Shown here piece after piece: positions 1-13,538 of a DNA stretch of 13,538 nucleotides. Below the pieces are notes generated by a model. The model worked only from the letters and a program-made list of their open reading frames with translations. It did no database searches and was not told the DNA's origin. The translations under genes were made by a program, and so were the position numbers. Numbering within the stretch: the stretch's first letter is position 1; every line of letters begins with the position of its first letter. This DNA comes from Pseudomonas phage 99-2: the sequence record OR621024.1, one strand, 5' to 3'.

Positions 1-30
1 AAAAGGGGTTAGCTTGCGCTAACCCCTTGA
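1..30 (-). terminator. Rho-independent terminator hairpin downstream of the tRNA 3' end (GGGGTTAGC-ttgc-GCTAACCCC), flanked by A/T runs
   Basis: Perfect 9-bp stem at 5-13/18-26 with a 4-nt loop. On the minus strand it is followed by TTTT (positions 1-4) and sits just 3' of the tRNA CCA end. Duplicated at 13457-13486. Confidence 0.55.
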
Positions 31-36
31 AAAATA

Positions 37-82
37 TGGTGGCTACACCGGGACTTGAACCTGGGACATCAGCATTATGAAT
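37..82 (-). tRNA. Partial tRNA(CAU; Met-like) 3' fragment (attL copy, not a functional gene)
   Basis: The reverse complement reads ATTCATAATGCTGATGTCCCAGGTTCAAGTCCCGGTGTAGCCACCA (T-loop TTCAAGT, acceptor TGTAGCC, ACCA). Sequence beyond position 82 cannot pair as the acceptor or anticodon 5' strands, so this copy is truncated. Confidence 0.55.
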
Positions 83-183
83 CCGCTACGAACCGCCCCA
101 CTTAGCCAGAAAGCCCCATAAAACGAGCATTCCAGAACTGCATCATGCTGGCTGAACCAGTACATTTCAGAGATTTTGAGCAA

Positions 184-192
184 TGTAGTCAC
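184..192 (+). promoter_or_regulatory. TGTAGTCAC motif copy near attL (candidate integrase arm-type site)
   Basis: Same 9-mer occurs twice in tandem at 13425-13433 and 13436-13444 just inside attR. Confidence 0.35.
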
Positions 193-240
193 CCGAGCGA
201 AGAACTATACTCGGAACAATCGTAAATGCGTTCTCTGAAG

Positions 241-930
241 CTAACTTTCATATTGAGTGGAAATCACATAATCAATAAATCGTCTCTCGATTTCAGAATT
301 CGCCTCGGAAACGTTGTAAAGACAATTGCTTCTTATATCCAATACAATTGTTCTCCCACTCTCTGAAGATTGCAATTTTATCCTATCAAAACGAATTTTC
401 TTTTTACCAAGAAGCTCTTGAGAGGACTCAATCGCATTCTTAGAGCTATACAAATAAAATGTAATCTTCTCACTTGCAGATATAACTTGGCTCGATGCGT
501 AAGCGTGCGTTATGGTCGTCAACGGCAAATTTAAGCTTATAATCTTGTTTGAAAATTTTTCCAGATCAACGTCTATTTGAGATACAAACAACTTTGACTG
601 AGTTATTTCATTCAAAGCCTTAAGAAATGGTTTAATAGATTTTGAAGAGGATTCAATCTGCAGAAGGTAATTTCTCTTAGAAACATGCCGAAGTCTAAAT
701 AAAAAACGACTAACTTTAAAGAAGGTTATGGTCTGCGCAGACGAGTGAATATCAGACTCATTTAATACAACAACTTCCTCTCGATACCAAAAGAAGCCTG
801 ACACATCTCCATCTGTTACATTCAGGTCGTATAATCCCTTTGTAGAGTCCTCATAGTTTTTATTTTTTCTTAGGCGCTCTACAACCTCATGCGACTCTGA
901 TTCAAAATTAAGGTTAAATAGCTTGTGCAT
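241..930 (-). CDS. Hypothetical protein, 229 aa (third gene of low-GC three-gene operon)
   Basis: Long ORF in ~37% GC DNA. The start lies 8 bp after the upstream gene's stop, with SD TGAGG 7 nt upstream. No TM segments, no Walker motif, no recognisable catalytic motif. Confidence 0.7.
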   Translation of the reverse strand: MHKLFNLNFESESHEVVERLRKNKNYEDSTKGLYDLNVTDGDVSGFFWYREEVVVLNESDIHSSAQTITFFKVSRFLFRLRHVSKRNYLLQIESSSKSIKPFLKALNEITQSKLFVSQIDVDLEKFSNKIISLNLPLTTITHAYASSQVISASEKITFYLYSSKNAIESSQELLGKKKIRFDRIKLQSSESGRTIVLDIRSNCLYNVSEANSEIERRFIDYVISTQYES

Positions 931-938
931 TTTAGGCC

Positions 939-2054
939 TCAGCTTGCGGGTTTAGGGGCCACCTGCTGTGTTAACTTACTTATCAGCTTCCTCGCAGTGT
1001 TTTCTATCTTTGTATGCAGCTCTCTCTCGACGCCACCTGGCGGAGCAATTCTATTAGTAGAGTGGTTCCCCTGAGAAATATACCGATAGTAGCCTTTAAC
1101 CTTTTGCGAGAACACAGTACAGTTTTCAGAATCTTCGAATTTAACCTCAACCTCATAAATGTCTGGAGTGGCACTACTTTCAATGCAAGTCCAAACAGCA
1201 TGATAGCTATAAAATCCTTTGCTATGCAGCAGGTCAACCTCCTTTGAACTCAGAACGCCTTTACCATTCAAAGAAGCCTTGAAAACATGAGTGCCACTAT
1301 CAATATCTTCCGCTTCATCTGAGTCAGAATCACCAAGCTCACTACCAGAATCAGATTTTTTCTTTTCCGGATTAAAAACAGAGACCTTTGAAACGTCTAC
1401 CAGTTCAAAGCCATCTATATTGTTTATCAGATCCTCCAGAAATTTTGACCTATCTTTTGCGTCCTCGATAAATTCCAGACTAATAGCTTCAATCGTTGGT
1501 TTTCCTGAACTGTTTTTGACTAAAAGCTCTAAAAAGTGTTTAGACCACTGATCCGAGTCTTCATTACATTGCGACCTCATCACAAGCTCACCTGCTAGCT
1601 CTGTAATAGTTATGGTCGCTTCTTTCGTAACAGTTTGCTGAAGCTGGCTTTTATTAGGGTTAACCTTGTTATAGGTTATCGTAATAATGATCTCATTACC
1701 TAGCTTTTGAACCTGAGCAAAAGCATCTTTAGGATAATCCTTTGCATTAATTATACCCTCAAGCTCGCTAGCCGCATTAATGACCTCTCTCGAATCTGAG
1801 CCAGCTATAAACTTGGTAGTTATCTTCTCCCGATGAGTGATTGACTGAAGATTTGAAGTCAACTCATCATAATCTCGATAACCAGTAAACATTCTGGAGT
1901 AATAAGACGCCAGCTCCTCTCTTTCCGTCTTAGGGGAAACAATTATACCTCTTTTAAAAAACAGTTCTGACAAGCTCTGATTGCTAACTTTGGCGCTTTT
2001 AACAGCATCGTAGATAGCCTTGTCATTTGGCATGTAAAAATTTTTCTCTTCCAT
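939..2054 (-). CDS. Hypothetical protein, 371 aa (second gene of three-gene operon); two-domain with acidic Ser/Asp linker
   Basis: ORF with SD GGTGGTAAG upstream. The start is 4 bp after the upstream gene's TAA. Internal linker KKKSDSGSELGDSDSDEAEDIDSG. No recognisable motifs. Confidence 0.75.
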   Translation of the reverse strand: MEEKNFYMPNDKAIYDAVKSAKVSNQSLSELFFKRGIIVSPKTEREELASYYSRMFTGYRDYDELTSNLQSITHREKITTKFIAGSDSREVINAASELEGIINAKDYPKDAFAQVQKLGNEIIITITYNKVNPNKSQLQQTVTKEATITITELAGELVMRSQCNEDSDQWSKHFLELLVKNSSGKPTIEAISLEFIEDAKDRSKFLEDLINNIDGFELVDVSKVSVFNPEKKKSDSGSELGDSDSDEAEDIDSGTHVFKASLNGKGVLSSKEVDLLHSKGFYSYHAVWTCIESSATPDIYEVEVKFEDSENCTVFSQKVKGYYRYISQGNHSTNRIAPPGGVERELHTKIENTARKLISKLTQQVAPKPAS

Positions 2055-2058
2055 TGAC

Positions 2059-3138
2059 TTACCACCCGATATCTTCTTTGCTGAAATAGTCGCTCACAGT
2101 CGGTATCACTTCGAACTCTATGCTTTTTATTATCTCAGACTTGCCCCATCTCCTTACATATTCATCTGCCGCACTCCTGAAGAAACTTCTAGCTGCATCA
2201 TCCTGATCTTGCCCTATCGCCCTAATCGAAATTTTCTTACTATTATTAAGTATCTGGTAATTCGATAGCGAGTCGATCAAAAAGAACATCTCTTTCCAAT
2301 CTTTTATTTTCTCTTTATAGTAGACTTTATGTCCGGGCTCAATAGTCTCGGCAACCCGCCCATCTTCGCCATAAAGAGTTCTACCTTGATACTCAACAAT
2401 CATAAAGGGGGCTGAAATAAGCTCCAAAGTCGCAGGCCGCTCATTTGGCAGCATACTGACTTTATGAAGATTTAAATCTGGATAATGGAACTGATAGTCT
2501 TTTGTATTGAACTCCCCCTTTGCTTGCAGCTTCAGGAAGTCGTCAATTATTGTTCTTATATATTTTATTGTCCCTGGCTCCATAATATGGATCTGCTGAC
2601 CCTTCTGAAGATCAATATTCTGAATATTAATATCCTGCTCATTTTCAGACGATTTCCCAGTTCTTCTTTTATTCTTTTTACCGTAGAACACTTCGTAAAA
2701 ATTGCTATCCCAACCACCATCATGGTTGTAAACAAACAACATCCCTCTTATATCTGTATCTCTTTCCGGAATAGAGTAACGATCGCGCCATTCCCTACTC
2801 AATCTCGCACAATCTATTGTCTGCGCCATTGATTTAAGCGCCGATCTAATTGTTCCCTGCTTTATTGAGCCCTTTGCGTAGCTCTTTAGATCGGTGTTTA
2901 GAATAATTTGCTTATTTGTATAGGGATCTTTGTATGAATAAACCGCGTCAGCCGGATGGTTATGATCTTCAACCTTTTCGCTTTCATCATCTTGCTTTTT
3001 ACTTTTATGCAAGCTCGCCTGCTGACAAGTAAAATTCTGGCTATATGGTGGATGAGTATTCCATTTCAACCATGGAGTGATTTCTTCTGCGATTTTTGTC
3101 GCAATGTTGGCAATGCCTTCTCTTTCCCCGCCCGCCAT
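2059..3138 (-). CDS. Hypothetical protein, 359 aa (first gene of three-gene operon)
   Basis: ORF starting ATG 3138 with SD GAGGAC upstream, preceded by a 93-bp AT-rich spacer. No canonical Walker A (GKKNKRRTGKSS does not fit GxxxxGK[ST]). No TM. Confidence 0.75.
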   Translation of the reverse strand: MAGGEREGIANIATKIAEEITPWLKWNTHPPYSQNFTCQQASLHKSKKQDDESEKVEDHNHPADAVYSYKDPYTNKQIILNTDLKSYAKGSIKQGTIRSALKSMAQTIDCARLSREWRDRYSIPERDTDIRGMLFVYNHDGGWDSNFYEVFYGKKNKRRTGKSSENEQDINIQNIDLQKGQQIHIMEPGTIKYIRTIIDDFLKLQAKGEFNTKDYQFHYPDLNLHKVSMLPNERPATLELISAPFMIVEYQGRTLYGEDGRVAETIEPGHKVYYKEKIKDWKEMFFLIDSLSNYQILNNSKKISIRAIGQDQDDAARSFFRSAADEYVRRWGKSEIIKSIEFEVIPTVSDYFSKEDIGW

Positions 3139-3231
3139 GCTCAGTCCTCACACATTCTTAAGATTAATCATTACCTGATAAATACTCGACACACCGGTAT
3201 TTAATTCAAACGATTTAGGTTGAACGATTTA
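3139..3231 (-). promoter_or_regulatory. AT-rich spacer upstream of the three-gene operon; putative promoter (TTGAAT ... TATTTA on minus strand)
   Basis: Only non-coding gap in the minus-strand cargo array. Sigma70-like hexamers are present but the spacing (~19) is imperfect. Confidence 0.25.
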
Positions 3232-3558
3232 TTACCATTCTTTTTCTCTCAGACCTTCAATGCACTCTTTCACGTCATCATTAATGACGTCCCCAGGCTT
3301 GATGCATTCCTTCATGGTGCGACGAACCCCGCGATTGGCTTCGCGTTCTCGTTGATCTTGGGCTTTGAGGTTGGCTCTGGCAGCTTCGCCCATGGGGCCT
3401 TTGGATCCGGCGAACAGTTTGTTCACCAGCTTCTGCATGCCTTTGCCGTAGGCTTCGGCAGCAAGTCTGAGGGCATCACCCACTTGGTGGGTGGGAACGG
3501 GCTTGGATTCTTCTGCGAAAGCGGGGCTTAGGGCCAGTGCCAACAGCATCCTTTTCAT
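3232..3558 (-). CDS. Small secreted/periplasmic protein, 108 aa, with signal peptide (MKRMLLALALSPAFA|EE) and two KECI motifs
   Basis: ORF with SD GGAGA 7 nt upstream. Classic signal peptidase I site. ~52% GC. Lies immediately downstream of a repressor 3'-end repeat copy. Confidence 0.55.
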   Translation of the reverse strand: MKRMLLALALSPAFAEESKPVPTHQVGDALRLAAEAYGKGMQKLVNKLFAGSKGPMGEAARANLKAQDQREREANRGVRRTMKECIKPGDVINDDVKECIEGLREKEW

Positions 3559-3577
3559 TGGTCTTCTCCATTCCTTC

Positions 3578-3700
3578 GGGCGTACCAGCGTCTAGCTACT
3601 TCCTAGGTGGTCGCTATCCCGCGTGTGGATTGGCCTCGCTATAGCCAGGCCCCTTCTGGCCATTCTCTGGCATCAAATCGCCAGTAAGCAAGCACCACTA
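3578..3700. repeat. Diverged direct repeat, copy 1, of the repressor 3' end and downstream sequence (partner 4095-4231)
   Basis: ~58 nt near-identical (gggcgtaccagcgYctagctacttcctRggt..tcgctatcccgcgtKtggattggcc) followed by ~70 nt of diverged homologous sequence. Confidence 0.65.
3614..3697 (-). pseudogene. Remnant of a P2 C-type repressor C-terminus (WCLLTGDLMPENGQKGPGYSEANPHAG*), preceded by an in-frame stop
   Basis: Translation of the minus strand aligns with the C-terminus of the intact repressor at 4132-4404 (WWLLTGEVIPENGQTSPDYDEANRNLANPNAG*). A TAG stop immediately upstream truncates it. Confidence 0.5.
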
Positions 3701-3815
3701 ATGTCTACCTCTCCCTTACGCCCTCACCCGCTTTCTTCGGGCCGATACCACTGCGGTGGCCATACATACCGTCATCCACACGCCGACCAGTATCTTGTGA
3801 CCAGGCAGCATCACG

Positions 3816-4070
3816 CTATTGGTCATAAACCAAGCTATAAGCGCTACCACCACCCAATCGAATATATAGGGCTGCCTTAGCCCTAGAAGCGGATTCCAGC
3901 GTTTTGACGAGAGGCTTAACCAGATATGCGAAACACGTGAGGCAGTAGAAGCCCGTGTAGAGGCTTCCGTAAAAGCTGAATCCGATATAGAGCAAGCCGC
4001 TTACAGCGCTGCCTGCCACGATTGAAAAGCCTAGATTGTTACGCCTTTCGAGAGCTTCGAGTGTGATCAT
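3816..4070 (-). CDS. Small membrane protein, 84 aa, 2 predicted TM helices (moron between the two repressor-end repeats)
   Basis: ATG at 4070 with a plausible codon pattern and hydrophobic stretches GFSIVAGSAVSGLLYIGFSF / FYCLTCFAYLV. The opposite-strand ORF 3623-3880 is His-rich and implausible. Confidence 0.45.
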   Translation of the reverse strand: MITLEALERRNNLGFSIVAGSAVSGLLYIGFSFYGSLYTGFYCLTCFAYLVKPLVKTLESASRAKAALYIRLGGGSAYSLVYDQ

Positions 4071-4094
4071 TGCTTGCCGTCCTTGACCTGATTA

Positions 4095-4231
4095 CGGGCG
4101 TACCAGCGCCTAGCTACTTCCTGGGTAATCGCTATCCCGCGTTTGGATTGGCCAAGTTTCGGTTGGCTTCGTCGTAGTCGGGGCTTGTCTGACCGTTCTC
4201 CGGTATCACTTCGCCGGTAAGCAACCACCAC
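4095..4231. repeat. Direct repeat copy 2 (covers the 3' end of the intact repressor gene plus 37 bp downstream)
   Basis: See 3578-3700. Confidence 0.65.
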
Positions 4232-4404
4232 CTATAGCTAGGGTAGAGCTTTCCGAGTATCTCGATCTCATCCGCGCCGACCCGTGCTCTCCCCCTCTTG
4301 ATGTTCACCCAACGTGGGTAGTCGGTGTCACCCGCCTTCGAGAGTTCTACCAAGCTCGCTGCGTTAATCAGTTGAAGGGCTCTATCAGACAGCTTATCCG
4401 TCAT
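4132..4404 (-). CDS. Immunity repressor, P2 C-like (Pf4r-like), 90 aa
   Basis: The C-terminal half (YRWWLLTGEVIPENGQTSP...) resembles the P2 C repressor C-terminus as I recall it (...YTLWFMTNQIAPESGQIAP...). Divergent from a Cox-like gene across an AT-rich operator region. Confidence 0.6.
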   Translation of the reverse strand: MTDKLSDRALQLINAASLVELSKAGDTDYPRWVNIKRGRARVGADEIEILGKLYPSYRWWLLTGEVIPENGQTSPDYDEANRNLANPNAG

Positions 4405-4515
4405 TATAAATACTCATGGCATGTCATATGTACAAAATGACAAGTTGCCCTTATGGTTTGCACATATGGCAAATTCATACGATTTGCCGTCATTGGTGAA
4501 ACATAAGGTACAGCT
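4405..4515. promoter_or_regulatory. Divergent promoter/operator region of the C/Cox-like switch with two inverted repeats
   Basis: AT-rich 111 bp between divergent genes. TGTCAT-N9-ATGACA at 4422-4442. GGCAAAT-N7-ATTTGCC at 4468-4488. ATGGCA direct repeats at 4416 and 4466. Confidence 0.5.
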
Positions 4516-4788
4516 ATGGAAGAGTCTGGAATAGTGGGGTTCACCGTCACAGGTGCTGTGGAGAAGGTCACGGACTTCCGCACCGCGCCGTTCTGCTCGC
4601 AGGCGGTCTTCGCGCAGATGCTGGGCCTGGAAGACATCACGGAAGACGTGGTGCGGGGCTGGGTGGAAACCAAGACGATTCCGACTGCCAAGATTGGCCG
4701 TCGCCGCGTGGTGAACCTGCACCGCATCCGCCGTGACCTCGACCGGGGTAAGTCGATCTTCTGCCAGGGGGATTACGACGGTGACTAG
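4516..4788 (+). CDS. Cox/XisF-like excisionase-regulator, 90 aa
   Basis: Size, position and the segment FAQMLGLEDITEDVVRGWVETKTIPTAKIGRRRVV resemble P2 Cox (FAKLIGKSTGAVRRMIDKGKLPVIDM) from memory. High GC3 codon usage. SD AAGG. Confidence 0.55.
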   Translation: MEESGIVGFTVTGAVEKVTDFRTAPFCSQAVFAQMLGLEDITEDVVRGWVETKTIPTAKIGRRRVVNLHRIRRDLDRGKSIFCQGDYDGD

Positions 4789-4802
4789 GTACCTCGTAGA
4801 GA

Positions 4803-4996
4803 TGTGCACCTTTCACGGCCCGACTCGGCAACGTCGTTGGCATCGTGTCCATCAGGGCATTTCCCGCGTGGAATGCCAGCGCTGGGTTGAAGAATCGGTG
4901 GCTGTCTTCCCGACCGAAGAAGAAGCCCGCCGCTCCTTCGGCCTGACCCGCGAACGCGCTCGCCAGGCGTACCGCATCTGTGGGGTGAGGGCATGA
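4803..4996 (+). CDS. Hypothetical small protein, 64 aa
   Basis: ATG at 4803 in a GC3-rich frame ending 3 nt before the next gene's start. Weak support. Confidence 0.35.
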
Positions 4997-4999
4997 ACC

Positions 5000-5287
5000 A
5001 TGGCCGCCAGTCCCTACTACCTGCGCCAAACCCACGCCCCGGACTGCGCCTGCTCTGTGTGCTGGTCCGCAAGGCAGGCCATCCCATTGCACAACCCGTC
5101 GCCGTGTCCGGACTGCCGGCCCCCTGGGCTGCCCTATCTGGAAGATGGCCGCTGGTTCTGCCGTCCCCGTTCCTTCTGCGCGAAACACGACCCGTCCCGG
5201 CGTCCGCCGAAGTACTGGCACGTTGTGTACGACAGCGGGAAACCCACGCCCGGCGTTCGACTGCACAAACCTTTCGTCTTGGAGTGA
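5000..5287 (+). CDS. Cys-rich hypothetical protein, 95 aa (7 Cys; possible zinc ribbon)
   Basis: ~85% GC3 in this frame versus the overlapping 4993 frame. SD GAGGG 8 nt upstream. Motifs CxCxxC...CPDC. Confidence 0.55.
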   Translation: MAASPYYLRQTHAPDCACSVCWSARQAIPLHNPSPCPDCRPPGLPYLEDGRWFCRPRSFCAKHDPSRRPPKYWHVVYDSGKPTPGVRLHKPFVLE

Positions 5288-5294
5288 CTGCCTT

Positions 5295-5939
5295 ATGAGA
5301 CAGCCAACCGCACTGATTGCCTGCGAGTTCTCCGGGCGTGTCCGCGATGCACTGGCCCGGGTTGGTTTTTACGCCGTGAGCTGCGATCTGCTGCCTTCGG
5401 AAACCGAAGGGGAACACGTCCAGGGGGATGTCCTGGAAATGCTGGACTGGGGGTGGGATCTGCTGATTGCCCACCCGCCCTGCACTGACCTGGCTACCTC
5501 GGGTGCCCGCTGGTTTCCCGAGAAGATTGCTGACGGTCGTCAGGCACGTGCCCTGGAGTTCGTTCGTACCCTGCTGTCGGCGCCTATTCGATTCAAGGCA
5601 CTGGAGAACCCCAAGTCTGTGATCTCCAGCCATATTCGCAAGCCGGACCAGATCATCCAGCCCTGGATGTTCGGACATGGCGAGCGCAAGGAAACGCACC
5701 TCTGGTTGCAGAACCTGCCGCTTCTGGAGCCGACCCGTATCGTCGATGGACGTTCTCCGGTCGTGCATTACATGGCGCCAGGCCCTGACCGCTGGAAGGA
5801 CCGTAGCCGGACCTATATCGGTATCGCCGAGGCGATGGCCGAGCAGTGGGGCCGTTATGTGATGCGGGCCTTGGCGGAACCAGAATCTGTGAGTTTTCAC
5901 CCCCAGCAGCAGGACCTGCTGCGTGTCCTGGAGGGCTGA
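5295..5939 (+). CDS. Short (214 aa) protein with DNA cytosine-5 methyltransferase-like motifs (FSG ... HPPCTDLATSGAR ... ENP)
   Basis: ATG at 5295 with SD GGAG. Motif IV-like PPC with downstream S.G.R. Motif VI-like LENPKSV. Motif I-like EFSG lacks the Gly-rich loop. Too short for a target recognition domain. Confidence 0.55.
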   Translation: MRQPTALIACEFSGRVRDALARVGFYAVSCDLLPSETEGEHVQGDVLEMLDWGWDLLIAHPPCTDLATSGARWFPEKIADGRQARALEFVRTLLSAPIRFKALENPKSVISSHIRKPDQIIQPWMFGHGERKETHLWLQNLPLLEPTRIVDGRSPVVHYMAPGPDRWKDRSRTYIGIAEAMAEQWGRYVMRALAEPESVSFHPQQQDLLRVLEG

Positions 5940-6477
5940 CCCGTGCTCGCTGACACCCTGAAAGCGCTGCTCCTGCTCTGCCTGATCCAGGCCGCCCGCA
6001 CCGTGGCCGATCCGGTCAAGGGCCGCGCTCCCGGCTCGTCGGAACAGCTTCACCGTTCCGGCGAACGGAAGCACGGGCGGAGCGCACCCTTGAACGCCTC
6101 CCCCCTGAAACAGCCTCCGCTGGGGAGTGTGGGGCAGCTCCTCCGCCCCGCGCTCCCGAGCCCTCGGCGGCAAGAGCGGGATGACAAGGGCAGAGCCCTT
6201 GGTGTTAACAGACTTGAAAGTTATTCATTTTGGCGAAAATCGAAATGCTCGTTACTGCACTTTGTTGCTCAATAAGTTCAGTAGCTTGATATTTCCTCAG
6301 AAAAGATTTTAGGCGCTTTAACTGTGTTGATATAGCTCCACTAGAACTCGCTGAAACTCGGTAAAAAAGGCTCTTCTTTTCCTAAGCAATCACTTCCGCT
6401 GAATCACCGGCACATGAGCCGAATTGCAGCAGCGGGCTAACTCACGCCGAAAAAGGCGAATTGAAGGAGAAACACCG

Positions 6478-13538: not shown

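Follow-up and report, generated by a model that had tools for sequence, protein, structure and literature searches.

What do three tightly packed, low-GC genes encode in one arm of a filamentous Pseudomonas prophage? The genes lie in Pseudomonas phage 99-2 (sequence record OR621024.1), of which the whole stretch of 13,538 nucleotides, called the window here, was analysed. A sequence-only reading had taken them for an operon without recognisable domains and for a candidate undescribed defence or exclusion system. The minus strand carries three co-directional open reading frames, hp1 (2059-3138, 359 aa), hp2 (939-2054, 371 aa) and hp3 (241-930, 229 aa), and the coordinates confirmed the gaps of 4 nt and 8 nt between them that had been noticed before. 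The GC content of the trio is 39.1% (35% in hp3, 40% in hp2 and hp1), compared to 59.5% for positions 3232-13538 and 61% for the Pf core. The contrast claimed earlier is real, although its figures of 37% and 62% were slightly off.

The signals for expression were then inspected. A GAGGA ribosome-binding site is located at 3145-3149 upstream of hp1 and a GAGG motif upstream of hp3, whereas hp2 is preceded only by a weaker GGTGG. The 93 nt spacer 5' of hp1 (3139-3231, minus strand) is AT-rich as described (34% GC) and is presumed to contain the promoter. A scan of this spacer for the sigma-70 consensus gave no match. Alternatively, the trio might be transcribed by read-through from the co-directional genes at 3232-3558, 3816-4070 and 4132-4404. 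A scan for promoters and terminators gave nothing convincing in the spacer or 3' of hp3.

The window represents an entire P. aeruginosa Pf prophage between direct repeats of at least 82 bp. The left att copy (1-82) comprises a terminator-like hairpin and a 3' tRNA portion whose anticodon loop carries CAT, and it is repeated exactly in the right copy at 13457-13538. ARAGORN did not find a complete tRNA; tRNA-Met is a known attB of Pf (PMC11878078). Since the repeats enclose the trio, the three genes are part of the prophage. They are placed between the left repeat and a homologue of the immunity repressor (4132-4404, minus strand, 47% identity to the PfAC20 repressor) and share its strand, exactly as had been proposed. 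The excisionase follows at 4516-4788 on the plus strand with 98% identity to that of PfAC20. At the same position of the arm PfAC20 carries a different cargo, so this arm is variable in Pf, and the genome comparison revealed close Pf relatives that are devoid of the trio. Defence systems have been documented before in the accessory arms of Pf (PMC11878078). These observations support that the trio reached the variable arm of this Pf prophage by horizontal acquisition, as an accessory cassette.

The proteins were compared with known anti-phage systems. The system "hp + hp + hp", which is termed Rst_3HP in DefenseFinder and 3HP in PADLOC, originates from a P2-like prophage hotspot of E. coli E1114 (plasmid pFR109), and it protected against P1 alone among eight phages (Rousset et al. 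2022, PMC9122126). In BLASTP, Hp1 of the window matched the validated Hp1 over its full length with 30% identity (E 1e-51), Hp2 matched its counterpart with 29% identity (E 4e-35) and Hp3 with about 27% identity over about 100 residues (E 3e-6). Each protein also shares a PHROG family with its E. coli E1114 counterpart. Hp1 belongs to phrog_7059, Hp2 to phrog_6531 (1e-79) and Hp3 to phrog_5850 (1.3e-21, residues 3-214), where the validated Hp3 scores 2.6e-96. Full-length matches were obtained with the PADLOC models PDLC03004 'Hp1' (4.7e-45) and PDLC03005 'Hp2' (8.6e-35). The model PDLC03006 'Hp3' of PADLOC v2.0.0 did not match the Hp3 of the window even at E <= 10, and PADLOC v2.0.0 does not call a complete system for this reason. 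The same model does detect Hp3 from seven other loci. The miss reflects a narrow model and is no argument against the homology of Hp3.

When the proteins were searched against NCBIfam and a copy of Pfam-A that lacked PF26115, zero matches were obtained for all three, and profile searches of PDB sequences with Hp1, Hp2 and Hp3 found no relatives. These blanks would fit a genuinely undescribed defence system, but the family is present in PADLOC and PHROGs and is homologous gene for gene to the published 3HP, which leaves this explanation hardly any credit. Indeed, the PADLOC matches, the BLASTP matches to the validated proteins and the common PHROGs refute it. The trio is thus not undescribed, being listed in PADLOC and DefenseFinder already, and it is not without recognisable families either. 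The other part of the earlier proposal, a foreign accessory cassette in the Pf arm and a candidate for defence, gained support from the 3HP homology.

The similarity to the system of E. coli E1114 extends to the organisation of the locus. In both, the genes are co-directional, tightly packed and kept in the same order, the lengths are similar (333, 359 and 227 aa in E. coli E1114), a phage accessory hotspot is the carrier site, and the invariant motif HPxD…NTDLKSY is found in Hp1. The differences are the low sequence identity, the failure of the PADLOC Hp3 model on the Pf copy and the carrier, which is a P2-like myovirus of Enterobacteria for the validated system and a filamentous ssDNA inovirus of Pseudomonas here. 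We conclude with high confidence that the P. aeruginosa Pf prophage harbours, as accessory cargo, a divergent representative of the 3HP (Rst_3HP) anti-phage family. A role of the trio in anti-phage defence is very probable, since each of its genes has a homologue in a system with experimentally demonstrated protection of E. coli from P1.

To see how constantly the three genes travel together, loci that encode an Hp1 relative were fetched from genomes and from viruses. The full trio was present in 148 of 160 loci, and the remaining 12 end at a contig edge. The order Hp1-Hp2-Hp3 was observed in 73 of 80 genome loci and in 75 of 80 viral loci. Wherever a fetched locus extended far enough, the three genes formed an obligate unit, so the co-conservation that the sequence-only reading had asked about is found. 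P2-like phages accounted for 66 of the 80 viral loci, and the trio was also observed on plasmids and, in P. aeruginosa, as a chromosomal island of its own. Its GC content was lower than that of the flanks in 60 of 70 genome loci.

This distribution bears on the idea that the trio is an addiction or superinfection-exclusion module of Pf, in which a toxin nuclease Hp1 is restrained by Hp2 and Hp3 and mainly either keeps Pf in the chromosome or excludes other Pf, instead of acting against lytic phages. The position downstream of the immunity repressor on the same strand and the combination of a nuclease with non-enzymatic partners are in line with such a module, and Pf elements do carry toxin-antitoxin modules (PMC11878078). 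However, the spread over P2-like phages, plasmids and a chromosomal island indicates a function that is not tied to Pf biology, and the homologous system, cloned by itself, defended against P1. We regard an addiction or exclusion module as improbable.

The functions of the individual proteins of the 3HP family member were approached with alignments and predicted structures. In Hp1, the residues H61, P62, D64, N81, D83, L84, K85, S86 and Y87 are invariant (alignments of 33 and 54 sequences). The codons of the motif H61-P62-A63-D64 … N81-T82-D83-L84-K85, which was assigned from the invariant residues and the predicted strands, are located at 2884-2958 on the minus strand. The AF2 model (pLDDT 86.9) shows a restriction-endonuclease-like core with D…(D/E)xK on the central strands, where the strand 65-70 starts at D64 and D83-x-K85 lies within the strand 77-87. 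Precomputed annotations record the Pfam family PF26115 "PDDEXK_GAPS4" for Hp1. Hp1 is therefore predicted to be a PD-(D/E)xK nuclease and is the sole component with an enzyme-like invariant motif. The earlier statement that no PD-(D/E)xK signature could be asserted is superseded by these results. The DHNH stretch pointed out in the first gene overlaps the motif in part, as H61 is invariant, whereas D58, H59 and N60 are not conserved and the HNH-like reading was rejected.

The Pfam name of Hp1 refers to GAPS4, a system that consists of GAPS4a and GAPS4b (Mahata et al., 10.1101/2023.03.28.534373; 10.1101/2025.09.07.674715). GAPS4 forms a 2:2 heterotetramer, acts as a DNase that is triggered by DNA breaks, leads to abortive infection and protects broadly across phages; the Asp of GAPS4a (D59 or D49) equivalent to D64 of Hp1 is needed for defence (10.1101/2025.09.07.674715). 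A link to 3HP is not mentioned in this preprint. Hp1 aligned with GAPS4a at 97.9% in hhalign (E 4.7e-13). The homology covers about 240 columns that include the amino-terminal PD-(D/E)xK domain, in which the positions of the catalytic Asp coincide. The Hp1 HMM scored 33-42 bits with GAPS4a of E. coli, Salmonella, Klebsiella and Aeromonas caviae, and shuffled sequences gave at most 12.9 bits. For Hp2, a GAPS4b profile was built from 11 IMG/VR loci, and hhalign returned 96.2% (E 2.4e-9) over 264 colinear columns. The HMM of 3HP Hp2 matched the open reading frame 3' of GAPS4a in 7 of the 11 GAPS4 loci with up to 31.5 bits. Against the RiKo GAPS4b sequence alone, the Hp2 HMM did not reach significance (3.3 bits, shuffles up to 5.9), and the relation of Hp2 to GAPS4b rests on the profile-profile comparison and on the matches to the other GAPS4b sequences.

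GAPS4 and 3HP further share a nuclease gene in first place, the partner gene directly downstream and the location on mobile elements. They differ in the number of genes, since GAPS4 has two, which are sometimes fused, whereas 3HP has Hp3 as an obligatory third. An Hp3-like open reading frame was found in none of the 11 GAPS4 loci. The active site reads HGxD-SxK in GAPS4a and HPxD…DxK, invariantly, in the Hp1 family. The best 150 matches of a search of representative proteins with Hp1 were all full-length and of the Hp1 type, a set that cannot reveal fused GAPS4a-b forms. The PD-(D/E)xK effectors SduA of Shedu and HamA of Hachiman are activated by DNA ends or aberrant DNA. Their homology to Hp1 is confined to the fold, and the partners differ, e.g. 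a helicase is absent here.

Hp2 appears as a two-part, non-enzymatic partner, and an invariant catalytic-type motif was not found in its alignment. The two parts are joined by an acidic Ser/Asp/Glu-rich linker at residues 228-254 (1293-1373, minus strand). A variable stretch of 23-66 aa occupies this position in 56 of 56 aligned proteins and is net acidic in 55, which substantiates the acidic linker seen in the middle protein before. The corresponding segment of GAPS4b lacks this length and the strong acidity. Scattered weak Pfam matches among the members of the Hp2 alignment (DUF4518 in 8 of 56, bPH_10 in 4 of 56) were not relied on. A comparison of Hp2 with Hp3 showed no relation.

The third subunit, Hp3, evolves fast, with a mean column identity of 28%. 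Its structure was predicted from a shallow alignment of 18 sequences, and for the predicted fold, a tandem TBP-like arrangement, two methods ranked RdgC first among the structural matches (PDB 2owl, 2owy; TM about 0.49, 9-12% identity). Together with the restriction-endonuclease-like fold predicted for Hp1, this contradicts the claim of domain-less proteins. RdgC is a recombination-associated, ring-shaped dimer that binds double-stranded DNA. The likeness is one of the predicted fold, as hhalign with E. coli RdgC gave 0.1% and thus no sequence relation, the Pfam RdgC family matched 0 of 58 Hp3 sequences, Pfam overall gave nothing consistent, and Hp3 is about 70 residues shorter than RdgC. The kinetochore proteins CENP-L and Iml3 share the RdgC-like fold, yet they are not ring clamps. 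No relation was found between Hp3 and GAPS4b. The R-x6-H element highlighted earlier in the last gene is not conserved in the alignment. Neither invariant polar residues nor a catalytic-type motif were detected in Hp3, and the label 'RdgC-like exonuclease' given to the third gene by the depositors of phage 54-4 is unsupported in its 'exonuclease' part because of the absence of invariant polar residues.

The RdgC-like fold raises the question whether the trio is a phage DNA-metabolism module, i.e. a recombination, repair or replication accessory with a nuclease and an RdgC-like modulator that has no role in defence. Recombination proteins do include PD-(D/E)xK and RdgC-like folds, and the phage 54-4 label points in the same direction. 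Against this, the trio is located in hypervariable accessory hotspots outside the core modules, close Pf relatives lack it, its GC content is atypical, and its homologue has a defence phenotype. A DNA-metabolism module is consequently very improbable.

For the 3HP family member in the window, we consider a DNase complex of the GAPS4 type, triggered by DNA and extended by a DNA-binding subunit, the most likely mechanism, with about even confidence. The family identity and a GAPS4-like mechanism, taken together, have a somewhat better than even chance to be correct. In this mechanism, which we infer from the homologies and the predicted folds, Hp1 would be the effector DNase and Hp2 its GAPS4b-like structural partner, and the pair would assemble like the 2:2 complex of GAPS4. 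The complex would stay silent until DNA breaks or ends are sensed, and then degrade phage and host DNA non-selectively, so that the infection is aborted. The obligatory Hp3 would bind or encircle double-stranded DNA, as its RdgC-like fold suggests, and in this way supply or gate the sensing of DNA. The acidic linker of Hp2 may be an internal DNA mimic that holds the complex off. Pf, whose circular DNA is replicated by rolling circle, would itself not provide the trigger, and the trio may be a safe cargo.

Within the same family, the trigger could instead be a specific phage protein or a replication or recombination intermediate, or the system could restrict invading DNA directly without killing the host, which we consider possible but rather doubtful. 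The E. coli system was active against P1 alone of eight phages, unlike the broad GAPS4, and this argues for a trigger that is more specific than generic DNA breaks. The additional Hp3 evolves fast and in this resembles a subunit for sensing or specificity on which diversifying pressure acts. RdgC is known to interfere with RecA filaments and carries a recombination-associated annotation, and Hp3 might accordingly read recombination intermediates. On the other side, Hp1 and Hp2 are homologous to the GAPS4 pair that is triggered by DNA breaks, and a phage-protein-binding domain is not recognisable in the trio.

A literature search for the mechanism of 3HP returned no paper, and in a 2024 survey 3HP was still one of the systems without assignment to a known domain family. 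The GAPS4-like DNase complex provides a testable model for 3HP, with a PD-(D/E)xK effector, a GAPS4b-like partner and a third subunit with an RdgC fold, and ties 3HP to a system with a known trigger. One step further, 3HP could be derived from the two-gene GAPS4 by recruitment of an RdgC-fold DNA clamp, Hp3, and an acidic, DNA-mimicking Hp2 linker that gate the non-specific DNase, and a filamentous ssDNA phage, whose rolling-circle life cycle would at no stage expose the triggering dsDNA ends, could then carry 3HP safely. This derivation is speculative and in our view unlikely. If true, it would unify two separately named systems, give 3HP its first mechanism and explain why an inovirus carries a nuclease against tailed phages.

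For the detection of such systems, the Pf prophage carries a named defence family that the current PADLOC models would probably leave incomplete, and 3HP may be under-counted in Pseudomonas and inoviruses since the PADLOC Hp3 model misses the Pf clade. An abortive DNase expressed in the lysogen could influence the susceptibility to lytic phages, which is of relevance for Pf biology and phage therapy. If 3HP acts like GAPS4, the host could also become sensitised to quinolones.

The three genes are arranged on the minus strand in the order Hp1 (2059-3138, 359 aa), Hp2 (939-2054, 371 aa) and Hp3 (241-930, 229 aa), with gaps of 4 nt between Hp1 and Hp2 and 8 nt between Hp2 and Hp3. Shine-Dalgarno motifs precede Hp1 (GAGGA) and Hp3 (GAGG), and a weaker one (GGTGG) precedes Hp2. 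The trio has a GC content of 39.1% (35-40% per gene) against 59.5% for the remaining window. A spacer of 93 nt with 34% GC lies upstream of the operon; consensus scans detected neither a sigma-70 promoter in this spacer nor a terminator 3' of Hp3. The sequence-only reading had taken the trio for an undescribed defence operon without recognisable domains. What it observed was largely correct and the defence reading was reasonable, but the trio is neither undescribed nor devoid of recognisable domains.

The identity of the proteins was tested against several model collections. No match was obtained for Hp1, Hp2 or Hp3 in a local copy of Pfam-A and in NCBIfam. With the PADLOC models 'Hp1' and 'Hp2', full-length matches to the first two proteins were obtained (4.7e-45 and 8.6e-35), and all three were assigned to PHROGs (Hp1 to 7059 at 5e-103, Hp2 to 6531 at 1e-79 and Hp3 to 5850 at 1e-21). 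The experimentally studied 'hp + hp + hp' system of Rousset et al. (PMC9122126, Table S2A, plasmid pFR109) originates from E. coli E1114, and its three protein sequences are given there. They fall into the same three PHROGs as the window trio. Window Hp1 is 30% identical to its E. coli counterpart over the full length (E 1e-51), Hp2 is 29% identical (E 4e-35) and Hp3 27% over about 100 residues (E 3e-6). Judged by this homology and the PADLOC and PHROG matches, the locus is known 3HP (PADLOC) or Rst_3HP (DefenseFinder), a divergent member of a described and validated defence family in an unusual carrier. Counts of the family in P. aeruginosa genomes already exist under these two names.

The third gene escaped the PADLOC search. 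The Hp3 model of PADLOC v2.0.0, PDLC03006, represents the family of the E. coli E1114 protein itself (2e-157) and did not match window Hp3 even at E <= 10. The model does detect Hp3 of E. coli, Klebsiella, phage 54-4, Stutzerimonas, Vibrio and a Citrobacter plasmid, and weakly that of the P. aeruginosa chromosomal copy. With automatic tools, 3HP in Pf prophages may end up incomplete or uncalled.

Whether the trio co-occurs elsewhere was checked by a degenerate-pattern scan for Hp1 relatives with one genome per species. The 80 loci returned span Gamma-, Beta-, Delta- and Epsilonproteobacteria, Cyanobacteria, Bacteroidota and Acidobacteria. With iterated HMMs, Hp1, Hp2 and Hp3 were found in this order, abutting or overlapping, in 73 of them, and the other 7 run off the contig end. 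Likewise, 75/80 IMG/VR loci carry the full trio, the 5 exceptions being contig ends. 3HP is an obligate three-gene unit. Most of the IMG/VR loci (66/80) are P2-like, as judged by terminase, portal or gpA, and a single one of the 80 is Pf-like. 3HP is found on plasmids as well, among them Enterobacter and Citrobacter plasmids, on which a more distant trio of 363, 415 and 215 aa recurs. The fetched example from the Citrobacter freundii IncFIB plasmid NZ_CP070546 (4001-6994 of the fetched locus) is 27% identical over 85% of Hp1, and the third protein of the enterobacterial plasmid trio matches the PADLOC Hp3 model at 8e-11. The family is wider than its P2-hotspot origin suggests. Hp1 forms about 500 clusters at 50% identity among 1.8 billion representative proteins. 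The GC content of 3HP is below that of its flanks in 60/70 genome loci, by a mean of 8.9 points and regardless of host GC, a pattern that fits a cassette of low GC being often transferred horizontally.

Hp1 is the sole enzyme-like component of the trio, with an intact nuclease motif. The collection's precomputed annotation assigns PF26115 'PDDEXK_GAPS4' to Hp1 and all its relatives. In alignments of 33 and 54 sequences, residues H61, P62, D64, N81, D83, L84, K85, S86 and Y87 are invariant and E5 in the first helix is nearly so. In the AF2 model (pLDDT 86.9, pTM 0.86), D64 opens one strand and D83-x-K85 lies in the next. Besides this catalytic motif, C38, H44, C110 and H139 are also invariant across the family and could form a structural metal site.

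The GAPS4 system comprises two genes, for GAPS4a, which carries an HGxD-SxK PD-(D/E)xK motif, and for GAPS4b. Their products assemble 2:2 with GAPS4b as a ring-like dimer, and host and phage DNA are degraded once DNA breaks appear, with phage infection, nalidixic acid and a T6SS DNase among the triggers (10.1101/2025.09.07.674715). For the comparison, GAPS4a sequences were taken from File S1 of this preprint, and GAPS4a and GAPS4b of E. coli RiKo from its AlphaFold3 CIF; the GAPS4b sequence matches an ORF of one IMG/VR locus at 100% identity. Among 11 viral loci with GAPS4a relatives, every sufficiently long one encodes GAPS4a (about 302-317 aa) with GAPS4b (369-397 aa) after it, and none of these contained an Hp3-like gene. 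Profile-profile comparison aligned Hp1 with GAPS4a at 97.9% (E 4.7e-13, 240 columns) and Hp2 with GAPS4b at 96.2% (E 2.4e-9, 264 colinear columns). The negative controls were far lower, at 0.25% for Hp3/GAPS4b, 0.5% for Hp2/Hp3 and 0.1% for Hp3 against RdgC, a ring-shaped dsDNA-binding protein. HMMs built exclusively from 3HP proteins detected GAPS4a at 33-42 bits (shuffles <=12.9) and the ORF downstream of GAPS4a in 7/11 loci, at up to 31.5 bits; against the single RiKo GAPS4b sequence the Hp2 HMM was not significant. By sequence, 3HP and GAPS4 have a homologous two-protein core in common, and 3HP differs by an extra, obligatory subunit with a predicted RdgC fold. The GAPS4 preprint does not mention 3HP, and a 2024 survey still places Rst_3HP among the systems unclassifiable by domain. 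New here are the link between 3HP and GAPS4 and a mechanistic model for 3HP.

The alignment of Hp2 contains no invariant polar motif. The acidic linker of this protein (residues 228-254, 1293-1373 on the minus strand) is kept nearly family-wide as a feature and not as a sequence. It is present in 56/56 sequences with a variable length of 23-66 aa and up to 24 Asp/Glu, and is net acidic in 55/56, whereas no comparably acidic insert was found in the homologous GAPS4b proteins. The linker may mimic DNA or be autoinhibitory, as an element peculiar to the three-gene systems. Hp3 evolves fastest of the three, with a mean column identity of 28%; its alignment shows no invariant residue and no sequence-level signal to RdgC was detected. 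By its predicted fold, Hp3 is an RdgC-like protein. The depositors of phage 54-4 had independently labelled their Hp3 counterpart 'RdgC-like exonuclease'; for the 'exonuclease' part no support was found.

We infer a mechanism in which Hp1 and Hp2 would assemble into a GAPS4-like complex and stay inactive in the absence of a DNA signal. The activated complex would then cut DNA non-selectively and infection would be aborted. Hp3 would bind or encircle DNA and supply or gate the sensing step, and the acidic linker of Hp2 may inhibit the complex by mimicking DNA. Pf DNA is replicated in circular form and should expose no dsDNA ends, so that, speculatively, a nuclease sensing ends or breaks would be compatible cargo for Pf. 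The main alternative is a 3HP trigger that may be narrower than generic DNA breaks, since the E. coli system protected against only P1 of eight phages.

The carrier was delimited by a direct repeat at positions 1-82 and 13457-13538. Its copies match exactly over at least 82 bp; the window end truncates the repeat. The window is therefore a whole Pf prophage from att to att. In the repeat, a GC-rich hairpin precedes the 3' portion of a tRNA whose anticodon loop reads CAT; ARAGORN called no complete tRNA in the window. The prophage is apparently integrated in a tRNA-Met-like gene, and tRNA-Met is a common Pf attB (PMC11878078). Positions 3200-13538 are 93-97% identical to P. aeruginosa filamentous phages including PfAC20, PfAC13, Pf1 and 54-4. 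Homologues of the PfAC20 repressor (4132-4404, minus strand, 47% identity), excisionase (4516-4788, plus strand, 98%) and ORF5 (3232-3558, minus strand, 108 aa, 61%; phrog_5121 at 8e-47) place the trio between att and the repressor and on the repressor strand, as the sequence-only reading had proposed. The ORF5 homologue separates the repressor region from the variable cargo. It is a conserved Pf gene of unknown function, and its N-terminus, beginning MKRMLLALALSPAFA, resembles a signal peptide. Between this gene and the repressor there is a hydrophobic ORF of 84 aa (3816-4070, minus strand).

According to a published survey, retron, ShosTA, Kiwa, Gabija, Avs and TA systems are found in the accessory arms of Pf (PMC11878078), and at the equivalent site PfAC20 has an unrelated cargo of an ATP-binding protein, a hypothetical protein and a C5 methyltransferase. 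Two other P. aeruginosa assemblies contain the prophage of the window together with its trio. Phage 54-4 (OR621021) has a 3HP trio at 485-3252 of the fetched locus, again flanked by the end repeat on one side and the repressor on the other. The Hp1 of phage 54-4 is only 29% identical to window Hp1 and nearer to the E. coli/Klebsiella P2 type (36%). Since the position is the same and the identity is 29%, 3HP seems to have entered Pf phages on at least two independent occasions.

Many P. aeruginosa genomes also contain a 3HP islet outside any prophage, which is 62% identical to the window copy (9001-11899 in the fetched loci L166-L169). This trio is indexed in 103 blocks of the collection and looks like a recurrent chromosomal defence islet. 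It is located between ABC-2/RND-type transporter genes and the psiE/has region, with a GC content of 39% against 68% in the flanks, and a gene of 204 aa with a faint DUF4760 match comes after it.

What the first reader, a model, noticed from the sequence alone, without database searches (positions are those of the whole stretch)
3578..4231. Duplicated repressor 3'-end module with a dead C-terminal gene fragment: iterative moron insertion hotspot
A ~58-nt nearly identical block plus ~70 nt of diverged homologous sequence occurs twice (3578-3700 and 4095-4231). Copy 2 is the true 3' end of the repressor gene. Copy 1 encodes only the last 27 codons (WCLLTGDLMPENGQKGPGYSEANPHAG*), preceded by an in-frame stop. 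Each copy is followed, about 60-75 bp downstream of its stop codon, by a different small gene with its own SD. The one after copy 2 is the 2-TM protein and the one after copy 1 is the signal-peptide protein. This looks like successive cargo acquisition by recombination at the repressor terminus, so that terminus acts as a cassette-exchange site.
Basis: seen in the sequence. Interest (0 to 1): 0.6.

Follow-up and report, generated by a model that had tools for sequence, protein, structure and literature searches.

The report
Repressor-end relic hiding a second reading frame
The repeat is real: it is the fossil 3' end of a second phage repressor gene left by an old recombination, and the part that stayed nearly identical looks protein-coding in a shifted reading frame, probably a frameshift-made longer form of the Pf phage repressor that ends on the start codon of the first cargo gene.

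Summary
3577-3635 and 4095-4153 are 59 nt at 92% identity, and weaker homology runs to 3699/4232. Copy 2 ends the intact Pf4r-type repressor (4132-4404, minus strand). Copy 1 is a start-less 27-codon relic.

The window is a whole Pf-type filamentous prophage. In relatives, this repressor end is the last conserved sequence before a hypervariable cargo arm. It is present in 70/70 excisionase-anchored loci and in about 35 Pseudomonadaceae species, followed by at least 31 unrelated first-gene families. Second copies recur in about 6% of loci, with breakpoints from a whole second repressor down to a few codons. They are scars of illegitimate joins, not sites of a cassette system.

The window's scar is old. 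The unit trailer / 119-aa membrane gene / relic / trailer occurs with the same breakpoint in several species. The "2-TM gene" is a 5-nt-deletion frameshift derivative of that 119-aa gene.

New point: the 37-nt "untranslated" trailer evolves as coding sequence in the -1 frame (pN/pS 0.27 against 0.9-1.3 in the other sense frames; 0/2000 permutations reach it). That frame is open in 61/62 loci and has no start codon in 40/62. I infer a -1 ribosomal frameshift near A-AAC (4159-4156), giving a 112-aa repressor isoform. Its stop (TGA 4069-4067) overlaps the cargo ATG. This is untested experimentally.

The parts
1..82 (.). Left copy of the 82-nt direct repeat that bounds the prophage (att site). The right copy is 13457-13538.
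   Evidence: 100% identical 82-nt repeat at both ends of the window. ARAGORN finds no complete tRNA. That the repeat holds a tRNA 3' end is my reading of the sequence, not tested.
241..3138 (-). AT-rich three-gene cargo (241-930, 939-2054, 2059-3138), a candidate anti-phage defence system of the GAPS4 / PDDEXK type. It is the distal part of the cargo arm.
   Evidence: GC 0.36-0.43 against 0.55-0.70 in the phage core. Pfam PF26115 PDDEXK_GAPS4 on the 359-aa product in identical contigs. PADLOC Hp1/Hp2 at E = 5e-45 and 9e-35. Homologues in phage 54-4.
3232..3558 (-). Small secreted-type protein (108 aa, PHROG 5121). This is the commonest first gene after the repressor in Pf prophages.
   Evidence: phrog_5121 at E = 8e-47. 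Homologues follow the repressor directly in phage 62-2, PfAC11, PfAC20, PfAC04 and 54-4, and in many IMG/VR and genome loci, starting 18-19 nt after the junction.
3577..3635 (-). Block copy 1 (dead): the last 7 codons, the stop and the 37-nt trailer of a lost repressor gene.
   Evidence: Its -1 frame carries a premature TAG at 3605-3603.
3614..3700 (-). Relic of a second repressor gene: 27 codons plus stop (3697-3614), preceded by an in-frame TAG (3700-3698). It has no start codon. It lacks the 15 nt (AAC CGA AAC TTG GCC) that hold the candidate slip site.
   Evidence: This allele was found only as a fragment behind the 119-aa gene, never as an intact repressor.
3716..4070 (-). Frameshifted small membrane-protein gene. 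The 84-aa ORF 3816-4070 and ORF 3716-3853 together correspond to an intact 119-aa protein. A 5-nt deletion lies between 3927 and 3926.
   Evidence: Homologues P0002-P0006 and P0008 are 118-119 aa. DNA alignment to Ectopseudomonas alcaliphila locus L083. Hydropathy shows 4 hydrophobic segments in P0003 and one clear segment in the 84-aa product. The exact 84-aa product is on 23 contigs, all with the same arrangement.
4095..4153 (-). Block copy 2 (live): the last 7 repressor codons, the stop (4134-4132) and the 37-nt trailer (4131-4095). Conservation among relatives ends at 4095.
4132..4404 (-). Pf4r-family c repressor, 90 aa, intact. It is divergent from the excisionase gene 4516-4788(+).
   Evidence: PDB 6wnm (Pf4r) E = 1.4e-21 and 6x6f (Pf6r) E = 1.9e-21. 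phrog_147 transcriptional regulator. Annotated 'repressor' in phage 62-2 and the PfAC phages.
4067..4159 (-). Hidden -1 reading frame: KLGQSKRGIAITQEVARRWYARNQVKDGKQ*. It overlaps the last 8 repressor codons and runs through the trailer. Its TGA (4069-4067) overlaps the ATG (4070-4068) of the next gene.
   Evidence: Frame open in 61/62 unbiased loci, without ATG/GTG/TTG in 40/62. Diversity periodicity switches frame at about -64. pN/pS 0.27 in the trailer against 1.31 and 0.93 in the other sense frames, and 0.55 against 0.92 in the overlap zone. 0/2000 column permutations reach the observed ratio. Coordinates.
4153..4161 (-). CGA AAC TTG, holding the candidate -1 slip site A-AAC (4159-4156). 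The stretch AAACTT is invariant among relatives.
   Evidence: Diversity 0.00-0.06 at positions -64..-59. Allelic forms are C CGA AAC, U AAA AAC, C CAA AAC and U AGA AAC. In some alleles the -1 frame stop lies immediately 5' of the site. That this is the slip site is an inference.
4516..4788 (+). Excisionase (XisF-type), used as the unbiased anchor for the comparative set.
   Evidence: 95-97% DNA identity to annotated excisionase genes of Pf phages. 80 IMG/VR loci retrieved with it.

Best explanation
Shown: the window is a complete Pf-type inovirus prophage. Its left arm reads, on the minus strand: c repressor, 37-nt trailer, frameshifted 119-aa membrane-protein gene, relic of a second repressor end with its own trailer, secreted-protein gene, defence genes, att.

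Inferred origin of the repeat: it is a recombination scar. An ancestral arm 'repressor - trailer - secreted-protein gene' was joined illegitimately to another Pf genome's 'repressor - trailer - 119-aa gene'. The join cut the resident repressor 27 codons before its stop. This happened once, long ago. The unit trailer / 119-aa gene / relic / trailer has since travelled by ordinary homologous recombination, using the conserved repressor end as one anchor.

Shown: the repressor end is conserved, and the two copies stay alike there, in a way that matches protein coding and not spacer. From about 8 codons before the repressor stop through the whole trailer, sequence evolves under purifying selection in the -1 frame. 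That frame usually has no start codon.

Inferred mechanism: a fraction of ribosomes slip -1 at the invariant A-AAC (4159-4156). They make a 112-aa repressor isoform with a basic tail (...RGIAITQEVARRWYAR...) and terminate at a TGA that overlaps the ATG of the first cargo gene. This may couple cargo translation to repressor translation. The end of that conserved tail is the sharp border beyond which cargo is free to vary, which makes it look like a fixed insertion point.

In the dead copy this frame has a nonsense codon and the slip region is deleted.
For: Scar model:
- Phage 62-2 has repressor, trailer and secreted-protein gene with a single block.
- Every locus with the 119-aa gene has the same relic with the same breakpoint and the same 15-nt deletion. 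These come from P. aeruginosa, E. alcaliphila, E. mendocina and metagenomic contigs. They carry different repressor N-termini and different distal cargo, NACHT instead of GAPS4, or a non-SP gene in L165.
- Other loci show independent second copies with other breakpoints. L118 has two intact tandem repressors. PfAC20 has a near-full frameshifted pseudogene. PfAC04 has a decayed copy. L126/L130 and L129 have short remnants fused to a cargo gene's C-terminus.

Border:
- The repressor end is present in 70/70 excisionase-anchored loci.
- It occurs in 41 stretches from about 35 species of five genera.
- Conservation drops from 0.76 to 0.44 at the junction.
- It is followed by at least 31 unrelated first-gene families, plus 26 unique contexts with no co-oriented ORF.

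Hidden frame:
- The -1 frame is open in 61/62 loci and has no start codon in 40/62.
- The switch of codon periodicity falls at about -64.
- pN/pS values are given, and the permutation test.
- The antisense frame that shares the wobble positions does worse: 0.42, with stops in 7/62 unique sequences.
- The dead copies carry nonsense codons in this frame in 2 of 6 representatives, against 1 of 61 unique live copies.

Other:
- No terminator, conserved RNA structure or Rfam family lies between the repressor and the cargo.
- The ATGA stop/start overlap is seen with several unrelated cargo families.
- -1 shifting at CGA_AAG-type sites, and regulator-extension fusions in IS elements, are established (PMC5009743).
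Against: - No experimental evidence exists for the -1 product.
- The commonest site, C CGA AAC, is not a classic X XXY YYZ heptamer. It uses an Asn codon, not the Lys codon of the proven CGA AAG sites.
- No stimulatory hairpin or SD-like element was found.
- One live allele has a stop four codons into the trailer (L122/L011). Three alleles alter the AAC codon.
- CGC GGG ATA is invariant even at its -1-frame wobble positions. Something beyond -1 coding constrains it: the zero-frame A-G-stop, or a signal.
- The ATGA overlap is partly expected, because purine-rich leaders lack stops before the ATG. My rough binomial estimate is P of about 0.01.
- No parental arrangement 'repressor - trailer - 119-aa gene' without the relic was found, so the donor of the scar model is hypothetical.
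- The sequences are related by descent, so pairwise pN/pS counts events more than once.
Confidence: 0.6

Rival explanations
1. The -1 frame peptide is made, but not by frameshifting. It would be a separate micro-ORF started at a non-canonical codon (for example ATA or ATC just after the repressor stop), or made by termination-reinitiation at the repressor stop.
For: The most invariant stretch is ACGCGGGATAGCGAT, around the stop. A GGGA lies 5 nt before ATC. The common slip candidate is weak. 22/62 loci also have an upstream in-frame GTG or ATG.
Against: 40/62 loci have no ATG/GTG/TTG in the open part. The -1 frame is already the better-conserved frame upstream of the stop (0.52-0.55 against 0.92-1.2). 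The region between the upstream GTG/ATG and -68 shows no -1-frame constraint (pN/pS 1.43). ATA and ATC starts are very inefficient in bacteria (general knowledge).
Confidence: 0.17
2. The trailer is a non-coding cis element, such as a protein-binding DNA site or an mRNA leader needed for the downstream gene. On this view the coding-like pattern is coincidental, and the duplication is kept because each co-transcribed gene needs the element.
For: The trailer has no indels and is more conserved (0.76) than nearby synonymous sites (0.68). Distal copies followed by a co-oriented gene are better kept (0.81-0.95) than PfAC04's copy (0.54), which faces opposite-strand genes.
Against: Variation falls on -1-frame wobble positions and is synonymous (ATC/ATT/ATA, ACN, GTA/GTG, AGG/AGA, CGC/CGT, TAC/TAT). 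0/2000 permutations match the ratio. There is no covariation and no stable fold and no Rfam hit. Most multi-gene arms have only one block.
Confidence: 0.1
3. The block is the attachment site of a site-specific cassette system (integron-like). Cargo genes are inserted one after another at ...GCCCG| by a recombinase.
For: Homology to all relatives ends at the same base next to dozens of different sequences. Many cargo genes are co-oriented and start 10-30 nt after it.
Against: Second copies include repressor coding sequence of variable length, from about 5 codons to a full gene. They occur in only about 6% of loci. No block lies between the further cargo genes. Leaders within one cargo protein family also differ from the first base, so the sharp edge marks the end of constraint, not a cut site. 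The block has no similarity to the att repeat (my own reading of the two sequences; no alignment was run).
Confidence: 0.04
4. The repeat is a local tandem duplication of the repressor 3' end that later diverged. Alternatively, the periodic signal comes from an ORF on the opposite strand.
For: The repeats are direct and 518 nt apart. The antisense frame that shares wobble positions has pN/pS 0.42.
Against: The two copies are different alleles outside the block. The relic matches the repressor consensus at about 0.56 upstream of the block, including the 15-nt gap. An unrelated gene lies between them. The antisense frame has stops in 7/62 unique sequences. It would have to start inside the variable cargo leader, and it has no start codon in this window (and the sequence).
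Confidence: 0.05

Closest known systems
Accessory ('moron') arms of Pf prophages flanking the core genes int and orf89/pf4r (Fiedoruk et al. 2020, PMC7549136; PMC11878078)
   Same: The variable genes, many of them defence systems, lie between the att site and the c repressor, exactly as here. Content differs from phage to phage.
   Different: The passages of those papers that I searched by keyword describe gene content. I found no mention of the conserved repressor-end border, the recurrent repressor-end relics, or any coding capacity of the trailer.
Mosaic junctions and scars of illegitimate recombination in temperate phages (the moron-accretion model for lambdoid phages; my own knowledge of the Hendrix/Juhala literature)
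   Same: New genes are added at gene boundaries by rare non-homologous joins. Conserved flanks then allow homologous exchange. Truncated gene remnants mark the joins.
   Different: Here the same border is used across five genera. Its sharpness is explained by the end of an overlapping coding frame, not by a non-coding linker.
-1 frameshifting that extends a small DNA-binding regulator: the IS1 and IS3 families, IS1222 at G_CGA_AAG, B. subtilis cdd at A_CGA_AAG (review PMC5009743)
   Same: A short regulator ORF. A -1 ORF without its own start overlaps its 3' end. The slip context is of the CGA_AAx or AAA_AAC type, close to the zero-frame stop.
   Different: The downstream frame here encodes only about 21 conserved residues, not an enzyme domain. 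The A-site codon is AAC (Asn). No stimulator was found. The frame ends on the start codon of a variable cargo gene. Nothing has been shown experimentally.
Pf4r / Pf6r, P2 C-type repressors (PDB 6wnm, 6x6f; PMC8402870)
   Same: The 90-aa protein aligns over its whole length, including the tail GQTSPDYDEAN.NL.N.NAG.
   Different: The published work used C-terminally His-tagged constructs, which would replace the natural stop and trailer. The papers I searched do not mention an extended isoform. The unexplained Arg80Leu change of superinfective Pf4 lies in the codon 5' of the candidate slip codon.
Integron attI/attC cassette arrays
   Same: Promoter-proximal position, co-oriented promoterless genes and one fixed border.
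   Different: There is no repeated site per cassette. The 'site' copies are gene remnants of variable length. Nothing links the phage integrase to this position. See the membership test.

Membership tests
Pf4r / P2 C-type prophage repressor | Sequence similarity over the full length to characterised Pf4r/Pf6r | tested here: met
   E = 1.4e-21 and 1.9e-21, residues 4-90 aligned. phrog_147 at E = 3e-24.
Pf4r / P2 C-type prophage repressor | Divergent from the excisionase gene across a short regulatory region | tested here: met
   Repressor 4132-4404(-) and xis 4516-4788(+) are 111 nt apart. Annotated Pf phages have the same layout.
Pf4r / P2 C-type prophage repressor | Represses xis and confers immunity | not testable with these tools
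   Needs genetics.
Pf prophage accessory (moron) arm | Lies between the att repeat and the boundary core gene (repressor); content varies between related prophages | tested here: met
   Arm 83-4094, bounded by att and the repressor. At least 31 first-gene families occupy the same place in relatives.
Recombination scar (gene remnant from an illegitimate join) | Truncated, start-less homologue of a neighbouring gene with signs of decay | tested here: met
   27 codons with no start, a 15-nt deletion and a nonsense codon in the -1 frame. L165 has a stop in the relic's own frame.
Recombination scar (gene remnant from an illegitimate join) | Independent cases show different breakpoints | tested here: met
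   Full second repressor (L118), near-full pseudogene (PfAC20), 27 codons (window family), about 10 and about 5 codons (L126, L129).
Recombination scar (gene remnant from an illegitimate join) | A parental arrangement without the scar exists | tested here: inconclusive
   The recipient type (repressor, trailer, SP gene) exists (62-2, L177, L181 and others). A donor type carrying the 119-aa gene without the relic was not found.
Integron-like site-specific cassette array | A recombination site flanks every cassette | tested here: not met
   One block per arm in about 94% of loci, although the arms hold several genes.
Integron-like site-specific cassette array | Site copies have a fixed extent | tested here: not met
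   The copies carry from about 5 codons to a full repressor gene.
Programmed -1 ribosomal frameshift | A -1 ORF overlaps the 3' end of the zero-frame gene and lacks its own start codon | tested here: met
   Open in 61/62 loci. No ATG/GTG/TTG in 40/62. A -1 stop lies directly 5' of the site in some alleles.
Programmed -1 ribosomal frameshift | Purifying selection in the -1 frame downstream of the site and loss of zero-frame constraint | tested here: met
   Trailer 0.27. Overlap zone 0.55 (-1 frame) against 0.92-1.2 (zero frame). Upstream region 0.31 (zero frame) against 1.43 (-1 frame). Permutation 0/2000.
Programmed -1 ribosomal frameshift | Slippery heptamer X XXY YYZ | tested here: inconclusive
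   U AAA AAC in one allele group. C CGA AAC or C CAA AAC in most, which resembles the proven CGA_AAG sites but with an Asn codon. AAACTT is invariant.
Programmed -1 ribosomal frameshift | Downstream structure or upstream SD-like stimulator | tested here: not met
   No conserved structure, z-scores near 0, no covariation. The upstream GAGG is not conserved.
Programmed -1 ribosomal frameshift | Trans-frame protein detected | not testable with these tools
   Needs mass spectrometry, immunoblot, a reporter or ribosome profiling. No naturally fused in-frame homologue appears among the best 120 of 224 database hits.

The most novel reading that the evidence does not exclude
Pf-type inovirus repressor genes carry a conserved programmed -1 frameshift. 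It yields a second, C-terminally extended repressor isoform (basic tail ...RGIAITQEVARRWYAR...). Its reading frame ends on the start codon of whatever cargo gene sits next, so lysogenic expression of cargo is translationally coupled to the repressor. The end of this frame then defines the universal docking border for cargo in these phages. The unexplained Arg80Leu change of superinfective Pf4 would act on the slip site.
Probability: 0.4. Interest if true: 0.78.

Novelty: new variant of a known kind. Interest (0 to 1): 0.6.

Why it matters
Pf phages shape Pseudomonas aeruginosa biofilms, virulence and phage resistance. Their repressor is the switch that superinfective variants break.

If the repressor has a frameshift-made second isoform, the genetics of Pf4r/Pf5r needs re-reading. 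That covers His-tagged constructs, C-terminal mutations, and deletions that stop at the annotated stop codon. A new control point for lysogeny and for expression of prophage-borne defence genes would also appear.

It would explain why dozens of unrelated cargo genes in five genera all begin just behind the same sequence. That border is a practical landmark for finding new defence genes in inovirus prophages.

Without the frameshift, the finding is an ordinary but well-documented example of how recombination scars record the stepwise growth of a phage's cargo arm.

Tried and rejected
- RNA element or terminator in the block: RNAalifold gives -4 kcal/mol with no compensatory pairs. My own two-helix model has 0 covarying pairs. 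Single-sequence folds have z = 0.7 and -0.2. No terminator-like site lies between the genes. No Rfam match at E <= 1.
- Block as the rolling-circle origin, which could give precise hybrid junctions as in CTX-phi: Pf1 replicates but has no block (nhmmer finds none). Rejected.
- A third copy of the core GATAGCGATCAC at the end of the replication-initiator gene (11930-11942, also in Pf1): in this window 3 matches with up to 2 mismatches were found, and 3/200 shuffles reach that. The motif is confined to one initiator lineage, while the block is not. Treated as chance or lineage-specific.
- 'The dead copy keeps the block but lost the rest, so the block has its own function': the relic's profile (0.56 / 0.82 / 0.89) simply mirrors the normal inter-allele profile once the 15-nt gap is allowed for. 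Not used as evidence.
- Independent ORF from the upstream GTG (window ORF 4067-4231): no -1-frame constraint upstream of -68.
- Naturally fused in-frame repressor-extension proteins: none in the best 120 hits.
- Pre-insertion or deletion variants carrying the window's exact SP allele but no 119-aa gene: none. All contigs have both.
- P. citronellolis-type 82-aa repressors (...DQANPAG*) as the source of the relic allele: their trailer is unrelated.
- The Pfam, PHROG and PADLOC libraries and a PDB sequence search gave no function for the SP protein. Pfam (for its 84-aa window form), PHROG and PADLOC gave none for the 119-aa protein.
- The promoter scan found nothing, but it also misses the known repressor promoter region, so it is uninformative.
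Full report
**What the window is.** The 13,538-nt window is bounded by a perfect 82-nt direct repeat, 1-82 and 13457-13538. Between the repeats lies a complete Pf-type filamentous prophage:
- an excisionase;
- a PflM/DUF5447 gene;
- an ssDNA-binding protein, coat proteins and Zot;
- a replication initiator and an integrase.

The left arm, 83-4404, is transcribed on the minus strand. It is identical to P. aeruginosa assembly GCA_022552535.1 over all the sequence compared (1-10200).

- 3577-3635 and 4095-4153 are 59 nt at 92% identity, with E = 4e-17.
- Gapped homology reaches 3699 / 4232, with 15 nt missing from copy 1.
- Copy 2 is the end of a 90-aa ORF (4132-4404) that matches the crystallised Pf4r and Pf6r repressors at E = 1e-21.
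- Copy 1 is 27 codons plus a stop (3697-3614). An in-frame TAG precedes it and it has no start codon.

**One correction: the '2-TM gene'.**
- Its relatives are 118-119 aa with four hydrophobic segments.
- The window lacks 5 nt between 3927 and 3926. The ORF therefore runs into a foreign frame after codon 48.
- The original frame survives as ORF 3716-3853 and stops 16 nt from the relic.
- All 23 contigs that encode the exact 84-aa product have the same arrangement.

**What relatives show about the block.** In phage 62-2 the same repressor allele is followed by one block and then directly by the secreted-protein gene.
- Across six phage contexts, homology ends at the same base...GGTA(C/T)GCCCG|.
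- A pattern scan of IMG/VR found 62 contigs. Together with five sites already in hand (three phage loci and the window's two copies), that gave 67 junction sites followed by 39 different sequences.
- An unbiased set anchored on the excisionase gene has the repressor end in 70/70 loci.
- A 44-nt pattern occurs in 41 stretches of about 35 species of Pseudomonas, Ectopseudomonas, Stutzerimonas, Aquipseudomonas and Phytopseudomonas.
- Over all intact copies, at least 31 unrelated protein families start just behind it. A further 26 unique contexts have no co-oriented ORF.
- Mean pairwise identity is 0.45-0.6 in the N-terminal repressor codons and 0.74-0.92 in the last 100 nt. It is 0.76 in the 37-nt trailer and 0.44 immediately after it.

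Cargo does join at this border, and the block sits next to unrelated cargo. The literature I searched describes accessory genes flanking int and the repressor gene, but neither this border nor the relics.

**What the duplication is.** Second copies are a minority. I found them in:
- the window family;
- PfAC20, PfAC04 and L051 (= L129);
- L118, and L126/L130;
- L178 and L200.

Their extent differs from case to case:
- L118 has two intact repressor genes in tandem. The second starts 8 nt after the first trailer.
- PfAC20 has a near-full-length frameshifted pseudogene behind the secreted-protein gene.
- PfAC04 has a decayed copy.
- L126/L130 and L129 have about 5-10 terminal codons fused in frame to the end of a 95-aa cargo gene. 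In L126 the distal trailer is again followed by the secreted-protein gene.

Variable breakpoints, coding remnants and rarity point to scars of illegitimate joins between Pf genomes. They argue against a recombinase site.

The window's scar is old:
- The stretch trailer / 119-aa gene / relic / trailer / SP gene is 88.5% identical over 932 nt in Ectopseudomonas alcaliphila. There the repressor N-terminus is different and a NACHT gene replaces the GAPS4-type genes.
- The same relic follows the 119-aa gene in E. mendocina, a Pseudomonas MAG and metagenomic contigs. In L165 it is followed by a non-SP gene.
- The relic's allele, with its 15-nt deletion, was never seen as an intact repressor.

In recent P. 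aeruginosa history the whole arm 1-4500 is 98-100% identical, while it sits on at least two very different structural cores (69-82% identity or no match). Recent exchange therefore used crossovers in the core, not in the block.

**Why the block is conserved: the new point.**
- I found no RNA structure, terminator or Rfam family in it.
- It is not the replication origin, because Pf1 lacks it.
- The variable positions of the trailer are ATC/ATT/ATA, ACA/ACC/ACT/ACG, GTA/GTG, AGG/AGA, CGC/CGT and TAC/TAT.
- All of these are third positions of the -1 frame relative to the repressor, and all are synonymous there. That frame reads ...K L x (Q/R)(S/T)(K/Q/R) R G I (A/E) I T x x (V/A/I)(A/T) x R W (Y/F) A (R)...
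- In the unbiased set the frame is open through the trailer in 61 of 62 loci. In 40 of 62 it contains no ATG, GTG or TTG.
- Per-site diversity shows clean repressor-frame periodicity up to position -67 (counted from the junction). From -64 the repressor's third positions become invariant and the periodicity moves to the -1 frame. AAACTT (-64..-59) and CGCGGGATAG (-46..-37) are invariant.

Nei-Gojobori pN/pS on 191 intact copies, 126 unique over positions -149..0:

| Region | Frame | pN/pS |
|---|---|---|
| Repressor codons -129..-67 | repressor frame | 0.31 |
| Repressor codons -129..-67 | -1 frame | 1.43 |
| Last eight repressor codons | -1 frame | 0.55 |
| Last eight repressor codons | repressor frame | 0.92 |
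| Trailer | -1 frame | 0.27 |
| Trailer | other two sense frames | 1.31, 0.93 |
| Trailer | three antisense frames | 0.42, 1.01, 1.20 |

- The antisense 0.42 frame shares the wobble positions and has stops in 7 of 62 unique sequences. The -1 sense frame has a stop in 1 of 61.
- Permuting the alignment columns 2000 times gave a median of 0.77 and a minimum of 0.28. None reached the observed 0.267.
- The dead copies behave as expected for lost constraint. The window's relic has TAG in this frame (3605-3603) and L083's has TAA. The slip region is deleted in all of them.

**How I think it works (inference).**
- A -1 frame under selection, overlapping the end of a gene and lacking its own start, is the signature of ribosomal frameshifting.
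- The only invariant candidate inside the permitted interval is A-AAC, at 4159-4156 within CGA AAC TTG (4161-4153).
- Its allelic forms are C CGA AAC, U AAA AAC, C CAA AAC and U AGA AAC. In some alleles the -1 frame stop lies immediately 5' of it.
- -1 shifting at A_CGA_AAG and G_CGA_AAG is documented. So are IS-element frameshifts that extend a small DNA-binding regulator (PMC5009743).
- The predicted product is 112 aa: repressor residues 1-83 followed by LGQSKRGIAITQEVARRWYARNQVKDGKQ.
- The -1 frame ends at TGA 4069-4067, which overlaps the ATG 4070-4068 of the next gene.

The same ATGA overlap occurs with other cargo genes:
- the secreted-protein gene (17 of 19 unique contexts, two leader types);
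- the 119-aa gene (3 of 3);
- several unrelated genes.

In the MDIERA family the stop lies 8 nt inside the gene. This suggests termination-reinitiation coupling. However, purine-rich leaders make such overlaps partly expected.

On this reading, the 'fixed insertion point' is the end of the conserved part of the tail (W-Y-A-R). Beyond it each cargo gene brings its own leader. Leaders differ from the first base even within one cargo family.

**Weak points.**
- There is no experimental evidence.
- The common site is not a canonical heptamer, and no stimulator was found.
- One live allele truncates the tail after four residues, and three alleles change the AAC codon.
- CGC GGG ATA is invariant even at its wobble positions, so a second constraint acts there.
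- No naturally fused homologue exists among the best 120 hits.
- Rivals are an independently initiated micro-ORF, a non-coding element, and an antisense ORF. They are listed with their tests.

**A lead from the literature.** The superinfective Pf4 variant carries Ser4Pro and Arg80Leu in Pf4r. Arg80Leu (788570C>A, which I read as CGA to CTA on the coding strand) did not affect immunity and was left unexplained. The authors note that the C-terminal region seems unimportant for repressor function (PMC8402870). Arg80 is the CGA codion directly 5' of the candidate slip codon, and the change is silent in the -1 frame. The published constructs were C-terminally His-tagged, which would remove the natural stop and trailer. 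The papers I searched on Pf4r do not mention frameshifting.

**Verdict.** The duplicated module is real and is a recombination scar at the universal inner border of the Pf cargo arm. As such it is a new, well-documented member of a known kind of event. The more interesting result is that the conserved block is, by comparative evidence, coding in a shifted frame. That implies a previously undescribed extended repressor isoform, directly testable in Pf4/PAO1.

Noticed in passing
window 241-3138 (-): An AT-rich (36-43% GC) three-gene block inside a 55-70% GC phage. The 359-aa protein carries Pfam PDDEXK_GAPS4. The 359- and 371-aa proteins match PADLOC candidates Hp1 and Hp2. Distant homologues lie in the cargo arm of phage 54-4. 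It is probably an anti-phage defence system carried by the prophage.
   Followed up: partly
window 3716-4070 (-): The gene after the repressor is split by a 5-nt deletion (between 3927 and 3926) into an 84-aa ORF and a 45-aa ORF. Intact 118-119-aa versions exist in Ectopseudomonas and in metagenomes. All 23 contigs that carry the exact 84-aa product have the same arrangement. Another variant (P0007) is truncated with an IS3-type transposase gene directly downstream.
   Followed up: yes
L118 3749-4210 (IMG/VR 2540341139_000001): Two intact but different repressor genes lie in tandem. The second starts 8 nt after the first one's trailer, in the position of a first cargo gene. This may be a doubly immune Pf phage.
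   Followed up: partly
Pf4r codon 80; window equivalent 4161-4159: The unexplained Arg80Leu mutation of superinfective Pf4 (PMC8402870) falls in the CGA codon immediately 5' of the candidate slip codon AAC. It is silent in the -1 frame.
   Followed up: partly
window 11930-11942 (-); Pf1 NC_001331 5659-5673: The block's core GATAGCGATCAC(ACA) also occurs at the 3' end of the replication-initiator gene, with a 15/15 match in Pf1. It is confined to the KLMCDRYL initiator lineage and absent from other lineages that have the block. It is probably chance or lineage-specific.
   Followed up: yes
window 1-4500 vs 6900-10200; loci L073-L082: The same left arm (98-100% identical) is attached to at least two very different Pf structural cores (69-82% identity or no match). 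This shows recent arm/core recombination to the right of the excisionase gene.
   Followed up: partly
L003 (PfAC20, PP058144) 3718-4035: The annotated 'ORF4 hypothetical protein' on the plus strand overlaps a frameshifted repressor pseudogene on the other strand. It is probably an annotation artefact. In PfAC04 the repressor itself is not annotated. PHROG 37130 (49 aa) matches only the C-terminal half of the repressor and may collect such fragments.
   Followed up: partly
L126/L130 and L129 (IMG/VR): A 95-aa cargo protein (MD(I/V)ERA...) ends with the last codons and the stop of a repressor remnant (...ARNPNAG*). The gene has captured the relic as its own C-terminus.
   Followed up: partly
L215-L220 (P. 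citronellolis and others): Shorter 82-aa repressor relatives (...DQANPAG*) sit in a different kind of element, with P4 cII-like or AAA_15 ATPase neighbours. They lack both the NRNL codons and the conserved trailer. The hidden frame is therefore specific to the Pf-type group.
   Followed up: partly
L184 (contig CAZQQB010000089.1): A contig with the exact 44-nt block is labelled as a Nitrososphaerota archaeon MAG. This is most likely a mis-binned Pseudomonas phage contig.
   Followed up: no
window 12943-13422 (-): A 159-aa ORF (PHROG 15254, unknown function) lies between the integrase gene and the right att repeat, so there is a second, small accessory arm.
   Followed up: no
window 8156-8482 (+): Degenerate GGC-rich repeats (9 copies of a 39-nt unit) encode the Gly/Ser/Asp-rich middle of the 384-aa ORF 7635-8789, which occupies the position of minor coat protein CoaA in annotated Pf phages.
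   Followed up: no
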